This document shows, one piece after another, positions 1 through 64,000 of a stretch of 64,000 bases of DNA. This stretch comes from Alphaproteobacteria bacterium (GTDB lineage Bacteria; Pseudomonadota; Alphaproteobacteria; UBA6615), in assembly GCA_050246875.1 (NCBI GenBank), contig JBFWVF010000001.1:146566-210565 (forward strand), read 5' to 3'. The notes under the pieces are model-generated. The model saw only the letters and a program-made list of their open reading frames with translations. It ran no database searches and had not been told where the DNA came from. Both the position numbers and the translations under genes were made by a program. How positions within the stretch are numbered: the first letter of the stretch is position 1; each line of letters opens with the position of its first letter.

Positions 1-39
1 GCACCAGGCCGGAATTCGACCGCAAGCGGGTCTGAAGCC

Positions 40-1458
40 ATGCAGCACGTCGACTACGACACGCTCATCCCCAACAATGTCGGCCTCGCCGACGACCGCC
101 GCCTGCTGCGCGCGCTGGAGCACTGGCAGCCGGCCTATCTGCGCTGGTGGCAGGAACTGGGCCCCGACGGCGCGCTGGCGCACGAGGTCTATCTGCGTAC
201 CGCGGTCAGCGTCGAAACCTCGGGCTGGGCGCACTACGACTTCGTGCGCATGCCCGAGTATCGCTGGGGCATCTTCCTCGCGCCGGCCGAGGCCGACCGC
301 GTCATCCCCTTCGGCCGCCACAAGGGTGAGCCAGTGTGGCAGGACGTGCCCGGCGAGTATCGCACCGAACTGCGCCGCCTTATCGTAACCCAGGGGGATA
401 CGGAGCCCGCCTCGGTCGAGCAGCAGCGCCATCTCGGTGCCACCTGCCCGTCGCTCTACGACCTGCGTAACCTCTACCAGGTGAACGTCGAGGAAGGCCG
501 CCATCTCTGGGCGATGGTCTACCTGCTGCACGCCCATTTCGGCCGCGACGGCCGCGAGGAAGCCGAGGCGATGCTGTCGCGCCACGCCGGCGACCCCGAC
601 AAGCCGCGCATCCTGCAGGCGTTCAACGAGCCGACGACCGACTGGCTCTCGTTCTTCATGTTCACCTTCTTCCAGGACCGCGACGGCAAGTACCAGCTCG
701 CGGCGCTTGCCGAGTCCGGCTTCGACCCGCTGGCGCGCTCGTGCCGCTTCATGCTGACCGAGGAAGCGCATCACATGTTCGTCGGCGAGACCGGCGTCAT
801 GCGCGTCGTCCAGCGCGCCTGCGAGAAGATGAACGAGCACCGCACTGACGACATCCGGCCCTATGGCGGCATCGACCTGCCGACGATCCAGAAATGGATC
901 AACTTCCACTACTCGATCTGCCTCGACCTGTTCGGCCAGGAGGAGTCGACCAACGCCGCCAACTACTACTCCATGGGCCTGAAAGGCCGTTTTCAGGAGA
1001 CGCGCATCGGCGACGACCACGTGCTGGCCGACGCCGTCGCGCACGTCCCGGCCCTCGACGGCGACCGCATGGTCGAGCGCGAGGTGACGGCGCTCAAGGC
1101 GATGAACGAGACGCTGCGCTCGGCCTATGTCGAGGACAGCCAGCGCGGCATCGACCGCTTCAACAAGGTCATCCGTGACCACGGCATCGACGTCACGCTG
1201 CGCCTGCCGCACCGCGCGTTCCATCGCAACATCGGCGCCTTCGCCGGGGTGAAGGCGACGCCCGAGGGCAAGCTGATCTCGGCAGAGGAATGGAACCGCC
1301 GCCGTGGCGAGTGGCTGCCGACCGAGGCCGACCGCGCCTTCGTGTCCTCGCTGATGCGCCCGGTGCGCGAAGCCGGCAAGATGGCGGACTGGATCGCGCC
1401 GCCGAAGCGCGGCATACACGGCAAGCCGGTCGAGTTCGAGTACGTCCGCTTCCACTGA
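40..1458 (+). CDS. boxB: Benzoyl-CoA oxygenase/epoxidase component B (BoxB)
   Basis: 472 aa; N-terminal HVDYDTLIPNNV...WQPAYLRWWQELGPDG...YLRTAVSV and later RHLWAMVYLLHAHFGRDGREEAEAML match the BoxB di-iron family along the whole length. Confidence 0.88.
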   Translation: MQHVDYDTLIPNNVGLADDRRLLRALEHWQPAYLRWWQELGPDGALAHEVYLRTAVSVETSGWAHYDFVRMPEYRWGIFLAPAEADRVIPFGRHKGEPVWQDVPGEYRTELRRLIVTQGDTEPASVEQQRHLGATCPSLYDLRNLYQVNVEEGRHLWAMVYLLHAHFGRDGREEAEAMLSRHAGDPDKPRILQAFNEPTTDWLSFFMFTFFQDRDGKYQLAALAESGFDPLARSCRFMLTEEAHHMFVGETGVMRVVQRACEKMNEHRTDDIRPYGGIDLPTIQKWINFHYSICLDLFGQEESTNAANYYSMGLKGRFQETRIGDDHVLADAVAHVPALDGDRMVEREVTALKAMNETLRSAYVEDSQRGIDRFNKVIRDHGIDVTLRLPHRAFHRNIGAFAGVKATPEGKLISAEEWNRRRGEWLPTEADRAFVSSLMRPVREAGKMADWIAPPKRGIHGKPVEFEYVRFH

Positions 1459-1531
1459 CGCACGCGAATCGACCCTGACCTGCGGAGCGCGCCGGCAAGA
1501 GCCGCACCGCGATGGGGGAGGACGGGGCCGG

Positions 1532-3112
1532 ATGGCCGATCATGTCGTCGAGGTCGATGCGTCGAGCGTTCCGGCGCGGCTGCATTTCCCGCCGGTGTTC
1601 AACGTCGCCGTCCCGTTCGTCGACCGGCATCTCGCGGAAGGGCGCGGCGGCAAGGTGGCGATCCGCGCCACCTCGGGCGAGGACGTCACCTACGCCGCGC
1701 TGGCCGAGCGCGTGAACCGCGCCGGCAATGCGTTTGCCGGCCTCGGCCTCGCGCGCGGCGCCCGCGTGCTGATGATCGTCAAGGACTGCCCGGCCTTCTT
1801 CTACATCTTCTGGGGGGCGATCAAGGCCGGCTACGTGCCGGTGCCGCTGAACACGCTGCAGCGGGCGAAGGACTACGCCTTCGTCGTCGACAATTCGCGC
1901 GCCGCCTGCGTGCTGTGGTCGGCCGAGTTCGCCGCCGAGGCCGAACCGGCGCTCGCCGCCGCCACCCACCGGCCCGACCACTCCATGACCGTCGACGACT
2001 TTCTGGCGCTGACCGCCGGCGCCGCGCCGGACCTCGCGCCGGCCGGCACGACGGCCGACGAGGATTGCTTCTGGCTCTACACCTCGGGCTCCACCGGCAC
2101 GCCCAAGGGCGCCGTCCACGCCCACCGCGACATGGTGGTGACCAGCCGGCACTACGCCGTCGAGACCCTCGGCATCACCGGCGACGACATCCATTTCTCG
2201 GCCGCCAAGCTGTTCTTCGCCTACGGCCTCGGCAACGCCATGACCTTCCCGCTGTGGACGGGCGGGACGGCCGTGCTGTTCGACGCTCGGCCGACCCCTG
2301 CCGCCACCTTCGAGATCATCGCAACGTACCGGCCGACCGTGTACTACGGCGTGCCGACGCTCTACGCCGCGCAACTGCATGCGATGGAGAGCGCCACGCC
2401 GGATCTGTCGAGCGTCCGCCATTGCGTGTCGGCGGGCGAGCCGCTGCCGCCCAATCTGCTGACGCGGTGGCAGGAGAAGACCGGCCTGCCGATCCTCGAC
2501 GGCATCGGCACCACCGAGATCCTGCACATCTTCATCGCCAACGCGCCCGGCGCGTGGAAGGCCGGCACCTCGGGCCGGCTCGTGCCTGGCTACGAGGCGA
2601 AGATCGTCGATGACGACGGCGCGCCGGTGCCGCAGGGCGAGCAGGGCGCGCTGTGGATCAGGGGCGGCTCCGTCATCTCGCGCTACTGGGACGCCGCCGA
2701 CCGCACCGAGGCCGCCATCCGCGACGGCTGGATCCGCACCGGCGACACCTACTACGTCGATGGCGACGGCTACTTCGTCTGCTGCGGCCGCTCCGACGAC
2801 ATGCTCAAGGTCGGCGGCATCTGGTGCTCGCCGGTGGAGATCGAGGCGCGGCTGGTCGCCCACCCCGCCGTGCTCGAGGCAGCCGTGGTCGGCCGCGCCG
2901 ACGCCGACGGCCTGATCAAGCCGGAAGCCTGGATCGTGCTGAAGCCGGGCGCGGCGACGCCCGGCGGCGAACTGGAAACGGCGCTCACCGAGCACTGCCG
3001 CGCCGAACTGGCGCGCTGGAAGTTCCCGCGCTGGTACCGCTTCGTCGACGACCTGCCGAAGACCGCGACCGGCAAGATCCAGCGCTTCCGGCTGCGCGAG
3101 GAATCCAGGTAG
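1532..3112 (+). CDS. Benzoate-CoA ligase (AMP-binding / adenylate-forming family)
   Basis: 526 aa; AMP-binding motif YTSGSTGTPKG, C-terminal KTATGKIQR; lies immediately downstream of boxB as in box clusters. Confidence 0.85.
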   Translation: MADHVVEVDASSVPARLHFPPVFNVAVPFVDRHLAEGRGGKVAIRATSGEDVTYAALAERVNRAGNAFAGLGLARGARVLMIVKDCPAFFYIFWGAIKAGYVPVPLNTLQRAKDYAFVVDNSRAACVLWSAEFAAEAEPALAAATHRPDHSMTVDDFLALTAGAAPDLAPAGTTADEDCFWLYTSGSTGTPKGAVHAHRDMVVTSRHYAVETLGITGDDIHFSAAKLFFAYGLGNAMTFPLWTGGTAVLFDARPTPAATFEIIATYRPTVYYGVPTLYAAQLHAMESATPDLSSVRHCVSAGEPLPPNLLTRWQEKTGLPILDGIGTTEILHIFIANAPGAWKAGTSGRLVPGYEAKIVDDDGAPVPQGEQGALWIRGGSVISRYWDAADRTEAAIRDGWIRTGDTYYVDGDGYFVCCGRSDDMLKVGGIWCSPVEIEARLVAHPAVLEAAVVGRADADGLIKPEAWIVLKPGAATPGGELETALTEHCRAELARWKFPRWYRFVDDLPKTATGKIQRFRLREESR

Positions 3113-3115
3113 GGC

Positions 3116-3816
<701 letters not shown>

Positions 3817-3829
<13 letters not shown>

Positions 3830-4584
3830 TCGGCCTCGCCCTCGCCGAGATAGGCTTCGCGCACCTCGGCATTGGCGCGGATCTCGTCCGGCGTGCCGCT
3901 GGCGATGGCGCGGCCGTAGACCAGCACGGTGATGCGGTCGGCGAGCGCGAACACGGCGTCCATGTCGTGCTCGACCAGCAGCATCGTGTAGCGGCCCTTG
4001 AGCCCCTGCAGCAGCGTCACCATGCGCTGGCTCTCGTCCGGCCCCATGCCGGCCATCGGCTCGTCGAGCAGCAGCAGGCGCGGCTCGGTCGCCAGCGCCA
4101 TGGCGATCTCCAGCGCGCGCTGCTCGCCATGCGCCAGCGTGCCGGCCGGCACGTCGGCCCGCGCGCCGAGGCCGACGCGATCGAGCGCCGCGGCGGCCGG
4201 GTCGCGCAGCAGCGGATCGCTCGCCGCCGCCCGCCAGAAGCGGAAGGCGTGCGGTTCGCGCGCCTGCACGGCGAGCGCCACGTTGTCCGCCGCCGTCATG
4301 TCGCGGAAGATCGAGGTGATCTGGAATGCGCGGGCAAGGCCGAGGCGGGCGCGCGGCGCCGCGGCTAAGCGCGTGATGTCGCGCCCGGCGAAGGCGATCG
4401 TCCCGCCGTCCGCCCGCGCGAAGCCCGACAGCAGGTTGACCAGCGTGGTCTTGCCGGCGCCGTTGGGTCCGATCACCGCATGGATTTCGCCCGACGCCAC
4501 GTCGAGCCACAAATCGTCGGTGGCGACGAGGCCGCCGAAGCTCTTCATCAGGCCGCGCACGGCGAGCAGCGGGGCGGCGCTCAT
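3817..4584 (-). CDS. ABC transporter ATP-binding protein, LivG-like
   Basis: 255 aa starting MSAAPLLAVRGLMKSFGG; Walker A GPNGAGKTT; 13-nt overlap with the downstream livF-like gene. Confidence 0.85.
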
Positions 4585-5546
4585 CGTCCGTCTCCGCGGC
4601 CCGCGAACAGTCCCATCAGCCCGCCGCGCGCGAACAGCACGACCAGCACGAGGAACGGCCCGAAGACGACATGCCAGTGCTCGGTGAGCGAGGACAGCAG
4701 CTCCGACAGGATCAGGTAGGCCGCGGCACCGATCACCGGGCCGAACAGCGAGCCCATGCCGCCGAGCAGCACCATGAAGATTAGCTCGCCCGAGCGCGGC
4801 CAGTCCATCATGTCGGGGCTGACATAGCGCTCGACATTGGCCGTCAGCACGCCGGCGAGGCCGCAGATCATGCCGGACAGCACAAAGGCGGCGAGGCGGT
4901 AGCGGTAGGTGGGGATGCCGAGGGATTGCAGGCGCGTGTCGTTCGACTGCGAGGCGCGCAGCACCATGCCGAAGCGCGAGCGCACGATGCGCCCGCAGCC
5001 CCACAGCACCAGCAGCAGCAGCGCGAAGACGATGTAGTAGACCGTGATCGGATCGGTAACGGTGAGGTCGAGGCCGCCGATCGAGAAATCGCTGCGCCGG
5101 CGGATGTTGAGGCCGTCGTTGCTGCCGTAGTGCGAGGCCGACACGCCGAGGAAGTAGACCATCTGGGCGAAGGCCAGCGTGATCATGATGAAGTAGACCC
5201 CGCGCGTCCGCAGCGACACGGCGCCGAAGGCCAGCGCCGCGAGGCCCGACAGCGCGAGGGCCAGCGGCCACTGCACCCAGGCGCTGGTCTCGCCGTGGAA
5301 GGCGAGGATGGCGACGGTGTAGCCGCCGATGCCGACATAGGCGGCGTGGCCGAAGCTGACCATGCCGCCGAAGCCGAGGATGAGGTTGAGGCCCAGCGCG
5401 GCGATGGCCCACAGCATGACGCGGGCGAAGACCTGGATGTAGAACGGCTCGCCCAGCGCCGGCGCCAGCACCGGCATCCCCGCGCACAGCGCGAGGAAGG
5501 CGGCGGCCACGAGCGTCCGGCCGCGGAGGAGCGTCTGCCGGTCCAT
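4581..5546 (-). CDS. Branched-chain amino acid-type ABC permease, LivM-like
   Basis: 321 aa, multi-TM, typical LivM family; ATGA overlap with the livG-like start. Confidence 0.85.
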   Translation of the reverse strand: MDRQTLLRGRTLVAAAFLALCAGMPVLAPALGEPFYIQVFARVMLWAIAALGLNLILGFGGMVSFGHAAYVGIGGYTVAILAFHGETSAWVQWPLALALSGLAALAFGAVSLRTRGVYFIMITLAFAQMVYFLGVSASHYGSNDGLNIRRRSDFSIGGLDLTVTDPITVYYIVFALLLLVLWGCGRIVRSRFGMVLRASQSNDTRLQSLGIPTYRYRLAAFVLSGMICGLAGVLTANVERYVSPDMMDWPRSGELIFMVLLGGMGSLFGPVIGAAAYLILSELLSSLTEHWHVVFGPFLVLVVLFARGGLMGLFAGRGDGR

Positions 5547-5550
5547 GGTC

Positions 5551-6474
5551 TCAACCCCCGCGCGGCGAGAACAGGCCCTGCGGGCGGAAGAACAGCACGA
5601 CCGCCATCAGCACGTAGACCGCCATCGACGACAGCGCCGGCGCCGCGGTCGACGACGCCACCGGATTGAGGAAGAGATCGAGCAGGCTGCCGAGGAAGGC
5701 GCGGCCCATGGTATCGATGACGCCGGTCAGCAGCGCCGCGACGAAAGCGCCGCGGATCGAGCCGATGCCGCCGATGACGATGACGACGAAGGCGAGGATC
5801 AGCACGTGCTCGCCCATGCCGACCTGGGCAAGGCTGATCGGCGCCACCATCATGCCGGCGAGCCCGGCCAGCATGGCGCCGAGCCCGAATACCAGCGTGA
5901 ACAGCAGCTTGATGTCGACGCCGAGCGCGCCGGCCATGGTGCGGTTGGAGGCGCCGGCACGGATCAGCATGCCGAGCCGGGTCCGCGCGACCAGCCAGTA
6001 GAGGCCGATCGCGACGGCGAGGCCGACAGCGATGATGGCCAGCCGGTAGACGGGATACTGGATGCCGAGCGGCAGCGTCACCGCCGTCGACAGGAACTGC
6101 GGCAGCGGCACGGCGAGGCCGGCCGGCCCCCAGACCAGCCGCACCGCCTCGTTGAAGAACAGGATCAGGCCGAAGGTCGCCAGCACCTGGTCGAGATGGC
6201 CTCGCGCATAGAGGGTGCGCAACGCCACCACCTCGACGACGAGACCGACGACGAGGGTGGCCGGCAAAGCCAGCAGGACGCCGAGCACGAAGGAGTCGGT
6301 CCAGCCGGTGAACGTCGCGGCGAGGAAGGCCCCGACCATGTAGATCGAGCCATGGGCCAGGTTGACGAGGTCCATGATGCCGAAGACGAGCGTCAGCCCC
6401 GCCGCCAGCAGGAACAGCAGGACGCCGAGCTGCAGCCCGTTGAGGAGCTGCTCGACGACGAGGGCGACGCTCAT
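5551..6474 (-). CDS. Branched-chain amino acid-type ABC permease, LivH-like
   Basis: Start placed at MSVALVVEQLLNGLQLG (internal M of track ORF 5551..6489); hydrophobic LivH-like sequence. Confidence 0.8.
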   Translation of the reverse strand: MSVALVVEQLLNGLQLGVLLFLLAAGLTLVFGIMDLVNLAHGSIYMVGAFLAATFTGWTDSFVLGVLLALPATLVVGLVVEVVALRTLYARGHLDQVLATFGLILFFNEAVRLVWGPAGLAVPLPQFLSTAVTLPLGIQYPVYRLAIIAVGLAVAIGLYWLVARTRLGMLIRAGASNRTMAGALGVDIKLLFTLVFGLGAMLAGLAGMMVAPISLAQVGMGEHVLILAFVVIVIGGIGSIRGAFVAALLTGVIDTMGRAFLGSLLDLFLNPVASSTAAPALSSMAVYVLMAVVLFFRPQGLFSPRGG

Positions 6475-6553
6475 GTCCGGTCCGCGCAACTGCCGGGGCG
6501 GCGGCTGCGGCGGCCAACCCCGGCCGCCGCACGCCGCCGCGCCCGGACGATGC

Positions 6554-7729
6554 CTACATCTTGCACTCGGCGGCCGACGGATCGACGTGATCCTTCAGCA
6601 CCACGCCGACGGTCTTGGTCGTCCAGTTGCCCTCGGCATCGGCGACCACCTCGCGGGCATAGAAGTCCTGGATCGGGAAGTGGTTCTTGCCGAACTTGAA
6701 CTTGCCGCGCACAGACGGCCACTTGGCCTCGAGCAGCGACTTGCGCCACGTCGTCGCGTCCTTCGGCAGGCCGCCCGCGGCCTCGACCGCGCCCTTGATG
6801 AGGAAGATCGAGTCGTAGGCCTGCGCCGCGTAGAACGACGGGTAGGTCTTGTGCTTGGCCTTGAAGTCGGCGACGAAGCGCTTGTTCTGCGCGTTGTCGA
6901 GGTCCGGCACCCAGAACTGCGTCATCACCGTGCCGAGCACGTGGTCCATCTTCGCCTGCTGCAGGCGCGGCAGGGCGATCGCGTCGATGGTGTAGACCGT
7001 GTACAGCGGGATGTCGTGCATGCCCGCCTGCTCGTACTGCTTCAGGAACGCGGGGCCGTGCGCGCCCGGGTAGAAGGCGAACACGCCGTCTGGCTTCGCC
7101 GCCTTGGCCTTGGTGAACTCGGCCGCCCAGTCCATCTGCGCCGGCCACGTCGTGTAGTCCTCGCCGGCGACGGTGCCCTTGAAGGTGCGCTTGACGCCGG
7201 CGACCATGTCCTTGCCTGCGGCGTAGTTGGGCGCGATGGTGTAGAGCGACTTCACGCCCTTCTGGTTGAGCAGTTCACCCATCGCCATCGGCGTCTGGTC
7301 GTTCTGCCACGACACGTTGAAGAAATTGGGGTGGCAGTCCTTGCCGGCGAGCTGCGACGGGCCGGCGTTGGCGCTGATGAGGATCTTGTCGGCATCAAGC
7401 ACGACCGGCGCCGAGGCCAGCAGCACGTTCGACCACAGATAGCCGGCGATGAGATCGACCTTGTCGCTGGTCACCAGCTTCTCGGTCGCCTGCTTGCCCT
7501 TCTGCGGATTGAACTCGTCGTCGGCATAGACGATCTCGACCTCGAGCCCGCCCATCTTGCGACCGATATGCTCGACCGCCAGCTCGACGGCCTTGCGCTG
7601 ATCCTCGCCGATGATCGCGGCTGGCGTCGTCAGCGTGGTGAGAAACCCGATCCTGATCTTGTCCGCAGCGAGCGCCGGGCTCGCCAGCAGCGCGGCGGCG
7701 GCCGCCGCCGCCATCATCCGTCCGTACAT
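6554..7729 (-). CDS. ABC transporter periplasmic substrate-binding protein (Leu/Ile/Val-binding family; likely benzoate or aromatic acid uptake)
   Basis: Start at MYGRMMAAAAAAALLASPALA (signal peptide) inside track ORF 6554..7870; type I periplasmic binding fold; first gene of the SBP-H-M-G-F operon convergent with the box genes. Confidence 0.8.
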   Translation of the reverse strand: MYGRMMAAAAAAALLASPALAADKIRIGFLTTLTTPAAIIGEDQRKAVELAVEHIGRKMGGLEVEIVYADDEFNPQKGKQATEKLVTSDKVDLIAGYLWSNVLLASAPVVLDADKILISANAGPSQLAGKDCHPNFFNVSWQNDQTPMAMGELLNQKGVKSLYTIAPNYAAGKDMVAGVKRTFKGTVAGEDYTTWPAQMDWAAEFTKAKAAKPDGVFAFYPGAHGPAFLKQYEQAGMHDIPLYTVYTIDAIALPRLQQAKMDHVLGTVMTQFWVPDLDNAQNKRFVADFKAKHKTYPSFYAAQAYDSIFLIKGAVEAAGGLPKDATTWRKSLLEAKWPSVRGKFKFGKNHFPIQDFYAREVVADAEGNWTTKTVGVVLKDHVDPSAAECKM

Positions 7730-7863
7730 CGCCGTTTCCTCCCCTCCGTTTGCCCGTCGCGATCGGCGCGCCCCTCGTCCTGAACCGGGCCGGTCAGGCG
7801 AACGCCTTGCATGGCTTGAGCCTATCGCGAAGCCCGGGAAACCGGAAATGGAAACAATTAGTC

Positions 7864-7880
7864 TCGCCAATGATTGGCGA
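7864..7880. promoter_or_regulatory. Perfect 8-1-8 palindrome TCGCCAAT-G-ATTGGCGA in the promoter region of the ABC uptake operon
   Basis: Read directly from the sequence; lies about 135 nt upstream of the SBP start codon and 46 nt downstream of the AsnC-like gene stop, followed by an AT-rich stretch aattaaataa. Confidence 0.3.
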
Positions 7881-7925
7881 AATTAAATAACTGCCGGCGA
7901 CCGGCGGCCGCCCTCGCGGGGCCGC

Positions 7926-8168
7926 TCAGGCGAAGGCCTTGAAGCAGATCAGCGTGAAGGTGTCGCGGACATGCGGCAGCGTCTGCAGTTCGGTCGTGAC
8001 GAAGTGCCCGACATCGACGTCGTCGGGCAGGTAGCACTTCATCAGCAGGTCGAACTGCCCCGAGGTCGAATAGACCTCCGAGACGTGCTCGACCCGGTCG
8101 ACCGCCTCCTCGGCGACCTCGTAGGCCTTGCCGAGCGCGCACTTCACCTGGACGAAGATCGTCTGCAT
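7926..8168 (-). CDS. Stand-alone AsnC/Lrp-type ligand-binding (RAM) domain protein, no HTH
   Basis: About 80 aa, MQTIFVQVKCALGKAYEVAEE...VYSTSGQFDLLMKCY matches the C-terminal regulatory domain of Lrp/AsnC; in-frame upstream extension reaches a stop at 8325 without any HTH-like sequence. Confidence 0.6.
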   Translation of the reverse strand: MQTIFVQVKCALGKAYEVAEEAVDRVEHVSEVYSTSGQFDLLMKCYLPDDVDVGHFVTTELQTLPHVRDTFTLICFKAFA

Positions 8169-8326
8169 CGCGGCCGGACGGTAACCGCTGGCCACGGCAC
8201 GGGCAAGCGACGCTCCGCCCATGCCGCGTGGGCACAGGCGATGGGCTGTCTTATCGGGCGCGGCACGGTTAACGCGGTGGAGGGCGCTGCCTAGACTGCG
8301 CCTCCCATCGTTCAGGAACCGGCGTC

Positions 8327-9310
8327 ATGGATTTCGTCTACACACCGCTTTCCGAGCCCGACCGGAAGCTTCTCGTCGAAGGACACCAGCATCCGGAGAT
8401 GGTGGCGACCCTTGCCGAACTGGCGGCGAGCGGCGTGCCGCCGCGCGCGCGCGACCGCGACGGCGACCGCGAGGACATCGGCGGCCTCGCCGTGACCCAT
8501 CGCTTCGTCGAGGCGCCGGGCGAGTGCGAGACCGTCGGCTGGCACTATGTCGAGGCCGGTGCCGGCGAACCGCTGGTGCTGCTGCACGGCATCCCGCAGT
8601 CGTGGCACATGTGGGCGCCGGTGCTGCCGGAACTGGCGAAGCACTTCCGCTGCATCGCCATCGACCTCAAGGGTTACGGCCAGTCGCACAAGGGGCGCGG
8701 CGACTTCCGCCACGAGGGCGCGGCGATGCAGATGCTCGCCCTGCTCGACACCATCGGCGTCGGCCGCTTCGCCCTGTTCAGCCACGACCGCGGCACGATG
8801 CAGGCCGACTACATGGTCGCCGCCGATCCGGCGCGGATCACCCGCTGGATTCGCGGCTCGCAGCATTTCGTGCGTTTCCACCCCGACCTGGCGCCGCAGG
8901 AACACCTGTTCACCGGGCTGGAGACGCGCGGCGTGCTGCAGGATCCACTGCGGCTGATGACCTACATGTTCGGCCGGCTGTGCAAGTACCCGCTGCCGCG
9001 CGAACAGGTTGTGCGCGCCATCCAGGAGTGGCGGCCCGGCACCGGCCTCGCCGTCGAGCGCTATTTCCAGTCCTCGACTTTCCGCAAGGACTGGATCGAG
9101 CGCTGCACCCGCCTGATCCCGCGCTGGACCTGCCCGACGCTGATGCTCCAGGGCAGCGAGGAGCCGCCGATGCCGAAGGCCAACTACATCGGCGTCGAGC
9201 ATCACCTGCCAAACGGCCGCATCGACTTCGTCGATGCCGGCCATTTCTACATCGAGGAAAATCCGGCCGGTACGCTCGCCGCCGCCCTGCCCTTCCTGAC
9301 CGCGCGGTAG
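8327..9310 (+). CDS. Alpha/beta hydrolase (epoxide hydrolase / haloalkane dehalogenase-like)
   Basis: 327 aa; HGIPQSWHMW motif and an alpha/beta-fold nucleophile-elbow region. Confidence 0.8.
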   Translation: MDFVYTPLSEPDRKLLVEGHQHPEMVATLAELAASGVPPRARDRDGDREDIGGLAVTHRFVEAPGECETVGWHYVEAGAGEPLVLLHGIPQSWHMWAPVLPELAKHFRCIAIDLKGYGQSHKGRGDFRHEGAAMQMLALLDTIGVGRFALFSHDRGTMQADYMVAADPARITRWIRGSQHFVRFHPDLAPQEHLFTGLETRGVLQDPLRLMTYMFGRLCKYPLPREQVVRAIQEWRPGTGLAVERYFQSSTFRKDWIERCTRLIPRWTCPTLMLQGSEEPPMPKANYIGVEHHLPNGRIDFVDAGHFYIEENPAGTLAAALPFLTAR

Positions 9311-9322
9311 GCCTGCCCCGCG

Positions 9323-10297
9323 TCAGTGCAGGCGCGGCGCCTTCAGGAAGCTGTGGCGGTCGGCCGAGCGCACCGAGACGTCGACGCGCGCGCCGTCGCG
9401 GACGAGGTGCAACGGGACGTCGACCCCGGCCGTGCCGAGCGCCCAGACGCGCCGGAAGAAGCCGGCGAGATCGCGCACCGGCGAACCGTCGAGGCCGAGC
9501 ACGATGTCGCCGGTCTCGACGCCGGCCCGCCGCGCCGGCCCGCCGTCGTAGGTGCCGGCGACGACGAGGCAGTTCTCCGTCTCGGCGACGGTCATGCCGA
9601 GCCACGGGCGCGGCGGCCGCTGCACCCGGCCGTACATCAGCAGGTCGTCGAGGATCGGCTGCAGCAGGTCGATCGGCACGATCATGTTGCCGTCGACCTC
9701 CTCGTTGCCCGGCATCACCTGGCGCATGTAGAGCGAGCCGATGCCGGCCAGCCGCCCGTCGCGGTCGACCAGCGCGGCGCCGCTCCAGGTCGGGTGCGGC
9801 GGCGAGGTGAAGATGGCCTCGTCAAGCACGTATTCCCACGATCCGGCGAACTCGCGCTTGGCGACGACCTGCACGCGCGAGGCGTGCTTGCGTCCGCCCT
9901 GGGCCGCCACCAGCGCCTTGTCGCCGACCCGCAGCGCGTCGACCGAGCCGATCTCCAGCGCCGGAATGTCGAGCCGGCCCAGCGCCTGCACGAGGCCGAG
10001 GCCGCTCGCCTGGTCATAGCCGACGAGATGGGCCGAGACGGCCTGGCCGTTGTTCGCCGTGAGCCAGATCGAACTGGCCTCGGTGACGAGATAGCCGATG
10101 GTGAGGACGAGCCCGTCCTCGCGGATCATCACGCCCTGCCCCTCGCGCTGGGTGCCAAGGACGGCGGCGGTGAAGGCATCGTCCGGCACGCGCGAGCGCA
10201 GCGACACCACGGCCGACAGCGCGCGGTCGAGGTCGAAGGTCCAGTCCTCCGGCCGTGGCTGGAACGACGGGCGGATTTCAGGCTTGGCATCGGACAT
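9323..10297 (-). CDS. Trypsin-like serine protease with C-terminal PDZ domain (S1C family), no signal peptide
   Basis: 324 aa; TSPPHPTWSGAALVDRDGRLAGIGS serine-protease segment and C-terminal PDZ-like GDIVLGLDGSPV. Confidence 0.7.
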   Translation of the reverse strand: MSDAKPEIRPSFQPRPEDWTFDLDRALSAVVSLRSRVPDDAFTAAVLGTQREGQGVMIREDGLVLTIGYLVTEASSIWLTANNGQAVSAHLVGYDQASGLGLVQALGRLDIPALEIGSVDALRVGDKALVAAQGGRKHASRVQVVAKREFAGSWEYVLDEAIFTSPPHPTWSGAALVDRDGRLAGIGSLYMRQVMPGNEEVDGNMIVPIDLLQPILDDLLMYGRVQRPPRPWLGMTVAETENCLVVAGTYDGGPARRAGVETGDIVLGLDGSPVRDLAGFFRRVWALGTAGVDVPLHLVRDGARVDVSVRSADRHSFLKAPRLH

Positions 10298-10424
10298 GGC
10301 GTGCGGAACCCCCGCAGGCTGATTGCTGTCACGCGGCGACGTGGCCCCCGGGCGCCGCCACGGATTCGCAATACTACCACGCCACCGCCGTCATGCACCC
10401 CGCGCTGAACGCAGCGAATCGGCC

Positions 10425-11315
10425 TCAGGCGGGCGCCGGTGCCGCGCTCCCGGCGGCGAGCCGGCCGACGAACTGCCGGTAGGACGTGGCCGGGCGGCCG
10501 AGCAGCATCGACAGCGTCCGGCCGTTGCCGGCCGGGCAGCCGACGGCATCATAGTGGGCGAACATGCCGCGGATCTGGTCCAGCTCCTGGCGTGTCGCGC
10601 GGGCGAAGAACGGCATCGACGCTGCCCGCGCCAGATACTCGTCGATGTCGACCCGCACCGCCTCGACCTTCCGGCCCAGCGCCGCGCTCATCAGCGTCGC
10701 GATCTCGGCCCGCGTCAGGACCGAGTCGGTGCCGGCCAGTTCGTAGGTGGCGTAGTCGTCGCCGCTGCCGGTGAGCACGTTGGCCGCCGCCTCGGCGACG
10801 TCGTCGACGTCGACCCAGCTCAGCTTGACGTCGGTGCGGTACGGCAGTTCCCAGCGGCCGTGCTCGGCGATCAGCGGCCACGACCAGGTGACGTTCTGCA
10901 TGTAGTTGGTCGGGATCAGCACCGTATAGGGCATGCCCGACTGGTAGAGGAACAGCGCGGCCTTGAGCTTCGCCCAGTGGAAGCTGACATCCTCCAGGAA
11001 CGGCGCGATGGCGCCGTGCAGGACGAAGCGGCGCACGCCCGCCGCCTTCGCCGCGTCGATCACCGTGCGGTGCAGCGTCTCTTCGTCGGCGGCGAGCGAC
11101 GGGGCGATGTGGTAGACGCGGTCGACGCCGCGCAGCGCGCGCCGCAGGACCGCCACGTCCCGCATGTCGCCCTCCATCGCCTCCGCGCCGAGCGCAGACA
11201 GGCGCGACGCCGAGGCCGCGCTACGCGCCAGCCCCCGCACCGCCTCGCCGCGCGCGCGCAGCAGCTTCACGAGGCGCGTACCGGTCTGGCCACTGGCCCC
11301 GGTGATCAGGATCAT
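10425..11315 (-). CDS. NmrA-family NAD(P)-binding oxidoreductase
   Basis: Start at MILITGASGQTGTRLV (Rossmann GxxGxxG) inside track ORF 10425..11381. Confidence 0.75.
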   Translation of the reverse strand: MILITGASGQTGTRLVKLLRARGEAVRGLARSAASASRLSALGAEAMEGDMRDVAVLRRALRGVDRVYHIAPSLAADEETLHRTVIDAAKAAGVRRFVLHGAIAPFLEDVSFHWAKLKAALFLYQSGMPYTVLIPTNYMQNVTWSWPLIAEHGRWELPYRTDVKLSWVDVDDVAEAAANVLTGSGDDYATYELAGTDSVLTRAEIATLMSAALGRKVEAVRVDIDEYLARAASMPFFARATRQELDQIRGMFAHYDAVGCPAGNGRTLSMLLGRPATSYRQFVGRLAAGSAAPAPA

Positions 11316-11337
11316 GCCCGTTTCCCCCGCAGTGGCG

Positions 11338-12492
11338 TCACGCGACCGGTTCCAGACGCCAGAGTTCACCGTCGCTCGCATCGGTCAGGATGTAGACTAG
11401 GCCGTCCGGACCCTGCCGCACGTCGCGGATGCGGCCGACGTCCCCTTCCAGCAGCCGCTCCTCGCGCAACACGCGGTCGCCGTCGAGTTCAAGGCGAGCC
11501 AGCAGCCGGCCGACCAGCGCGCCGACGAACAGGCTGCCGCGCCAGCCGGGAAAGCGGTCGGCGGTGTAGAAGGCCATGCCCGACGGCGCGATCGACGGCA
11601 CCCAGTACCAGATCGGCTGCGCCATGCCGTCGCGCGCCGTCAGGCCCTCGCCGACCGCCGGGCCGTAGTATTCGCGGCCATAGGTGATGACGGGCCAGCC
11701 GTAGTTGACACCCGCGCGCACGATGTTCACCTCGTCGCCGCCGCGCGGGCCGTGTTCGTTCAGCCAGGGAATGCCGGTCGCCGGATGGGTCGCCATTCCC
11801 TGCGGGTTGCGATGCCCCCACGAGAAGATTTCCGGCCGCGCGCCGTCGCGGCCGACGAACGGGTTGTCCGCCGGCACGCGCCCGTCGTCGTGCAGGCGGA
11901 TCGTCTTGCCGTTGTGCGAGGCGAGATCCTGCGCCCGGTCGCGGTCGTTGCGCTCGCCGACCGCGACGAACAGGTAGCCGTCGCGGTCGAAGGCCAGCCG
12001 CGAGCCGAAATGGTTGCCGCCGCCGGCCGCCGGCGCCGCCGTGAACAGCACCTCGACGCGTGCCAGACGGTCGCCGTCGAGCACGGCGCGCACGACGCGC
12101 GTGTTGGCACCGCCCGGCACCGCCGCGGCGTAGCTCAGATAGATCGTGCGGTTGGTGGCGAAGTCCGGGTGCAGGCAGACGTCGAGCAGGCCGCCCTGCC
12201 CCGATGCCACGACATCCGGCACGCCGCCGACGGCGCCGCTCGCGGCCTCGCCGTCGGGCGACAGCAGGCGCAGGCGGCCGGGCCGCTCCGTGACCAGCAT
12301 GGTGCCGTCGGGCAGGAAGGCGAGCGACCATGGATGCGCCAGGCGGTCGGCCACGCGCACGGCGCGGAACGTCGCCCGCGCCGAGCGCACGGCGTCCTGC
12401 GCGGCGGCACGGCCGGCTGGCAGCGTGGCCGCGACGGCCATCGCCGCCGCGCCCTTCAGGATGGATCGTCGCCGGGGATGGTCGTGCCTCAT
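11338..12492 (-). CDS. PQQ-dependent sugar dehydrogenase (soluble glucose/sorbosone dehydrogenase family), Tat/Sec signal
   Basis: 384 aa C-terminal segment of track ORF 11338..14370 starting MRHDHPRRRSILKGAAAMAVAATL; beta-propeller sGDH motifs (PDGTMLVTER, GHRNPQG, GWP). Confidence 0.8.
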   Translation of the reverse strand: MRHDHPRRRSILKGAAAMAVAATLPAGRAAAQDAVRSARATFRAVRVADRLAHPWSLAFLPDGTMLVTERPGRLRLLSPDGEAASGAVGGVPDVVASGQGGLLDVCLHPDFATNRTIYLSYAAAVPGGANTRVVRAVLDGDRLARVEVLFTAAPAAGGGNHFGSRLAFDRDGYLFVAVGERNDRDRAQDLASHNGKTIRLHDDGRVPADNPFVGRDGARPEIFSWGHRNPQGMATHPATGIPWLNEHGPRGGDEVNIVRAGVNYGWPVITYGREYYGPAVGEGLTARDGMAQPIWYWVPSIAPSGMAFYTADRFPGWRGSLFVGALVGRLLARLELDGDRVLREERLLEGDVGRIRDVRQGPDGLVYILTDASDGELWRLEPVA

Positions 12493-12676
12493 GGCGTCTC
12501 CGCAATGCCAATGCCCCGCCTGCCCCGCCCCGACTATCGCAATCCGGCACCCTCGCCGCCAAGCCCGCTTCGGCATCCGCTCAGCGTCCCGCCGGGCCCG
12601 CGATGTCCGGGTTGCCGACGCGCCCGCGCCCCTCGCACCATGCGCCAGACATCGTCGCCAGGGGGAAGCGCGCATC

Positions 12677-12940
12677 ATGGATATCCTGTCATGGATCGTG
12701 GTCGGTCTGGTCGCCGGCCTGATCGCCAAGCTGGTGATGCCGGGCAACGACCCGGGCGGCATCATCATGACCGTGGTGATTGGCGTCGTCGGCGGCGTGA
12801 TCGGCGGCTTCGTCGGCTCCGCCCTCGGCTTCGGCGGCGTCGACGGCATCAACGTCGGTTCGATTGCGCTCGCCGTCGGCGGCGCTATCGTGCTGCTGCT
12901 GGCCTTCCGCGCGCTGCGCGCATCGCGCCGCTCCAGCTGA
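12677..12940 (+). CDS. GlsB/YeaQ/YmgE-family small membrane protein
   Basis: 87 aa MDILSWIVVGLVAGLIAKLVMPGNDPGGIIMTVVIGVVGG, typical glycine-zipper transglycosylase-associated family; start ATG at 12677 inside track ORF 12146..12940. Confidence 0.7.
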   Translation: MDILSWIVVGLVAGLIAKLVMPGNDPGGIIMTVVIGVVGGVIGGFVGSALGFGGVDGINVGSIALAVGGAIVLLLAFRALRASRRSS

Positions 12941-12953
12941 CGCGCCGGCGCGC

Positions 12954-14270
12954 TCACTCCTCGTGCAGGGCGCGGCCGAAGCTCGCCATGATCGGCCGCA
13001 CGAGGTAGTCGAGCGGCGTGCGCTTGCCGGTGACGATCAACACCTCGGCCGCCATGCCCGGCTGCAGCACGAGGTCGCGCAGCCCCGGCTGGCCCGGCGT
13101 CAGGACGACGCGCACGAGGTAGTACGGCACGCCCGAGCGCTCGTCGGTCAGCCGGTCGGCGGACACGTACGTCACCTTGCCGTCGAGCACGGGCGCGGTG
13201 CGCTGGGTGAAGGCGCTGATCCGCACCTGTGCCGGCAGGTCGAGCGTGACGACGTCGATGTCGTTCGGCTCCAGCCGCGCCTCGACGATCAGCTTGTCGT
13301 CGGCCGGCACGATGTCGAGCAGCGGCTGGCCCGCGGCGATGACGCCGCCGGTCGTCGCCACCTGCTGGCTGACGACGGTGCCGTCGACCGGCGCCAGCAC
13401 GACCGTCCGGCCGAGCACGTCGTTGGCCGCCGCCATCTTTTCGCTCAGGTCGGCCAGTTCGGACTGGGTGGTGCGAAGCTGCTCGACCACCTCGTTGAGG
13501 CGGTCGGTCGACACCTGCGTGATCTGCAGTTCGGCCTCGCCGATCGACTGGTGCGCCCGCGCGATACGCGCCTTGTTCTGTGCGCGTGCGCCGGTGATCT
13601 CCGCCTGCTGGCGTTGCAGGTCGAGCAGTCGCGGCCTGCGCTCGTAGCCGCGCGCCAGCAGCTGCTCGGTCGTCGCCAGTTCCTCGCCGACGAGGGAGAG
13701 CTGACGGTCCTGCGCGGCCATCTCCGCCTGCGTGCCAGTGATCTCCTCGCGCAACTGGGCGATACGCTGGCGCAGGATGTTGGTCTGATTGACTAGAGAC
13801 TCCGCGCGCGTGCGGAACAGGCGCTGCTGCGTCGACAGCAGCTTGTCGACCTCGGCGCTGCCGGCCGCGGCGAGCAACGGGCCAGGAAACGCGATCTCGG
13901 CGAGCCCGTCGAGCTCGGCTTCCAGCCGCGCCTCCAAGGCCAGCGCCGAGCGGTACTGACCGGTCACGAGGCCGAGCTGGGCGCGTGCCTGCGTGTCGTC
14001 GAGACGCACGAGCGGCTGGCCGGCCGTCACCGCATCGCCCTCGCGCACGAGGATGGCGGCGACGATGCCGCCCTCGAGATGCTGGATCGTCTTGCGCTTG
14101 GAATCGACGCTGACCACGCCGGGGGCGATGGCGGCGCTTTCCAGCGGCGCGAAGGCCGCCCAGCCGCCGAAGCCGCCAAAGAACACGGCAATCAGGACGA
14201 AGCCGCCGACCAGCGTCGTGGCGATGCCCATGCGCGCCGGTGCCGCGTCGGCCGTCGTCTGCGCCATCAT
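12954..14270 (-). CDS. Type I secretion periplasmic adaptor (HlyD family membrane fusion protein)
   Basis: 438 aa; N-terminal TM, long coiled coils, C-terminal beta-barrel segment; ATGA overlap with the upstream ABC gene. Confidence 0.85.
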   Translation of the reverse strand: MMAQTTADAAPARMGIATTLVGGFVLIAVFFGGFGGWAAFAPLESAAIAPGVVSVDSKRKTIQHLEGGIVAAILVREGDAVTAGQPLVRLDDTQARAQLGLVTGQYRSALALEARLEAELDGLAEIAFPGPLLAAAGSAEVDKLLSTQQRLFRTRAESLVNQTNILRQRIAQLREEITGTQAEMAAQDRQLSLVGEELATTEQLLARGYERRPRLLDLQRQQAEITGARAQNKARIARAHQSIGEAELQITQVSTDRLNEVVEQLRTTQSELADLSEKMAAANDVLGRTVVLAPVDGTVVSQQVATTGGVIAAGQPLLDIVPADDKLIVEARLEPNDIDVVTLDLPAQVRISAFTQRTAPVLDGKVTYVSADRLTDERSGVPYYLVRVVLTPGQPGLRDLVLQPGMAAEVLIVTGKRTPLDYLVRPIMASFGRALHEE

Positions 14271-16048
14271 GGGGCATTGCCCGGCTGGACCGGCGGCGGC
14301 GCGGCGCGCAGCGCGGCGGGCGGGCCGGACGGGCGCGCGCCAGCGCCGACGGCGGCGACCGGCAGGCCAAGCTTGGCGAGGATCTCGTCGCGCGGCCCGA
14401 AGGCTTCGACGGCGCCCGCGCGCAGCAGCAGGATCTTGTCCATCTGCGCCATCACGCCGGCGCGCTGGGCAATCAGCACGATGGTCGCGCCCGCCTTCTT
14501 GAGGCCGACGACAGCCTCGACCAGCGCCTGCTCGCCCGCCGCGTCGAGATGCGAGTTCGGCTCATCGAGTACGACCAGACGCGGATTGCCGAAGACGGCC
14601 CGGGCCAGCCCGATGCGCTGGCGCTGGCCGCCGGAAATCGGCACGCCGCCGTCGCCGATCGGCGTGTCGTAGCCCTGCGGCAGGCCGAGGATGAGATCGT
14701 GCGCGCCGGCGAGGCGGGCGGCCTCGACGACCGCGGCGTCTTCGGCCTCGCCCAGCCGGGCGATGTTGTCGCGCACACTGCCGGCGAACAGTTCGATCAT
14801 CTGCGGCAGGTAGCCGATATGGCGGCCACGGTCGGCGAGATCCCAGCCGGCGACATCGGCGCCGTCGAGGCGGACATGACCGGCGCTCGGCAGCAGGGAG
14901 CCCACGAGCAGGCGGACGAGTGTCGTCTTGCCCGCTGCCGAAGGCCCGATCAGGCCGAGTGCCTCACCCGGCGCGAGCGCGAACGAAACCTGCTTGAGGA
15001 TCGGCTCACGGACACCCTGCGGCGCGAAGCTGACGCGATCGACCTCGATGCGGCCTTCCGGCGCCGGCAGCGTCATCCGGCCGCCGAGCGGCGGCGCACG
15101 CTCGATCAGCCCGGCCAGCCGGCTATAGGCGGTGCGCGCGCCGACGAAAGAGCGCCATGCGGCGATGAGCTGTTCGACCGGCGCCAACGCGCGACCCATG
15201 ATGATCGAGGCGGCAATCATGGCGCCGCCGGTCATTTCGTGCGCGATGACGTAGTAGGCGCCGACGCCGAGTATCGCGACCTGCAGCAGCAGGCGGACGA
15301 ACTTGGCGGCGGACGTGACGATGCCGCCCATGTCGCTGGCGCGCGTCTGCAGCACCAGCGCCTTTTCGGCCCCGTCGCGCCAGCGCGCGACCAGCGCCGG
15401 CAGCATGCCCATGGCGGCGATGACATCGGCGTTGCGCACCGCCGCGTCGGCCTGGTTGAGCGCACGCGAGGCCGCGCCGCTGGCCTGCGATAGCGGCCGC
15501 CGCGTGGTGAACTCGTTGGCCAGCGCCAGCGCAAACAGGGCGACCGCGCCGGCCACCGAAACCCAGCCGAGCATCGGGTGGACGAGGAAGATGACGAACA
15601 GGAAGACCGGTACCCAGGGCGCGTCGAACAGCGGAAAGACGCCCTGCCCGCCGATATAGCCGCGCACGGTGGCGAGATCGCGCAGGCCCTGCGCCGAGGG
15701 AACGCCGTGGGAGCGGATCGTCTCGGCGACCGCGCCGGACAGCACGACCGGCGCCAGCCGCCGGTCGAGCCAGTTGGCGACCCGCGTCATCACCCGTCCG
15801 CGCAGCCCCTCCAGGGTCGCCAGCACGGCCAGCGAGGCGACGACCATGAGCGTCAGCAGGACCAGCGTGTCGATGTTGCCGGTGGCGATGACGCGGTCGT
15901 AGACCTGCATCATGTAGATCGGGCTGGCCAGCATCAGCGCGTTGATGCACAGGCTGAAGGCGCCGACGCCGATATAGGCGCGCCGGCAGGCGGCCATCGC
16001 CTCGTGCAGTTGCTGCTTGCCGTCCACGACGCGATCCCACCCCGCCAC
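14267..16048 (-). CDS. Type I secretion system permease/ATPase (PrtD/HasD/AprD type, no C39 peptidase domain)
   Basis: 593 aa; N-terminal 6-TM domain then Walker A GPSAAGKTT, signature ISGGQRQR, Walker B LVVLDEPNSHLD. Confidence 0.85.
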   Translation of the reverse strand: MAGWDRVVDGKQQLHEAMAACRRAYIGVGAFSLCINALMLASPIYMMQVYDRVIATGNIDTLVLLTLMVVASLAVLATLEGLRGRVMTRVANWLDRRLAPVVLSGAVAETIRSHGVPSAQGLRDLATVRGYIGGQGVFPLFDAPWVPVFLFVIFLVHPMLGWVSVAGAVALFALALANEFTTRRPLSQASGAASRALNQADAAVRNADVIAAMGMLPALVARWRDGAEKALVLQTRASDMGGIVTSAAKFVRLLLQVAILGVGAYYVIAHEMTGGAMIAASIIMGRALAPVEQLIAAWRSFVGARTAYSRLAGLIERAPPLGGRMTLPAPEGRIEVDRVSFAPQGVREPILKQVSFALAPGEALGLIGPSAAGKTTLVRLLVGSLLPSAGHVRLDGADVAGWDLADRGRHIGYLPQMIELFAGSVRDNIARLGEAEDAAVVEAARLAGAHDLILGLPQGYDTPIGDGGVPISGGQRQRIGLARAVFGNPRLVVLDEPNSHLDAAGEQALVEAVVGLKKAGATIVLIAQRAGVMAQMDKILLLRAGAVEAFGPRDEILAKLGLPVAAVGAGARPSGPPAALRAAPPPVQPGNAP

Positions 16049-16191
16049 GCCGGGTCCCGGCGCACCCCATGTTCTAGCGCAGCGCCGCCCCGACCGCCAT
16101 CGGGGCTACCCTTTGACCTGCGTCAAGGTGGTCCGGTCGGCATGGCCCGATGCTGCTTCGATCAGCCCCCGGCTGTGCAAGGAGGATTGCC

Positions 16192-16824
16192 ATGACCGCC
16201 CTGAGGGCGCCGGCCCGCGCGCCGCGCATCCAGTTCAGCCATTTCGGCATCAACGTCCGCGATCTCGCCCGGATGGAGGATTTCTACACCCGCGTCGTCG
16301 GCTTCAACGTCACGGACCGCGGCGGCGTGCCGGCGCTCGGCATCGAGCTGGTGTTCATGAGCATGGACCCGACCGAGCACCACCAGTTCGTCATCTGCAC
16401 CGCGCCCGAGGACGAGTTGGGCAAGAACAAGCGCAATGCCTTCTTCGGCGGCGCCATCAACCAGCTTTCCTTCCGCCTCGAATCGCTCGACGATTTGCGC
16501 ATCATGCGCAACCGCCTCGCCGCCGAGCTGGGCGAGGACAACCTGATGACCGGCACGCACGGCATCGCCTGGTCGTGCTACGCCCGCGATCCCGAGGGCA
16601 ACACGATGGAGTTCTTCGTCGACTCGCCGTGGTTCGTCGACCAGCCCTTCCTCGAGCCGATCGATCTCGCGAAGTCCGACGCCGAGATCGTGGCCGAAAC
16701 GGAGAAGCTGGTGCGCGACAAGCCCGGCTTCCGGCCCTACGACAAGTACCGGGCCGAGCTGTCGCGCATGATGAGCCGGCCGGTGGTCAGCCGGCCGTTC
16801 GGCCCGGCGGCGGGGCCGGCGTGA
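16192..16824 (+). CDS. VOC-family protein (glyoxalase / extradiol dioxygenase fold)
   Basis: Start ATG 16192 preceded by GGAGGA; IQFSHFGINVRDLARMEDFY...HHQFV typical VOC beta-alpha-beta-beta-beta modules. Confidence 0.7.
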   Translation: MTALRAPARAPRIQFSHFGINVRDLARMEDFYTRVVGFNVTDRGGVPALGIELVFMSMDPTEHHQFVICTAPEDELGKNKRNAFFGGAINQLSFRLESLDDLRIMRNRLAAELGEDNLMTGTHGIAWSCYARDPEGNTMEFFVDSPWFVDQPFLEPIDLAKSDAEIVAETEKLVRDKPGFRPYDKYRAELSRMMSRPVVSRPFGPAAGPA

Positions 16825-16825
16825 C

Positions 16826-17254
16826 CTAGGAGGTGATGTAGTCGCGCAGCGCCGCCGCCTCGGTCTCGGCGGCGTCGATGCGGGCCTTCACGAGGTCGCC
16901 GATCGACACGATGCCGACCAGCCGGCCGGCGTCGACCACCGGCAGGTGGCGGCAGCGCCGATCGGTCATCACCGACATCAGTTCGACCACGTCGTCGCCG
17001 GGCGCGCAGGTGATGACCTGTCGCGTCAGTGCGTCGTTGACGAAGCGTTCGAGCACGCCGACGCCGCGCAGCGCGACCTGGGTGACGATGTCGCGCTCCG
17101 ACAGGATGCCGTCGACGCGGGCACCGTCGTTGCTGACGACGAGGCAACCGATGCGGCAGGCGGCCATCTGCTCGCAGGCCTGGTGCAGCGTTGCCTCCGG
17201 TGCGATCGTTTCGACGATGGCGCCCTTGCGGCGCAGGATGTCGCGAACTTCCAT
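16826..17254 (-). CDS. CBS-domain pair protein
   Basis: Start at MEVRDILRRKG; two CBS repeats (VVDAGRLVGIVSIGDLV). Confidence 0.75.
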   Translation of the reverse strand: MEVRDILRRKGAIVETIAPEATLHQACEQMAACRIGCLVVSNDGARVDGILSERDIVTQVALRGVGVLERFVNDALTRQVITCAPGDDVVELMSVMTDRRCRHLPVVDAGRLVGIVSIGDLVKARIDAAETEAAALRDYITS

Positions 17255-17484
17255 CGCGGTTGCCTCCCTTGCAGGGGGAGGGCCCGTCGCGGCACGCGCG
17301 ACGGCGCACCTACCCGGGCGGGCAACGCTTGTGCGCCGGCACCGGTTCCCGGCCGGCGCCCGCGCACCGTGCATGCCTGTCGGCTGTTGCCCGCTGCGTC
17401 AGCCGGCAAGGCGGTGCGTCGGGCGAGGCCAGTATAGCACGGATCGTGGGCCGGCGCCCGCGCCGGGCGCCGGCCCGCCCGGGA

Positions 17485-18426
17485 TCAGCTCCAGGCGACG
17501 CAGGGGTTCTCCAGCGTGCCGACCCCGCCGATGGTGATCTTCACCCTGTCGCCGGGCTTGAGGTAGCGGCCCTTGTCGACGCCGGCGCCAACGCCGGGCG
17601 TCGTGCCGGTGGCGATGAGGTCGCCCGGCAGCACGGTGACGCGCGCCGAGATGAACTCGATCTGCTCTTCGATGTTGAAGATCATGTCGGAGGCGATGGC
17701 GTCCTGCTCGTGGCGCTCGTTGACCCACAGGTCGATCTTGCACTGGTAGGGATCGGGGATCTGCTTGGCCGGCACGATCCACGGGCCGTGCGGCGCCGAG
17801 GTGTCGAAGCTCTTCCAGACGAACCAGTCCGAGCCGAGCTTCGGCCAGTCCTCGCGCCGCCGGTCGCGGATCGACACGTCGTTGAACACCGTGTAGCCGG
17901 CGACGACCGAGCGCGCGTTCTTCGTCGTCAGCTTCGAGCCGCGCCGGCCGATGACGACGCCCAGCTCCGCCTCCCAGTCGATGGCCTGGCTGACATCGGG
18001 CGTCGGCAGGCGGATGGCGTCGCCGGGGCCGATCGTGCAGTGCACCGGCGCCTTGAGGAAGATGTACGGCTTCATCGCCGCCTTCTGCTCGGGCGTGATG
18101 CCGCCGACGCCCATCTCGACGCGGTGGCCGTGGTAGTTGGCGGCGGCGTTGTAGATGATGTTCGGGTAGAGCAGCGGCGGGCGCAGCTTCACGCCCGAGA
18201 GCGCGACCGACGCGACCTTGTCGCGTGACGCGGCATCGGCGATCTCCTCCAGCACCGGCTCGGCCGCGTCCCAGTTCTGCAGCATCGCCACGTTGGAGAC
18301 CGTCGAGAAGCCGACGCCGCGCCCCTTGCAGGCGGCGGCGAGGTCGACCACCCGTTCGCCCACGGCGATCCCCGGCAACGGCGCCCCGTCCAGCCCGGTG
18401 TAGGTGAGGATTCGGTAGTCGGCCAT
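17485..18426 (-). CDS. Fumarylacetoacetate hydrolase (FAH) family protein
   Basis: 313 aa; FAH-fold motifs DWEAELGVVIG, GDLIATGTPGVG. Confidence 0.85.
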   Translation of the reverse strand: MADYRILTYTGLDGAPLPGIAVGERVVDLAAACKGRGVGFSTVSNVAMLQNWDAAEPVLEEIADAASRDKVASVALSGVKLRPPLLYPNIIYNAAANYHGHRVEMGVGGITPEQKAAMKPYIFLKAPVHCTIGPGDAIRLPTPDVSQAIDWEAELGVVIGRRGSKLTTKNARSVVAGYTVFNDVSIRDRRREDWPKLGSDWFVWKSFDTSAPHGPWIVPAKQIPDPYQCKIDLWVNERHEQDAIASDMIFNIEEQIEFISARVTVLPGDLIATGTTPGVGAGVDKGRYLKPGDRVKITIGGVGTLENPCVAWS

Positions 18427-18625
18427 GCGTCTCTCCCTGAAACATCACGCCCATTGCGGGCGCGCTGGGGCCCGACGAGCTTACCGAAAAGCATGATCCG
18501 GTGGCTATCGCAGCCGAAACCAAACGGGGCCCCACTGTCATACCCCAACGCCGGTGAATGCAAATGTTTGAGGGTCAAGTGCAGGACATGGTAAAAGATT
18601 TAGATTCGGCTAGGAACACGGTAAA

Positions 18626-19837
18626 ATGGCAAATGACCTTATACTCGCGCCGTCGGTGGAGCTTATTCGGGCGTCCAATGTTCATGCCCTACTGGCCCGC
18701 GTCCGGCCCCAATGGCAGGCAAAAGCACTAATTGATCGCGTCCGACGATTACTCGATGTGGACCCGAGCAGTGCTTGTCAAAGACTCTTGAACGCCGCCA
18801 TCCATGACTTACGAGAAAAAATCATAATTGCAGGAATTGATATCGCAACTGAGGCAGCAAAACAATCCAAACTTCCTCCTATTACTAATTCTGAAGATAT
18901 AGAAAATTACTCGACGTTGAAGTTAATCGATCTAGCATATAGAATGGGCCTGCTTTCCCGTTCCGAATGGCGTCGGGTTTCACGTTGTTATGAGATACGC
19001 CGTGATCTCGAACATGAGGACGACGAATACGAAGCAGGCGTGGAAGATTGCGTGTATATATTCACGACATGTATAGAGGTAATTCTTTCAAAAGATCCAG
19101 TTCAACTGATCAAGGTTACCGATTTTAAAGGGCTGATTGAGCAGCCTTCCGCAGTCGTTCCTGATCGAGTTTTTCTTGAAGATTTTCGAAACGCGCCCCA
19201 GCCTCGCCAAGAAGAAATTCTAAAGTTCCTAGTTTCCCATGCACTAAACAAAGGTGTTGCTGATGTCGTTCAACAAAATGCCTATACTTGTATTACCTAC
19301 CTTCGACCAGTTACCCAAGCCGCAGTTTCCGCTAGAATAGGGGATCACCTTCAGAGTATAGCTGGTAGGAAAATTGATGCGCGTATGGCACGGGTAGCCC
19401 ATGCGGCCGGAGTGTTTCCCTATCTGCGGCAGTCAGCGCGGCTTGCGTTTTTCGAAGAATTCTTCGGCAACATGGAAAAAGTTGGCACACATTGGACCGC
19501 CCACGGTGATCATGGTGATCTTCTTCGTTCATTCATTGATTTTGGAGGCCTCGAGAACTGTCCGCGCGAAATTCGGGAGTCTATTTTGAAATGGCTTGTT
19601 CTTACTTATGTGGGCACCCCAGGAGGGCCCACAAGATACGGTAATGTGCGCCATGTTTTCTATAGCAATTCTGCGGCCCCGGTGATCAAAGAGATTATTT
19701 CCAAATCAGCTCGCAGTATCCGAGCTGATTTGGAAGCTCTGCGCGCTGACAAACATGTGAAAGAGGCCCTTTGTAACGACTATATTTCTCGCCGGTTCGA
19801 AACACTAATCGATCTCGTTGAGACTGAGGGAGCATAA
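18626..19837 (+). CDS. Hypothetical protein, low-GC, with HEPN-like Rx4H motif (R125-RDLE-H130); no recognisable family
   Basis: 403 aa; AT-rich codon usage (AAA, ATT, TTA, GAT) contrasting with the GC3-rich host; SRSEWRRVSRCYEIRRDLEHEDDEY in a helical N-terminal region; C-terminal about 250 aa unassignable. Confidence 0.5.
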   Translation: MANDLILAPSVELIRASNVHALLARVRPQWQAKALIDRVRRLLDVDPSSACQRLLNAAIHDLREKIIIAGIDIATEAAKQSKLPPITNSEDIENYSTLKLIDLAYRMGLLSRSEWRRVSRCYEIRRDLEHEDDEYEAGVEDCVYIFTTCIEVILSKDPVQLIKVTDFKGLIEQPSAVVPDRVFLEDFRNAPQPRQEEILKFLVSHALNKGVADVVQQNAYTCITYLRPVTQAAVSARIGDHLQSIAGRKIDARMARVAHAAGVFPYLRQSARLAFFEEFFGNMEKVGTHWTAHGDHGDLLRSFIDFGGLENCPREIRESILKWLVLTYVGTPGGPTRYGNVRHVFYSNSAAPVIKEIISKSARSIRADLEALRADKHVKEALCNDYISRRFETLIDLVETEGA

Positions 19838-19873
19838 GGAGAAGATCAAATTGCAGATACCAAATTCTGGCAT

Positions 19874-19959
19874 TGGTGGCCCCTCCGGGACTCGAACCCG
19901 GACCGCCGAAAGCGTGCGGATTTTAAGTCCGCTGCGTCTACCAGTTCCGCCAAGGGGCC
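19874..19959 (-). tRNA. tRNA-Leu (anticodon UAA), type II with long variable arm, encoded CCA
   Basis: Reverse complement GGCCCCTTGGCGGAACTGGTAGACGCAGCGGACTTAAAATCCGCACGCTTTCGGCGGTCCGGGTTCGAGTCCCGGAGGGGCCACCA folds as a cloverleaf: acceptor GGCCCCT/AGGGGCC, anticodon loop CTTAAAA, T-arm CCGGG-TTCGAGT-CCCGG. Confidence 0.85.
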
Positions 19960-20013
19960 GCTCCAATAAAGTACTCTAAATACGCCACCTCATGTTTACC
20001 TACGCAATGTCAG
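19960..20013 (-). promoter_or_regulatory. Putative sigma70-type promoter for tRNA-Leu (TTGCGT, about 18-19 nt spacer, TATTTA), leader processed by RNase P
   Basis: Upstream sequence on the minus strand: ACTGACATTGCGTAGGTAAACATGAGGTGGCGTATTTAGAGTACTTTATTGGAGC. Confidence 0.2.
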
Positions 20014-20664
20014 TTAGTCGCTAAGAGTACCTTCAACGCGTCGCAGGAGCATCCGTCCAAGAGATATGCATTGCTCGGAAACATGCTTGTCCAATCGAGG
20101 AGCAAGCCTGTCGGTTAGGTCGCCGCCACCTACATCACGGTAAAACGCAGCGTTTTTCAATTGACTGAGACGAGCAGCTGTAGCCTCGCTTAGAATTCCA
20201 TCGATACCCTCGGATTTCGCTTTCTGCGCCATCAACACATGAAGCTCGTCCAACCATCGACCCGAAAAAAAGTCGCGATTGAAATCTTGGCCACGCGGGG
20301 ACGCAAGCCATTCTTTTTGAGAATTTGTCATCTTCGATTTATGAATTAATTCAAATCCATATGCCTCAGTCCACTCTATGATCGAACGCACATACAATTC
20401 CGACAGCGCAACAGATCCAGCTACCCTTTGTTTATGCGTGTGGACAGTAATTTTACGGATGCTATCGTCTTCTCTGCCATTGGCCCATCGCAAAATGAAA
20501 ACTTTCCCGCACTCTTCAATCGCTAACACAGCCAAACCGATAGCTGATTGAAAACGTCCAAGTTCGTTGAGTGCCTCAGAATCTGCCAATAACCTTTGCG
20601 CATTTTTCAATATTTCACGCGATTCTGCTCCATCTAGTCGAGTATGGCCTTCAATCCTCGCCAA
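20014..20664 (-). CDS. AbiV-like HEPN-domain protein (candidate abortive-infection / RNase-type defence protein)
   Basis: About 216 aa, low GC; LAVLAIEECGKVFILR helix and Rx4H motif R-KITV-H (SIRKITVHTHK); the first 17 codons of track ORF 20014..20715 are GC-rich and overlap the cinA 3' end, so start placed at TTG 20664 (uncertain). Confidence 0.5.
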   Translation of the reverse strand: MARIEGHTRLDGAESREILKNAQRLLADSEALNELGRFQSAIGLAVLAIEECGKVFILRWANGREDDSIRKITVHTHKQRVAGSVALSELYVRSIIEWTEAYGFELIHKSKMTNSQKEWLASPRGQDFNRDFFSGRWLDELHVLMAQKAKSEGIDGILSEATAARLSQLKNAAFYRDVGGGDLTDRLAPRLDKHVSEQCISLGRMLLRRVEGTLSD

Positions 20665-20677
20665 TTCTGTCCCCCGC

Positions 20678-21439
20678 TCAGTCCACCACCTCGGTCGGCA
20701 CCCCGCCGAGGTCAACGATCAGCGCCTTGATGCGCGCGGTGGCTTCGTCGAGGCGCAGCGGGTCGGGGCCGCGCGCGACGAGGTTGGTGCCGGGCTTGCC
20801 GCCGACGAAGTGCGGGTAGGAACCGATATCGACATCGGGGAAATCGTCCTGCACGGCAGTCAGGCCGTCGGCGATGACGCCCTCCGGCAGCGGGCAGCCG
20901 ACGGTGCGCGACAGGATGGTCACGCCACCCTTCAGGTACTGCTTCGCCGAGATGAACATCGCCTGCATGATGCGCGGGATGCCGGCCATGACGAAGACGT
21001 TCTCGACGCGGAAGCCGGGCGCGCCCGAGACCGGGTTCTCGACCAGTTCGGCGCGCTCGGGCGTGCGCGCCATGCGCAGCCGCGCCTCGGTCACTTCGAC
21101 GCCCATCTGCGCCATGCGCGCGCGCAGGATGCGCTCGGCCTCCGGGTGCAGGATGAGCTTCTGGCCGAACGCCTTGGCGACGCAGTCGGCGGTGATGTCG
21201 TCGTGCGTCGGGCCGATGCCGCCGGTGGTGAAGACATAGTCGTAGCGGGCGCGCAGCGCGTTCACCGCGTCGACGATCTCGACCTCGATGTCGGGCACGA
21301 CGCGCGCCTCGCGCAGTTGCACGCCGGCCTTGTTCAGCTCGACGGCGAGCCAGGCCAGGTTGGCGTCCTGCGTGCGCCCGGAGAGAATCTCGTTGCCGAT
21401 GATGAGGACGGCGGCCGTGACCTGCCCGGGCACCGCCAT
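20678..21439 (-). CDS. cinA: CinA-like competence/damage-inducible protein, molybdopterin-binding (MoCF) domain only
   Basis: 253 aa; LIIGNEILSGRTQDANLAWLA and GGIGPTHDDIT motifs. Confidence 0.8.
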   Translation of the reverse strand: MAVPGQVTAAVLIIGNEILSGRTQDANLAWLAVELNKAGVQLREARVVPDIEVEIVDAVNALRARYDYVFTTGGIGPTHDDITADCVAKAFGQKLILHPEAERILRARMAQMGVEVTEARLRMARTPERAELVENPVSGAPGFRVENVFVMAGIPRIMQAMFISAKQYLKGGVTILSRTVGCPLPEGVIADGLTAVQDDFPDVDIGSYPHFVGGKPGTNLVARGPDPLRLDEATARIKALIVDLGGVPTEVVD

Positions 21440-21442
21440 CGC

Positions 21443-21787
21443 CTAGCCCCCGCCGCTGCCGGCCCGGCGGTAGCCGCGCCCGGCCATGCAGGCGTCGAAC
21501 AGGCCGGTATAGCGGCGCTCGTCCTTGTAGCTGCGGGTCTCGTCGCGCAGGTCCTCGATCGAGTCCATGCCGCCGGAGCGGGCGGCGCGGATGTCGCGGT
21601 CGATGTTGACGTTGCGGCCGGCGAGCGAGTCCGTCTCCTCGCGGCAGGCGGCTATGTCGCCGTCGCGCACGTCCTCGCTGACGCCCTGCTTGATCCAGGC
21701 CTGGCCGGAGCCGCAGGCGGCGAGAACGATCGCCAGCGCCGCAACCGCGGCGAACCGGAGAATCGGGCTGGGAACGGCGTGTGTCAC
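21443..21787 (-). CDS. Small lipoprotein, hypothetical
   Basis: 114 aa; signal peptide with lipobox LAACGS; charged D/R-rich mature part. Confidence 0.5.
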   Translation of the reverse strand: MTHAVPSPILRFAAVAALAIVLAACGSGQAWIKQGVSEDVRDGDIAACREETDSLAGRNVNIDRDIRAARSGGMDSIEDLRDETRSYKDERRYTGLFDACMAGRGYRRAGSGGG

Positions 21788-21874
21788 GGGGAACGCCTAT
21801 CACGGCCCCCGGGGGCGGTCAAAGCCGGCGATGGCGGCTCGACGCGGCGCGGCGTCCGGCGCCACCATCGGCCG

Positions 21875-22585
21875 GTGATCTTCGCCCCGCCCCTCGTGCG
21901 CGCCACGCTGCTGCGCCGCTACAAGCGCTTCCTCGCCGATGTCCGCCTCGCCGACGGCAGCGAGGCGGTGGCGCATTGCCCGAACCCCGGCTCCATGATG
22001 GGCCTCGCCGTGGCGGGGGCCGACATCTGGCTGGCGCCGGCCGCCGCGCCCGGCCGCAAGCTGGCCTGGACCTGGGTGCTGGAGGCGGCGCCGGAGGGCC
22101 TCGTCGGCATCGACGCCAACCGTCCCAACGCCCTTGTCGCCGAGGCGCTGGCCGCCGGCGCCCTGCCCGCCTTCGCCGGCTACGCCTCGATCCGCCGCGA
22201 GGTGCGCTACGGCACGAACTCGCGGGTCGACTTCCTGCTCGAGGGCCCCGGCCGGCCGCCGTGCTATCTCGAAGTAAAAAATGTGCATCTCAGGCGCGAT
22301 TCCGGCGCCGATGCTGGCGCCGAGTTCCCCGACTGCCGCACGGCGCGCGGCGCCAAACACATGGAGGAGCTGGGCCGCATCGCCGCCGCCGGGGCGCGAG
22401 CGGCGACCCTGTGGATCGTGCAACGCGACGATTGCCAGCATTTCCGGCTCGCCCGCGACATCGATCCGCGCTATGCCGGGGCCTGTGCGGCGGCCCGGGC
22501 GGCCGGCATGGAGGCCCACGCCTGGGCCTGCCGGCTGTCGCCCGAGAGGATTGACATCCACCGCCCGCTGCCGATCTACGAGTAA
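21875..22585 (+). CDS. sfsA: Sugar fermentation stimulation protein SfsA
   Basis: GTG start at 21875 gives [23 protein letters not shown], co-linear with E. coli SfsA [23 protein letters not shown]; C-terminal part of track ORF 20567..22585. Confidence 0.8.
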   Translation: [236 protein letters not shown]

Positions 22586-22601
22586 CGAGACCACCCGCCC
22601 G

Positions 22602-23426
22602 ATGAACGACATCAGCACCTCGACCGTCTGGGAGACTGAACCGCGCCGCATCCGCGTGCACGGGCCGGACGAATTCGAGGGCATGCGGCGGGCCGGACGC
22701 CTCGCCGCCGAGGCCCTCGACATGCTGGTGCCGCACGTCGTCCCGGGCGTGACGACCGACCGGCTGGACCAGCTCGCGCACGACTTCATCGTGGCGCACG
22801 GCGCCGTGCCCGCGCCGCTCGGCTACCGCGGCTATCCCAAGTCGATCTGCACCTCGATCAACCACGTCGTCTGCCACGGCATCCCGGCCGACAAGCGCCT
22901 GCAGGACGGCGACATCGTCAACATCGACGTCACCACCATCCTCGACGGCTGGCACGGCGACACCTCGCGCATGTACTGGGTCGGCACGCCCAAGCGGCTG
23001 GCCCAGCGTTTGTGCGACGTGACCTTCGACGCCATGTGGCGCGGCATCGAGGCGGTGAAGCCGGGCGCCACGGTCGGCGACATCGGCCACGCAATCCAGA
23101 CCCATGTCGAGGCCGAGCGCTTCTCGGTGGTGCGCGATTTCTGCGGCCACGGCCTCGGCCGCGTCTTCCACGACGCGCCCTCGATCCTGCATTTCGGCAA
23201 GCCCGGCGAGGGCCCGGAGCTGCGGCCGGGCATGTTCTTCACCATCGAGCCGATGGTGAATGTCGGCCGCCACGACGTGAAGATCCTCGCCGACGGCTGG
23301 ACCGCCGTGACGCGCGACCGCTCGCTGTCGGCGCAGTTCGAGCACTCGGTCGCCGTCACCGAGACGGGCTACGAGATCTTCACCGCCTCCCCCGCCGGCC
23401 TCGACAAGCCGCCCTACGCCTGCTGA
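22602..23426 (+). CDS. map: Type I methionine aminopeptidase
   Basis: 274 aa starting MNDISTS; metal ligands in DGDIVNIDVT, HGIPADKRL, FCGHGLGRVFH, FTIEPM; internal start of track ORF 22281..23426. Confidence 0.9.
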   Translation: MNDISTSTVWETEPRRIRVHGPDEFEGMRRAGRLAAEALDMLVPHVVPGVTTDRLDQLAHDFIVAHGAVPAPLGYRGYPKSICTSINHVVCHGIPADKRLQDGDIVNIDVTTILDGWHGDTSRMYWVGTPKRLAQRLCDVTFDAMWRGIEAVKPGATVGDIGHAIQTHVEAERFSVVRDFCGHGLGRVFHDAPSILHFGKPGEGPELRPGMFFTIEPMVNVGRHDVKILADGWTAVTRDRSLSAQFEHSVAVTETGYEIFTASPAGLDKPPYAC

Positions 23427-24415
23427 ACCGGCGCCGGCGCGCTACCGGGCGCGGACGGCGGTACGGTTGCACCCCACGACACCCGCTGGCGGGCGAAGTT
23501 GGCATAGACCGTCTCGCCGGCGACGATCGGCTCGAAGCGGATCTCCTCGCCCGGCGCGGCGAGGTCGCGGGCGTCGATCACCTGCCGGTAGTCGGGGTGG
23601 ACGAACAGCGGGATCGAGTAGCGCTCGCGTCCCGAGGTGTTGGTCACGCGGTGCATCGCCGACTTGAAGCGACCGTTGGTCCAGCGCGTCATCAGCTTCG
23701 CCACGTTGACGACGACGGCGTCCGGGTTTGGCACCACCGGCAGCCACTCCTCCTCCGGTCCGCGCACCGACAGGCCGCCGTTCATGTCCTGGATCAGCAG
23801 CGTGACAAGGCCCTGGTCCTCGTGCGCCTGCACGCCGATGTCGGTGACGGTGGCGATGCGCTCGCGCGGCGGGTAGTGGATGACGCGCATGTTGGAATAG
23901 GTGTTGCGCGACACCTTGGCGAAGAAGTCGGGCGCCGCGCCGAGGTGCAGCGCCATCGCCTCCAGCACCCGCTCGGCGAGGCCGAACATGGCGAGGTAAC
24001 AGGCCACCAGCCCATCGCGAAAGCCCGGCCGGTCGGGCCACGGCGTCGCCGCGTAGAACGGCAGGGCGAGCAGCGAGGGGTCGGATGGCGGCACCGGGTG
24101 GCCCATGCTGAAGGCTTCGGCGCCGCTCTTCTTGCCCTCCTTCGAGATGTTGTCGAACAGCGGCTGGAAGCCGCGGTTGGTCTGCTTCTCCTGCACCGCG
24201 AGCTTCGCCGCGTCGGGCAGGTCGAAGAAGTCGACCGCGGCGGCGAAGGTGGCGTCGACGGTCGCCTTCGGTATGCCGTGGCCGACGAGGGTCATGAACC
24301 CGTAGGTCTCGGCCGCGGCGCCGACGGCGGCGGCGACCGACCGGCGCCCCGCCTCACCGCCGGCGAGGAAGGGCGCGAAGTCGATCGTCGGGATGGCGTG
24401 CTTGGTTGCGGTCAT
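23414..24415 (-). CDS. 2-oxoglutarate/Fe(II)-dependent oxygenase (isopenicillin N synthase-like)
   Basis: Start at MTATKHAIPTIDFAPF; DIOX_N plus 2OG-FeII_Oxy pattern HEDQGLVTLLIQD...H...R; 13-nt convergent overlap with the map 3' end. Confidence 0.75.
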   Translation of the reverse strand: MTATKHAIPTIDFAPFLAGGEAGRRSVAAAVGAAAETYGFMTLVGHGIPKATVDATFAAAVDFFDLPDAAKLAVQEKQTNRGFQPLFDNISKEGKKSGAEAFSMGHPVPPSDPSLLALPFYAATPWPDRPGFRDGLVACYLAMFGLAERVLEAMALHLGAAPDFFAKVSRNTYSNMRVIHYPPRERIATVTDIGVQAHEDQGLVTLLIQDMNGGLSVRGPEEEWLPVVPNPDAVVVNVAKLMTRWTNGRFKSAMHRVTNTSGRERYSIPLFVHPDYRQVIDARDLAAPGEEIRFEPIVAGETVYANFARQRVSWGATVPPSAPGSAPAPVQQA

Positions 24416-24440
24416 GGGCTTCGCGCCTCCGCGCGCCGGA

Positions 24441-25478
24441 CTACTTCGACTTGACGCCGCCATTGTAGGCGTTGGTCATCACCTCGGCGGCCGGCAGCGT
24501 GCGCGGAATCTGGCCGTACTGGTGGTAGAAGGCCATCGTCGCCTCCCACGCGTTGGGGTCCATCCACAGGATGCCATTGGTCTTGGTATCCGGGCTGACC
24601 TGCAGCGGGTTCTGCACCTTGAGGCGCCAGGCGAGCTTGTCGGCCTTCTCGATCTGGTCGGGATAGGCAGCGAGGATGGCGACGGCATCGTCGGGGTTCT
24701 CGACGGTATACTTGAGGCCCTTGGCCACGGCGCGCAGGAAGCGCTTGGCGAGGTCGGGACTGGTCTTGAGCTTCTCCGTCGAGGCGAAGATGACGTCGGC
24801 GTAGAACGGCACGCCGTATTCGGAGAAGCGGATCGCCTTCCACACCTTGCCCTTGAGCGGCCCGTCGGTGGCCTTCGCCGCTTCGGTCTCGATCTGGTAG
24901 GTCTGGTTGTGGACCATGCCGGTGAAGTAGTCGACCTTGCCGACCAGCAGCGGCTCGGCGTTGGCCATCACCGTCTGCGTCTTGATCTTGGACAGGTCGA
25001 CGCCGTTGCGCGCCGCGATGGCCTTGAGGAAGATCTCGCCGTCCGCCTGCATGCCCACCGTCTTGCCCTCGAGGTCCTTCGGCGTCGGGTCGGGCGCATT
25101 GGGATCGGCGAGCGTGATGTAGGCGTAGGGCAGGTTCTGCGTGATCGCGCCGATGGCGACGATGCCGACCGGGTCTGGCGCCAGCCGCGCGAGGAACACG
25201 TTGGTGCCGCCGGTGACGCCGAAATCGGCCTGGCCGACGCCGACCAGCGGCACCGGGTTCTTGCCCGGCCCACCGTCGATGAAGCTGATCTTGAGCCCCT
25301 CCTCGGCGTAGTAGCCCTTGGCGTCGGCCACCATCAGCGAGGCGTACTGGCCGTTGCGCAGCCAGGCCAGGGCGACCTTGACCTCGGTGAGGTCGGCAGC
25401 CGAGGCCGCCGGCACGAGCGCACCGATGGCGGCCATCGCCGCCAGCAGCAACGCGGGAATCCGACGCAGACGTGTCAT
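24441..25478 (-). CDS. ABC transporter substrate-binding protein, NMT1/THI5 (sulfonate/nitrate/taurine-like) family
   Basis: Start at MTRLRRIPALLLAAMAAIGALVPAASA (signal peptide) inside track ORF 24441..25844. Confidence 0.75.
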   Translation of the reverse strand: MTRLRRIPALLLAAMAAIGALVPAASAADLTEVKVALAWLRNGQYASLMVADAKGYYAEEGLKISFIDGGPGKNPVPLVGVGQADFGVTGGTNVFLARLAPDPVGIVAIGAITQNLPYAYITLADPNAPDPTPKDLEGKTVGMQADGEIFLKAIAARNGVDLSKIKTQTVMANAEPLLVGKVDYFTGMVHNQTYQIETEAAKATDGPLKGKVWKAIRFSEYGVPFYADVIFASTEKLKTSPDLAKRFLRAVAKGLKYTVENPDDAVAILAAYPDQIEKADKLAWRLKVQNPLQVSPDTKTNGILWMDPNAWEATMAFYHQYGQIPRTLPAAEVMTNAYNGGVKSK

Positions 25479-25501
25479 CGCGGTTTCTCCTTCGCACGCA
25501 G

Positions 25502-26320
25502 TCATGCGGCCTCGTCGCGCCAGTTGAGGCGCTGACCGAGGCGGTGGACGAGGGTGTAGATGAGGAACGACAGCAGCGCCGCGAGCAGCGCCACGGCGTA
25601 GACCTGGTCGCCGCGGTACTGCACCAGCGCGCGGTTGAGCACGTAGCCGAGGCCGGTCGAGGAGGCCATCCACTCGACGACGACGGTGACGATGATGCTG
25701 CCGGAGCCGGTGATCTCCTGCGCCGCCACGATGTACGGCAGCGAGTATGGCAGGCGGACACGCGTGAACACGCTCCACCAGCCGGCGTCGAGGATGCGCA
25801 TGCGGTCGAGCACGATGGGATCGGCCGACAGCAGGCCGCGCCAAGTGTTCACCAGCACCGGGAAGAAGCCGGCGATGCCGACCACCAGCACCTTCGTCTC
25901 CATGCCGTCGCCGATCGCCAGCAGCAGCACGGAGACCAGCGCGACATAGGGGATGTTGCGGATCGTGATGGCCGCCGGCATCACCAGAAGCCGGCCGGCC
26001 GGGAAGGCGACGAACAGGAAGGCGAGGCCGATGCCCAGCACGTTGGCGAGCAGGAAGCCGAGCAGCGCCGCCTTCAGCGTCGCGAGCAGATGGACGCTGA
26101 TGAATTCGTGATCCTCGAACAGCGTCGCCAGCACGCGTTCCGGTCGCGGGATGACGAACTCGGGCAGGCCCGACAGCCAGATCGCGAGATACCAGAGGCC
26201 GAGGATGGAAACCGCCGGCGCGCCGATGCGGACGATCAACTGGCCCGCCCGGCGCGCGGCCGCGGCCCAGGCGATGCCGGCGAGCCGCCGCCGCTCCGCC
26301 CCGCCCGTGGCCGCGCTCAT
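25502..26320 (-). CDS. ABC transporter permease (SsuC/TauC-like)
   Basis: C-terminal 272 aa of track ORF 25502..27241 starting MSAATGG; BPD-transporter EAA-like loop; upstream part of the track ORF is an out-of-frame artefact. Confidence 0.8.
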   Translation of the reverse strand: MSAATGGAERRRLAGIAWAAAARRAGQLIVRIGAPAVSILGLWYLAIWLSGLPEFVIPRPERVLATLFEDHEFISVHLLATLKAALLGFLLANVLGIGLAFLFVAFPAGRLLVMPAAITIRNIPYVALVSVLLLAIGDGMETKVLVVGIAGFFPVLVNTWRGLLSADPIVLDRMRILDAGWWSVFTRVRLPYSLPYIVAAQEITGSGSIIVTVVVEWMASSTGLGYVLNRALVQYRGDQVYAVALLAALLSFLIYTLVHRLGQRLNWRDEAA

Positions 26321-27072
26321 GCCGCCACCGCCGGACGGCCGAACAGCAGCTCGCGGATGCGCGCGGCGATCTCGACGAAGCGCGGGTCGCTGCGGAAGGC
26401 GGCTTCGCGCGGGCGCGGCACCGGAACGGGAATGTCGGCGAGGAGGCGCCCGGGGCTCGCCGAGAACACCACCACCCGGTCGGCGAGCATCACCGCCTCG
26501 TCGATGTGGTGGGTGACGAACAGCACCGTTTTTGGGCGTTTGCCCAGTTCTCCGGCAAGCCAGTGCCCGAGTTCCTCGCGCTTCATCTCGTCGAGGGCGG
26601 AGAACGGCTCGTCCATCAGCAGCACGGGCGGATCGTGCGCGATGGCGCTGGCGAAGTTCACCCGCTGCAGCATGCCGCCGGAAAGCTGGTGCGGCAGCTT
26701 CGCCTCGTGGCCGGCGAGGCCGAAGTCGCGCAGCAGGGCGCGGGCGTCGAAGCCGGCACGGCCGGCCATCTTCTGGGTAAAGGCGACGTCGTCGACCGCG
26801 CGCTTCCACGGCAGCACGGCGGGCCGCTGCGAGACGAGGCCGAGCCGGCGCTTGCGCCGCGCCGCGCCGGGCGTGTCGTCGCCCACCATCACCGTGCCGG
26901 CGCTGGGCGTCTCGAGGTCGGCGACGATGCGCAGCAGGGTGGTCTTGCCGCAGCCGGACGGGCCGACGAAGGCGACGAACTCGCCGGCCGCGATTTCGAG
27001 GTCGATGGCCAACAGCGCCTGGGTAGCGCCGAAGCGGCGGCTGACGTTGCGGATGGAGATCGGCGTCGACAT
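26317..27072 (-). CDS. ABC transporter ATP-binding protein (SsuB/TauB-like)
   Basis: [15 protein letters not shown]; Walker [10 protein letters not shown], signature LSGGMLQR, Walker [12 protein letters not shown]; overlaps the permease start by 4 nt. Confidence 0.8.
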
Positions 27073-27179
27073 GCCCGCGATGCGCTGCAAGCGCCGTGCC
27101 GCGCCGCCGCGCAGCCCTCCTCGCGGGCCGGGCCGAAATCCGGGATACTCGGCCCGGTAGTGGCGGCGGAGGCGGCAGG

Positions 27180-27863
27180 GTGACCGGCGAGAACGACGAC
27201 CGCGAAGGGCACCGCGAGCGGCTGCGCGAACGTTTCGCCACGGGCGGCGGCGCGGCGCTGGCCGACTATGAACTGCTGGAGCTGCTGCTGTTCCACGCCA
27301 TCCCGCGGCGGGACACTAAGCCGGTGGCCAAGGAACTGCTGCGCCGCTTCGGCAGCCTCGCCGGCGTGCTCGCGGCCGAGCCGGCGGCGCTGCGCGAGGT
27401 GAAATATGTCGGCGACGGCGCCGCCACCCTGCTCAAGGCCGTGCGCGAGGCCGGCCAGCGGCTCGCCCGCGAGGAGGTGCTCGACCGCGAGGTGCTGTCG
27501 TCGTGGGACCAGGTCGTCGCCTATTGCCGCACAAGGCTCGCCCACGAGACGACCGAGCGCCTGCACCTGCTGTTCCTCGACCGCCGCAACGCGCTGATCG
27601 ACGACTTCGTCCAGCCGACCGGCACCGTCGACCAGGCGCCGGTCTATCCGCGCGAGGTGGTCAAGCGCGCCCTCGACCTCGGCGCCACCGCCATCATCAT
27701 GGTGCACAACCACCCGTCGGGTGACCCGACCCCGTCGCAGGCCGACATCGACATCACGCGCGAGGTGGCGCGCGCCGCCGCAGCCCTCGGCATCGAGCTG
27801 CACGACCACGTCGTCGTCGGCCGCAAGGGCCACGTCTCGCTGCGCGCGAAGGGCCTGCTCTGA
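27180..27863 (+). CDS. radC: RadC-family JAB/MPN domain protein
   Basis: GTG start 27180; HhH-like N-terminal region then JAMM motif [15 protein letters not shown]. Confidence 0.75.
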
Positions 27864-27905
27864 GGAACGCCCGGCCGGCGCGCGCCGGCCGGGCACCGGC
27901 GCGGT

Positions 27906-28607
27906 TCAGGCGGCCGGATAGTTGGACGGGAACAGCGCGCGCCGCGTCTCCTCGTCGACTTCCTTCTTGAAGGCGTGGTCGGTGCCGACCTTGCGGGCGC
28001 GCGCGACCGCCGGCCGGGCATCGATGGCCTTGAACCAGCGGGCGATGTTGGGGAACTTGCCGAGCGGCTCGGCCTCGCCCTTCATCAGGCGGGCGGCGCG
28101 GTCGACCCAGCCCCAGCCCGACATGTCGGCAATGGTGTAGCCCTTGCCGGCGATGTACTCGCGCCCGGCGAGATGGTCCTCGAGCACCTGGTAGTGCCGC
28201 TCGGCCTCGCGGCGGTAACGGTTGCGGGCGTACTCCAGCCCCTCGGGCGCGACGTACTGGAAGTGGATCGCCTGGCCGGAGAACGGCCCCAGCCCCGAGG
28301 CGAGGAAGAACAGCCAGGACAGCATCTCCGGCCGGTCCTCCGGCGCGCCGCCGAACATGCCCGTCTTGTCGGCGAGATAGAGCAGGATGGCGCCGGAATC
28401 GAACACCCGCGCCTCCTTGCCGCCGGGTCCGTCGGTGTCGACGATCGCCGGCACCTTGCCGTTCGGGTTGATGGCGCGGAATTCGGGCCGGTGCTGCTCG
28501 CCCTTCGCGGTGTCGACCGGGATCACCTCGTAGGGCAGGCCAGCTTCCTCGAGGAACAGCGAGATCTTCGCCGGGTTGGGCGTCGGGTGGTAGTAGAAGC
28601 GGATCAT
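27906..28607 (-). CDS. Glutathione S-transferase (Nu-class, YfcG/YghU-like), paralogue 1
   Basis: 233 aa starting MIRFYYHPTPNPAKISLFLEE; C-terminal part of track ORF 27906..29459. Confidence 0.8.
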   Translation of the reverse strand: MIRFYYHPTPNPAKISLFLEEAGLPYEVIPVDTAKGEQHRPEFRAINPNGKVPAIVDTDGPGGKEARVFDSGAILLYLADKTGMFGGAPEDRPEMLSWLFFLASGLGPFSGQAIHFQYVAPEGLEYARNRYRREAERHYQVLEDHLAGREYIAGKGYTIADMSGWGWVDRAARLMKGEAEPLGKFPNIARWFKAIDARPAVARARKVGTDHAFKKEVDEETRRALFPSNYPAA

Positions 28608-28627
28608 GCGGGTTCTTCCCTGATTTT

Positions 28628-29332
28628 TCAGCGCGCGGCGACGCTCGCCGCGGTCTGGCCGAACAGCAGCTTCTTGCCTTCCTCCGTCACCGCCGGGCGC
28701 GACGAGAACGGCACGCCCTTGGCATAGGCGGCGACCGTCGCCGGGCGGGCCTTGATCGACTCGAACCAGCGCTTGAGGTTCGGCGTGTCCTCCAGCTTCT
28801 GGCCCTGCCGCTCGTAGGGCACGACCCACGGATAGGCCGCCATGTCGGCGATCGAGTAGTCGTCGCCGGCGATGAAGGCGCGCCCCGCCAGCCGGCGGTC
28901 GAGCACGCCGTAGAGCCGGTTGGTCTCGTTGACGTAGCGGTTGATCGCGTAGGGCAGCTTCTCCGGCGCGTAGTGCGAGAAGTGATGGTTCTGACCGGCC
29001 ATCGGCCCGAGCCCGCCCATCTGCCAGAACACCCATTCGAGCACCGTCTTGCGCCCGCGCAGATCGGCCGGCAGGAAGCGGCCGGTCTTTTCGCCGAGAT
29101 AGACGAGGATGGCGCCGGACTCGAACACCGTCAGCGGCTCGCCGCCGTCGGCCGGCGCGCGGTCGATGATCGCCGGCATGCGGTTGTTGGGCGAGAACTT
29201 GAGGAAGTCGGCCTTGAACTGGTCGCCGGCGCTGATGTCGACCGGATGGATCGTGTAGGGAAGACCGGCTTCCTCGAGGAACATCGTGATCTTGTGGCCG
29301 TTGGGCGTCGGCCAGTAGTAGAGGTCGATCAT
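28628..29332 (-). CDS. Glutathione S-transferase YfcG-like (disulfide-bond reductase type), paralogue 2
   Basis: 234 aa; MIDLYYWPTPNGHKITMFLEEAGL...FSPNNRMPAIIDRAPADGGEPLTVFESGAIL is near co-linear with E. coli YfcG. Confidence 0.85.
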   Translation of the reverse strand: MIDLYYWPTPNGHKITMFLEEAGLPYTIHPVDISAGDQFKADFLKFSPNNRMPAIIDRAPADGGEPLTVFESGAILVYLGEKTGRFLPADLRGRKTVLEWVFWQMGGLGPMAGQNHHFSHYAPEKLPYAINRYVNETNRLYGVLDRRLAGRAFIAGDDYSIADMAAYPWVVPYERQGQKLEDTPNLKRWFESIKARPATVAAYAKGVPFSSRPAVTEEGKKLLFGQTAASVAAR

Positions 29333-29502
29333 CGCGGGCTCGCTCCGGCAGGGGTTGGCGGCGGCGCGGGCGCCGCGCCGGCTTCGCTTTTCGCTTCAGG
29401 GAAGATGGGCGGGTTTGGCGGCAATGGCCACCGCTACCAGCGCCACCGGTACGCGGCACGCCTGCACAACACTGTTGCCGGGGACACCGCCGCGTCGGGG
29501 CC

Positions 29503-30420
29503 TCAGCCGGCCGCCTCCGTCGCCGGGCCAGGCGCGAGCGGCGCGAGGGCGCGCGCGCCGGCCAGCAGGCGCGCGACCAGCGGCGGCATCGGGTCGCGGT
29601 CGAGCGCGACGATGCCGACGCTATGGGCCACCGATGGCCCGGTCAGCGGCACGGCGCGCAGGCCGGCGCTGGCGCCGACGAGGCCGGCGAGCCGCTCCGG
29701 CAGGACGCTGACGAGTTGGCCCGTCTGCACGCTGGCGCAGAGATTGACGAGAGAGTTGGTTTCCAGTTCCGGCACCGGGCGGGCGCCGGCCGCGGCGAAG
29801 GCGGCGTCGACGATGCGGCGGTACTGCATGTCCGGCGTCAGCAGCCCCAGCCGCTCGCCGGCGACATCGGCCCAGCCGACGCCGTTCCGCCCGGCGAAGG
29901 CATGGTCGCCGCGCACGAAGACGCAGTACCGCTCCTCGTAGAGCGGCTGCGCGACGACGTGCTCCAGCGGCTCGTTGTCGAGGTAGGTCAGGCCGGCGTC
30001 GATGGAGAAATCCTCGAGGCCGCGCTGGATCTCGCGCGAACTCTGCGACAGCACCTTGAAGGACAGGCCGGGATGCCGCGCGCGCAACGCGGCCACCATC
30101 GCCGCCGCCGGCGCCAGTGCCGAAGGGATGACACCGACCGTCAGCGTGCCGACCGCCCCCTCCCGCCGCTCGGCCAGCGCCTGGCGCAGCGACTGGTAAT
30201 CCTCGATGATGACACGCGCCCATTTGAGCACCTGCTCGCCGTCGGGCGTCAGGCCGTGGAAGCGCCGGCCGCGCTCGACCAGCGCCACGCCAAGTTCCTG
30301 TTCGAGCTGGCGGATCCGGTCCGACAGCGTCGGCTGGGTGACGCCGCAGGCCGCCGCGGCGCGCGCGAAATGACGCTCGGCGGCAAGCGCGGCGAGGTAT
30401 TCGAGCTGGCGCACATCCAT
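29503..30420 (-). CDS. LysR-family transcriptional regulator
   Basis: Start MDVRQLEYLAALAAERHFARAAAACGVTQPTLSDRIRQLE (HTH) inside track ORF 29503..30525; divergent from the fds operon. Confidence 0.8.
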   Translation of the reverse strand: MDVRQLEYLAALAAERHFARAAAACGVTQPTLSDRIRQLEQELGVALVERGRRFHGLTPDGEQVLKWARVIIEDYQSLRQALAERREGAVGTLTVGVIPSALAPAAAMVAALRARHPGLSFKVLSQSSREIQRGLEDFSIDAGLTYLDNEPLEHVVAQPLYEERYCVFVRGDHAFAGRNGVGWADVAGERLGLLTPDMQYRRIVDAAFAAAGARPVPELETNSLVNLCASVQTGQLVSVLPERLAGLVGASAGLRAVPLTGPSVAHSVGIVALDRDPMPPLVARLLAGARALAPLAPGPATEAAG

Positions 30421-30630
30421 GCCATGTCTCCGTTGGGCAGATCGTGGGATCAGGCAAGTGGGCAACCGATCCCACGGGATACGACAGCGAACAACTATCA
30501 AAATCCCACTATTGATAGTCCACATCTATCATAACATCGAATCAGCCGATTGGAGTCGGTCCCCGGCGCGGCAGTAGTTTGGCGCGGTTTCCGGGACGGT
30601 TCGCTCCCGGCGGCAACGGCGTGGAAGGCG

Positions 30631-31119
30631 ATGACAACGGCGGATACGGCGACTGCGGCGCCCCTTGCGGCGCGCAGCGTGTGCGCACGCCACGGCAACG
30701 ATCCGGCGGCATTGCTGGAAATCCTGCACGACCTGCAGGAAGAGACCGGTTGCGTGCCGCGCGCCGCCATCCCCGACATCGCCGAGGCGCTCAACCTGTC
30801 GCGCGCCGACGTGCTCGGCGTCGTCAGCTTCTACCATGACTTCCGCGAGGCCCCCGCCGGCCGCGTCGTCGTGCGCGTCTGCCGCGCCGAGGCGTGCCAG
30901 GCGGTCGGCGCGCTGGACCTGATCGAGCGCCTCTGCCGGCGCCGCGGCGTGACTCTGGGCGAGACCGCCATCGACGGCGGCGTCACGATCGAGCCGGTCT
31001 ATTGCCTCGGCAACTGCGCGCTGGGCCCGGCGGCGCTGGTCGACGGCGAGCTGTACGGCCGGCTCGATGCGGCGCGCCTCGACGCGCTGATCGACGCCCG
31101 TCTGCGGGGCGCGCGATGA
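30631..31119 (+). CDS. fdsG: NAD-dependent formate dehydrogenase gamma subunit (NuoE-like 2Fe-2S)
   Basis: Start at MTTADTATAAP; Cys ligands ...VCRAEACQ...CLGNCALGPA; ATGA overlap with fdsB. Confidence 0.75.
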   Translation: MTTADTATAAPLAARSVCARHGNDPAALLEILHDLQEETGCVPRAAIPDIAEALNLSRADVLGVVSFYHDFREAPAGRVVVRVCRAEACQAVGALDLIERLCRRRGVTLGETAIDGGVTIEPVYCLGNCALGPAALVDGELYGRLDAARLDALIDARLRGAR

Positions 31120-32672
31120 GCGTCACGATCTACATTTCCAAGGACGCCGCCGCGCTGTCGGTCGGCGCCGACGCCGTCGCCGACGCGGTGGCCCGCGAGG
31201 CCGCCGCGCGCGCCGCCGACATCCGCATCGTGCGCACCGGCACGCGCGGCGCGCTGTGGCTCGAACCGCTGGTCGAGGTCGAGACGCCCGCCGGCCGTAT
31301 CGGCTACGGGCCGGTCGCCGCCGGCGACGTGCCCGCGCTGTTCGCCGCCGGCCTCCTCGACGGCGGCGCGCACGCGCTACGTCTCGGCAAGGTCGACGAC
31401 CTCGACTGGTTCCGCCGCCAGGAGCGGCTGATCTTCGCCCGCACCGGCCTCATCGACCCGCTCGACCTCGACGGATGGAAGGCGCTGGGCGGCCTCGCCG
31501 GCCTGACGAGGGCGGCCGCCATGCCGGCCGCCGACGTGATCACGGCCATCACGGACTCTGGTTTGCGCGGCCGCGGCGGCGCCGGCTTCCCGGCGGGCAT
31601 CAAGTGGCGCACCACGGCCGACACGCCGGGCGCGCAGAAATATGTCTGCTGCAACGCCGACGAGGGCGACAGCGGCACCTTCGCCGACCGCATCCTGATG
31701 GAGGGCGACCCGTTCACCCTGCTCGAGGGCATGGCCATCGCCGGCCTCGCCATCGGCGCGACGCAGGGCTACGTCTACATCCGCTCCGAATACCCGCACG
31801 CCATCGCCACCATGCGCGCGGCGATCGCGGTCTGGGAGCGGGCCGGGCTGCTCGGCGACGACGTGCTCGGCTCGGGCCGCGCCTTCCGCGTCGCCGTGCG
31901 GCGCGGTGCCGGCGCCTATATCTGCGGCGAAGAGTCCTCGATGCTGGAAAGCCTCGAGGGCAAGCGCGGCATGGTGCGCGCCAAGCCGCCGATCCCCGCC
32001 ATCTCCGGCCTGTTCGCGAAGCCGACGCTGATCAACAACGTGCTGACGCTGGCGAGCGTGCCGGCGATCCTCGCACGCGGCGCCGCCGTCTACCGCGACT
32101 TCGGCAGCGGCCGCTCGCGCGGCACCCAGGCGTTCCAGCTCGCCGGCAACATCCGCCGCGGCGGCCTCGTCGAGAAGGCCTTCGGCGTCACGATCCGCGA
32201 ACTGATCGAGGATTTCGGCGGCGGCACCGCCAGCGGCCGGCCCTTCCGCGCCGCCCAGCTCGGCGGTCCGCTCGGCGCCTACGTCGACGACGGCATGCTC
32301 GACCTCGCGATGTACTACGAGGTGCTGGCGGCCAATGCCGCGATGCTCGGCCACGGCGGCATCGTGGTCTTCGACGACAGCGTCGATATGGCGAAGATGG
32401 CGCGCTACGCCTTCGAGTTCTGCGAGATCGAAAGCTGCGGAAAATGCACGCCGTGCCGCATCGGCGCGACGCGCGGCCGCGAGACCGTCGACCGCATCAT
32501 CGCCGGCCGCGACGTCGCGCGGAACCTGGCGCTGGTGGAAGACCTTTGCGAAGTGATGGTGGACGGTTCGCTGTGCGCGATGGGCGGGCTAACGCCGATG
32601 CCTGTCCGCAGCGCGATCCGGCTGTTTCCCGGCGACTTCACGCGCGGCGCCGCGACGCCGCGGGAGGCGTGA
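31116..32672 (+). CDS. fdsB: NAD-dependent formate dehydrogenase beta subunit (NuoF-like; FMN, NAD and 4Fe-4S binding)
   Basis: 519 aa MSVTIYISKD...; GRGGAGFPAGIKW, ICGEESSMLESLEGKRG, ESCGKCTPCR motifs. Confidence 0.9.
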   Translation: MSVTIYISKDAAALSVGADAVADAVAREAAARAADIRIVRTGTRGALWLEPLVEVETPAGRIGYGPVAAGDVPALFAAGLLDGGAHALRLGKVDDLDWFRRQERLIFARTGLIDPLDLDGWKALGGLAGLTRAAAMPAADVITAITDSGLRGRGGAGFPAGIKWRTTADTPGAQKYVCCNADEGDSGTFADRILMEGDPFTLLEGMAIAGLAIGATQGYVYIRSEYPHAIATMRAAIAVWERAGLLGDDVLGSGRAFRVAVRRGAGAYICGEESSMLESLEGKRGMVRAKPPIPAISGLFAKPTLINNVLTLASVPAILARGAAVYRDFGSGRSRGTQAFQLAGNIRRGGLVEKAFGVTIRELIEDFGGGTASGRPFRAAQLGGPLGAYVDDGMLDLAMYYEVLAANAAMLGHGGIVVFDDSVDMAKMARYAFEFCEIESCGKCTPCRIGATRGRETVDRIIAGRDVARNLALVEDLCEVMVDGSLCAMGGLTPMPVRSAIRLFPGDFTRGAATPREA

Positions 32673-32674
32673 CC

Positions 32675-35524
32675 ATGGGCATTCTCAAGGAACCCGACTA
32701 CGGCACCCCGCGCCGCGCCGCTGAAGCGACGGTGACGCTGGAGATCGACGGCCGCGCTGTCACCGTGCCCGAGGGCACGTCCGTGATGCGCGCCGCGCGC
32801 AGCATCGCCCAGGACATCCCGAGCCTGTGCGCGACGGACTCCGTCGAGGCTTTCGGCTCCTGCCGCCTATGCCTCGTCGAGATCGACGGCGTGCGTGGCA
32901 CGCCCGCGTCCTGCACCACGCCGGTGCGCGCCGGCATGAAGGTGACGACGCAGTCCGACCGCCTCGCGCGCATCCGCCGCGGCGTCATGGAACTCTACAT
33001 TTCCGACCACCCGCTCGACTGCCTCACCTGCCCGGCCAACGGCGATTGCGAGCTGCAGGACCGCGCCGGCGAGGTCGGCCTGCGCGAGGTGCGCTACGGC
33101 TACGACGGCGACAACCACTTCCAGCCGGACGTGGCGCCGGCGGTCGATGCGTCGAACCCCTACTTCGCCTTCGACGGCTCCAAGTGCATCGTCTGCTCGC
33201 GCTGCGTGCGCGCCTGCGCCGAAACGCAGGGCACCTTCGCGCTGACTGTCGAGGGCCGCGGCTTCGCCTCGAAGATCGCCACCGGCGGCGCCGACTTCTT
33301 CTCCTCCGAGTGCGTCTCCTGCGGCGCCTGCGTGCAGGCCTGCCCGACCGCGACGCTGTCGGAGAAGTCGGTCATCGAGCATGGCGTGCCGAGCCGCACC
33401 GTGCTGACGACCTGCGCCTATTGCGGCGTCGGCTGCTCCTTCAAGGCCGAACTGCAGGGCGACAAGGTGGTCCGCATGGTCCCGTACAAGGACGGCGGCG
33501 CCAACGAGGGCCATTCCTGCGTCAAGGGCCGTTTCGCCTGGGGTTACGCCACGCACAAGGACCGTGTGACGACACCGATGATCCGCGAGCGCATCACCGA
33601 TCCGTGGCGCGCCGTCTCCTGGGACGAGGCCATCGCCTTCACGGCCGGCCGCTTCAAGGCCATCCAGGCGCAGTACGGCAGGGAGTCGATCGGCGGCATC
33701 ACCTCCTCGCGCTGCACCAACGAGGAGGTCTTCGTCGTCCAGAAGTTGGTGCGCGCCGCCTTCACCAACAACAATGTCGACACCTGCGCCCGCGTCTGCC
33801 ACTCGCCGACCGGCTACGGCCTCAAGACCACGCTTGGCACCTCGGCCGGCACGCAGGACTTCAAGTCGGTGGCCAAGGCCGACGTCATCATGATCATCGG
33901 CGCCAATCCCACCGACGGCCATCCGGTGTTCGCCTCGCGCATGAAGCGGCGCCTGCGCCAGGGCGCCAAGCTGATCGTCATCGATCCGCGCCGCACCGAC
34001 ATCGTGCGCAGTCCGCACATCGAGGCGACGCACCATATCCCGCTGCGTCCCGGCACCAACGTCGCCGTGCTCAACGCCCTCGGCCACGTCGTCGTCACCG
34101 AGGGGCTGGTCGACGAGGCGTATGTCGCCGAGCGTTGCGACCTCGCCGAGTTCGCCCGCTGGCGCGACTTCGTGGCCAAGCCGCACAATTCGCCCGAGGC
34201 GCTGGCCGAGAAGATCGGCGTCGATGCGGAAACGCTGCGCGCCGCCGCCCGGCTCTATGCCACCGGCGGCAACGCCGCCATCTACTACGGCCTCGGCGTC
34301 ACCGAGCACAGCCAGGGCTCGACCATGGTGATGGCCATGGCCAACCTCGCCATGGCCACCGGCAACATCGGCCGCGAGGGCGTCGGCCTCAACCCGCTGC
34401 GCGGCCAGAACAACGTGCAGGGCTCGTGCGACATGGGCTCCTTCCCGCACGAGTTGTCGGGCTACCGTCACGTCTCCGACACCGCGACGCGCACGCTGTT
34501 CGAGGGCGACTGGGGCGTCGGCATCTCGCCGGAGCCCGGCCTGCGCATTCCCAACATGCTCGCCGCCGCCGTCGACGGCACCTTCAAGGGCCTGTTCGTC
34601 CAGGGCGAGGACATTGCCCAGTCCGACCCCGACACCCGCCACGTCACGGCCGGCCTCGCGGCCATGGACTGCGTCGTGGTGCAGGACCTGTTCCTCAACG
34701 AGACCGCCGCCTACGCGCACGTCTTCCTGCCCGGCACCTCGTTCCTCGAGAAGGACGGCACCTTCACCAACGCCGAGCGGCGCATCAACCGCGTCCGCCC
34801 GGTGATGAAGGAGGCGACCGGCCTGCCCGAGTGGGAGGTTTCCTGCCGCCTCGCCCGCGCCATGGGCTACGACATGCATTACGACAGTGCCGCCGAGATC
34901 ATGGACGAGATCGCCCGTCTCACGCCGACCTTCAAGGGCGTCAGCTTCGCCCGCCTCGACGCCGAGGGCTCGATGCAGTGGCCGGTCAACGACGCCTCGC
35001 CGAACGGCACGCCGATCATGCATGTCGCCGGCTTCGTGCGCGGCAAGGGCCGTTTCATGATCACCGAGTACGTGCCGACCGAGGAGCGCACCACGCGCTA
35101 CTACCCGCTGATCCTCACCACCGGCCGCATCCTGTCGCAGTACAATGTCGGCCAGCAGACGCGGCGCACCGAGAACGTGCGCTGGCATCACGAGGATGTG
35201 CTGGAGATCCATCCCTTCGACGCCGAGGAACGCGGCATCGCCGAGGGCGACAGCGTCTCGGTGGCGAGCCGCAAGGGCGCCACGACGCTGCGCGCCGTCA
35301 TTACCGAGCGCGTGCCGCAGGGGGTTATCTACACCACCTTCCACTTCCCCGGCAGCGGCGTGAACGTGGTGACGACCGAGTATTCCGACTGGGCCACCAA
35401 CTGCCCCGAATACAAGGTGACGGCGGTGCAGGTGACGCGGGCCAACGCGCCGTCCGACTGGCAGCGCGAGCACGACGAGATCGAGCGCACGCACTACGCC
35501 GTGCGGGCCGATGCCGCGGAATGA
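32675..35524 (+). CDS. fdsA: NAD-dependent formate dehydrogenase alpha subunit (molybdopterin, NuoG-like N-terminus)
   Basis: 949 aa MGILKEPDYG...; 2Fe-2S and 4Fe-4S cysteine clusters then a Mo-bisPGD domain; no in-frame TGA, so Cys- rather than Sec-type; track ORF 31256..35524 carries a spurious 473-codon N-terminal extension. Confidence 0.9.
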   Translation: MGILKEPDYGTPRRAAEATVTLEIDGRAVTVPEGTSVMRAARSIAQDIPSLCATDSVEAFGSCRLCLVEIDGVRGTPASCTTPVRAGMKVTTQSDRLARIRRGVMELYISDHPLDCLTCPANGDCELQDRAGEVGLREVRYGYDGDNHFQPDVAPAVDASNPYFAFDGSKCIVCSRCVRACAETQGTFALTVEGRGFASKIATGGADFFSSECVSCGACVQACPTATLSEKSVIEHGVPSRTVLTTCAYCGVGCSFKAELQGDKVVRMVPYKDGGANEGHSCVKGRFAWGYATHKDRVTTPMIRERITDPWRAVSWDEAIAFTAGRFKAIQAQYGRESIGGITSSRCTNEEVFVVQKLVRAAFTNNNVDTCARVCHSPTGYGLKTTLGTSAGTQDFKSVAKADVIMIIGANPTDGHPVFASRMKRRLRQGAKLIVIDPRRTDIVRSPHIEATHHIPLRPGTNVAVLNALGHVVVTEGLVDEAYVAERCDLAEFARWRDFVAKPHNSPEALAEKIGVDAETLRAAARLYATGGNAAIYYGLGVTEHSQGSTMVMAMANLAMATGNIGREGVGLNPLRGQNNVQGSCDMGSFPHELSGYRHVSDTATRTLFEGDWGVGISPEPGLRIPNMLAAAVDGTFKGLFVQGEDIAQSDPDTRHVTAGLAAMDCVVVQDLFLNETAAYAHVFLPGTSFLEKDGTFTNAERRINRVRPVMKEATGLPEWEVSCRLARAMGYDMHYDSAAEIMDEIARLTPTFKGVSFARLDAEGSMQWPVNDASPNGTPIMHVAGFVRGKGRFMITEYVPTEERTTRYYPLILTTGRILSQYNVGQQTRRTENVRWHHEDVLEIHPFDAEERGIAEGDSVSVASRKGATTLRAVITERVPQGVIYTTFHFPGSGVNVVTTEYSDWATNCPEYKVTAVQVTRANAPSDWQREHDEIERTHYAVRADAAE

Positions 35525-36332
35525 GCCCATCCCCGGCGACGCGCCGACTCTGACGGCGGACGGCCACGCCGTCGCGCCGTCGGGCGAGCGCGACGTGCGC
35601 TGGACGCTCGCCGAGGAGACGCCGGCCGCCCTGCTCTACAACGGCGAGTCCTTCGCCGTGATGATGGTCAGCCCCGCCGACCTCGAGGACTTCGCCGTCG
35701 GCTTCTCGCTGACCGAGGGCATCGTGCGGCGGGCCTGCGAGATCGCCTCCGTGCGCGTCGCGCCGGCGCATGACGGCTTCATCGTCAACATCGCCGTCGA
35801 CCCTGCCGATCTCGAACGCGCCGCCGCGCGCAAGCGCAGCATCCCCGGCCGCTCCGGCTGCGGCATCTGCGGCGCCCAGACCATCGGCGCCGCCGTGCCG
35901 CCGCCGCCGCGCGTGGCGGGCGCGCACCCGACGGCGGCCGCCGTGGCGCGCGCCATCGAGGCGTTCCCGGCACGCCAGCCGGTCAACGCCGCCAGCCACT
36001 CGACCCACGCCGCCGCCTTCTGCCGCCGCGACGGCACGATCGAGCGCGTGCGCGAGGACATCGGCCGCCACAACGCCCTCGACAAGCTGGTCGGCGCGCT
36101 GGCCCGCGATGGCCGGGACGCACGCGACGGCTTCGTCCTGCTGTCGAGCCGGCTGTCGGTGGAGCTTGTCTACAAGGCCGCCGTGGCCGGCGCGCCCTTC
36201 GTCGCCAGCCTGTCGGCGCCGACCGGCCTCGCGCTGCGCACCGCGCGCCGCGCCGGCATGGGCGTGGCGGCGCGCGGCGAGGGCGGCATCGTCATGTTCG
36301 ACACGTCGGGTCGCGAGGGAGCGGCGGCATGA
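35511..36332 (+). CDS. fdhD: Formate dehydrogenase accessory sulfurtransferase FdhD/FdsC
   Basis: 273 aa; GRSGCGICG motif and HNALDKLVG. Confidence 0.85.
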   Translation: MPRNEPIPGDAPTLTADGHAVAPSGERDVRWTLAEETPAALLYNGESFAVMMVSPADLEDFAVGFSLTEGIVRRACEIASVRVAPAHDGFIVNIAVDPADLERAAARKRSIPGRSGCGICGAQTIGAAVPPPPRVAGAHPTAAAVARAIEAFPARQPVNAASHSTHAAAFCRRDGTIERVREDIGRHNALDKLVGALARDGRDARDGFVLLSSRLSVELVYKAAVAGAPFVASLSAPTGLALRTARRAGMGVAARGEGGIVMFDTSGREGAAA

Positions 36333-36550
36333 AGACCGGGCAGATGGTCCACATGGCCAACCAGATCGCCGCCTTCTTCCAGGCCTACCCGCACGACGAG
36401 GCGGTCGAAGGTGTGCGCAAGCACATCCTCGACTTCTGGGAGCCGCGCATGCGCCGCCAGCTCCTCGACCACCTCGCCGCCGGCGGCGACGGCCTCGCGC
36501 CGCTGGTGCGCGAGGCGGCGGGCGGGCTGATGGAGAAGCCGAAAAATTAG
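36329..36550 (+). CDS. fdsD: Formate dehydrogenase delta subunit
   Basis: 73 aa MKTGQMVHMANQIAAFFQAYPHDEAVEGVRKHILDFWEPRMRRQL typical FdsD. Confidence 0.75.
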   Translation: MKTGQMVHMANQIAAFFQAYPHDEAVEGVRKHILDFWEPRMRRQLLDHLAAGGDGLAPLVREAAGGLMEKPKN

Positions 36551-36555
36551 CGGCT

Positions 36556-37359
36556 CTATCGCCGCCGCCGGTAGGTTCGCAGTTCCTCGGGCGAAATCTG
36601 ATCGGCGGGAACGAGCCGGTAGTGGCGCTCGTCGACGACCCGAACCTCATCGTCATCGATCGTCAGTTCGAACAATGCAATCAGATCGTCGGCCATGAAT
36701 TGGGTGGAGATAGCGCGGCACACGAGGCTCGGAAATTTCTCCGAGCAGCAATCGATGTCTTGTTGCGTCTGCAGGACGGACAGTTGGTCCGTTCCACCCT
36801 TCGCTTGTACCGGTATGACGTATTGGCATCCCTGCCGGTCGATTCCGACATAAATCTCGTCGATCTCGATCTGACCGGTACCGCGTACGGTCGTACGTAA
36901 ATGATTTTGCAAAGAGTAGGACGCAATACCCAGGAAAATATCGATCAATCGGTTGTAACGGACCTTTGCGAGTAGCGCCTGTTCGTCGGACAGCGCATGC
37001 GCCGTTACGATCTCGGGCGTCGCGTTCGGCACTTTGATCGCAACGAGATTCGGATTTGGGCGAATACGATTCAGGGTGACGAGGGCGAACTCGTAGGCCG
37101 CTCGTCCAGTGCCCTTGATAACCCATTCTTTTCCGGCTGGCTGTGTCGCAAGTATCGTTTCTGGCATTGGCGTCCGGTAACGAAGCGAATAGACGACATC
37201 GCCAAGGTTCTTCGGAAGACGGATTTCCAGGGTCGAGGCGGCCTCCTCGATATCGACCCGACGAAACGGCAGTCGATCGGAAGTACGACGATACCGATCA
37301 AAAAAAAATTTCTCGATCAGTCGCTTGTAGATGTTAGGGCGCTCGTCGCGCTTAGGCAT
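36556..37359 (-). CDS. Putative type II restriction endonuclease (PD-(D/E)XK-like), cognate to the adjacent m5C methyltransferase
   Basis: 267 aa from MPKRDERPNIYKRLIEK; starts 2 nt after the MTase stop; candidate catalytic segment IEIDEIYVGID...VIPVQAKGG; lower GC; no family assignable by eye. Confidence 0.5.
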   Translation of the reverse strand: MPKRDERPNIYKRLIEKFFFDRYRRTSDRLPFRRVDIEEAASTLEIRLPKNLGDVVYSLRYRTPMPETILATQPAGKEWVIKGTGRAAYEFALVTLNRIRPNPNLVAIKVPNATPEIVTAHALSDEQALLAKVRYNRLIDIFLGIASYSLQNHLRTTVRGTGQIEIDEIYVGIDRQGCQYVIPVQAKGGTDQLSVLQTQQDIDCCSEKFPSLVCRAISTQFMADDLIALFELTIDDDEVRVVDERHYRLVPADQISPEELRTYRRRR

Positions 37360-38695
37360 GGACGCCACTCGTCGAACCGTTGCGAACGGCTTCGATGTCC
37401 GCCTGCTTGCGCTTGCGTGCGCCGCTCTTCCGATCCCGTCGGCCAATGGGGGCGGGAATGCCGAAATAGGCGCACGCTTCCGACATACCTAGACGCAACA
37501 ACTCCGGATCGCCCAATTCGAGAGTCGTACTCGGCCTGGTCGGACGAACGCCGAGAGCGGATAAAACTTCTTGTGCGACGGCTCTGGCGAGCGGCGGCGG
37601 GACAGCGTTACCGACTTGCCGAGCGCCATGCCATTTCGTTGCATGAAAGCGAAACCAATCCGGAAACCCATGCAAACGGGCCATCTCGCGAACGGTCACA
37701 CACCGTGGCGCTCGATAGTGGATCGGACGTGGACTCGTAAAGGCGCCACGAGCCGAATCGGTCCCCGCTCGCAAAGTGTTCGATACTCCGTGTGCGGACA
37801 GGCGGAAAAAGCGGGAGATCGGCTCGACCTCGCCGGGCGCGGTCTCGGCAAACCGGCGTCGCGATATCTCGGAGTGACCCGTTCTCATACTGGAGGTGAG
37901 AATAGCTGGATCCCATAGCCTAGGGTATCCGTACCCCCACGATTCATTGTCGAGACAACGCATAGTTCGCGCGTAAGGACTGGCTTCGCCCCAATCGGCG
38001 ACCCGCACGAAGTCGCCGTCGATCAACTCGGGCCAGCGCTCGGGATCGGGCAAGTCGGACAGCGCATCGAGGCACGTCGGGCCGTCCGAAAGAAATGCAT
38101 CGGACGTCCGCGAGCGACGATTCGTCGAACGTGTCGTCGGGTCCGGATACTTCGGCAACGCGCAACCGAACCGCGCGCCGACAAGAAAAAGGCGCTCCCG
38201 ATCCTGCGGCACGCCATAGGACGAGGCGTTCAAGACGCGCCAGGGGGAAAGCACGCGGTATCCGATTTCCCGGAATGCCCAGATTACTTCATCGAGGAAC
38301 GCCCGGTGCCGCCCAACCGTCAAACCCTTGACATTCTCGAACACGAAGTACGTTGGCTCTAGCTCCGCAACGATGCGGACAAACTCGCGGACGAGAGAGT
38401 TTCGCGGATCGTCGAGGGCACGATGTCCAATCAGCGAGAACCCTTGGCAGGGTGCTCCTCCGAACACGACATCGACGCGGCGGTCGCCTATTCCGGCCGT
38501 GCGACGGATTTCGGTACCGGTCAATCCTACGACCGAACGGGGAATAACTGCGCAGCGGGGAAAGTTGAACTTGTGGATCGCAGCATGGATGGGGTCGTAC
38601 TCGGCAGCGGCCACGACATCGAAGCCGGCCTGCTCGAAACCGAGACTGAGGCCACCCGCCCCGGAAAACAGGTCTATTCCGATCGGTCGGCGCAT
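37352..38695 (-). CDS. DNA (cytosine-5)-methyltransferase
   Basis: 447 aa; motif I DLFSGAGG, motif IV GGAPCQGFS, motif VI ENV, motif X QVGNAVPPPLA. Confidence 0.9.
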   Translation of the reverse strand: MRRPIGIDLFSGAGGLSLGFEQAGFDVVAAAEYDPIHAAIHKFNFPRCAVIPRSVVGLTGTEIRRTAGIGDRRVDVVFGGAPCQGFSLIGHRALDDPRNSLVREFVRIVAELEPTYFVFENVKGLTVGRHRAFLDEVIWAFREIGYRVLSPWRVLNASSYGVPQDRERLFLVGARFGCALPKYPDPTTRSTNRRSRTSDAFLSDGPTCLDALSDLPDPERWPELIDGDFVRVADWGEASPYARTMRCLDNESWGYGYPRLWDPAILTSSMRTGHSEISRRRFAETAPGEVEPISRFFRLSAHGVSNTLRAGTDSARGAFTSPRPIHYRAPRCVTVREMARLHGFPDWFRFHATKWHGARQVGNAVPPPLARAVAQEVLSALGVRPTRPSTTLELGDPELLRLGMSEACAYFGIPAPIGRRDRKSGARKRKQADIEAVRNGSTSGVHA

Positions 38696-38765
38696 CGTTG
38701 GTCCTCTCGACCGTGATCGTTCTTATTTTGTTCCGAAACTCGTCCCCGGTGCAAGGATCGAAGCC

Positions 38766-39173
38766 TCAGCACTCGAGGAAAGCGACCACGCGCGATAGGG
38801 CTTCCTCTGGAGCCCGCAATTCGCACTGCCAAACGACGAATACATCCCACCCTGCCGACTGCAACTCTCTTGTCTTCCGTACGTCGCGTGCCCGATTCGC
38901 GGCGATCTTCGGTATCCAGTATTCCCTGCGACTCTTCGGCAATAGGCCCCAACGGCATCCGTGGCCATGCCAAAAGCAACCGTTGACGAACACGACCTTC
39001 CTTCGCCTAGGAAACGCGATGTCGGGGGAACCGGGCAAAGTTCGTACGTGCAGACGAAATCGATAGCCGGCTCGATGCAACAATTTGCGGAGAACCAACT
39101 CGGGGCCGGTATTGCGCGTACCGACGCTGGCCATTATCGCGCTGCGAACCGGGGAGGAAACACGATCGACCAT
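38766..39173 (-). CDS. vsr: Very short patch repair endonuclease
   Basis: Start at MVDRVSS; TRNTGPELVLRKLLHRAGYRFRLH...PDIAF...VFVNGCFWHGH...DVFVVWQCEL match the Vsr family; internal start of track ORF 38766..39374. Confidence 0.85.
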   Translation of the reverse strand: MVDRVSSPVRSAIMASVGTRNTGPELVLRKLLHRAGYRFRLHVRTLPGSPDIAFPRRRKVVFVNGCFWHGHGCRWGLLPKSRREYWIPKIAANRARDVRKTRELQSAGWDVFVVWQCELRAPEEALSRVVAFLEC

Positions 39174-39366
39174 CGATCGATTGTAACGTGGTATCGTGAC
39201 CGTCGTTAGGCCGTTACGAGCTGGCACAAAGCCCCGACCCGCCGGCGCAAGGCGGCGGGCGATTTGCGCGTGTTGCGCCTCGTCCGGGACGACGGCCAAC
39301 GCATACAAATCCCCATCGAATCCATCCGCTATACTCGCGCCTTCGATCCACGGGAGCGCGCGCGGG

Positions 39367-40227
39367 ATGGCCATCGTCTACGACAAGCTGATGGCGCTGG
39401 AGATTCCGGATGTCGTGCACACCTACACGGTGCGCGACACCATCCTCTATGCGCTGGGCCTGGGCTTCGGCGCCGACCCGCTCGACCCGCACGAGCTGCG
39501 CTTCGTCTATGAGGACGGGCTCGTCGCCTGCCCGACCCTGGCGACCGTGCTCGCCCGGCCCGTCTTCTGGATGCGCGAACTCGATACCGGCCTCGACTAC
39601 GCCGGCATCGTCCATGGCGAGCAGGCGGTGACGATCCATCGGCCGTTGCCCGTCGCCGGCACGGTGCGCGGCCGCACCGTCATTCGCGAGATCATCGACA
39701 AGGGGCCGGGCAAGGGCGCCTTCATCGTCAACTCCCGCGAGGTGACGGACGAGGCGACGGGCGCAAGGCTGGCGACCCTCGACCAGGTCTACGTCGCGCG
39801 CAACGACGGCGGCTTCGGCGGCCCTAACCCGCCCGCGCCCCGTCCGGCGCCGCCGCCGGAGCGCGCGCCCGATGCCGTGGTCGAGATCGCGACGCTGCCG
39901 CAGGCGGCGCTGATCTATCGCCTCTCCGGCGACATGAACCCGCTGCACGCCGACCCGCGCGCCGCCGCCGCGGCCGGCTTTCCGCGGCCGATCCTGCACG
40001 GTCTCGGCACCTTCGGGGTGGCGGCACGGGCGGTCATCCGCGCCCTGTGCCCCGAGCGGCCCGACCGCCTCGTCGCCGTCTCGGCCCGCTTCTCGGCGCC
40101 GGTCTTTCCCGGCGAGACGATGGCCACCGACATCTGGCGCGACGGCGAGACGGTGCGGTTCCAGTCACGCGTCGCCGCCCGCGACACCGTCGTGCTGCGT
40201 AACGGCGCCGCGCGGCTGCACGGCTGA
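39367..40227 (+). CDS. MaoC-like (R)-specific enoyl-CoA hydratase, double hotdog
   Basis: 286 aa from MAIVYDKL; N-terminal hotdog plus C-terminal MaoC dehydratase segment SGDMNPLHADP. Confidence 0.8.
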   Translation: MAIVYDKLMALEIPDVVHTYTVRDTILYALGLGFGADPLDPHELRFVYEDGLVACPTLATVLARPVFWMRELDTGLDYAGIVHGEQAVTIHRPLPVAGTVRGRTVIREIIDKGPGKGAFIVNSREVTDEATGARLATLDQVYVARNDGGFGGPNPPAPRPAPPPERAPDAVVEIATLPQAALIYRLSGDMNPLHADPRAAAAAGFPRPILHGLGTFGVAARAVIRALCPERPDRLVAVSARFSAPVFPGETMATDIWRDGETVRFQSRVAARDTVVLRNGAARLHG

Positions 40228-40236
40228 CGACCGCCG

Positions 40237-40983
40237 CTACAGCGCCCGGTATTCGGGCTCGTCGCGGTCGAGCAGGCGGCGCAGCGCGGCGAGATGCGCC
40301 ACCGCCTGCGCCGGGTCGTCGGCCATCTGGCGCGCCGTCGCCTGCGCCACCTGCGTCGGCACCTCGGCCAGTTCGCGCCCGGTCTGCATCGCCAGCACCT
40401 GGTTCTGCGCCGCGCGCTCCAGATAGTAGAGGTCGTCGAAGGCCAGCGCGACCGACGGGCCGGCGACCATGACGCCGTGGTTGCCCATCATCAGCACGTC
40501 GGCTTCGCCCAGCGCCGCGGCGATGCGGTCGCCCTCGGTGCCGTCGAGCGCAAGGCCGTTGTAGTCGGCGTCGCAGGCGACGCGGCCGAAGAAACGCAGC
40601 GAGTTCTGGTTGACCATCCGCAGGCGCGGGTCGGCGAGGCTGGTCAGCGCCGTCGCCCACGGCATGTGGGTGTGCAGCACGCAGCGGGCGCGCGGGTGGC
40701 GCACATGCACCCGCCAGTGGATGAACAGCGCCGTCGGCTCGACCGTCCCTTCGCCCGCGACCACGCGGCCGTCGCCGTCGACCACCAGCAGGCTGCCGGC
40801 CGTCATCTCAGCCCAGTGCAGGCCCTGCGGGTTGACGAGGAAGCGGTCGTCGCGGCCGGGCACGACGAGGCTGAAATGATTGCAGATGCCCTCCGACAGG
40901 CCCAGCCGCGCCGCCCAGCGCAGGGCGGCGGCCAGGTCGCGGCGGGCCTCGATGACGGCGTCGTCCTCGTGCGTGCGCAGCAT
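40237..40983 (-). CDS. Class II aldolase/adducin-family protein
   Basis: 248 aa; HTHMPWATAL and GNHGVMVAG motifs. Confidence 0.8.
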   Translation of the reverse strand: MLRTHEDDAVIEARRDLAAALRWAARLGLSEGICNHFSLVVPGRDDRFLVNPQGLHWAEMTAGSLLVVDGDGRVVAGEGTVEPTALFIHWRVHVRHPRARCVLHTHMPWATALTSLADPRLRMVNQNSLRFFGRVACDADYNGLALDGTEGDRIAAALGEADVLMMGNHGVMVAGPSVALAFDDLYYLERAAQNQVLAMQTGRELAEVPTQVAQATARQMADDPAQAVAHLAALRRLLDRDEPEYRAL

Positions 40984-41085
40984 GGCCGGCAGCCTACCGC
41001 CGCGCCCGTCGCTTGTCGCCCCCGGACCCCGCGCCTATGGTGCCGCCGTCCGCCGCCAAGGCGCCCGAGTCCGGACCCGAGGAAG

Positions 41086-42399
<1,314 letters not shown>

Positions 42400-42412
42400 C
42401 GCGTGGCCCGCG

Positions 42413-42751
42413 ATGACTGAAGGCCGCCTGCCGACGCATCTGTGGGTCGCCGCGGGGGTGGCACGCTGCTCGCAACAGGGCGTGCCGGCGACGGTCGTGC
42501 GCCGCGGCGAGCGCCAGTCCGGCGCCGTGCTGCTCAAGCTGGCGATGCAGGACAGGCTGTTCCGCGTGCTGGCGCAGGCGCGCGACATCCGCGGCAAGCT
42601 CGGCTGGATGGGCGCCCTCGACGGCGCCACGGTGCCCGAGGCGGAGGCCGATGCCTACATCGAGCGGGCGGTGCGGCGCGATCCCGACCTGTGGGTGGTC
42701 GAGATCGAGCACCGCGAGGGCTGGCACCCCTTCGTCGACGGCACCTACTGA
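42413..42751 (+). CDS. DUF1491-family protein
   Basis: 112 aa; matches the conserved alphaproteobacterial DUF1491 pattern (LPTHLWV...VVRRGERQSGAVLLKL). Confidence 0.6.
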   Translation: MTEGRLPTHLWVAAGVARCSQQGVPATVVRRGERQSGAVLLKLAMQDRLFRVLAQARDIRGKLGWMGALDGATVPEAEADAYIERAVRRDPDLWVVEIEHREGWHPFVDGTY

Positions 42752-42757
42752 GGCCGG

Positions 42758-43087
42758 CTAGCGCGCCGCCTCGGCCTGGATCTGCTGCATGGCGGTGTCC
42801 ATCAGCTCGTCCATGCGCTTGCGCAGCAGATGCTCGGACGTCTCCTTGCCCTTGGCCTTGAGATCGCCCAGCACCTTGCGCACGACATCGGCGTCGCCCG
42901 GCTCGTCGAAGTCGGCCTTCACCACCTCGCGCGCATAGGCCTCGGCGTCGGCACCGCCGAGCCCCATCTCGCCCGCGGCCCACAGGCCGAGCAGCTTGTT
43001 GCGCCGCGCGGTGACCTTGAAGCGCAGCTCCTGGTCCTGCCGGAACTTGGCCTCGAAGCCCTTCTCGCGATCGTTGAAGCCAGCCAT
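42758..43087 (-). CDS. DUF1476 protein (ATPase inhibitor subunit zeta-like)
   Basis: 109 aa from MAGFNDREKGFEAKFRQDQELRFKVTARRNKLLGLWAA; C-terminal part of track ORF 42758..43432. Confidence 0.6.
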   Translation of the reverse strand: MAGFNDREKGFEAKFRQDQELRFKVTARRNKLLGLWAAGEMGLGGADAEAYAREVVKADFDEPGDADVVRKVLGDLKAKGKETSEHLLRKRMDELMDTAMQQIQAEAAR

Positions 43088-43193
43088 TGCACTCGATCTC
43101 CCGGGCGGCGGTGGGCGTTGGGTTGCGCCGAAGATATAGTGCCGGCCCGCCACGGGCGGTAGGGAAAATCCGCCCCCATATCGAGTACCCCGC

Positions 43194-43946
43194 ATGTGCA
43201 CACTGGTCCTGCTGCGCCGCCCGGCCGACACGTGGCCGCTGATCGTCGCCGCCAACCGCGACGAGATGGCCGGCCGGCCCTGGCGCGCCCCGGCCCGGCA
43301 CTGGCCCGACCGGCCGGAGACGGTGGCCGGCCTCGACGAGCTGGCCGGCGGAAGCTGGCTCGGGATGAACGACCACGGCGTCGTCGCGGCGGTCCTCAAC
43401 CGCACCGGCTCGCTGGGCCCGGCCGAGGGCAAGCGTTCGCGCGGCGAACTGGTGCTCGACGCCCTCGATCACGCCGACGCGGTCGATGCCGCGACCGCCT
43501 TCATGGACCTCGACGCCGCCGCCTGGCGGTCGTTCAACCTCGTCATCGCCGACTCGCGCGACGCCTTCTGGGCGCGCGGCCTGGGCGCCGGCCTGACGAA
43601 GGTGACGCCGGTGCCCGAGGGCGTCTCGATGCTGGCCTCGGCCGACCTCAACGACACCGGCCACCGCCGCATCGGCCGCTATCTGCCGCGCTTCCAGGGC
43701 CTGCCCGCGCCCGACCCGGAAGCGGGAAACTGGACAGGCTGGATCGCCGCGCTGTCGGCCCGCGAGCATGACCCCGACGAGCCCGACTCGCGCAACGCCA
43801 TGACGGTGGCGACCGACTGGGGCTACGGCACCGTCTCGTCGTCGCTGATCGCCGTGCCCCAGCCCGATGGCGGCGATCGCTCGCCCGTCTGGCTGTTCGC
43901 CGCGGGACGGCCGGACGAAACAGGATATACACAGATAAAACTGTGA
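43194..43946 (+). CDS. NRDE-family protein (DUF833, Tango2-like)
   Basis: 250 aa; [24 protein letters not shown] signature N-terminus. Confidence 0.7.
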
Positions 43947-44074
43947 AACAGGTCCCGGCCGGTCGCATTGTCCGGGCCCCGGCGAGTTGTTATATCTGCC
44001 CGCGCCGGCCCGCGTCGTTCGCGCGTTCCGGCGGGGCAGGCGGCCTCGCCGTCCCGGCCGTAGCGGGCAGGGCC

Positions 44075-44842
44075 ATGACCCGACGCAGAAAAATCTACGA
44101 GGGCAAGGCCAAGGTCCTGTTCGAAGGCCCCGAGCCCGGCACCCTCGTCCAGTATTTCAAGGATGATGCCACCGCCTTCAACAACCAGAAGCGCGGCGTC
44201 ATCACCGGCAAGGGGGTGCTCAACAATCGCATCTCCGAATACCTGATGCTGAAGCTCGCCGAGGCCGGCATCCCGACGCATTTCGTGCGCCGGCTGAACA
44301 TGCGCGAGCAGCTCGTCAAGGAAGTGGAGATCGTCCCCATCGAGGTGGTGGTCCGCAACATTGCCGCCGGCTCGATCTCGCAGCGCTTCAACATCGCCGA
44401 GGGCACGCCGCTGCCGCGCTCGATCGTCGAGTTCTATTACAAGTCCGACGAACTGGGCGACCCGATGGTCTCCGAGGAGCACATCACGGCGTTTGGCTGG
44501 GCCGCCCCCGGCGAGATCGACGACATCCTGTCGCTGGCGCTGCGCATCAACGACTTCCTCTCCGGCCTGTTCCTCGGCGTCGGCCTCAAGCTGGTCGACT
44601 TCAAGCTGGAGTTCGGCCGCCTCTACGACGACAACGACCAGGTCCGCATCGTGCTGGCCGACGAGATCACGCCCGACGGCTGCCGGCTGTGGGACGTGAA
44701 GACCAACGAGAAGCTCGACAAGGACCGCTTCCGCCGCGATCTCGGCGGCGTCGCCGAGGCCTATCAGGAAGTGGCGCGGCGGCTCGGCATCATGCCCGAG
44801 GCCGGCCCGCGCGACATGAAGGGGCCGGCGACGGTCCAGTGA
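44075..44842 (+). CDS. purC: Phosphoribosylaminoimidazole-succinocarboxamide synthase
   Basis: 255 aa from [22 protein letters not shown]; internal start of track ORF 43943..44842. Confidence 0.9.
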
Positions 44843-44873
44843 TCCCCCCGTCTTTCCCGCCGCGAAGGTTCCC

Positions 44874-45140
44874 GTGAAGGCGCGTGTCCATATCACCCTC
44901 AAGAACGGCGTGCTCGATCCGCAGGGCCGCGCCATCGCCCATGCGCTGGCCGGCCTCGGCTTCGACGGCGTCGAGGACGTCCGCCAGGGCAAGGTGCTGG
45001 AACTCACCGTCGCCGACACCGATCCGGTAAGCGCGCGCGAACGTGTCGAGGACATGTGCCGCCGCCTGCTGGCCAACCCGGTGATCGAGACCTGGACGAT
45101 CGAGGTCGACGGCTCGGGCGGCGACCGCAAGGCCGGCTGA
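44874..45140 (+). CDS. purS: Phosphoribosylformylglycinamidine synthase subunit PurS
   Basis: 88 aa; GTG start; KARVHITLKNGVLDPQGRAI typical PurS. Confidence 0.8.
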   Translation: MKARVHITLKNGVLDPQGRAIAHALAGLGFDGVEDVRQGKVLELTVADTDPVSARERVEDMCRRLLANPVIETWTIEVDGSGGDRKAG

Positions 45141-45230
45141 GGCGACCGGCCAAATTCCACCGGCCCGCCCCGCTTTGCGACTCGCGACGGGCCGGGCTAC
45201 CTGAACATTAGGCCCCCCTCGCGGACACCC

Positions 45231-45925
45231 ATGACCGCCGACGCCGCCGTCATCGTCTTTCCCGGATCGAACTGCGACCGCGACGTCGCGGTGTCGCTGG
45301 AGGTCGCCACCGGCCGGAAGCCGCTGATGGTCTGGCACGGTGATGGCACACTGCCGAAGGCTGGCCTGATCGTCCTGCCCGGCGGCTTCTCCTACGGCGA
45401 CTACCTGCGCGGCGGCGCCATCGCCTCGACCAGCCCGATCATCCGCGAGGTCAAGGCGCGGGCGGCGCAGGGCGTGCCGGTGCTGGGCATCTGCAACGGC
45501 TTCCAGATCCTCACCGAATGCGGCCTGCTGCCCGGCGTGCTGATGCGCAACGCGGGCCTGCGTTTCATTTGCCGCGACGTGCATCTGCGCGTCGAGCGCG
45601 CCGACACGCTGTTCACCGGCGGCTGGCGGCAGGGCCAGGTGGTGCGCCTGCCGATCGCCCACAACGAGGGCAACTACTTCGTCGACGACGAGACGCTGGC
45701 GCGCCTCGAGGGCGAGCGCCGCGTCGCGCTGCGCTACGCCGCGCCGGACGGATCGGTGGGCCCGGGCGCCAATCCCAACGGCGCCCGCGCCAACATCGCC
45801 GGCGTCGTCAACGAGACCGGCACGGTGCTCGGGCTGATGCCGCATCCCGAGCGTCTCGCCGACCCGCAGCTCGGCGGCGAGGACGGCACGCCGATGTTCG
45901 CCGCCCTCGCCCGGATGCTCGCCGC

Positions 45926-45929
<4 letters not shown>
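45231..45929 (+). CDS. purQ: Phosphoribosylformylglycinamidine synthase subunit PurQ (glutaminase)
   Basis: 232 aa; GGFSYGDYL, catalytic [12 protein letters not shown]. Confidence 0.9.
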
Positions 45930-48130
<2,201 letters not shown>

Positions 48131-48173
48131 GGGCTCCGCCGGTCCGGCCGCCAACGGGGGAGACGGGCCGAGC

Positions 48174-48413
48174 ATGCCGATGGCGGCGAGCGAGATCGAG
48201 CGGCTGATCCGGGCCGCCCTGCCCGACGCGCAGGTGCGTATCGACGACCTGCGCGGCGACGGCGACCACTATCTCGCCCACGTCACCTCGAAGGCCTTCG
48301 CCGGCAAGTCGCGCGTGCAGCAGCACCAGATGGTCTACGAGGCATTGCGCGGGCGCATGGGCAACGAGCTGCATGCGCTGGCGCTGCAAACGGGCGTGCC
48401 GGACGGCGCCTGA
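48174..48413 (+). CDS. BolA-family protein
   Basis: 79 aa; [30 protein letters not shown]. Confidence 0.75.
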
Positions 48414-48445
48414 GGCACCGGCCCCGGCCAGGAAGGAAGACGGTC

Positions 48446-48790
48446 ATGAGCGACACCCCGGCCATTACCCGCATCCGCGACGCCATCCGGCAGAACGACG
48501 TGATGCTGTTCATGAAGGGCAACAAGTCGTTCCCGCAGTGCGGCTTCTCCGCGGCGGTGGTGCAGATCCTCAACCACCTCGGCGTCGACTACGCGACGCA
48601 CGACGTGCTGACGGATCCCGAGGTGCGCCAGGGCATCAAGGAATTCTCCAACTGGCCGACGATCCCCCAGCTCTACGTCAAGGGCGAGTTCGTCGGCGGC
48701 TGCGACATCGTGCGCGAGATGTTCGAGACCGGCGAGCTGGACGAGACCTTCGACCGCGCCGGCATCGCCCGCGAGTCCGCGCAGGCCTGA
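48446..48790 (+). CDS. Monothiol glutaredoxin (Grx4 family)
   Basis: 114 aa; CGFS active site, [19 protein letters not shown]. Confidence 0.9.
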
Positions 48791-48895
48791 GCGTCCGCGC
48801 AAAGCTGTTCCCACGGCCGCCGCTTGCGCGGCGCGACGCCGCGGACCAATATCGTCGCTAGTGATCGACCGACGGCTTCCGGGAGGATTCGTCCA

Positions 48896-49567
48896 ATGGC
48901 GATGGTCATGCTCCACCACGTCAACATCCGCACCGCGCAACTCGACGAAATGTCGGAGTTCTACGAGAAGGTCCTCGGCCTGCGCCGCGGCAAGCGCCCC
49001 AACTTCATGTTCGGCGGCGCCTGGCACTACTGCGGCAAGGAAGCCGTCGTGCACCTTGTCGAGTCGGTTGCCCAGCCGAAGACGAAGGAATCGCAGATCG
49101 AGCACTTCGCCTTCCGCACCAACGGTCCGATGGCGGCCTTCCAGAAGCGCCTGCGCCGCTACGACGCGCCCTACGAGGTCGTCTCGATCGAGGACCTCAA
49201 CATGCGCCAGATCAACGTCTTCGACCCGGACGGCAACAAGATCGAGGTGCAGTTCGCCGGCGCGCCAGACGACGACCTGTCGCCGTTCATGGGTTCGCGC
49301 GATGCCCAGAAGCGCTTCAAGCTCGGCATGAAGTTCAACGAGACGAAGCCGATGCGGACCTCGGCGTCGAAGTCGAAGGTCTCGAAGTCGAACGCCAAGC
49401 TCGGCACGCCGGCGCCGATGAAGGCGCCGAAGCCGCGCAAGTCCGCCCGTCGCAAGCCGGCCCGCGTCGCCGCCGCGTCGGTCGCGCGCAAGGCCATGCC
49501 GGCGCGCCGCGCCCGCGCAGCGGCGAGCAGCGCCAAGGGCCGCAGCCCGGCCTCGCGCAAGGACTGA
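48896..49567 (+). CDS. VOC-family protein fused to a C-terminal Lys/Ala/Pro/Arg-rich basic tail
   Basis: Start at [29 protein letters not shown]; VOC fold for about 135 aa, then an about 85-aa low-complexity histone-H1/AlgP-like tail ([37 protein letters not shown]...). Confidence 0.65.
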
Positions 49568-49606
49568 GCGGCCGGCCGCACCCGCGGCTCCGTGCCTCGA
49601 ACGACG

Positions 49607-49640
49607 AAGGGCCGCCCGGTGGGCGGCCCTTCTGCATTCG
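49607..49640. terminator. Bidirectional intrinsic terminator hairpin between the convergent VOC gene and rpsD
   Basis: AAGGGCCGCCC-ggt-GGGCGGCCCTT perfect 11-bp GC stem followed by TCTGCATTC on the plus strand and TTCGTCGTTCG on the minus strand. Confidence 0.4.
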
Positions 49641-49658
49641 GGGAGGCCCGAACGGCGG

Positions 49659-50273
49659 TCAGCGCGAGTAGAACTCGACGACCAGGTTCGGTTCCATCTG
49701 CACCGGGTACGGCACGTCGGCCAGCTTCGGCCCGCGCACGAAGGTGCCGGCGCACTTGTTGTGGTCGACCTCGATGTAGCCCGGCACGTCTCGCTCGGTC
49801 GAGGCGACGGCCTCCATCACCAGCGGCAGCTCGCGCACCTTCTCGACCAGCTCGATCTTGTCGCCGTCCTTCACCTGGAAGGAGGGGATGTTGACGCGCT
49901 TGCCGTTCACCCGCACATGGCCGTGGTTGACGATCTGGCGCGCGGCGAACACCGTCGGCACGAACTTCATGCGGTAGACGACGGCGTCGAGACGGCGCTC
50001 GAGCAGCTCGATGAGGTTCTCGCCGTTGTCGCCGCGGCGGCGCACCGCCTCCTCGTAGTAGTGGCGGAACTGGCGCTCGCCGATCGAGCCGTAGTAGCCC
50101 TTGAGCTTCTGCTTGGCCATCAGCTGCACGCCGTAGTCCGAGGGCTTGCGGCGGCGCTTGCCGTGGATGCCCGGCGGGTTTTCGCGCCGGTTGACCGGGC
50201 TCTTGGGGCGGCCCCAGAGATTGAGGCCGAGACGCCGGTCGATCTTGTGCTTTGCGGATATCCGCTTGCTCAT
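49659..50273 (-). CDS. rpsD: 30S ribosomal protein S4
   Basis: 205 aa from [26 protein letters not shown]; internal start of track ORF 49659..50339. Confidence 0.9.
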
Positions 50274-50480
50274 GGTTGCTTTCCGATCGTTGTTGTTGTC
50301 CTGGTAGTTCCGCCCCGCGAGGGACGGACGGGATGGCACCTGTTGCGGCGCCTCCGCATTCCCGGGAATGGCGGCGCACTATAGGGATCGGCCCGGCGAT
50401 GTCAAACCTGCAGAAACCGGCCGAATCGCCGTCGCCGGCCTAGTCTGCCCTCCCCGCCGCCAGCCCCCGTCTCCCGCCCC

Positions 50481-51353
50481 ATGCCAAGACCCATGAGCGA
50501 GCGCGCCACCGGCCTCGCCGTCGTCACCGCCGGCGTGGTCGTCCTCAGCCCGGACGGCCTGCTGACCGCCCTCGTCGCCGCCGACCCGGCGACCATCCTG
50601 TTCTGGCGCGGCCTGCTGCTCGGCGCCACCCTGCTCGCCTGGACCCTGCTGCGCCACCGCGCCGGGGCATGGGCGGCCTTCGCCGGCCTCGGCTGGACCG
50701 GCCCGCTGATTTCGCTGCTGTTCGCCGCCTCGACCGCCGCCTTCGTCTACTCGATCCTGCTCGCCGGCGTGGCGACCGCGCTGTTCGTCGTCGCCGCCGC
50801 GCCACTGTTTGCCGCCCTCCTCGGCCGGGTGGCGCTGGGCGAACGGGTGCCGCGGCGCACCTTCGCGGCCATCGCCGCAACGCTGGCCGGCATGGCCGTC
50901 ATCTTCCATGACGGCTTCGGCCGCGGCAGTGTCGCCGGCATCGCCATCGCCGTCGCCGCGGCGCTGTGCTGGGCGGCCATGCTCGTGGCGCTGCGCCACG
51001 GCCGCGTCGCCGACCCGGCGCCGGCGCTCGGCCTCGGCGGCCTGCTGATCGCGCTGGTGATGGCCTTCACCGCCCCGACGCTGGCCGTGGCCGGCGACGA
51101 CATCGTCTGGCTCGGCCTGCTCGGCCTCGTCGTGCTGCCGCTGTCGCACGCCCTCATCGCCATGGGGCCGCGCTGGCTGCCGGCCGCCGAGGTCGGGCTG
51201 CTGATGCTGCTGGAGGCGGTGCTGGGGCCGCTCTGGGCGTGGATCGGCATCGGCCAGGCGCCGAGCGGCCAGACGCTGTTCGGCGGCGCCATCATCCTCG
51301 CCGCGCTGACCGTCAACGCGGCCGTCGGCATGGCGGCGGAACGGCGCGGCTAG
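50481..51353 (+). CDS. DMT-superfamily (EamA-like) transporter
   Basis: 290 aa, 10 predicted TM helices, duplicated EamA halves. Confidence 0.75.
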   Translation: MPRPMSERATGLAVVTAGVVVLSPDGLLTALVAADPATILFWRGLLLGATLLAWTLLRHRAGAWAAFAGLGWTGPLISLLFAASTAAFVYSILLAGVATALFVVAAAPLFAALLGRVALGERVPRRTFAAIAATLAGMAVIFHDGFGRGSVAGIAIAVAAALCWAAMLVALRHGRVADPAPALGLGGLLIALVMAFTAPTLAVAGDDIVWLGLLGLVVLPLSHALIAMGPRWLPAAEVGLLMLLEAVLGPLWAWIGIGQAPSGQTLFGGAIILAALTVNAAVGMAAERRG

Positions 51354-52102
51354 CCGCGGCTGCGCCGCCGGCTCTGCCGGCCCAGCGCCAGCGCCGCGAC
51401 GACGCCGTGCAGCGAGCGCACTTCCTGCTCGGTGGGCCGGGCCCGGCGCAGCAGGGCGCGGAGGTTCTGCACGATGGTCGGGCGCATGTGATCGGCGCGG
51501 AAATAACTCGCCGCGTCGAGTTCGCCGACGAGGTGGCCCAGCATCGCCTCGACCTCGTCCTGTGTCGCCGGCGGCTGGCTGCCGACCTCGAGGCTCTCGG
51601 CCGGCGTGTCGTCGCCGGCGAGGTACCACTCGTAGCCGACCAGCAGCACCGCCTGGGCGAGGTTGAGCGAGGTGTAGGCCGGGTTCAGCGGCACGGTGAT
51701 GATGGCCTGGGCGTGCGTCACGTCGTCGTTGGTCAGGCCGGACCGCTCGCGCCCGAACAGCACGCCGCAGCGTTCGCCGCGCGCCGCCGCCGCCCGCATC
51801 TCGGCCGCCGCCGCGCGCGGCGTCAGCACGCGCGCGGCCAGCTCGCGCGGCCGGGCGGTGGTGGCGTAGACGCGGTGCAGGTCGCCCACCGCGCCGGCCA
51901 CATCGTCGGCCAGGCGCGCGGCATCGACCACGGCCGTGGCGCTGGCGGCCATCGTCCGCGCCCGCGAATTGGGCCATTCCTCGCGCGGCTGCACGAGCGT
52001 CAGTTCGGACAGGCCGCAATTGGCCATCGCCCGCGCGGCGGCGCCGATGTTCTCGGCGAGCTGCGGTTCGACCAGGACGATGCGTGGCGGCGTGACGTCT
52101 GT
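51350..52102 (-). CDS. SpoU/TrmH-family RNA 2'-O-methyltransferase (TrmJ-like); start codon unclear
   Basis: C-terminal about 250 aa of track ORF 51350..53350: PPRIVLVEPQLAENIGAAARAMANCGL...TSLNLAQAV SPOUT motifs; no in-frame ATG/GTG/TTG between the dctM stop (52108) and the conserved N-terminus; 4-nt convergent overlap with the EamA gene. Confidence 0.55.
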   Translation of the reverse strand, partial: TDVTPPRIVLVEPQLAENIGAAARAMANCGLSELTLVQPREEWPNSRARTMAASATAVVDAARLADDVAGAVGDLHRVYATTARPRELAARVLTPRAAAAEMRAAAARGERCGVLFGRERSGLTNDDVTHAQAIITVPLNPAYTSLNLAQAVLLVGYEWYLAGDDTPAESLEVGSQPPATQDEVEAMLGHLVGELDAASYFRADHMRPTIVQNLRALLRRARPTEQEVRSLHGVVAALALGRQSRRRSRG

Positions 52103-52107
52103 GGCGG

Positions 52108-53478
52108 TCAGTCGAGCACCTGTGCCGGCAGCCAGAGGGCGATCTCCGGCCAGATCATGACGGCGGCGAGTCCGACAAGCTGCAACATCACGAAGGGAAT
52201 GATGCCCCGGTAGATGTCCTGCAGGCGCACCTCCGGCGGCGCCACGCCCTTCATGTAGAACAGCGCGAAGCCGAAGGGCGGCGTCAGGAACGAGGTCTGC
52301 AGGTTCACCGCGACGAGGATGGCGAACCAGTAGACGACGTCCTGCTTGGCCACGTGATCGCCGAAGTCGAGCAGGGCGATGATCGGCGCGAAGATCGGCA
52401 GCACGATCAGCGTGATCTCGATCCAGTCGAAGAAGAAGCCGAGGAAGAAGACGATCCCCATCAGCACGAGCAGCAGGCCCCACGAGCCGAAGCCGAGGGA
52501 CTCGACGATGTCGGTGACGATGCCGTCGCCGCCGAGTGCGCGGAAGATGTAGGAAAACGCCGTCGCGCCGACGAAGATGCCGAACAGCATCGCCCCGGTC
52601 AGGGCCGAGCGCTCGACGACGTCGCGCAGTTCCTTCCAGTTGAGCCGGCCCTTGAGGCCGGCGAGGACCAGCGCCCCGAAGCCGCCGACGCCGGCCGCCT
52701 CGGTCGGCGTCGCCCAGCCGCCGAGGATCGAGCCGAGCACGAGGAAGATCAGCAGGACCGGTGGCACGAAGCTCTTGATCACCATCGCGACCAGGTCGAT
52801 GGCGTTCTGCGGCCCGACATCGGCGTCGAGCTTCGGCGCCAGCCGCTTGTCGATCGAGCACACGACGAGGATGTAGACGCCGTAGAGCCCCGCCAGCAGC
52901 AAGCCGGGAAACAGCGCCGCGACGAACAGGTTGCCGACCGAGCGGGCCAGCAGGTCGGCCATGATCACGAGCATGATCGACGGCGGTATGAGGATGCCGA
53001 GCGTGCCGGAGGCGGCGATGGTGCCGGTGGCAAGCGCCGAATCGTAGCGGCGCTCGAGCATCACCGGCAGCGCCAGCAGCGTCATCATCACTACGGAGGC
53101 GCCGATGATGCCGGTCGTCGCGGCGAGGATCGTGCCCATCGCCGTCACCGAGAGGGCGAGCGCGCCCGGCACGCGTCGCAGCAGCACCTGCAGGCAGTGC
53201 AGCAGGTCGTGCGCGACGCCGCTGCGCTCCAGCATCGTGCCCATGAAGATGAACATGGGAATCGCCGTGAGCACCGGGTTCTCGGCGATCGTGCCCCAGA
53301 TGCGGACGATGATCGAAAAGAACTGCACGAAATCGAAGACGTCGAACCACATGCCGACGAAGCCGAAGCCGAGTGCGATGCCGCCGAGCACGAACGCCAC
53401 CGGGTAGCCGCAGAACAGCAGCAGCGCCAGCACGCCGAACATGAACAGCGGCAGATAGTCCTCGATGTAGAAGCCCAT
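52108..53478 (-). CDS. dctM: TRAP transporter large permease
   Basis: 456 aa from MGFYIEDYLPLFMFGVLALLLF; C-terminal part of track ORF 52108..53949. Confidence 0.85.
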   Translation of the reverse strand: MGFYIEDYLPLFMFGVLALLLFCGYPVAFVLGGIALGFGFVGMWFDVFDFVQFFSIIVRIWGTIAENPVLTAIPMFIFMGTMLERSGVAHDLLHCLQVLLRRVPGALALSVTAMGTILAATTGIIGASVVMMTLLALPVMLERRYDSALATGTIAASGTLGILIPPSIMLVIMADLLARSVGNLFVAALFPGLLLAGLYGVYILVVCSIDKRLAPKLDADVGPQNAIDLVAMVIKSFVPPVLLIFLVLGSILGGWATPTEAAGVGGFGALVLAGLKGRLNWKELRDVVERSALTGAMLFGIFVGATAFSYIFRALGGDGIVTDIVESLGFGSWGLLLVLMGIVFFLGFFFDWIEITLIVLPIFAPIIALLDFGDHVAKQDVVYWFAILVAVNLQTSFLTPPFGFALFYMKGVAPPEVRLQDIYRGIIPFVMLQLVGLAAVMIWPEIALWLPAQVLD

Positions 53479-54017
53479 CAGCGCGCTCCCGCGACGCGGT
53501 CGCGCAACGCCGCGGGACCGAACAGCATCACCAGCGTGCGCGCGAGCTGCACCAGCCCGGCGACCGTCAGCAGCGCGAAGCCGACGGGCAGCGTCATCTT
53601 GATGATCCAGCGATGGCTGAGCCCCGTGGCCGAGTTCGAGACCTCGTTGCCGATGTAGGAGTCCCAGACGAAGCCGACGCTGAACCACAGCACCAGTGCG
53701 CAGTAGGGCAGCAGGAACAGCAGGCAGCCGAAGACCTCGATCCACCAGCGCAGGCGCTGCGGCAGCTGCTCGCGGACCAGGTCGATCCGTACATGTCCGT
53801 CGCGCAGGTAACAGAAGCCGAGGCAGAGCATGAACAGCACCGTATGGAAGTGCCACTCGAGCTCCTGCAGCTTGGTCGAGCCGAGCACGAAGAACTTCCG
53901 CGACACGACGTCGAACACCGTGATCAGGATCAGCGCGACCCCGAACCACGCCGCGATGCGACCGATGAGCACGACGGCTCTTTCAAGACCGTCGCAGCAG
54001 CGAACGAGCGTTTCCAT
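53478..54017 (-). CDS. dctQ: TRAP transporter small permease
   Basis: 179 aa, 4 TM; directly upstream of dctM, overlapping by 1 nt. Confidence 0.8.
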   Translation of the reverse strand: METLVRCCDGLERAVVLIGRIAAWFGVALILITVFDVVSRKFFVLGSTKLQELEWHFHTVLFMLCLGFCYLRDGHVRIDLVREQLPQRLRWWIEVFGCLLFLLPYCALVLWFSVGFVWDSYIGNEVSNSATGLSHRWIIKMTLPVGFALLTVAGLVQLARTLVMLFGPAALRDRVAGAR

Positions 54018-54133
54018 TCCCTCTCCCGCAGCCTGCCGGACAGACGCACGGAGCCCCGAAAAAACGACGCCGGGAGTTGGCCTTTGGGGCCGCTCCCGGC
54101 GTGTCTACCGAATACCGATGGTCGGGCCGGTGG

Positions 54134-55186
54134 CTACTTCAGGTAGCCGAGGTCCTTCCACACGGCGTAGTTCTTGCGGAACTCCGACAGCGAGGCCCAC
54201 GCCTTGGCGAACTTGGGATCCTCGGCCGAAAGCTCCTTCACCACCTCGCCCCAGGCCGATTCCATCTTTGCCAGGATCTCGGGCGACCAGCGGTGGATCT
54301 GCACGCCCTTGGTCTTGAGTTCGTTGAGCGCGGCGAACTGGATGGCCTCGCCCTCGACGAAGGTGCGGCGGATGTTTTCGCCGCAGGCCACGTCGGCCCA
54401 CTCGCGATACTGCGCCGGCAGCTTCTCCCACGCTGACTTGTTCATCATCAGCTCGAACAGGGTCGACTGCTGGTGCCAGCCGGGGAAGTAGTAGTGCTTG
54501 GCCACCTGGTAGAAGCCGAGCGACAGGTCGATGGCGGGCATCGAGAACTCGGTCGCGTCGATCGTGCCGCGTTCCAGCGCCGGGTAGATGTCGCCACCGG
54601 CGAGGAGCTGCGTCGAGACGCCGAGCTTCTCCATCACCTTCGCGCCGAGGCCGAAGAAGCGCATCTTCAGGCCCTTCAGGTCCTCGACCGACTTGATCTC
54701 CTTGCGGAACCAGCCCGACGCCTCGGGCGCGATGACGCCGCAGATCAGCGACTTGATGCCGTGCGGCGCATAGGTCTCGTCGAGAAGCTGGTGACCGCCG
54801 CCGTAATACATCCACGCGAGGTATTCGCCGGTCGCCGGACCGAACGGCACCGCGGCGTAGATCGCCAGCGACTTCTCCTTGCCGAACCAGTAGCCCGGCG
54901 TCGACCAGGCGGCATCGACCGCGCCCTTGCCGACGGCGTCGAAGGCCTCGAGTTCGGGCACCAGCGCCTTCGGCTCGAAGAACTTGATGCGGAACTGGCC
55001 GCCGGAGATGCGGTCCATCGTCTTCTCGAGGTCGATGCCGGCGGTGCCGAGCTGGGTGAGCTTGCCGCCGTAGGTGCTCTGCATCTTCCAGTTGACCCGC
55101 TCCTGCGCGACGGCATCGCCTGCGCCAAGTGCGAGAACGAGCGCGCCGGCGGCGAGGCCGGCGGACATGAATTGCGCGATTTTCAT
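54134..55186 (-). CDS. dctP: TRAP transporter solute-binding protein (DctP family)
   Basis: Start MKIAQFMSAGLAAGALVLALGAGDAVAQ (signal peptide) inside track ORF 54134..55453. Confidence 0.8.
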   Translation of the reverse strand: MKIAQFMSAGLAAGALVLALGAGDAVAQERVNWKMQSTYGGKLTQLGTAGIDLEKTMDRISGGQFRIKFFEPKALVPELEAFDAVGKGAVDAAWSTPGYWFGKEKSLAIYAAVPFGPATGEYLAWMYYGGGHQLLDETYAPHGIKSLICGVIAPEASGWFRKEIKSVEDLKGLKMRFFGLGAKVMEKLGVSTQLLAGGDIYPALERGTIDATEFSMPAIDLSLGFYQVAKHYYFPGWHQQSTLFELMMNKSAWEKLPAQYREWADVACGENIRRTFVEGEAIQFAALNELKTKGVQIHRWSPEILAKMESAWGEVVKELSAEDPKFAKAWASLSEFRKNYAVWKDLGYLK

Positions 55187-55338
55187 CGTTTTCTCCCCAA
55201 GGATCCCACAGGCGTTCGGTCCGGGAGCGTCCGCCATCCGGCCGTTGCCGCCAGCCACATGGGCCAGACAGTCATTTTGTCGCACGGTAACGCAGCCCTG
55301 CCGGACCGACAAGGCAGCAAGACGCGAACCGCAGTGCC

Positions 55339-56943
55339 TCAATGCGCGTCCCGCGGTCCCCCGCGCCGGCGCAGCAGCAGGTGAACGATGCCGTCCTCCA
55401 GCGCCTCCGCCGCTGCCTCGATGATGTTGTCGGACAGGCCCACGGTGGCCCACCGGCCGCCCTCGCCGTCGCTGTGCTCGACCATCACCCGCACCACCGC
55501 CGCCGTGCCGAGGCGCGGCGTGACGATACGCACACGGAAATCCGTCAGCCGCACATCGGCCAGCTCGGGATAGACGGGCACCAGCGCCTTGCGCAGCGCC
55601 GCATCCAGGGCGTTCACGGGGCCGGCGCCCTCGGCGACCTCCATGCGGTTCTCGCCGCCGACGGTCACCTTCACCACCGCCTGCGACACCGTCGCGGCGC
55701 CGCCGGCGGACGGGCGGCGCTCGACCTCGACGCGGAAGCTGTCGACGGCGTAGTAGGACGGCACCTCGCCCAGCGCCCGCCGCGCCAGCAGCTCGAAGCT
55801 CGCCTCGGCGCCGTCGTAGCTGTAACCCTCGTGCTCGCGCGCCTTGACCGCCTCGACCAGCCGGGCGATCCGCACGTCGTCCGGCGCCAGCGCGATGTCG
55901 GCCTCGCGCAGCCGCGCCAGCACGTTGGCCCGCCCCGACTGGTCCGACACGACGATGTGCCGCCGGTTGCCGACTAGCGCCGGGTCGACATGTTCGTACG
56001 TGCGCGGATCGCGCGCGATGGCGGCGACGTGCAGCCCGCCCTTGTGGGCGAAGGCCGCCTCGCCGACATAGGGCGCGTGCCGGTCGGGCGCGCGGTTGAG
56101 CAGTTCGTCGAGCAGCCGCGAGGTGCGGGTCAGCGTGACGAGACCGGCCGCGTCGACGCCGGTCTGCCAGCGCCCGCCCGATTTCAGCGCCAGCGTCGGG
56201 ATCAGCGTCGTCAGGTTGGCGTTGCCGCAGCGCTCGCCGAGGCCGTTGAGCGTGCCCTGCACCATGCGCGCGCCGGCCTCGACGGCGGCGAGCGAGTTGG
56301 CGACGGCGTTGCCGGTGTCGTCGTGGGCGTGCATGCCGAGGTGCGCGCCGGGCAGTGCCGCCGCCACCGCGGCGACAATGCGTGACACATCGTCGGGCAA
56401 TGTGCCGCCATTGGTGTCACATAGCACGAGCCATGCTGCGCCACCCGCGTGCGCCGCCCGCAGGCAGGCAAGCGCGTAGTCCGGGTTGGCCTTGAAACCA
56501 TCGAAGAAGTGCTCGGCGTCGAACAGCGGCTCGCGGCCGGCGGCGGCGACGCGCGCGAGGCTGTCGGCGATCATCGCCAGATTGTCGTCGCGGGCGATGC
56601 CGAGGGCGACGTCGACCTGGAAGTCCCAGGTCTTGCCGACGAGGCAGACGCTGGCCGCGCCGCTGTCGAGCAAGAGCGACAGGCCGGGATCGTTGGCGGC
56701 GCTGCGGTCGGGCCGCCGGGTCATGCCGAAGGCGGCGAGGCGCGCCCGGCCGAGGGCCGGCGCGGCGGCGAAGAAGGCGTCGTCGGTCGGGTTGGCGCCC
56801 GGCCAGCCGCCCTCGACGTAGTCGACGCCCAGCCGGTCGAGGGCACGCGCGATGGTCGCCTTGTCGTCGGCCGAGAAATCGACGCCCTGCGTCTGCGCGC
56901 CGTCGCGCAGCGTCGTGTCGTAGAGGTGGATGCGTTCGGCCAT
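55339..56943 (-). CDS. Citramalate synthase / LeuA-family (HMGL-like) alpha-ketoacid acetyl-CoA condensing enzyme
   Basis: 534 aa; LYDTTLRDGAQ N-terminal motif, HxH metal site (GMHAHDDTGNA), C-terminal LeuA-dimer regulatory domain. Confidence 0.8.
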   Translation of the reverse strand: MAERIHLYDTTLRDGAQTQGVDFSADDKATIARALDRLGVDYVEGGWPGANPTDDAFFAAAPALGRARLAAFGMTRRPDRSAANDPGLSLLLDSGAASVCLVGKTWDFQVDVALGIARDDNLAMIADSLARVAAAGREPLFDAEHFFDGFKANPDYALACLRAAHAGGAAWLVLCDTNGGTLPDDVSRIVAAVAAALPGAHLGMHAHDDTGNAVANSLAAVEAGARMVQGTLNGLGERCGNANLTTLIPTLALKSGGRWQTGVDAAGLVTLTRTSRLLDELLNRAPDRHAPYVGEAAFAHKGGLHVAAIARDPRTYEHVDPALVGNRRHIVVSDQSGRANVLARLREADIALAPDDVRIARLVEAVKAREHEGYSYDGAEASFELLARRALGEVPSYYAVDSFRVEVERRPSAGGAATVSQAVVKVTVGGENRMEVAEGAGPVNALDAALRKALVPVYPELADVRLTDFRVRIVTPRLGTAAVVRVMVEHSDGEGGRWATVGLSDNIIEAAAEALEDGIVHLLLRRRGGPRDAH

Positions 56944-56952
56944 GGCCCGGGC

Positions 56953-58341
56953 TCAGCCGGACCGGCGCCAGATCGTGCCCGTCGGACGGTCTTCCAGCAC
57001 CACGCCGCGCGCCGCGAGGTCGTCGCGGATGCGATCGGCGGCGGAGAAGTCGCGCGACGCGCGGGCCTGCTCGCGGCGCTCGATCATGTCCTCGATCAGG
57101 CTTTCGTCGACCCCGCCGCCGACGGTCGGCAGCCAGCGGAACCAGGCCTCCGGGTCGGCAGCGAGCAGGCCGAGCGGCGCGCCCGCCGCCAGCAGCCGGC
57201 CCTTGGCCAGCGCCTGCGCCTCGGGGCCCGACGCCTTGTTGAGGAAGGCCAGCGCCTCGTGCAGCCGCGACAGGGCGAGCGGCGTGTTGAGGTCGTCTTC
57301 CAGCGCCGTCCGCACCGGCTGCGTCGCCACCCATTCGACGGGGCGCAGATGCGCGACCACGCGCAGCGCGCCATAGAAGCGGTCGAGCGTCTCGCGCGCC
57401 TGGCGCAGGGCGTCGCGCGTGAAGTCGAGCGGCTGGCGGTAATGCGTCGCCAGCAGCACCCAGCGCAGCGCCTCGCCGGGGAATTCGTCGAGCAGGTCAC
57501 GCACGGTGTAGAAGTTGCCGAGCGACTTCGACATCTTCTCGCCTTCGCTCATCAACCAGCCATTGTGCACCCAGAAGCGCACGAAGGGCTTGCCGCCATG
57601 CGCGGCGACCGACTGGGCGATCTCGTTCTCGTGGTGCGGAAACACCAGGTCGGCGCCGCCGCCATGGATGTCGAAGGTCTCGCCGAGATGCGCCTCCGAC
57701 ATCGCCGAGCATTCGATGTGCCAGCCCGGCCGGCCGCGGCCCCAGGGCGAATCCCAGCCGGGCTCGTCGGCGGCCGACGGCTTCCACAGCACGAAGTCGG
57801 CCGGGTCGCGTTTGTAGGGCGCGACCTCGACGCGGGCGCCGGCGATCATCTCGTCGCGATTGCGCCCCGACAGGCGACCGTAGTCGCGCGCCGCCGGCAC
57901 GTTGAACAGCACATGGCCATCGGCGGCATAGGCGTGGCCGGAGGCGAGCAGCTTGCCGATCATCGCCTGCATGGCGGCGATGTGCTCGGTCGCGCGCGGC
58001 TCGACGTCGGGGTCGAGGCAGCCCAGCGCCGCGGTGTCCTCGTGGAAGCGGGCGACCGTGCGTTCCGTCAGCTCGTCGATGGCGATGCCGAGGTCGCGGG
58101 CACGCGCGATGATCTTGTCGTCGACATCCGTGATGTTGCGCACGTAGCGCACATGGTCGCGCCCGTGGATCGCCCGCAGCAGCCGGTAGAGAACGTCGAA
58201 GACGACCAGCGGCCGCGCGTTGCCGATATGGATGTCGTCGTAGACGGTCGGGCCGCAGACATAGAGGCGCACCCGCTCGGGGTCGATCGGCGCGAAGGCG
58301 CTCTTGCGGCGCGTGAGTGTGTTGTGAAGCTTGAGCGGCAT
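56953..58341 (-). CDS. cysS: Cysteine--tRNA ligase
   Basis: 462 aa; HIGN (HIGH) motif in [16 protein letters not shown]; KMSKS. Confidence 0.9.
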
Positions 58342-58395
58342 GGTGGTCGCGGGCTTATAGCCGGCCGGGCGCCGCCGCGCAATTTTCCGCGCCCG

Positions 58396-59742
58396 TCAGG
58401 CCGTCTTCCCGGCGAGGCGGGCGATGGCGCGCGCGCGACCGATCAGCGGCAGCAGACGGGCCAGCGGCGGCCCGTCGCCGCGCCCGGTGAGCGCCAGCCG
58501 CAGCGGGTGGAACAGCGCCCGCCCGCGCTTGCCGCCGGCCGCCGCAACGGCGGCCGTCCAGGCCGGCCACGTCGCCGCGTCCCAAGGCTCGTCCGGCAGC
58601 AGCGGTGCCGCCAGCGCCAGCAGGGGCACGTCCTCGATCACGGGCTCGACCGGCCCGGTACAGACGCGGTGCCAGTCGCGCGCCTCGTCGAGGCGGCCGA
58701 TATTCTCGCGCACGGCGAGCCAGAAGGGCTCGCCCGCTCCCGCCAGGTCCCCGAGGCGTCCGGCCACGGCTTCCCATGGCAGCAGCGCGAGGGTGCGGGC
58801 GTTGAGACGGTCGAGTTCGCCGCGGTCGAAGGGCGCCGGCGCGCGGCCATAGGCCGAAAGCTCGAAGCCGGCGGCGAGGTCGGCGACGGTGGCGACGGCC
58901 TCCGCGGCCCGGCCGGTGCCGAGCGCCACGAGGCTCGCCGCGAGCGCCGTCGCCTCGACGCCCTCGGCGCGCAGCGCCGCCAGCGACAGGTCGCCGCGCC
59001 GCTTGGCCAGCGGCCGTCCGTCGGCGCCGACCAGCAGCGAGAGATGGGCGAAGTCGGGCACCGGGGCGTCGAGGGCGCGGAACAGGTCGATCTGCGCCGC
59101 CGTATTGGCGACGTGGTCCTCGCCGCGAATGACGTGCGTGACGGCGAACTCGGCGTCGTCGACGACCGAGGCCAGCGCGTAGAGCACACTGCCGTCCTCG
59201 CGGATCAGCACCGGGTCGGAGAGGTGGCCGGCGGCGATCTCGACGGGCCCGCGCACGAGGTCGTGCCAGCCGACCGCCACGTCGCCGAGGCGGAAGCGCC
59301 AGTGCGGCCGCCGTCCCTCGGCTTCCAGCTTCGCCCGCCCGGCGGCGTCGAGCTTCAGCGCGGCGCGGTCGTAGACCGGTGGCAGGCCCTGCACGCGCCG
59401 GGCCGCGCGGCGGGCGGCCAGCTCGGCCTCGGTCTCGTAGCAGGGGTAGAGCCGGCCCGCCGCGCGCAGCCGGTCGGCGGCGGCGGCATAGGCCGCCATG
59501 CGGTCGGACTGGCGCAGGGTGCGGTCGCGGTCGAGCCCGAGCCAGTCGAGGTCGGCGACGATGGCCGCGGCGAACATCGCCGTCTCCGCCCCGCCGGCGG
59601 TGTCGTCGAAGCGCAGGTCGAACGCGCCTCCCCGCGCGCGGGCGAACAGCCAGTTCACCAGCGCGACACGGGCGTTGCCGACATGCAGCAGTCCCGACGG
59701 GCTCGGCGCGAAGCGAACCCTTGTGTCGGAGCGCCCGCTCAC
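58396..59742 (-). CDS. gltX: Glutamate--tRNA ligase (alphaproteobacterial GltX paralogue type)
   Basis: 448 aa; FAPSPSGLLHVGNAR (HIGH-like), VIRGEDH. Confidence 0.8.
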   Translation of the reverse strand: MSGRSDTRVRFAPSPSGLLHVGNARVALVNWLFARARGGAFDLRFDDTAGGAETAMFAAAIVADLDWLGLDRDRTLRQSDRMAAYAAAADRLRAAGRLYPCYETEAELAARRAARRVQGLPPVYDRAALKLDAAGRAKLEAEGRRPHWRFRLGDVAVGWHDLVRGPVEIAAGHLSDPVLIREDGSVLYALASVVDDAEFAVTHVIRGEDHVANTAAQIDLFRALDAPVPDFAHLSLLVGADGRPLAKRRGDLSLAALRAEGVEATALAASLVALGTGRAAEAVATVADLAAGFELSAYGRAPAPFDRGELDRLNARTLALLPWEAVAGRLGDLAGAGEPFWLAVRENIGRLDEARDWHRVCTGPVEPVIEDVPLLALAAPLLPDEPWDAATWPAWTAAVAAAGGKRGRALFHPLRLALTGRGDGPPLARLLPLIGRARAIARLAGKTA

Positions 59743-59848
59743 GCGGGCCCGGCGCCGGCCCGCTCCCCCACCCGGCCACCCACGGGATCGTATGCTCGGA
59801 ATGGCCGGGTGGGGGAGCGGGCCGGTGCCGCCTCGCCAGAAAGAAGCT

Positions 59849-61510
59849 TCATGCCGTGCCCTTGAAGGCGTTGGTGATGGGGTAGCGGCGGTCGCGGCCG
59901 AAGGCGCGGCTGGTCAGCTTGACCCCCGGGGGTGCCTGGCGGCGCTTGTATTCGGCCAGTTCGAGCAGGCGCCAGATGCGCCGCACCGTCGCCGCCTCGT
60001 GGCCGCGCGCCACCAACTCCTCGGCGCCGAGGTCCTCCTCGACCAGCCCGTGCAGGATGCGGTCGAGTTCGGCGTAGGGCGGCAGCGAGTCCTCGTCCTT
60101 CTGGTCGGGGCGCAGCTCGGCCGACGGCGGCTTGGTGATGACGCGCTCGGGCATCACCCGCCCGGCCGGGCCGAGCCCGCCCTCGGGCATGTTCTCGTTG
60201 CGCCAGCGGCACAACGCGAACACGTCGGTCTTGTAGATGTCCTTCAGCACCGAGTAGCCGCCGGCCATGTCGCCGTAGATGGTGGCGTAGCCGACTGACA
60301 TCTCCGACTTGTTACCGGTCGTCACCAGCATGGCGCCGGTGGTGTTGCTGATCGCCATCAGCGTGACGCCGCGGATGCGGCTCTGCAGGTTCTCCTTGGT
60401 CAGGCCGGCAGACGGCGCGTTGAAGGCGCGCGCCAGCATGACGTCGAAGGCTTCCATCGCCGGCTCGATCGGCACCGTATCGAGGCGCACGCCCAGCGCC
60501 GTCGCAACGGCGGCGGCATCTTCGAGGCTGTCCTGGCTGGTGAACGGCGACGGCATCATCACGCAATGGACGCGGTCCGGCCCCAGCGCGTCGGCGGCGA
60601 CGACGGCGGTGATGGCCGAGTCGATACCGCCCGACAGGCCGAGCACCACGCCGGGGAAGCCGTTCTTGTTCACGTAGCTGCGCAGGCCCAGCATCATCGC
60701 CTGGTAGATGGCGCCGAGGCCCGTCGCCGGCGCGGCGACCGGTCCCGCCGCGCAGCGCCAGCCGGCCTCCGTGCGCAGCCAGCGCGTCAGCAGCAGCGCC
60801 TCGCGGAACATCGGCGCCGAGGCGGCCATGGCGTGGTCGGCGTTGAGCACGAAGGAGCCGCCGTCGAACACCAGCTCGTCCTGGCCGCCGACCTGGTTGA
60901 CGTAGGCCAGCGGCAGCCCGGTCTCGGTGATGCGCGCGACGGCGAGGTTGAGACGGACGTCGGGCTTGGCGCGGTCGTAGGGGCTGCCGTTGAGGAAGAC
61001 GAGGATCTCGGCGCCGGTCTCGGCCAGCGCCTCGGCCACGTCGGGCGTCCACATGTCCTCGCAGACGCCGACCCCCAGCCGCACGCCGCGCACGTTCATC
61101 GGCCCCGGCAGGTCGCCGGCGTCGAACACGCGCTTCTCGTCGAACACGCCGTAGTTGGGCAGGTCCCACTTGTCGCGGCGGGTGACGATCCTGCCGCCGT
61201 CGAGCAGCACGGCGGCGTTGGTGCGCCGTCCGTCCTCCAGCCACGGGGCGCCGGCGATGATGGCCGGGCCGCCATCGGCCGTGGCCGCCGCCAGCTTGTC
61301 GACCCCGCGCCGCACGGCGGCGAGGAAGGCCGGCTTCATCACCAGGTCCTCGGGCGGATAGCCGGCCACCGCAAGTTCGGTCGTCACCAGCACGTCGGCG
61401 CCGCCGGCGGCCGCCTCGGCCCGCGCCGCGAGGATGCGGGCGACATTGCCGTCGATGTCGCCGACCACCGGGTCGAGCTGGGCGAGCGCGATGGTCAGGG
61501 TATCCGGCAT
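59849..61510 (-). CDS. nadE: Glutamine-dependent NAD+ synthetase
   Basis: 553 aa from MPDTLTIALAQLDP; N-terminal nitrilase domain, C-terminal SGGIDS PP-loop; internal start of track ORF 59849..61954. Confidence 0.9.
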   Translation of the reverse strand: MPDTLTIALAQLDPVVGDIDGNVARILAARAEAAAGGADVLVTTELAVAGYPPEDLVMKPAFLAAVRRGVDKLAAATADGGPAIIAGAPWLEDGRRTNAAVLLDGGRIVTRRDKWDLPNYGVFDEKRVFDAGDLPGPMNVRGVRLGVGVCEDMWTPDVAEALAETGAEILVFLNGSPYDRAKPDVRLNLAVARITETGLPLAYVNQVGGQDELVFDGGSFVLNADHAMAASAPMFREALLLTRWLRTEAGWRCAAGPVAAPATGLGAIYQAMMLGLRSYVNKNGFPGVVLGLSGGIDSAITAVVAADALGPDRVHCVMMPSPFTSQDSLEDAAAVATALGVRLDTVPIEPAMEAFDVMLARAFNAPSAGLTKENLQSRIRGVTLMAISNTTGAMLVTTGNKSEMSVGYATIYGDMAGGYSVLKDIYKTDVFALCRWRNENMPEGGLGPAGRVMPERVITKPPSAELRPDQKDEDSLPPYAELDRILHGLVEEDLGAEELVARGHEAATVRRIWRLLELAEYKRRQAPPGVKLTSRAFGRDRRYPITNAFKGTA

Positions 61511-61700
61511 GGCGCGATACGGCTCCGCGGCGCCGGACGGCCCGGCGGTCGGGGGGAATGTCGGGAACGGGCCCGCGCCTGTCAATCGGCCGCCCCGCCG
61601 CACCGCCTGCCCGCCGCGGTCCGCGGCGTCATGGCGATGGACGGGCGGCCGCGCCGGGTCTATCCATCGGGGTAGGAACGGGGCCAGAGGACCAGCATTC

Positions 61701-62927
61701 ATGGCCGGCATGGTGACGGTGACGGACGGCCGCGAGGGATCGGGCTGGCGGCGTCCGGAAGTCCTGCTGCTGCTGCTCGCCGCGGCGATGCCGCTCGCCT
61801 CGTCGACGTGGATGGCGCTGCTCAACAACTTCACCGTCGAGGAAGCCGGCTTCAACGGCGCCGACATCGGCGTCCTGCAATCGATCCGCGAGATCCCCGG
61901 CCTGCTGGCCTTCACCTTCATCGGCCTGCTGTTCGTCTTCCGCGAACAGATCATCGCCTACCTGTCGCTGATCCTGCTCGGCCTCGGCACCATCGCCTTC
62001 GCCAACTACCCGACGCATTTCGGCCTGCTGGCGACGACCTTCATCCTCTCGGTCGGCTTCCACTACTACGAGACCGCCTCGCAGAGCCTCGCCCTGCAGT
62101 TCGCCGAGGCCAAGCGGGCGCCGCTGCTGATCGGGCGCATGATGTCGACGATGGGCATCGGCTCGATCGTCGCCTTCGCCCTGAGCTGGGTCGGCCTGAA
62201 ATGGCTCGCGCTCGACATGGCGACGGTGATGACGCTGGGCGGCGTCGCCACGGTGGCCGTGACGCTGTTCGCCTGGTTGGCCTTCCCGCGCTACCAGGGC
62301 GCCGTCAAGCAGCGTCGCCAGTTCGTGCTGCGCCGGCGCTACTGGCTGTTCTACGCGCTGACCTTCATGAGCGGCGCGCGACGGCAGATCTTCGTCGTCT
62401 TCGCCGCATTCCTGCTGGTCGAGAAGTTCGGCGTCTCGGCTGAGTGGATCGTCGTCCTGTTCCTCGTCAACCAGTTCGCCAACAGCCTGTTCGCGCCGGT
62501 GGCGGGGTGGATCGTCGCCCGCATCGGCGAGCGCCGTTCCTTCATGTTCGAGTATTCCGGCCTGATCGGCATCTTCGCCGCCTATGCCTTCATCGACAAT
62601 GTGTGGGTCGTCGCCGCCTTCTACGTGCTCGACCACATCTTCTATTCGCTGTCGATGGCGATGCGGACCTACTTCCGCAAGATCGCCGATCCCGCCGACA
62701 TCGCGCCGTCGGCCGGCGTCGCCCTCTCGATCAGCCACATCGCGGCGGTCTTCCTGCCGGCGCTGTACGGCATGCTGTGGCTGTGGAGTCCCCAGGCGGT
62801 GTTCGTCTCCGGGGCAGTTCTGGCTGGCGTCAGCCTCGCGATGTCGAGGCTCGTGCCGGCCGATCCGCGGCCGGGCAACGAGACCACCCGCGTGCTGCCC
62901 GCCGCGGCGCCCGCCCCGGCCGAATGA
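61701..62927 (+). CDS. MFS transporter
   Basis: 408 aa from MAGMVTV; 12 predicted TM helices; internal start of track ORF 61434..62927. Confidence 0.75.
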   Translation: MAGMVTVTDGREGSGWRRPEVLLLLLAAAMPLASSTWMALLNNFTVEEAGFNGADIGVLQSIREIPGLLAFTFIGLLFVFREQIIAYLSLILLGLGTIAFANYPTHFGLLATTFILSVGFHYYETASQSLALQFAEAKRAPLLIGRMMSTMGIGSIVAFALSWVGLKWLALDMATVMTLGGVATVAVTLFAWLAFPRYQGAVKQRRQFVLRRRYWLFYALTFMSGARRQIFVVFAAFLLVEKFGVSAEWIVVLFLVNQFANSLFAPVAGWIVARIGERRSFMFEYSGLIGIFAAYAFIDNVWVVAAFYVLDHIFYSLSMAMRTYFRKIADPADIAPSAGVALSISHIAAVFLPALYGMLWLWSPQAVFVSGAVLAGVSLAMSRLVPADPRPGNETTRVLPAAAPAPAE

Positions 62928-62973
62928 GACACGCGCCGCCCGGCCGCGTTGCGGGTGAGGTCGAGGCACCCTG

Positions 62974-64000
62974 ATGCGGCCCGCCCTGCGCCACGTCCTC
63001 GTCGTCGCGGCGGTCGTAGTGGCGACGGGCGTCAGCGCCGGCGCGGCGTGGCTTGGCGGGCGCGAGGTGGCTGTCGACGCTGCGATGCAACGGCTGCACG
63101 CCTACAACGCCGGCGTCCTGCGCGATGCCCATGCCGTGGTCCACGAAGCCATTGAGCTGCTCGGCCATGTCGAGGAGAGCGCCCTCCCGCGCTGTTCCGA
63201 AGCGCAGCTCACCTACTTGCGCCAACTCGTCTTCCGCGCCCGCTTCGTGCGCGATCTTGGCCAGTACGCCGACCGCCACCTCGTCTGCACCAGCGGCCTC
63301 GGCGTGCTGGAGAAGCCGTTTCCGGAAGGCGTCCCGGACCTGATCACGCCGGACGACTACCGCATCCACGCCAGCACCGGCCTGCTGATCGCTCCGGGCA
63401 CACAGGCGCTGGTCGTCCAGCATGGCGAGGCCAGCGCCGTGATCGACCCGCGTGCGCTGGCCGAACTCGAAACGCCACCGCTGAAGTTCGTGCTCTACCT
63501 GTTCGACCCGCTGAGCGAATACAGCGTGCGTGCCGGCGGCACCGCCGACACGGCCAGCGCCGACGTGCTGGCGGGCCGGCTGCCGACGCGCGGCAACGGC
63601 ATGCTGACGTCGAGCGGCTGCTCGCCGCACTTCTACATGTGCGTGGTCTCGCGCCTGCCGATCGCGGCGGCCCTTGAGTCCGAACCCTATGTGCCGACCG
63701 GCTTCGCCGCCCTCGGCGGGGTCGCCGGTTTCGGCCTGTCACTGGCCGGCGTGGCGCTGCTGCGCCGGGAGCGGGCGATGCATGTGCGCCTGCTGCGCGC
63801 CGCACGAAGCGGCGAGCTGGACGTCGAGTACCAGCCGATCGTCGATCTCGCCACGCGGACCACGGTCGGCGCCGAGGCCCTGCTGCGCTGGACCGACCGG
63901 ACCGGCGAGCGCATCGGGCCCGACGTGTTCGTGGCGCTGGCCGAGGAGCGCGGCTTCGTCGGGGAACTGACGCGCGCCGCCGTCATCCGCATCGGCGAGG
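62974..64000 (+). CDS. Membrane sensor protein with periplasmic CSS-motif-like domain and EAL (c-di-GMP phosphodiesterase) domain, 3' partial
   Basis: MRPALRHVLVVAAVVVATGVSAGA (TM), periplasmic domain, second TM, then the EAL domain start EYQPIVDL...ALLRW; runs off the window end. Confidence 0.65.
   Translation, partial: MRPALRHVLVVAAVVVATGVSAGAAWLGGREVAVDAAMQRLHAYNAGVLRDAHAVVHEAIELLGHVEESALPRCSEAQLTYLRQLVFRARFVRDLGQYADRHLVCTSGLGVLEKPFPEGVPDLITPDDYRIHASTGLLIAPGTQALVVQHGEASAVIDPRALAELETPPLKFVLYLFDPLSEYSVRAGGTADTASADVLAGRLPTRGNGMLTSSGCSPHFYMCVVSRLPIAAALESEPYVPTGFAALGGVAGFGLSLAGVALLRRERAMHVRLLRAARSGELDVEYQPIVDLATRTTVGAEALLRWTDRTGERIGPDVFVALAEERGFVGELTRAAVIRIGE

Follow-up and report, generated by a model that had tools for sequence, protein, structure and literature searches.

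The low-GC islet that lies between the FAH gene (17485-18426, minus strand) and a CinA-like gene, cinA (20678-21439, minus strand), in the 64,000-nucleotide stretch analysed here (the window) probably consists of two unrelated single-gene abortive-infection RNase cassettes, which were acquired separately and flank a resident tRNA-Leu(UAA) hotspot, one on each side; a probability of roughly 0.6 is assigned to this reading. The tRNA would serve as an insertion hotspot and not as a functional partner of the two proteins, whose RNase activity, target RNA, trigger and anti-phage phenotype are predicted properties.

The GC content of positions 18474-20673 was 0.482, compared with 0.703 and 0.709 in its two 4-kb flanks. 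The edges of this segment are sharp, and it is the lowest-GC 2.2-kb stretch in the whole window. Its gene content is limited to ORF1 (403 aa; 18626-19837, plus strand; GC 0.475), tRNA-Leu(UAA) (19874-19959, minus strand; called by ARAGORN, Rfam 60.7 bits), which is the sole tRNA in the window, and ORF2 (216 aa; 20014-20664, minus strand; GC 0.472; TTG start, as in the NCBI annotation). The base composition identifies the islet DNA as foreign and horizontally acquired. The original prediction had described a sharp GC drop around tRNA-Leu(UAA) with a 403-aa and an approximately 216-aa ORF, and this description was borne out (48% versus 70% GC). It had also placed both ORFs as converging on the tRNA, which is correct for ORF1 alone; ORF2 lies upstream of tRNA-Leu in the same direction. 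The minus strand carries ORF2, tRNA-Leu, cinA and FAH, and ORF1 is on the plus strand.

No integrase was found in the islet. For an integrase-type island, a direct repeat of at least 15 nt of the tRNA 3' end was sought at the distal boundary. A second copy of the tRNA 3' end was not found in the window when up to 3 mismatches were allowed, and neither a longer attachment repeat nor a decayed tRNA copy was present at the FAH-proximal boundary (local alignment, 14; shuffle mean, 15.2). The earlier view of DNA that reached a tRNA gene by horizontal transfer, without an integrase, is supported. The statement that the tRNA 3' end has no direct repeat also held across the window, apart from a junction microhomology of 8 out of 9 nt.

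The history of the islet was examined by comparison with two short metagenomic contigs from different samples, L092 and L083, which constitute the empty-site evidence. FAH of L092 is 91% identical in amino acid sequence and 87% identical in nucleotide sequence to that of the window, and this part of the contig is colinear with positions 16168-18473. The tRNA of L092 aligns to positions 19966-19874 with 94.7% identity, including 7 nt of the 5' flank, at which point the homology ends, and its 3' end is located 37 nt from the FAH start codon; that is, the tRNA directly adjoins FAH. Because this close relative has the native tRNA beside FAH, ORF1 is regarded as part of a 1.4-kb insertion next to the 3' end of this tRNA. 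The ORF1 module (18474-19873, plus strand; 1,400 nt; GC 0.477) abuts this end exactly. At the insertion junction 9 nt are covered by both L092 alignments, and here TGGGGCCC (18466-18473) matches TGGTGGCCC at the tRNA 3' end (19874-19882) in 8 out of 9 nt. This microhomology may be a short target duplication or a crossover site. On the other side of the tRNA, homology to L083, whose CinA is 95% identical in amino acid sequence, stops at position 20674, 4 nt past the cinA stop codon, and the following 217 nt of L083 have no match anywhere in the window. The AbiV module, which carries ORF2, takes up all the space from the cinA stop codon to the 5' flank of the tRNA (19967-20673, minus strand; 707 nt; GC 0.468). 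These alignments indicate that the AbiV module was inserted separately, as a 0.7-kb piece, on the side of the tRNA that faces cinA, and that tRNA-Leu(UAA) is resident and belongs to neither module. The original prediction had proposed looking in relatives for a contiguous FAH-tRNA-Leu-cinA order lacking both ORFs; in L092 the tRNA adjoins FAH without ORF1, in L083 homology ends just past cinA, and the comparison shows two separate insertions. Two further FAH relatives (L090 and L091, 77% identical) differ in gene context and were uninformative for synteny.

Each module barely exceeds its gene in size. This bears on an alternative in which the islet is the remnant of a larger tRNA-integrating island that brought both genes together and has since lost its integrase and attachment repeats. 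We consider such a decayed island unlikely. In its favour, the ORF1 module lies exactly where islands classically integrate, next to the 3' end of the tRNA, the junction has an 8/9-nt repeat, and ORF1 and ORF2 have the same GC content. Against it, the modules are hardly larger than their genes, and neither an integrase nor a long copy of the tRNA 3' end was found in the window. The AbiV module, moreover, occupies the 5' side of the tRNA, and integrases that target tRNAs place no cargo there. The locus also illustrates how small, apparently promoter-less cassettes can land on either side of a tRNA gene without an integrase.

ORF2 matched Pfam PF18728 (HEPN_AbiV) with 60.9 bits (cut-off, 27.1; 2.1e-16), NCBIfam TIGR04498 with 58.7 bits (cut-off, 27) and the PADLOC AbiV model at 1.6e-5, and it is named AbiV family protein by NCBI. 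Judging from the two HMM scores, each about twice its cut-off, ORF2 is a clear and ordinary member of the AbiV family. The claim that both ORFs are unannotatable thus applies to ORF1, which had no match in Pfam, NCBIfam or PADLOC, and not to ORF2. The Rx4H motif of ORF2, R70-K-I-T-V-H75 (20440-20457, minus strand), lies at the predicted place; both R70 and H75 are conserved in the alignment with the Klebsiella plasmid AbiV WP_318523630.1, and these residues match by position the catalytic pair R91/H97 of lactococcal AbiV (bioRxiv 10.1101/2024.05.05.592566). In addition, the EECGK helix motif (residues 50-54; 20503-20517, minus strand) lies within LAIEE-x-GKV, which is shared with the Klebsiella AbiV, and forms the core of the sole tblastn matches of ORF2 to plasmid AbiV genes. 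Both the R-KITV-H motif and the AbiV-like helix had been anticipated from the DNA. ORF2 has diverged far from other AbiV proteins: among 5.8 billion proteins, a word-based search returned ORF2 itself alone, and a sequence search against the PDB gave nothing meaningful.

For lactococcal AbiV, an upstream non-coding antitoxin RNA, abiV2, has been described, with which it forms a type III toxin-antitoxin pair. Here only 13 nt separate the cinA stop codon (20678) from the ORF2 start (20664), too little non-coding DNA for an RNA of the abiV2 type upstream of the gene, but such an RNA may overlap cinA, lie within ORF2 or lie downstream. The regulation of ORF2 may differ from that of lactococcal AbiV, or its control may be poor or the gene silent. 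A promoter scan of the minus strand upstream of ORF2 and the tRNA detected no sigma-70-like site, which is weak negative evidence. Wedged between a host gene and the tRNA, ORF2 apparently lacks its own promoter and seems to be co-transcribed with tRNA-Leu(UAA). The speculation that the AbiV gene uses the tRNA-Leu precursor in place of an upstream antitoxin RNA is scarcely credible. By analogy with lactococcal AbiV, phage infection would lift the inhibition of ORF2, and the ensuing degradation of rRNA would stop protein synthesis.

ORF1 had no hit in Pfam, NCBIfam or PADLOC; a weak match, at 2e-15, was to the PHROG family phrog_27609, which has no assigned function. Its AF2 model (pLDDT, 88.7) contains an N-terminal domain with the four-helix up-down fold of HEPN proteins (approximately residues 30-158; 18713-19099, plus strand) and a C-terminal alpha-solenoid domain (residues 160-403; 19103-19834, plus strand), which carries an invariant Gly-rich loop, GxPGGxTxYGNVRxVFYSN. 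An Rx4H motif, R125-R-D-L-E-H130, is encoded at 18998-19015 (plus strand), and an alignment of 57 homologues (57-84% identity) showed R125, D127, L128, E129, H130, E131 and D132 to be invariant. Of 16 cluster representatives of full length, 13 keep the R/H pair, at identities as low as 28%, and the pair is lost in three divergent family members and in two histidine-kinase fusions. The N-terminal domain is reused without the catalytic residues in PAS-GAF histidine kinases. These losses indicate that the ORF1-type domain can also serve non-catalytic roles. From its predicted fold and motif, ORF1 is classified as a HEPN protein, in agreement with the original prediction that both proteins are HEPN-type and carry Rx4H motifs, including R125-RDLE-H130 in ORF1, which proved to be conserved in each case. 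Its statement that the C-terminal region of ORF1 matches nothing recognised also held, no named family having been found. Searches of PDB sequences with ORF1 and its profile gave nothing meaningful, and Foldseek with the full model against the PDB returned only designed armadillo repeats, at E values of 5e-3 or above. A perfect 15-bp inverted repeat with a 7-nt loop is located inside the ORF1 coding sequence (19699-19735), and the 45-nt stretch that holds it has a folding dG of -23.9 kcal/mol. This repeat was absent from 80 homologous genes, in which the best stems were 7-9 bp and positioned elsewhere.

Since ORF1 and ORF2 are physically adjacent, have similar GC contents (0.475 and 0.472) and are both HEPN proteins, and tRNAs are often targeted by HEPN RNases (bioRxiv 10.64898/2026.02.22.705581), the two could be imagined as a two-component HEPN/HEPN system acting on or through tRNA-Leu. 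A HEPN/HEPN defence pair flanking the tRNA had in fact been proposed for this locus. However, no AbiV-like ORF was found at any of 83 ORF1-homologue loci when 5,508 ORFs in the fetched flanks of up to 10 kb were searched by hmmsearch and phmmer with AbiV queries, and AbiV was also absent from the recurrent neighbour families. A tRNA was located within 1.5 kb of the ORF1 homologue at only 3 of 80 other loci, and it was a different tRNA each time. Moreover, ORF1 and ORF2 are on opposite strands, each has its own breakpoint, and the tRNA between them is resident in relatives. The proposed pair was not upheld, and we regard a two-component system as very unlikely.

The ORF1 family is large: more than 1,270 homologues were found. 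Its members come from ten or more bacterial phyla and one archaeon and share approximately 60% identity across phyla. Homologues of 40-84% identity were obtained from Proteobacteria, Verrucomicrobia, Planctomycetes, Bacteroidota, Actinobacteria, Chloroflexi, Firmicutes and one Altiarchaeote. At 41 of 68 loci the GC content of the family gene was more than 5 points below that of its flanks, and it was never higher. In a qualitative census, the neighbours of the homologues included HsdR, Mrr, HNH, SNF2, UvrD/GajB-like proteins, integrases, relaxases and transposases; the closest homologue adjoins Cas1, DndB and a D12 methylase. In a distant homologue (hhalign, 98.4%; E, 4e-15) the motif reads RNLFGGH; this protein is encoded on a Klebsiella plasmid beside the anti-phage gene Ppl, and E. 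coli has a copy of the homologue's gene, with 91% nucleotide identity, in a PICI-like satellite, at its accessory end. The occurrence of these distant members in an E. coli satellite-like element and a Klebsiella plasmid makes the function of the family testable in a model host. The family was also found on Streptomyces plasmids. Only 2 of 2.9 million viral contigs in IMG/VR, and none of the GenBank phage records, carried an ORF1 gene, and thus ORF1 has no direct phage link. No PADLOC model matched ORF1 or six distant relatives at E <= 1, indicating that this is not a recognised defence family.

A conserved partner of ORF1 was not detected by all-against-all BLAST clustering of the ORFs within 4 kb at 81 loci, and in Pfam and PADLOC scans no neighbour family recurred in more than 3 of 139 nearest neighbours. 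Nucleotide similarity to all ORF1-homologous loci was confined to 18621-19827, which corresponds to the coding sequence. No conserved non-coding RNA was found beside ORF1, with the nearest homologue at 73% nucleotide identity, so that a fast-evolving RNA could be missed. The ORF1 family is horizontally mobile and sporadically distributed, and has no conserved partner.

This distribution could also arise if ORF1 served mobile elements as a selfish toxin or addiction gene, or acted in RNA processing or regulation, and owed its spread to element maintenance and not to anti-phage activity. Such a role, which we consider doubtful, is consistent with the integrases, relaxases and transposases that often adjoin family genes, with the Streptomyces and Klebsiella plasmids, with the lack of a PADLOC match and with the use of the N-terminal domain in PAS-GAF histidine kinases without its catalytic residues. 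On the other hand, a conserved antitoxin gene or flanking RNA was not found, the gene stands alone here with no mobile element, and defence genes directly adjoin the homologues in several loci. The strong purifying selection on a stand-alone gene seen in the cross-phylum identity is also more typical of a self-contained sensor-effector. As a stand-alone sensor-effector, ORF1 would dimerise through its HEPN domains, forming an RNase site with R125 and H130 as the predicted catalytic residues. The solenoid would keep the enzyme inactive until an infection cue is bound, and the active enzyme would then cut tRNA or rRNA and abort the infection, a scheme for which the similarly built DARNA provides the experimental precedent. 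Whether or not this is so, ORF1 represents a large, well-conserved and mobile HEPN family that is entirely missed by the annotation and defence-finder libraries in current use. Should it prove defensive, a common single-gene system would be added to the catalogue.

Among known arrangements, the islet resembles an integrase-mediated tRNA-targeting island in that the ORF1 module is exactly at the tRNA 3' end, and differs from it in the AbiV module on the 5' side and in the lack of a tyrosine integrase and a long repeat. It shares with tRNA-linked defence hotspots and integrase-less islets a small, low-GC, variable cargo, different between close relatives, beside a tRNA between conserved housekeeping genes. 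Unlike them, it is of very small size and has cargo on both sides of the tRNA, a single gene on each, and its 5'-side module replaces the native upstream region of the tRNA. ORF2 is similar to AbiV in being a small stand-alone protein of approximately 200 aa whose HEPN core includes the conserved IEExGK helix and the Rx4-5H catalytic motif, whereas it has an extra segment of approximately 50 residues compared with the Klebsiella AbiV. ORF1 did not match the Pfam models of the single-protein HEPN abortive-infection nucleases ApeA, HepS, BxaP/DUF4145, AbiJ and AbiU2 (HEPN_Apea, DUF4145, HEPN_AbiU2 and others) at E <= 1, and its C-terminal domain is unrelated to those of these proteins. No sequence homology to PD-T7-3 was detected for ORF1 and six distant relatives at E <= 1 in PADLOC-DB v2, which includes PD-T7 models. 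PD-T7-3 of E. coli ECOR30 (RCP48690.1; PMC9519451), or DARNA, has its HEPN domain, with R117x4H122, at aa 1-159 and a Pds5-like helical domain at aa 160-456, and cleaves tRNA when activated by ssDNA (bioRxiv 10.64898/2026.02.22.705581). Compared by description only, ORF1 and DARNA are both single-protein systems in which one polypeptide joins an N-terminal HEPN domain, extending to approximately residue 159 and carrying Rx4H (R125/H130 and R117/H122, respectively), to a C-terminal all-helical solenoid of HEAT- or Pds5-like appearance. They differ in length (403 aa versus 456 aa). DARNA features a dodecamer, ssDNA activation and tRNA anticodon cleavage, properties that ORF1 may or may not share. 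ORF1 thus resembles DARNA in architecture, with homology unproven. There is about an even chance that the ORF1 family represents a widespread and new kind of anti-phage sensor made of a single protein, in which the solenoid with its Gly-rich loop would recognise an infection cue and switch on the HEPN RNase, either as a distant branch of DARNA or as an independent invention of the same design. In that event, ORF1 would provide, besides DARNA, a second sensor domain for how HEPN-solenoid proteins detect infection.

The segment at 18474-20673 has a GC content of 0.482, compared with 0.703 and 0.709 in the 4 kb on either side, and is the 2.2-kb stretch with the lowest GC anywhere in the 64-kb window; in a sliding profile, the GC content fell from approximately 0.70 to 0.41-0.54 between approximately 18500 and 20700. 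The low-GC segment of the original prediction was confirmed by these values, and its genes are foreign in base composition. This islet contains ORF1 (18626-19837, + strand, 403 aa), tRNA-Leu(UAA) (19874-19959, − strand; Rfam tRNA, 60.7 bits), which is the sole tRNA of the window, and ORF2 (20014-20664, − strand, 216 aa, with a TTG start as in the NCBI annotation). It is flanked by a FAA-hydrolase family gene (FAH; 17485-18426, − strand) and a CinA-like gene with a MoCF_biosynth domain (cinA; 20678-21439, − strand). Both ORFs had been described as converging on the tRNA, which is true of ORF1 but not of ORF2: since the minus strand carries cinA, ORF2, the tRNA, and FAH alike, ORF2 is positioned upstream of the tRNA, in the same orientation. 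The TTA and TTG codons number 3 and 4 in ORF1 and 3 and 10 in ORF2, versus 0 and 1 in FAH and 0 and 0 in cinA. Compared with their neighbors, the islet genes are rich in the leucine codons decoded by tRNA-Leu(UAA); the foreign genes therefore rely on the tRNA beside them more than the host genes do.

ORF1 showed no match at E ≤ 1 to Pfam, NCBIfam, or PADLOC and none to PDB sequences, and it weakly matched a PHROG of unknown function. Its family comprises more than 1,270 proteins at E ≤ 1e-3, of which the best 120 are 58-100% identical to ORF1; clustering at 50% identity gave 212 groups. Genomic copies were found in Alpha-, Gamma-, and Deltaproteobacteria, Verrucomicrobia, Planctomycetes, Bacteroidota, Actinobacteria, Chloroflexi, Firmicutes, and one Altiarchaeote. 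In the motif YEIRRDLEHEDDEYEA, the residues R125, D127, L128, E129, H130, E131, and D132 were invariant among 57 homologs with 57-84% identity, and 13 of the 16 cluster representatives of full length kept the R and H, at identities as low as 28%. Since fold and conservation agree, the proposal that ORF1 is a HEPN protein is supported. These results indicate that ORF1 is a member of a widespread, strongly conserved, unnamed HEPN-solenoid family. In two proteins, P0194 (870 aa) and P0260 (687 aa), an ORF1-type N-terminal domain without the catalytic R, and in one of them also without the H, is fused to PAS-GAF-PAS-HisKA, with a HATPase domain added in P0194 and a marginal HisKA match in P0260. 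This arrangement suggests that the domain may be used there non-catalytically, for sensing or dimerization. The ORF1 coding sequence also contains a perfect inverted repeat of 15 bp with a loop of 7 nt (19699-19735), at a place where the protein is variable, and the 45-nt stretch around it folds with a ΔG of −23.9 kcal/mol. This repeat was absent from all 80 homologous genes, whose best stems were 7-9 bp and located elsewhere.

ORF2 had been considered unannotatable. However, it matched Pfam HEPN_AbiV (60.9 bits; cut-off, 27.1), TIGR04498 AbiV_defense (58.7 bits; cut-off, 27), and the PADLOC AbiV model (1.6e-5), and an identical protein has already been named an AbiV family abortive infection protein by NCBI. 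A word-indexed search of 5.8 billion proteins yielded ORF2 itself alone, and in tblastn against plasmids the matches were limited to the conserved helix region in AbiV genes of Klebsiella and Vibrio conjugative plasmids. In the alignment with the Klebsiella AbiV, the LAIEExGKV helix, R70, and H75 were all kept, and together with the HEPN_AbiV match this bears out the assignment of ORF2 as a HEPN protein. Judged by its sequence, ORF2 is an ordinary though divergent member of the known AbiV family. A defense-type islet at a tRNA hotspot with two HEPN proteins is supported. The AbiV of Lactococcus is an established HEPN RNase whose catalytic residues are R91 and H97 (bioRxiv 10.1101/2024.05.05.592566). 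The lactococcal gene has an upstream antitoxin RNA, whereas the gap between the cinA stop codon and the ORF2 start is 13 nt (window 20664-20680), and therefore there is no room for an RNA of that type. In addition, a promoter scan found no σ70-like site on the minus strand upstream of the tRNA, which is a weak negative. Because ORF2 is devoid of upstream non-coding DNA and no such site was found, read-through from cinA may account for the transcription of ORF2 and the tRNA.

The contiguity of FAH, tRNA-Leu, and cinA was examined in close relatives, and the empty site was pieced together from two short contigs of different samples, L083 and L092. L092 has the same glyoxalase-CBS-FAH order as the window, with a 91% identical FAH protein, and is colinear with 16168-18473 at 87% nucleotide identity. 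Its tRNA-Leu(UAA) is 94.7% identical to window 19966-19874, and the tRNA 3' end is located 37 nt from the FAH start codon. Because of this proximity, the stretch at 18474-19873 (1,400 nt), in which ORF1 is the sole gene, can be recognized as having been inserted precisely at the 3' end of the tRNA. At the junction there was an 8-of-9-nt microhomology (TGGGGCCC versus TGGTGGCCC) and no longer tRNA remnant was found. Neither an integrase nor a long tRNA repeat was found in the window, as the original prediction had stated. On the other side, L083, whose CinA is 95% identical, follows the window as far as 20674, 4 nt beyond the cinA stop codon, and continues into 217 nt of GC-rich, REP-like sequence absent from the window, while the homology of L092 ends 7 nt 5' of the tRNA. 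Since the homology of both contigs stops at its edges, the 707-nt AbiV module (19967-20673), consisting of the AbiV gene with almost no flanks, replaces the native cinA-tRNA spacer. From the 13-nt gap and the end of homology 4 nt past cinA, it follows that the AbiV cassette brought essentially no upstream DNA. REP-like GC-rich hairpins (CCTCATnnTGAGCnTGTCGAA...) fill the spacer in the relatives (L083:1440-1530, L092:1-29); they are absent from the window, where the AbiV module stands in their place, the cassette having displaced the native region upstream of tRNA-Leu. These comparisons indicate that the ORF1 and AbiV modules were inserted separately.

All ORFs within 4 kb of an ORF1 homolog were clustered in 81 loci (80 related loci and the window). 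No conserved neighbor was found, no family occurring in more than 8 of the 81 loci; integrases and subunits of type I restriction systems were the most frequent. Likewise, when the 139 nearest neighbors were scanned with Pfam, no family was present in more than 3. AbiV queries (hmmsearch and phmmer) gave no match among 5,508 ORFs from 83 ORF1-homolog loci, covering up to 10 kb on each side. It is therefore apparent that ORF1 and ORF2 are not the novel two-gene system that had been proposed, and that ORF1 needs no conserved partner. Adjacency to a tRNA is not conserved in the ORF1 family either, as a tRNA was located within 1.5 kb in 3 of the 80 other loci, a different one in each (Thr, Met, and Pro). 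When the window was compared with all homologous loci, nucleotide similarity was limited to the ORF1 coding sequence, which speaks against any conserved RNA or attachment site in the flanks.

The GC content of the ORF1 homolog was more than 5 points below that of its flanks in 41 of 68 loci and above by that margin in none. Neighbors included HsdR/HsdM, Mrr, HNH, SNF2, UvrD/GajB-like helicases, Vsr, and C5 methylases, as well as relaxases, transposases, and integrases. The closest homolog (84% identical; L001/L003:160-4640) is located beside two Cas1 fragments, a DndB-like gene, and a D12 methylase; an unannotated 275-aa ORF lies directly upstream. A distant relative on a Klebsiella variicola plasmid (hhalign probability 98.4%, E 4e-15, 368 columns, motif RNLFGGH) adjoins the anti-phage gene Ppl, a Fic protein, and a P-loop NTPase, and its E. 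coli counterpart (approximately 91% nucleotide identity) was found in 12 of 5,426 complete E. coli genomes. In E. coli EC931, this counterpart (WP_016247987.1; NZ_CP049118.1:501084-502400, L095:9001-10317) occupies the accessory end of a PICI-like satellite, which also has integrase, primase, Icd-like, capsid, and head-decoration genes and interrupts a prophage major capsid gene. As a qualitative reading of the neighbor listing, these surroundings are the usual guilt-by-association pattern of defense genes, and with the low GC content they speak for ORF1 as a mobile gene of defense type. The window itself has a second low-GC islet at 36600-39400 (GC 0.54-0.62 versus 0.72-0.77 on either side). 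It carries three minus-strand genes, for a C5 cytosine DNA methylase (37352-38695), a Vsr mismatch endonuclease (38766-39374), and a product without annotation (36556-37446), and probably represents a type II restriction-modification cassette.

ORF1 and ORF2 would each act as an abortive-infection RNase, and the tRNA gene would merely be an insertion hotspot. By analogy with its family, AbiV would target rRNA. The HEPN domains of ORF1 would dimerize into an RNase site, which the solenoid domain would gate upon an infection cue. The main interest of the islet lies in ORF1, which represents an unnamed HEPN-solenoid family whose E. coli relatives are directly testable.

DARNA (PD-T7-3) is a single 456-aa protein in which an N-terminal HEPN domain (aa 1-159, R117x4H122) is followed by a C-terminal helical domain that has been compared to Pds5. 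The protein assembles into a dodecamer, becomes active when phage SSB presents ssDNA to it, and cleaves the anticodon loops of tRNAs (bioRxiv 10.64898/2026.02.22.705581). ORF1 shares this layout, with a HEPN domain to approximately residue 158, R125x4H130, and then a solenoid. On the other hand, ORF1 and its distant relatives match no PADLOC model, and DARNA is therefore treated as a model for how ORF1 may work and not as its family. DARNA may be the closest functional analog of ORF1.

Follow-up and report, generated by a model that had tools for sequence, protein, structure and literature searches.

Which kind of genetic unit separates the formate dehydrogenase gene fdsD from its neighbor maoC in this genome, and how did it arrive there? 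The locus lies within a stretch of 64,000 nucleotides of a MAG, hereafter the window, and with a probability of close to nine in ten we regard it as a 2.7-kb, horizontally acquired Type II restriction-modification (R-M) system with an attached Vsr repair nuclease, organized as a single minus-strand operon in the order vsr-M-R. Type II R-M systems with Vsr are already known as a kind, and the cassette is an ordinary, common and widely traded example. An earlier note on this DNA had reached the same overall interpretation. While its R-M plus Vsr cassette stands, its views of an unassignable endonuclease, a 2-nt gap between the M and R genes and an insertion flush with fdsD do not, and a Dcm-like recognition site is not supported.

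The cassette itself comprises the following features:

36556-37359, minus strand: candidate Type II restriction endonuclease (R), 267 aa, predicted N-terminal winged helix and C-terminal PD-(D/E)XK nuclease domain
37352-37359, minus strand: overlap of the M stop and the R start, 8 nt (ATGCCTAA), read from the sequence
37352-38695, minus strand: C5-cytosine DNA methyltransferase (M), 447 aa, matching PF00145, TIGR00675 and PADLOC MTase_II
38766-39173, minus strand: vsr, very short patch repair (T:G mismatch) endonuclease, 135 aa from an internal ATG, matching PF03852, TIGR00632 and PADLOC Vsr
39174-39230, minus strand: island DNA upstream of vsr, presumed promoter region, read from the sequence

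All three open reading frames were confirmed at these coordinates, and together with the family models they bear out the minus-strand gene order given in the earlier note. The lower GC content that it described was found as well: the island has a GC content of 0.595 vs. 0.699 in the remainder of the window, and between 36.5 and 39.3 kb the value drops to 0.54-0.62 from about 0.70-0.72. The gene content of the 2.7-kb insert is vsr, M and R only. Since no integrase or recombinase gene lies inside it, the insert does not classify as an integrase-mobilized genomic island; the sole tRNA of the window is found at 19874-19959. M and R are adjacent, separate genes on the same strand and thus show the orthodox two-gene arrangement.

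The methyltransferase matches PF00145 (6.9e-63, covering 7-377), TIGR00675 (2.4e-54, 185 bits against a cutoff of 100.65) and the PADLOC model MTase_II PDLC03326 (1e-172), and its best PDB match is 3g7u (1.3e-63). The canonical motifs reported for it earlier can indeed be read in the translation: DLFSGAGG (I), GGAPCQGFS (IV), FENVKGL (VI), QDRERLF (VIII) and GNAVPPPLA (X). The vsr product in turn matches PF03852 (3.9e-26, 91.1 bits against 27), TIGR00632 (4.4e-42, 143.1 bits against a cutoff of 97.85) and PADLOC Vsr (2e-27). In its alignment to E. coli Vsr 1cw0 (1.7e-27) the motifs PGxPD, GCFWH.H.C and W.C are kept, the pairs being PGSPD vs. PGRPD, GCFWHGHGC vs. GCFWHHHHC and WQC vs. WEC. Going by the E. 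coli structure, we take these motifs to be the catalytic Asp (D51 in E. coli) and the Cys/His zinc site. A TACAAT hexamer is located 6 nt ahead of the vsr ATG, and the start codon is bracketed by two CGATCG sites. Among 74 loci, no conserved palindrome that could act as an own-site operator was found upstream of the operon.

M and R are more tightly joined than previously described. The R start codon (37359-37357) does not follow the M stop codon (37354-37352) by 2 nt but precedes it by 2 nt, in the sequence cATGccTAA, which makes an overlap of 8 nt. Scored over 80 genome loci and the plasmids, the ATGnnTAA overlap recurs in 28 related loci, an ATGA overlap (4 nt) in 16 and one of 0-1 nt in 10. 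The 8-nt overlap suggests translational coupling and, since M precedes R, translation of R would be coupled to that of M and hence come after it.

Relatives of the pair are widespread. In 75 of 80 genomes, which span Verrucomicrobia, Acidobacteria, Cyanobacteria, Planctomycetes and Proteobacteria, an m5C methyltransferase gene is located directly upstream of R, and Vsr is encoded upstream in 23. With the M-R pair intact in these 75, the main family shows neither the homologues of non-nuclease function outside R-M contexts nor the orphan methyltransferase that the earlier note had listed as grounds for doubt. The pair is also found with its 8-nt overlap on ColE1-type Klebsiella and Salmonella plasmids, on a small plasmid of Citrobacter and on a mobilizable E. 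coli plasmid of the ColRNAI type, one record carrying blaKPC-3. The Paracoccus plasmid p12374 holds vsr-M-R, and on some plasmids of 4-5 kb M and R are the sole cargo. The ColE1-type Klebsiella pneumoniae plasmid pB1019, listed among R-M plasmids (PMC5864857), has a homologous pair with the same 8-nt overlap, R being 61.5% and M 56% identical to the proteins encoded here. In contrast to the cassette in the window, the ColE1-type versions lack vsr, and their methyltransferase comprises 416 aa vs. 447 aa. Two M::R fusion proteins were found. Elsewhere the R family is partnered by an N6_N4 amino-methyltransferase (three loci and two further fusions), and in Bifidobacterium colobi the R homologue adjoins a Sau3AI-type (GATC) pair.

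Which site does the cassette recognize? Most probably it is a GATC-containing hexamer, and our best guess, drawn from analogy and held at slightly less than even odds, is CGATCG, the site of the PvuI/XorII/RshI type. In XorII, the gene of the m5C methyltransferase adjoins a vsr homolog and that of an endonuclease (Choi and Leach, 1994, as cited in PMC4853030). This system belongs to the accessory DNA and varies with the strain: PXO86 has it, PXO99A does not. XorII, from Xanthomonas oryzae pv. oryzae and specific for CGATCG, thus shares an m5C methyltransferase, a vsr homolog and an endonuclease with the cassette, a likeness of arrangement. PvuI of Proteus vulgaris and RshI/Rsp241I of Cereibacter sphaeroides 2.4.1 are both CGATCG systems as well, R.PvuI with about 28 kDa being slightly smaller than the 267-aa protein. 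The RshI locus (19975) resides on chromosome 2, as the locus tags of plasmid pA do not begin before 20330. M.Rsp241I, the m5C methyltransferase of the RshI producer strain, methylates CGATCG (PMC6256690). Cyanobacterial CGATCG methyltransferases are of the m5C or the m4C type, and in Calothrix PCC 7103 the predicted CGATCG endonuclease is accompanied by an m4C methyltransferase (PMC4390886). Compared by description, the R family behaves like these cyanobacterial systems in alternating between m5C and amino-methyltransferase partners. In 615 kb of host flanks from the 80 carrier genomes, CGATCG occurs at 0.51 of expectation, the largest absolute deficit, and ranks fourth lowest of 64 palindromes, the ranking being made without a control set. 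In the 61 kb of host DNA within the window palindrome avoidance was uninformative, as expected of a recent arrival.

The odds that the site is another one are about even; it might be CTGCAG as in AplI, a Dcm-like CCWGG or a different hexamer, and the cassette would still be a Type II R-M system with Vsr. Several other palindromes in the host flanks are depleted as much as CGATCG, and in the homologue from the Klebsiella plasmid the C-terminal fragment, which contains the TRD, bears the depositor label "Modification methylase AplI", AplI being an enzyme that recognizes CTGCAG (PMC5741684). However, the full-length copy of the same methyltransferase is labeled "M.HaeIII", thus such labels reflect generic m5C similarity only, and CTGCAG ranks mid-table at 0.72 of expectation. 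AplI was consequently rejected as a decisive lead. The candidates HgiBI/AvaII (GGWCC) and Sau96I (GGNCC) were dropped too, the labels M.HaeIII and M.AplI lending them no support. The Dcm-like site had been suggested earlier because of the vsr partner. However, T:G mismatches arise at any m5C site, so that Vsr is no pointer to CCWGG, and the methyltransferase reaches only 45.8 bits, at partial coverage, against a cutoff of 710 for the E. coli Dcm subfamily model NF007772. In the E. coli Dcm-Vsr pair, too, an m5C methyltransferase is coupled to a Vsr, which repairs the methylated site after deamination. Yet Dcm is an orphan methyltransferase without an endonuclease and dcm overlaps vsr in the order dcm, then vsr, whereas in the cassette vsr comes first, an endonuclease is present and the methyltransferase falls short of the Dcm model. 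A GATC-containing site, in contrast, fits both the alternation of m5C and amino-methyltransferase partners and the adjacency to the Sau3AI-type pair.

Judged by the families of its proteins, the cassette would work in the following way. The m5C methyltransferase would mark a short palindromic site across the host genome, while the 267-aa endonuclease would cut unmethylated copies of this site in incoming phage or plasmid DNA, and host DNA as well if the cassette were lost. Vsr would nick beside the T of T:G mismatches left by deaminated methylated cytosines, a repair that would offset the mutagenic cost of m5C. One might object that the cassette is non-functional, with R or M silenced or inactivated, and represents the decaying remnant of an old invasion. 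A promoter scan upstream of vsr (39174-39230) gave no sigma-70 consensus, and convergent fds transcription could pass antisense through R. However, we consider such decay improbable: the three open reading frames are full length compared to the models, R keeps every column that is invariant across 21 diverse homologues, the catalytic Asp and the zinc ligands of Vsr are kept and the methyltransferase motifs are intact. Furthermore, the island is missing from a relative with 97% MaoC identity and is thus young.

The assignment of R deserves closer attention, as its similarity had previously been deemed not assignable. In fact, it matches the PADLOC model REase_II PDLC03404 over its full length (4e-128; its residues 7-264 align with positions 2-259 of the 260 in the model), a model that was presumably built from curated REBASE enzymes, and it belongs to a very large family with >8000 members that form 1197 clusters at 50% identity. 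Names are of little help: NCBI calls the family members "endonuclease" or "hypothetical protein" only, two large protein searches returned just "endonuclease" and "DNA cytosine methyltransferase", and the names of homologues of about 250 aa gave no clue to identity. For pB1019, the literature on small enterobacterial R-M plasmids and on Klebsiella and Salmonella methylomes yielded no specificity, and pCS36-4CPA is a different system.

Could the 267-aa protein be another nuclease, be it repair-related, methyl-directed or phage-derived, which would leave the methyltransferase and Vsr as an orphan epigenetic or repair pair? Sequence searches of Pfam, NCBIfam and PDB returned no match for it, and although its structure model predicts a winged helix and a PD-(D/E)XK nuclease fold, the structures closest to this fold belong to repair or CRISPR nucleases (NucS/EndoMS, Cas4, Hjc) and not to restriction endonucleases. 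Distant homologues with 36-47% identity occur at two loci in phage-like contexts with no methyltransferase on record; a search of a phage collection for a homologue found none. Nevertheless, we think this very unlikely given the REase_II match, the tight and often translational coupling behind a methyltransferase in 75 of the 80 genomes and the small plasmids on which R and M travel alone. Moreover, the three unrelated methyltransferase partners together with the M::R fusions are the signature of a toxic nuclease that depends on protection. A broader proposal goes further: the family, very abundant and without a Pfam model or solved structure, would keep 60-75% identity across phyla while swapping three unrelated protecting methyltransferases (m5C, N4/N6 amino-methyltransferase and Sau3AI-type m5C), would have a D...QxK PD-(D/E)XK core, and its minimal vsr-M-R unit would insert itself into coding sequence via long target duplication without a recombinase. 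Taken as a whole, this proposal is tentative and rather doubtful.

How the cassette reached its place can be read from its borders, where the following features are located:

36329-36550, plus strand: fdsD, 73 aa, PF11390 at residues 6-63 (4.9e-28)
36492-36529, plus strand: left direct-repeat copy, formed by the native 3' end of fdsD as far as codon 67, from repeat search and local alignment
36539-36566, minus strand: terminator-like hairpin (GGCGGC-GATAGA-GCCGCT) where the R gene ends, followed by a AATTTTTCGG tail, from a terminator scan
39231-39275, plus strand: right direct-repeat copy (39231-39266, diverged fdsD 3' end) and, at 39267-39275, the relic of the final codons and stop that fdsD once had, from empty-site alignments
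39367-40227, plus strand: MaoC-like acyl dehydratase (PF01575, PF22622), the native right-hand neighbor of fdsD

The cassette entered fdsD close to its 3' end, behind codon 67, and appears to have duplicated about 38 nt of its target. Codons 1-67 of fdsD are native, while codons 68-73 and the stop (36530-36550, ATGGAGAAGCCGAAAAATTAG, encoding MEKPKN-stop) are island DNA. FdsD of relatives ends with GGLRA-stop or NLRA-stop at 69 aa, thus an ancestral L-R-A-stop was replaced by L-MEKPKN-stop. The new six-residue tail is encoded by the T-tract of the cassette's terminator-like hairpin, read on the opposite strand; on RNA folding, 36539-36566 formed a 6-bp stem that was not significant compared to shuffles (z = -0.26). 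With the last nucleotide of the fdsD stop at 36550 and the R stop codon at 36556-36558, the convergent gap of 5 nt is confirmed. However, the insertion does not abut the fdsD stop, as had been thought, but lies inside the gene, the relic of the old stop being found 2.7 kb away.

The flanking repeat is visible as a 17-mer (36508-36524 vs. 39245-39261, 16 of 17 positions identical) for which 0.16 matches per window are expected by chance, and local alignment widens the repeat to 36492-36524 vs. 39231-39261. The two copies agree at just 26 of 33 aligned positions (about 77%) and are further set apart by a 2-nt indel, which points either to decay of the right copy or to arrival of the unit through recombination with donor flanks. 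In alignments with five empty sites, the relic at 39267-39275 reads CGCGTGTTG in the window vs. CGCGCGTAG in relatives.

In all relatives maoC is found directly downstream of fdsD, and in four of them, with MaoC identities of 97, 86, 84, and 79%, the empty site consists of fdsD, a spacer of 60-90 nt and maoC. The block is thus a recent insertion, and these relatives without the island, a comparison envisaged in the earlier note, fix the junction after codon 67. Horizontal acquisition beside fdsD is borne out by the GC content, the empty sites and the junction relics. While direct repeats can mediate deletion too, it is scarcely credible that the block is ancestral and was lost from the relatives, since its GC content is 10 points below that of the host, all four relatives (79-97%) lack it and share the FdsD end LRA-stop, the low-GC six-codon tail occurs only in the window, and mobilizable plasmids as well as many phyla carry homologous cassettes.

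The recent insertion resembles R-M complexes that Nobusato et al. in 2000 and Furuta et al. in 2010 reportedly described as inserted with long target duplication in Helicobacter and other genomes. The unit in the window shares with them a small size without a recombinase, target-derived repeats of tens of bp and a clean empty site, but differs in that its repeat copies are only about 77% identical.

For this genome the consequences are small, as it gained one more defense cassette. The fdsD-maoC junction is a recent integration site at which the FdsD C-terminus was slightly rewritten, outside the conserved FdsD domain, and with its empty site, target duplication and relic stop it provides a tidy example of R-M units that move without a recombinase of their own. 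The R family merits a curated model, and knowledge of its site would help to foresee where the transfer of plasmids and phages meets a barrier.

The low-GC block on the minus strand is an ordinary Type II restriction-modification (R-M) cassette that carries vsr as an accompanying gene; its insertion, in the 3' end of fdsD, is recent. Three open reading frames, all intact, span 36556-39173, and GC content across the block falls from about 0.70 to 0.54-0.62 (0.595 for the island versus 0.699 for the remaining window).

Features of the cassette and its borders
39173-38766, minus strand: vsr, 135 aa from an internal ATG (open reading frame; PF03852 and TIGR00632)
38695-37352, minus strand: C5-cytosine methyltransferase (MTase), 447 aa (open reading frame; PF00145 and TIGR00675)
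37359-36556, minus strand: restriction endonuclease (REase) candidate, 267 aa (open reading frame; PADLOC PDLC03404)
36566-36549, minus strand: terminator-like hairpin of six pairs, then AATTTTTCGG (terminator scan)
39267-39275: relic of the original last two fdsD codons and stop (alignment with the empty site of the relative L086)

Vsr scored 143 bits with TIGR00632 (cutoff 97.85) and also passed PF03852. The MTase matched PF00145 with 6.9e-63, passed TIGR00675 as well, and motifs I, IV (PCQ), VI (ENV), VIII and X are all legible in its translation. A second in-frame ATG of vsr is located further upstream at 39374, overlapping maoC; its use is unlikely. The core of this interpretation had been proposed in the earlier note and held, as did the convergent gap of 5 nt from the last base of the fdsD stop (36550) to the stop codon of the REase (36556-36558). 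Its views of the MTase/REase junction, the insertion point and a 'Dcm-like' specificity had to be revised. The REase ATG, supposedly 2 nt after the MTase stop, is found 2 nt upstream of that stop codon (cATGccTAA), giving an 8-nt overlap.

Relatives with an empty site (L084, L086-L090) all carry fdsD, a spacer of 60-90 nt and then maoC, without the island. Their MaoC identity to the window is 97% for L088, 86% for L089 and L090, 84% for L084 and 79% for L086 and L087. FdsD comprises 69 aa in the relatives, ending in ...GGLRA or ...NLRA, and 73 aa in the window, ending in ...GGL-MEKPKN. The match to the empty sites ends after fdsD codon 67 (36529), and the 21 nt that come next (ATGGAGAAGCCGAAAAATTAG) belong to the low-GC island and provide FdsD with its new tail and stop. 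Thus, the island is inserted inside fdsD rather than flush against its stop, as had been assumed. On the right, homology restarts with CGCGTGTTGCGCC...GGGACGAC..., corresponding to the ancestral CGC-GCG-TAG-CGCC... of L086. This relic of the last two codons and stop is directly preceded by another copy of the fdsD 3' end, which has diverged. The 17-mer GCGCGAGGCGGCGGGCG (repeat family D7, 36508-36524) recurs as GCGCAAGGCGGCGGGCG (39245-39261), while the chance expectation for such a pair is 0.16 per window; local alignment lengthens the repeat to 36492-36524 versus 39231-39261 (26 matching positions, a single gap of 2 nt). Hence, the insert amounts to about 2.70 kb of unique sequence (36530-39230) between the copies of a direct target duplication of about 38 nt.

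R-M units reportedly insert with long target duplication (Nobusato 2000, Furuta 2010), and the insert of the window resembles such events. No recombinase is encoded within it, and the window's single tRNA is 17 kb away. Equally, the divergence of the right repeat copy could mean arrival of the unit by recombination with donor flanks. As for the insertion into fdsD, the new C-terminus is probably tolerated, since the Pfam FdsD domain (residues 6-63) ends before the replaced residues.

The locus shows a second difference in gene content: in relatives, maoC and a class II aldolase gene are separated by a gene of the Vgb_lyase family (L084, 2309-3262; L086, 2310-3261), and in the window the aldolase gene directly follows maoC (40228-40236). 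Another, stronger low-GC island is found at 18600-20750 (GC 0.49-0.59 versus 0.70), which looks like a tRNA-associated defence islet.

Features of the second low-GC island
18626-19837, plus strand: 403-aa open reading frame, no Pfam match
19874-19959, minus strand: tRNA-Leu(taa)
20014-20715, minus strand: HEPN_AbiV abortive-infection-like protein, 233 aa (PF18728, 2e-16)

A promoter scan found no sigma-70 consensus promoter for the cassette. Upstream of vsr the island extends for another 57 nt, in which a TACAAT hexamer is found 6 nt from the ATG and a Shine-Dalgarno sequence is absent; one might speculate that the vsr transcript is leaderless, as both features would fit. The ribosome-binding site of the MTase is GAGAGGA. 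The fold energy of the terminator-like hairpin is indistinguishable from that of shuffled sequences, and its T-tract, in reverse complement, encodes the new FdsD tail. Since the U-tract is present in the R-M direction only, transcription of the fds operon may still run on into the REase gene and yield antisense RNA, as suspected earlier. Two CGATCG sites flank the vsr start codon (caatCGATCGatggtCGATCGtg, 39160-39182) and form a 7-bp hairpin that the terminator scan flagged. As CGAT/ATCG words abound in the whole island (5 CGATCG and 6 ATCGAT in 2.8 kb), the pair may be compositional. Verrucomicrobia copies (L017, L019, L020, L022, L036, L044, L046, L060) carry an inverted repeat, TGTTC-N4-6-GAACA, some 10-30 nt ahead of the MTase start codon, which looks operator-like; the window's cassette has no such repeat before the MTase ATG.

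The 267-aa protein gave no match in Pfam, NCBIfam and PDB sequence searches. It matches the PADLOC Type II restriction enzyme model PDLC03404 with 4e-128 (residues 7-264 to positions 2-259 of 260), and an identical sequence has been deposited under the name 'MAG: endonuclease [Alphaproteobacteria bacterium]'. A word-indexed search returned at least 8000 candidate members, and an exhaustive search 1197 clusters at 50% identity. Among the matches listed, members 65-75% identical occur in Alpha- and Gammaproteobacteria, Cyanobacteria, Verrucomicrobia and Syntrophobacteria. The AlphaFold model of the 267-aa protein has two domains (pLDDT 76.5, pTM 0.66). Because Foldseek matches to PD-(D/E)XK proteins were weak, the predicted fold is supported at superfamily level, without a close solved relative. 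The invariant residues E165, D167, E168, D174, Q185 and K187 fall on predicted strands two and three and may represent a D...QxK variant of the catalytic motif.

Synteny was compared across 80 genome loci of GTDB species representatives. In 75 of them the REase is immediately preceded, in the same orientation, by the homologous m5C MTase, and in 23 Vsr lies upstream of the MTase; vsr is downstream or divergent in a few more (e.g., L040, L066, L081). Among genome and plasmid loci scored, MTase stop and REase start overlap by 8 nt (ATGnnTAA, n = 28) or 4 nt (ATGA, n = 16), or abut within 0-1 nt (n = 10). The window has the most frequent of these arrangements, an argument in favour of coupled translation. 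L028, whose REase is the closest of the 80 (70% identity), has an N6_N4 amino-MTase instead of an m5C partner, as have the more distant homologues L097 and L100. REase fusions exist with m5C MTases (P0365, P0404) and N6_N4 amino-MTases (P0364, P0371). In Bifidobacterium colobi (L096; JAFEJU010000001.1, 4001-7722) a 253-aa homologue (PDLC03404, 4.6e-78) and the m5C MTase of a Sau3AI-type pair are encoded convergently, next to a 494-aa full-length match to R.Sau3AI (4pxg, 1.7e-46); this may be a two-REase, one-MTase arrangement. Some distant branches (36-47% identity; L098, L101) have phage-like surroundings without a recorded MTase, and others retain m5C MTase and Vsr (L103-L105); the cultured-phage collection yielded no homologue. 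L103 also encodes a 537-aa Vsr::MTase fusion (5303-6916), adjoining a DUF4928 protein and the distant REase homologue. Since the family is almost always accompanied by a protecting methyltransferase and accepts partners of three unrelated types, the 267-aa protein looks like a restriction endonuclease.

With regard to specificity, a Dcm-like site finds no backing, as NF007772 reached only 45.8 against a cutoff of 710. The favoured lead is CGATCG or, more broadly, a hexamer that includes GATC. A GATC-specific m5C enzyme could protect the Bifidobacterium homologue only when GATC is part of the site of that homologue. CGATCG itself is a tentative proposal, which we rate slightly below even odds and which compares enzymes by description, not by sequence. 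In the passage of PMC4853030 citing Choi and Leach (1994), XorII combines an m5C MTase with a vsr homolog, and in C. sphaeroides 2.4.1, the RshI producer, CGATCG is methylated by an m5C enzyme (PMC6256690). Cyanobacterial CGATCG MTases are either m5C or m4C (Elhai, PMC4390886), and a predicted CGATCG REase, that of Calothrix PCC 7103, was accompanied by an m4C MTase in the same study; the REase family of the window alternates between partners in the same way. In 615 kb of carrier-genome flanks, taken without a control set, CGATCG has the biggest absolute deficit of 64 palindromes (247 observed versus 488 expected), and three further palindromes are as depleted. The depositor's annotation of a Klebsiella MTase homologue names HaeIII or AplI, not XorII.

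ColE1-type plasmids of 4-5 kb in Klebsiella and Salmonella, and a small plasmid in Citrobacter, have essentially nothing but the MTase-REase pair as cargo; pB1019 was entered as an R-M plasmid in PMC5864857. The complete vsr-MTase-REase module resides on Paracoccus seriniphilus p12374. On the 15.7-kb mobilizable ColRNAI-type E. coli plasmid NZ_OQ821088.1 (L092), the pair is located beside Tn4401 with blaKPC-3; the cassette thus has a carbapenemase plasmid as a vehicle.
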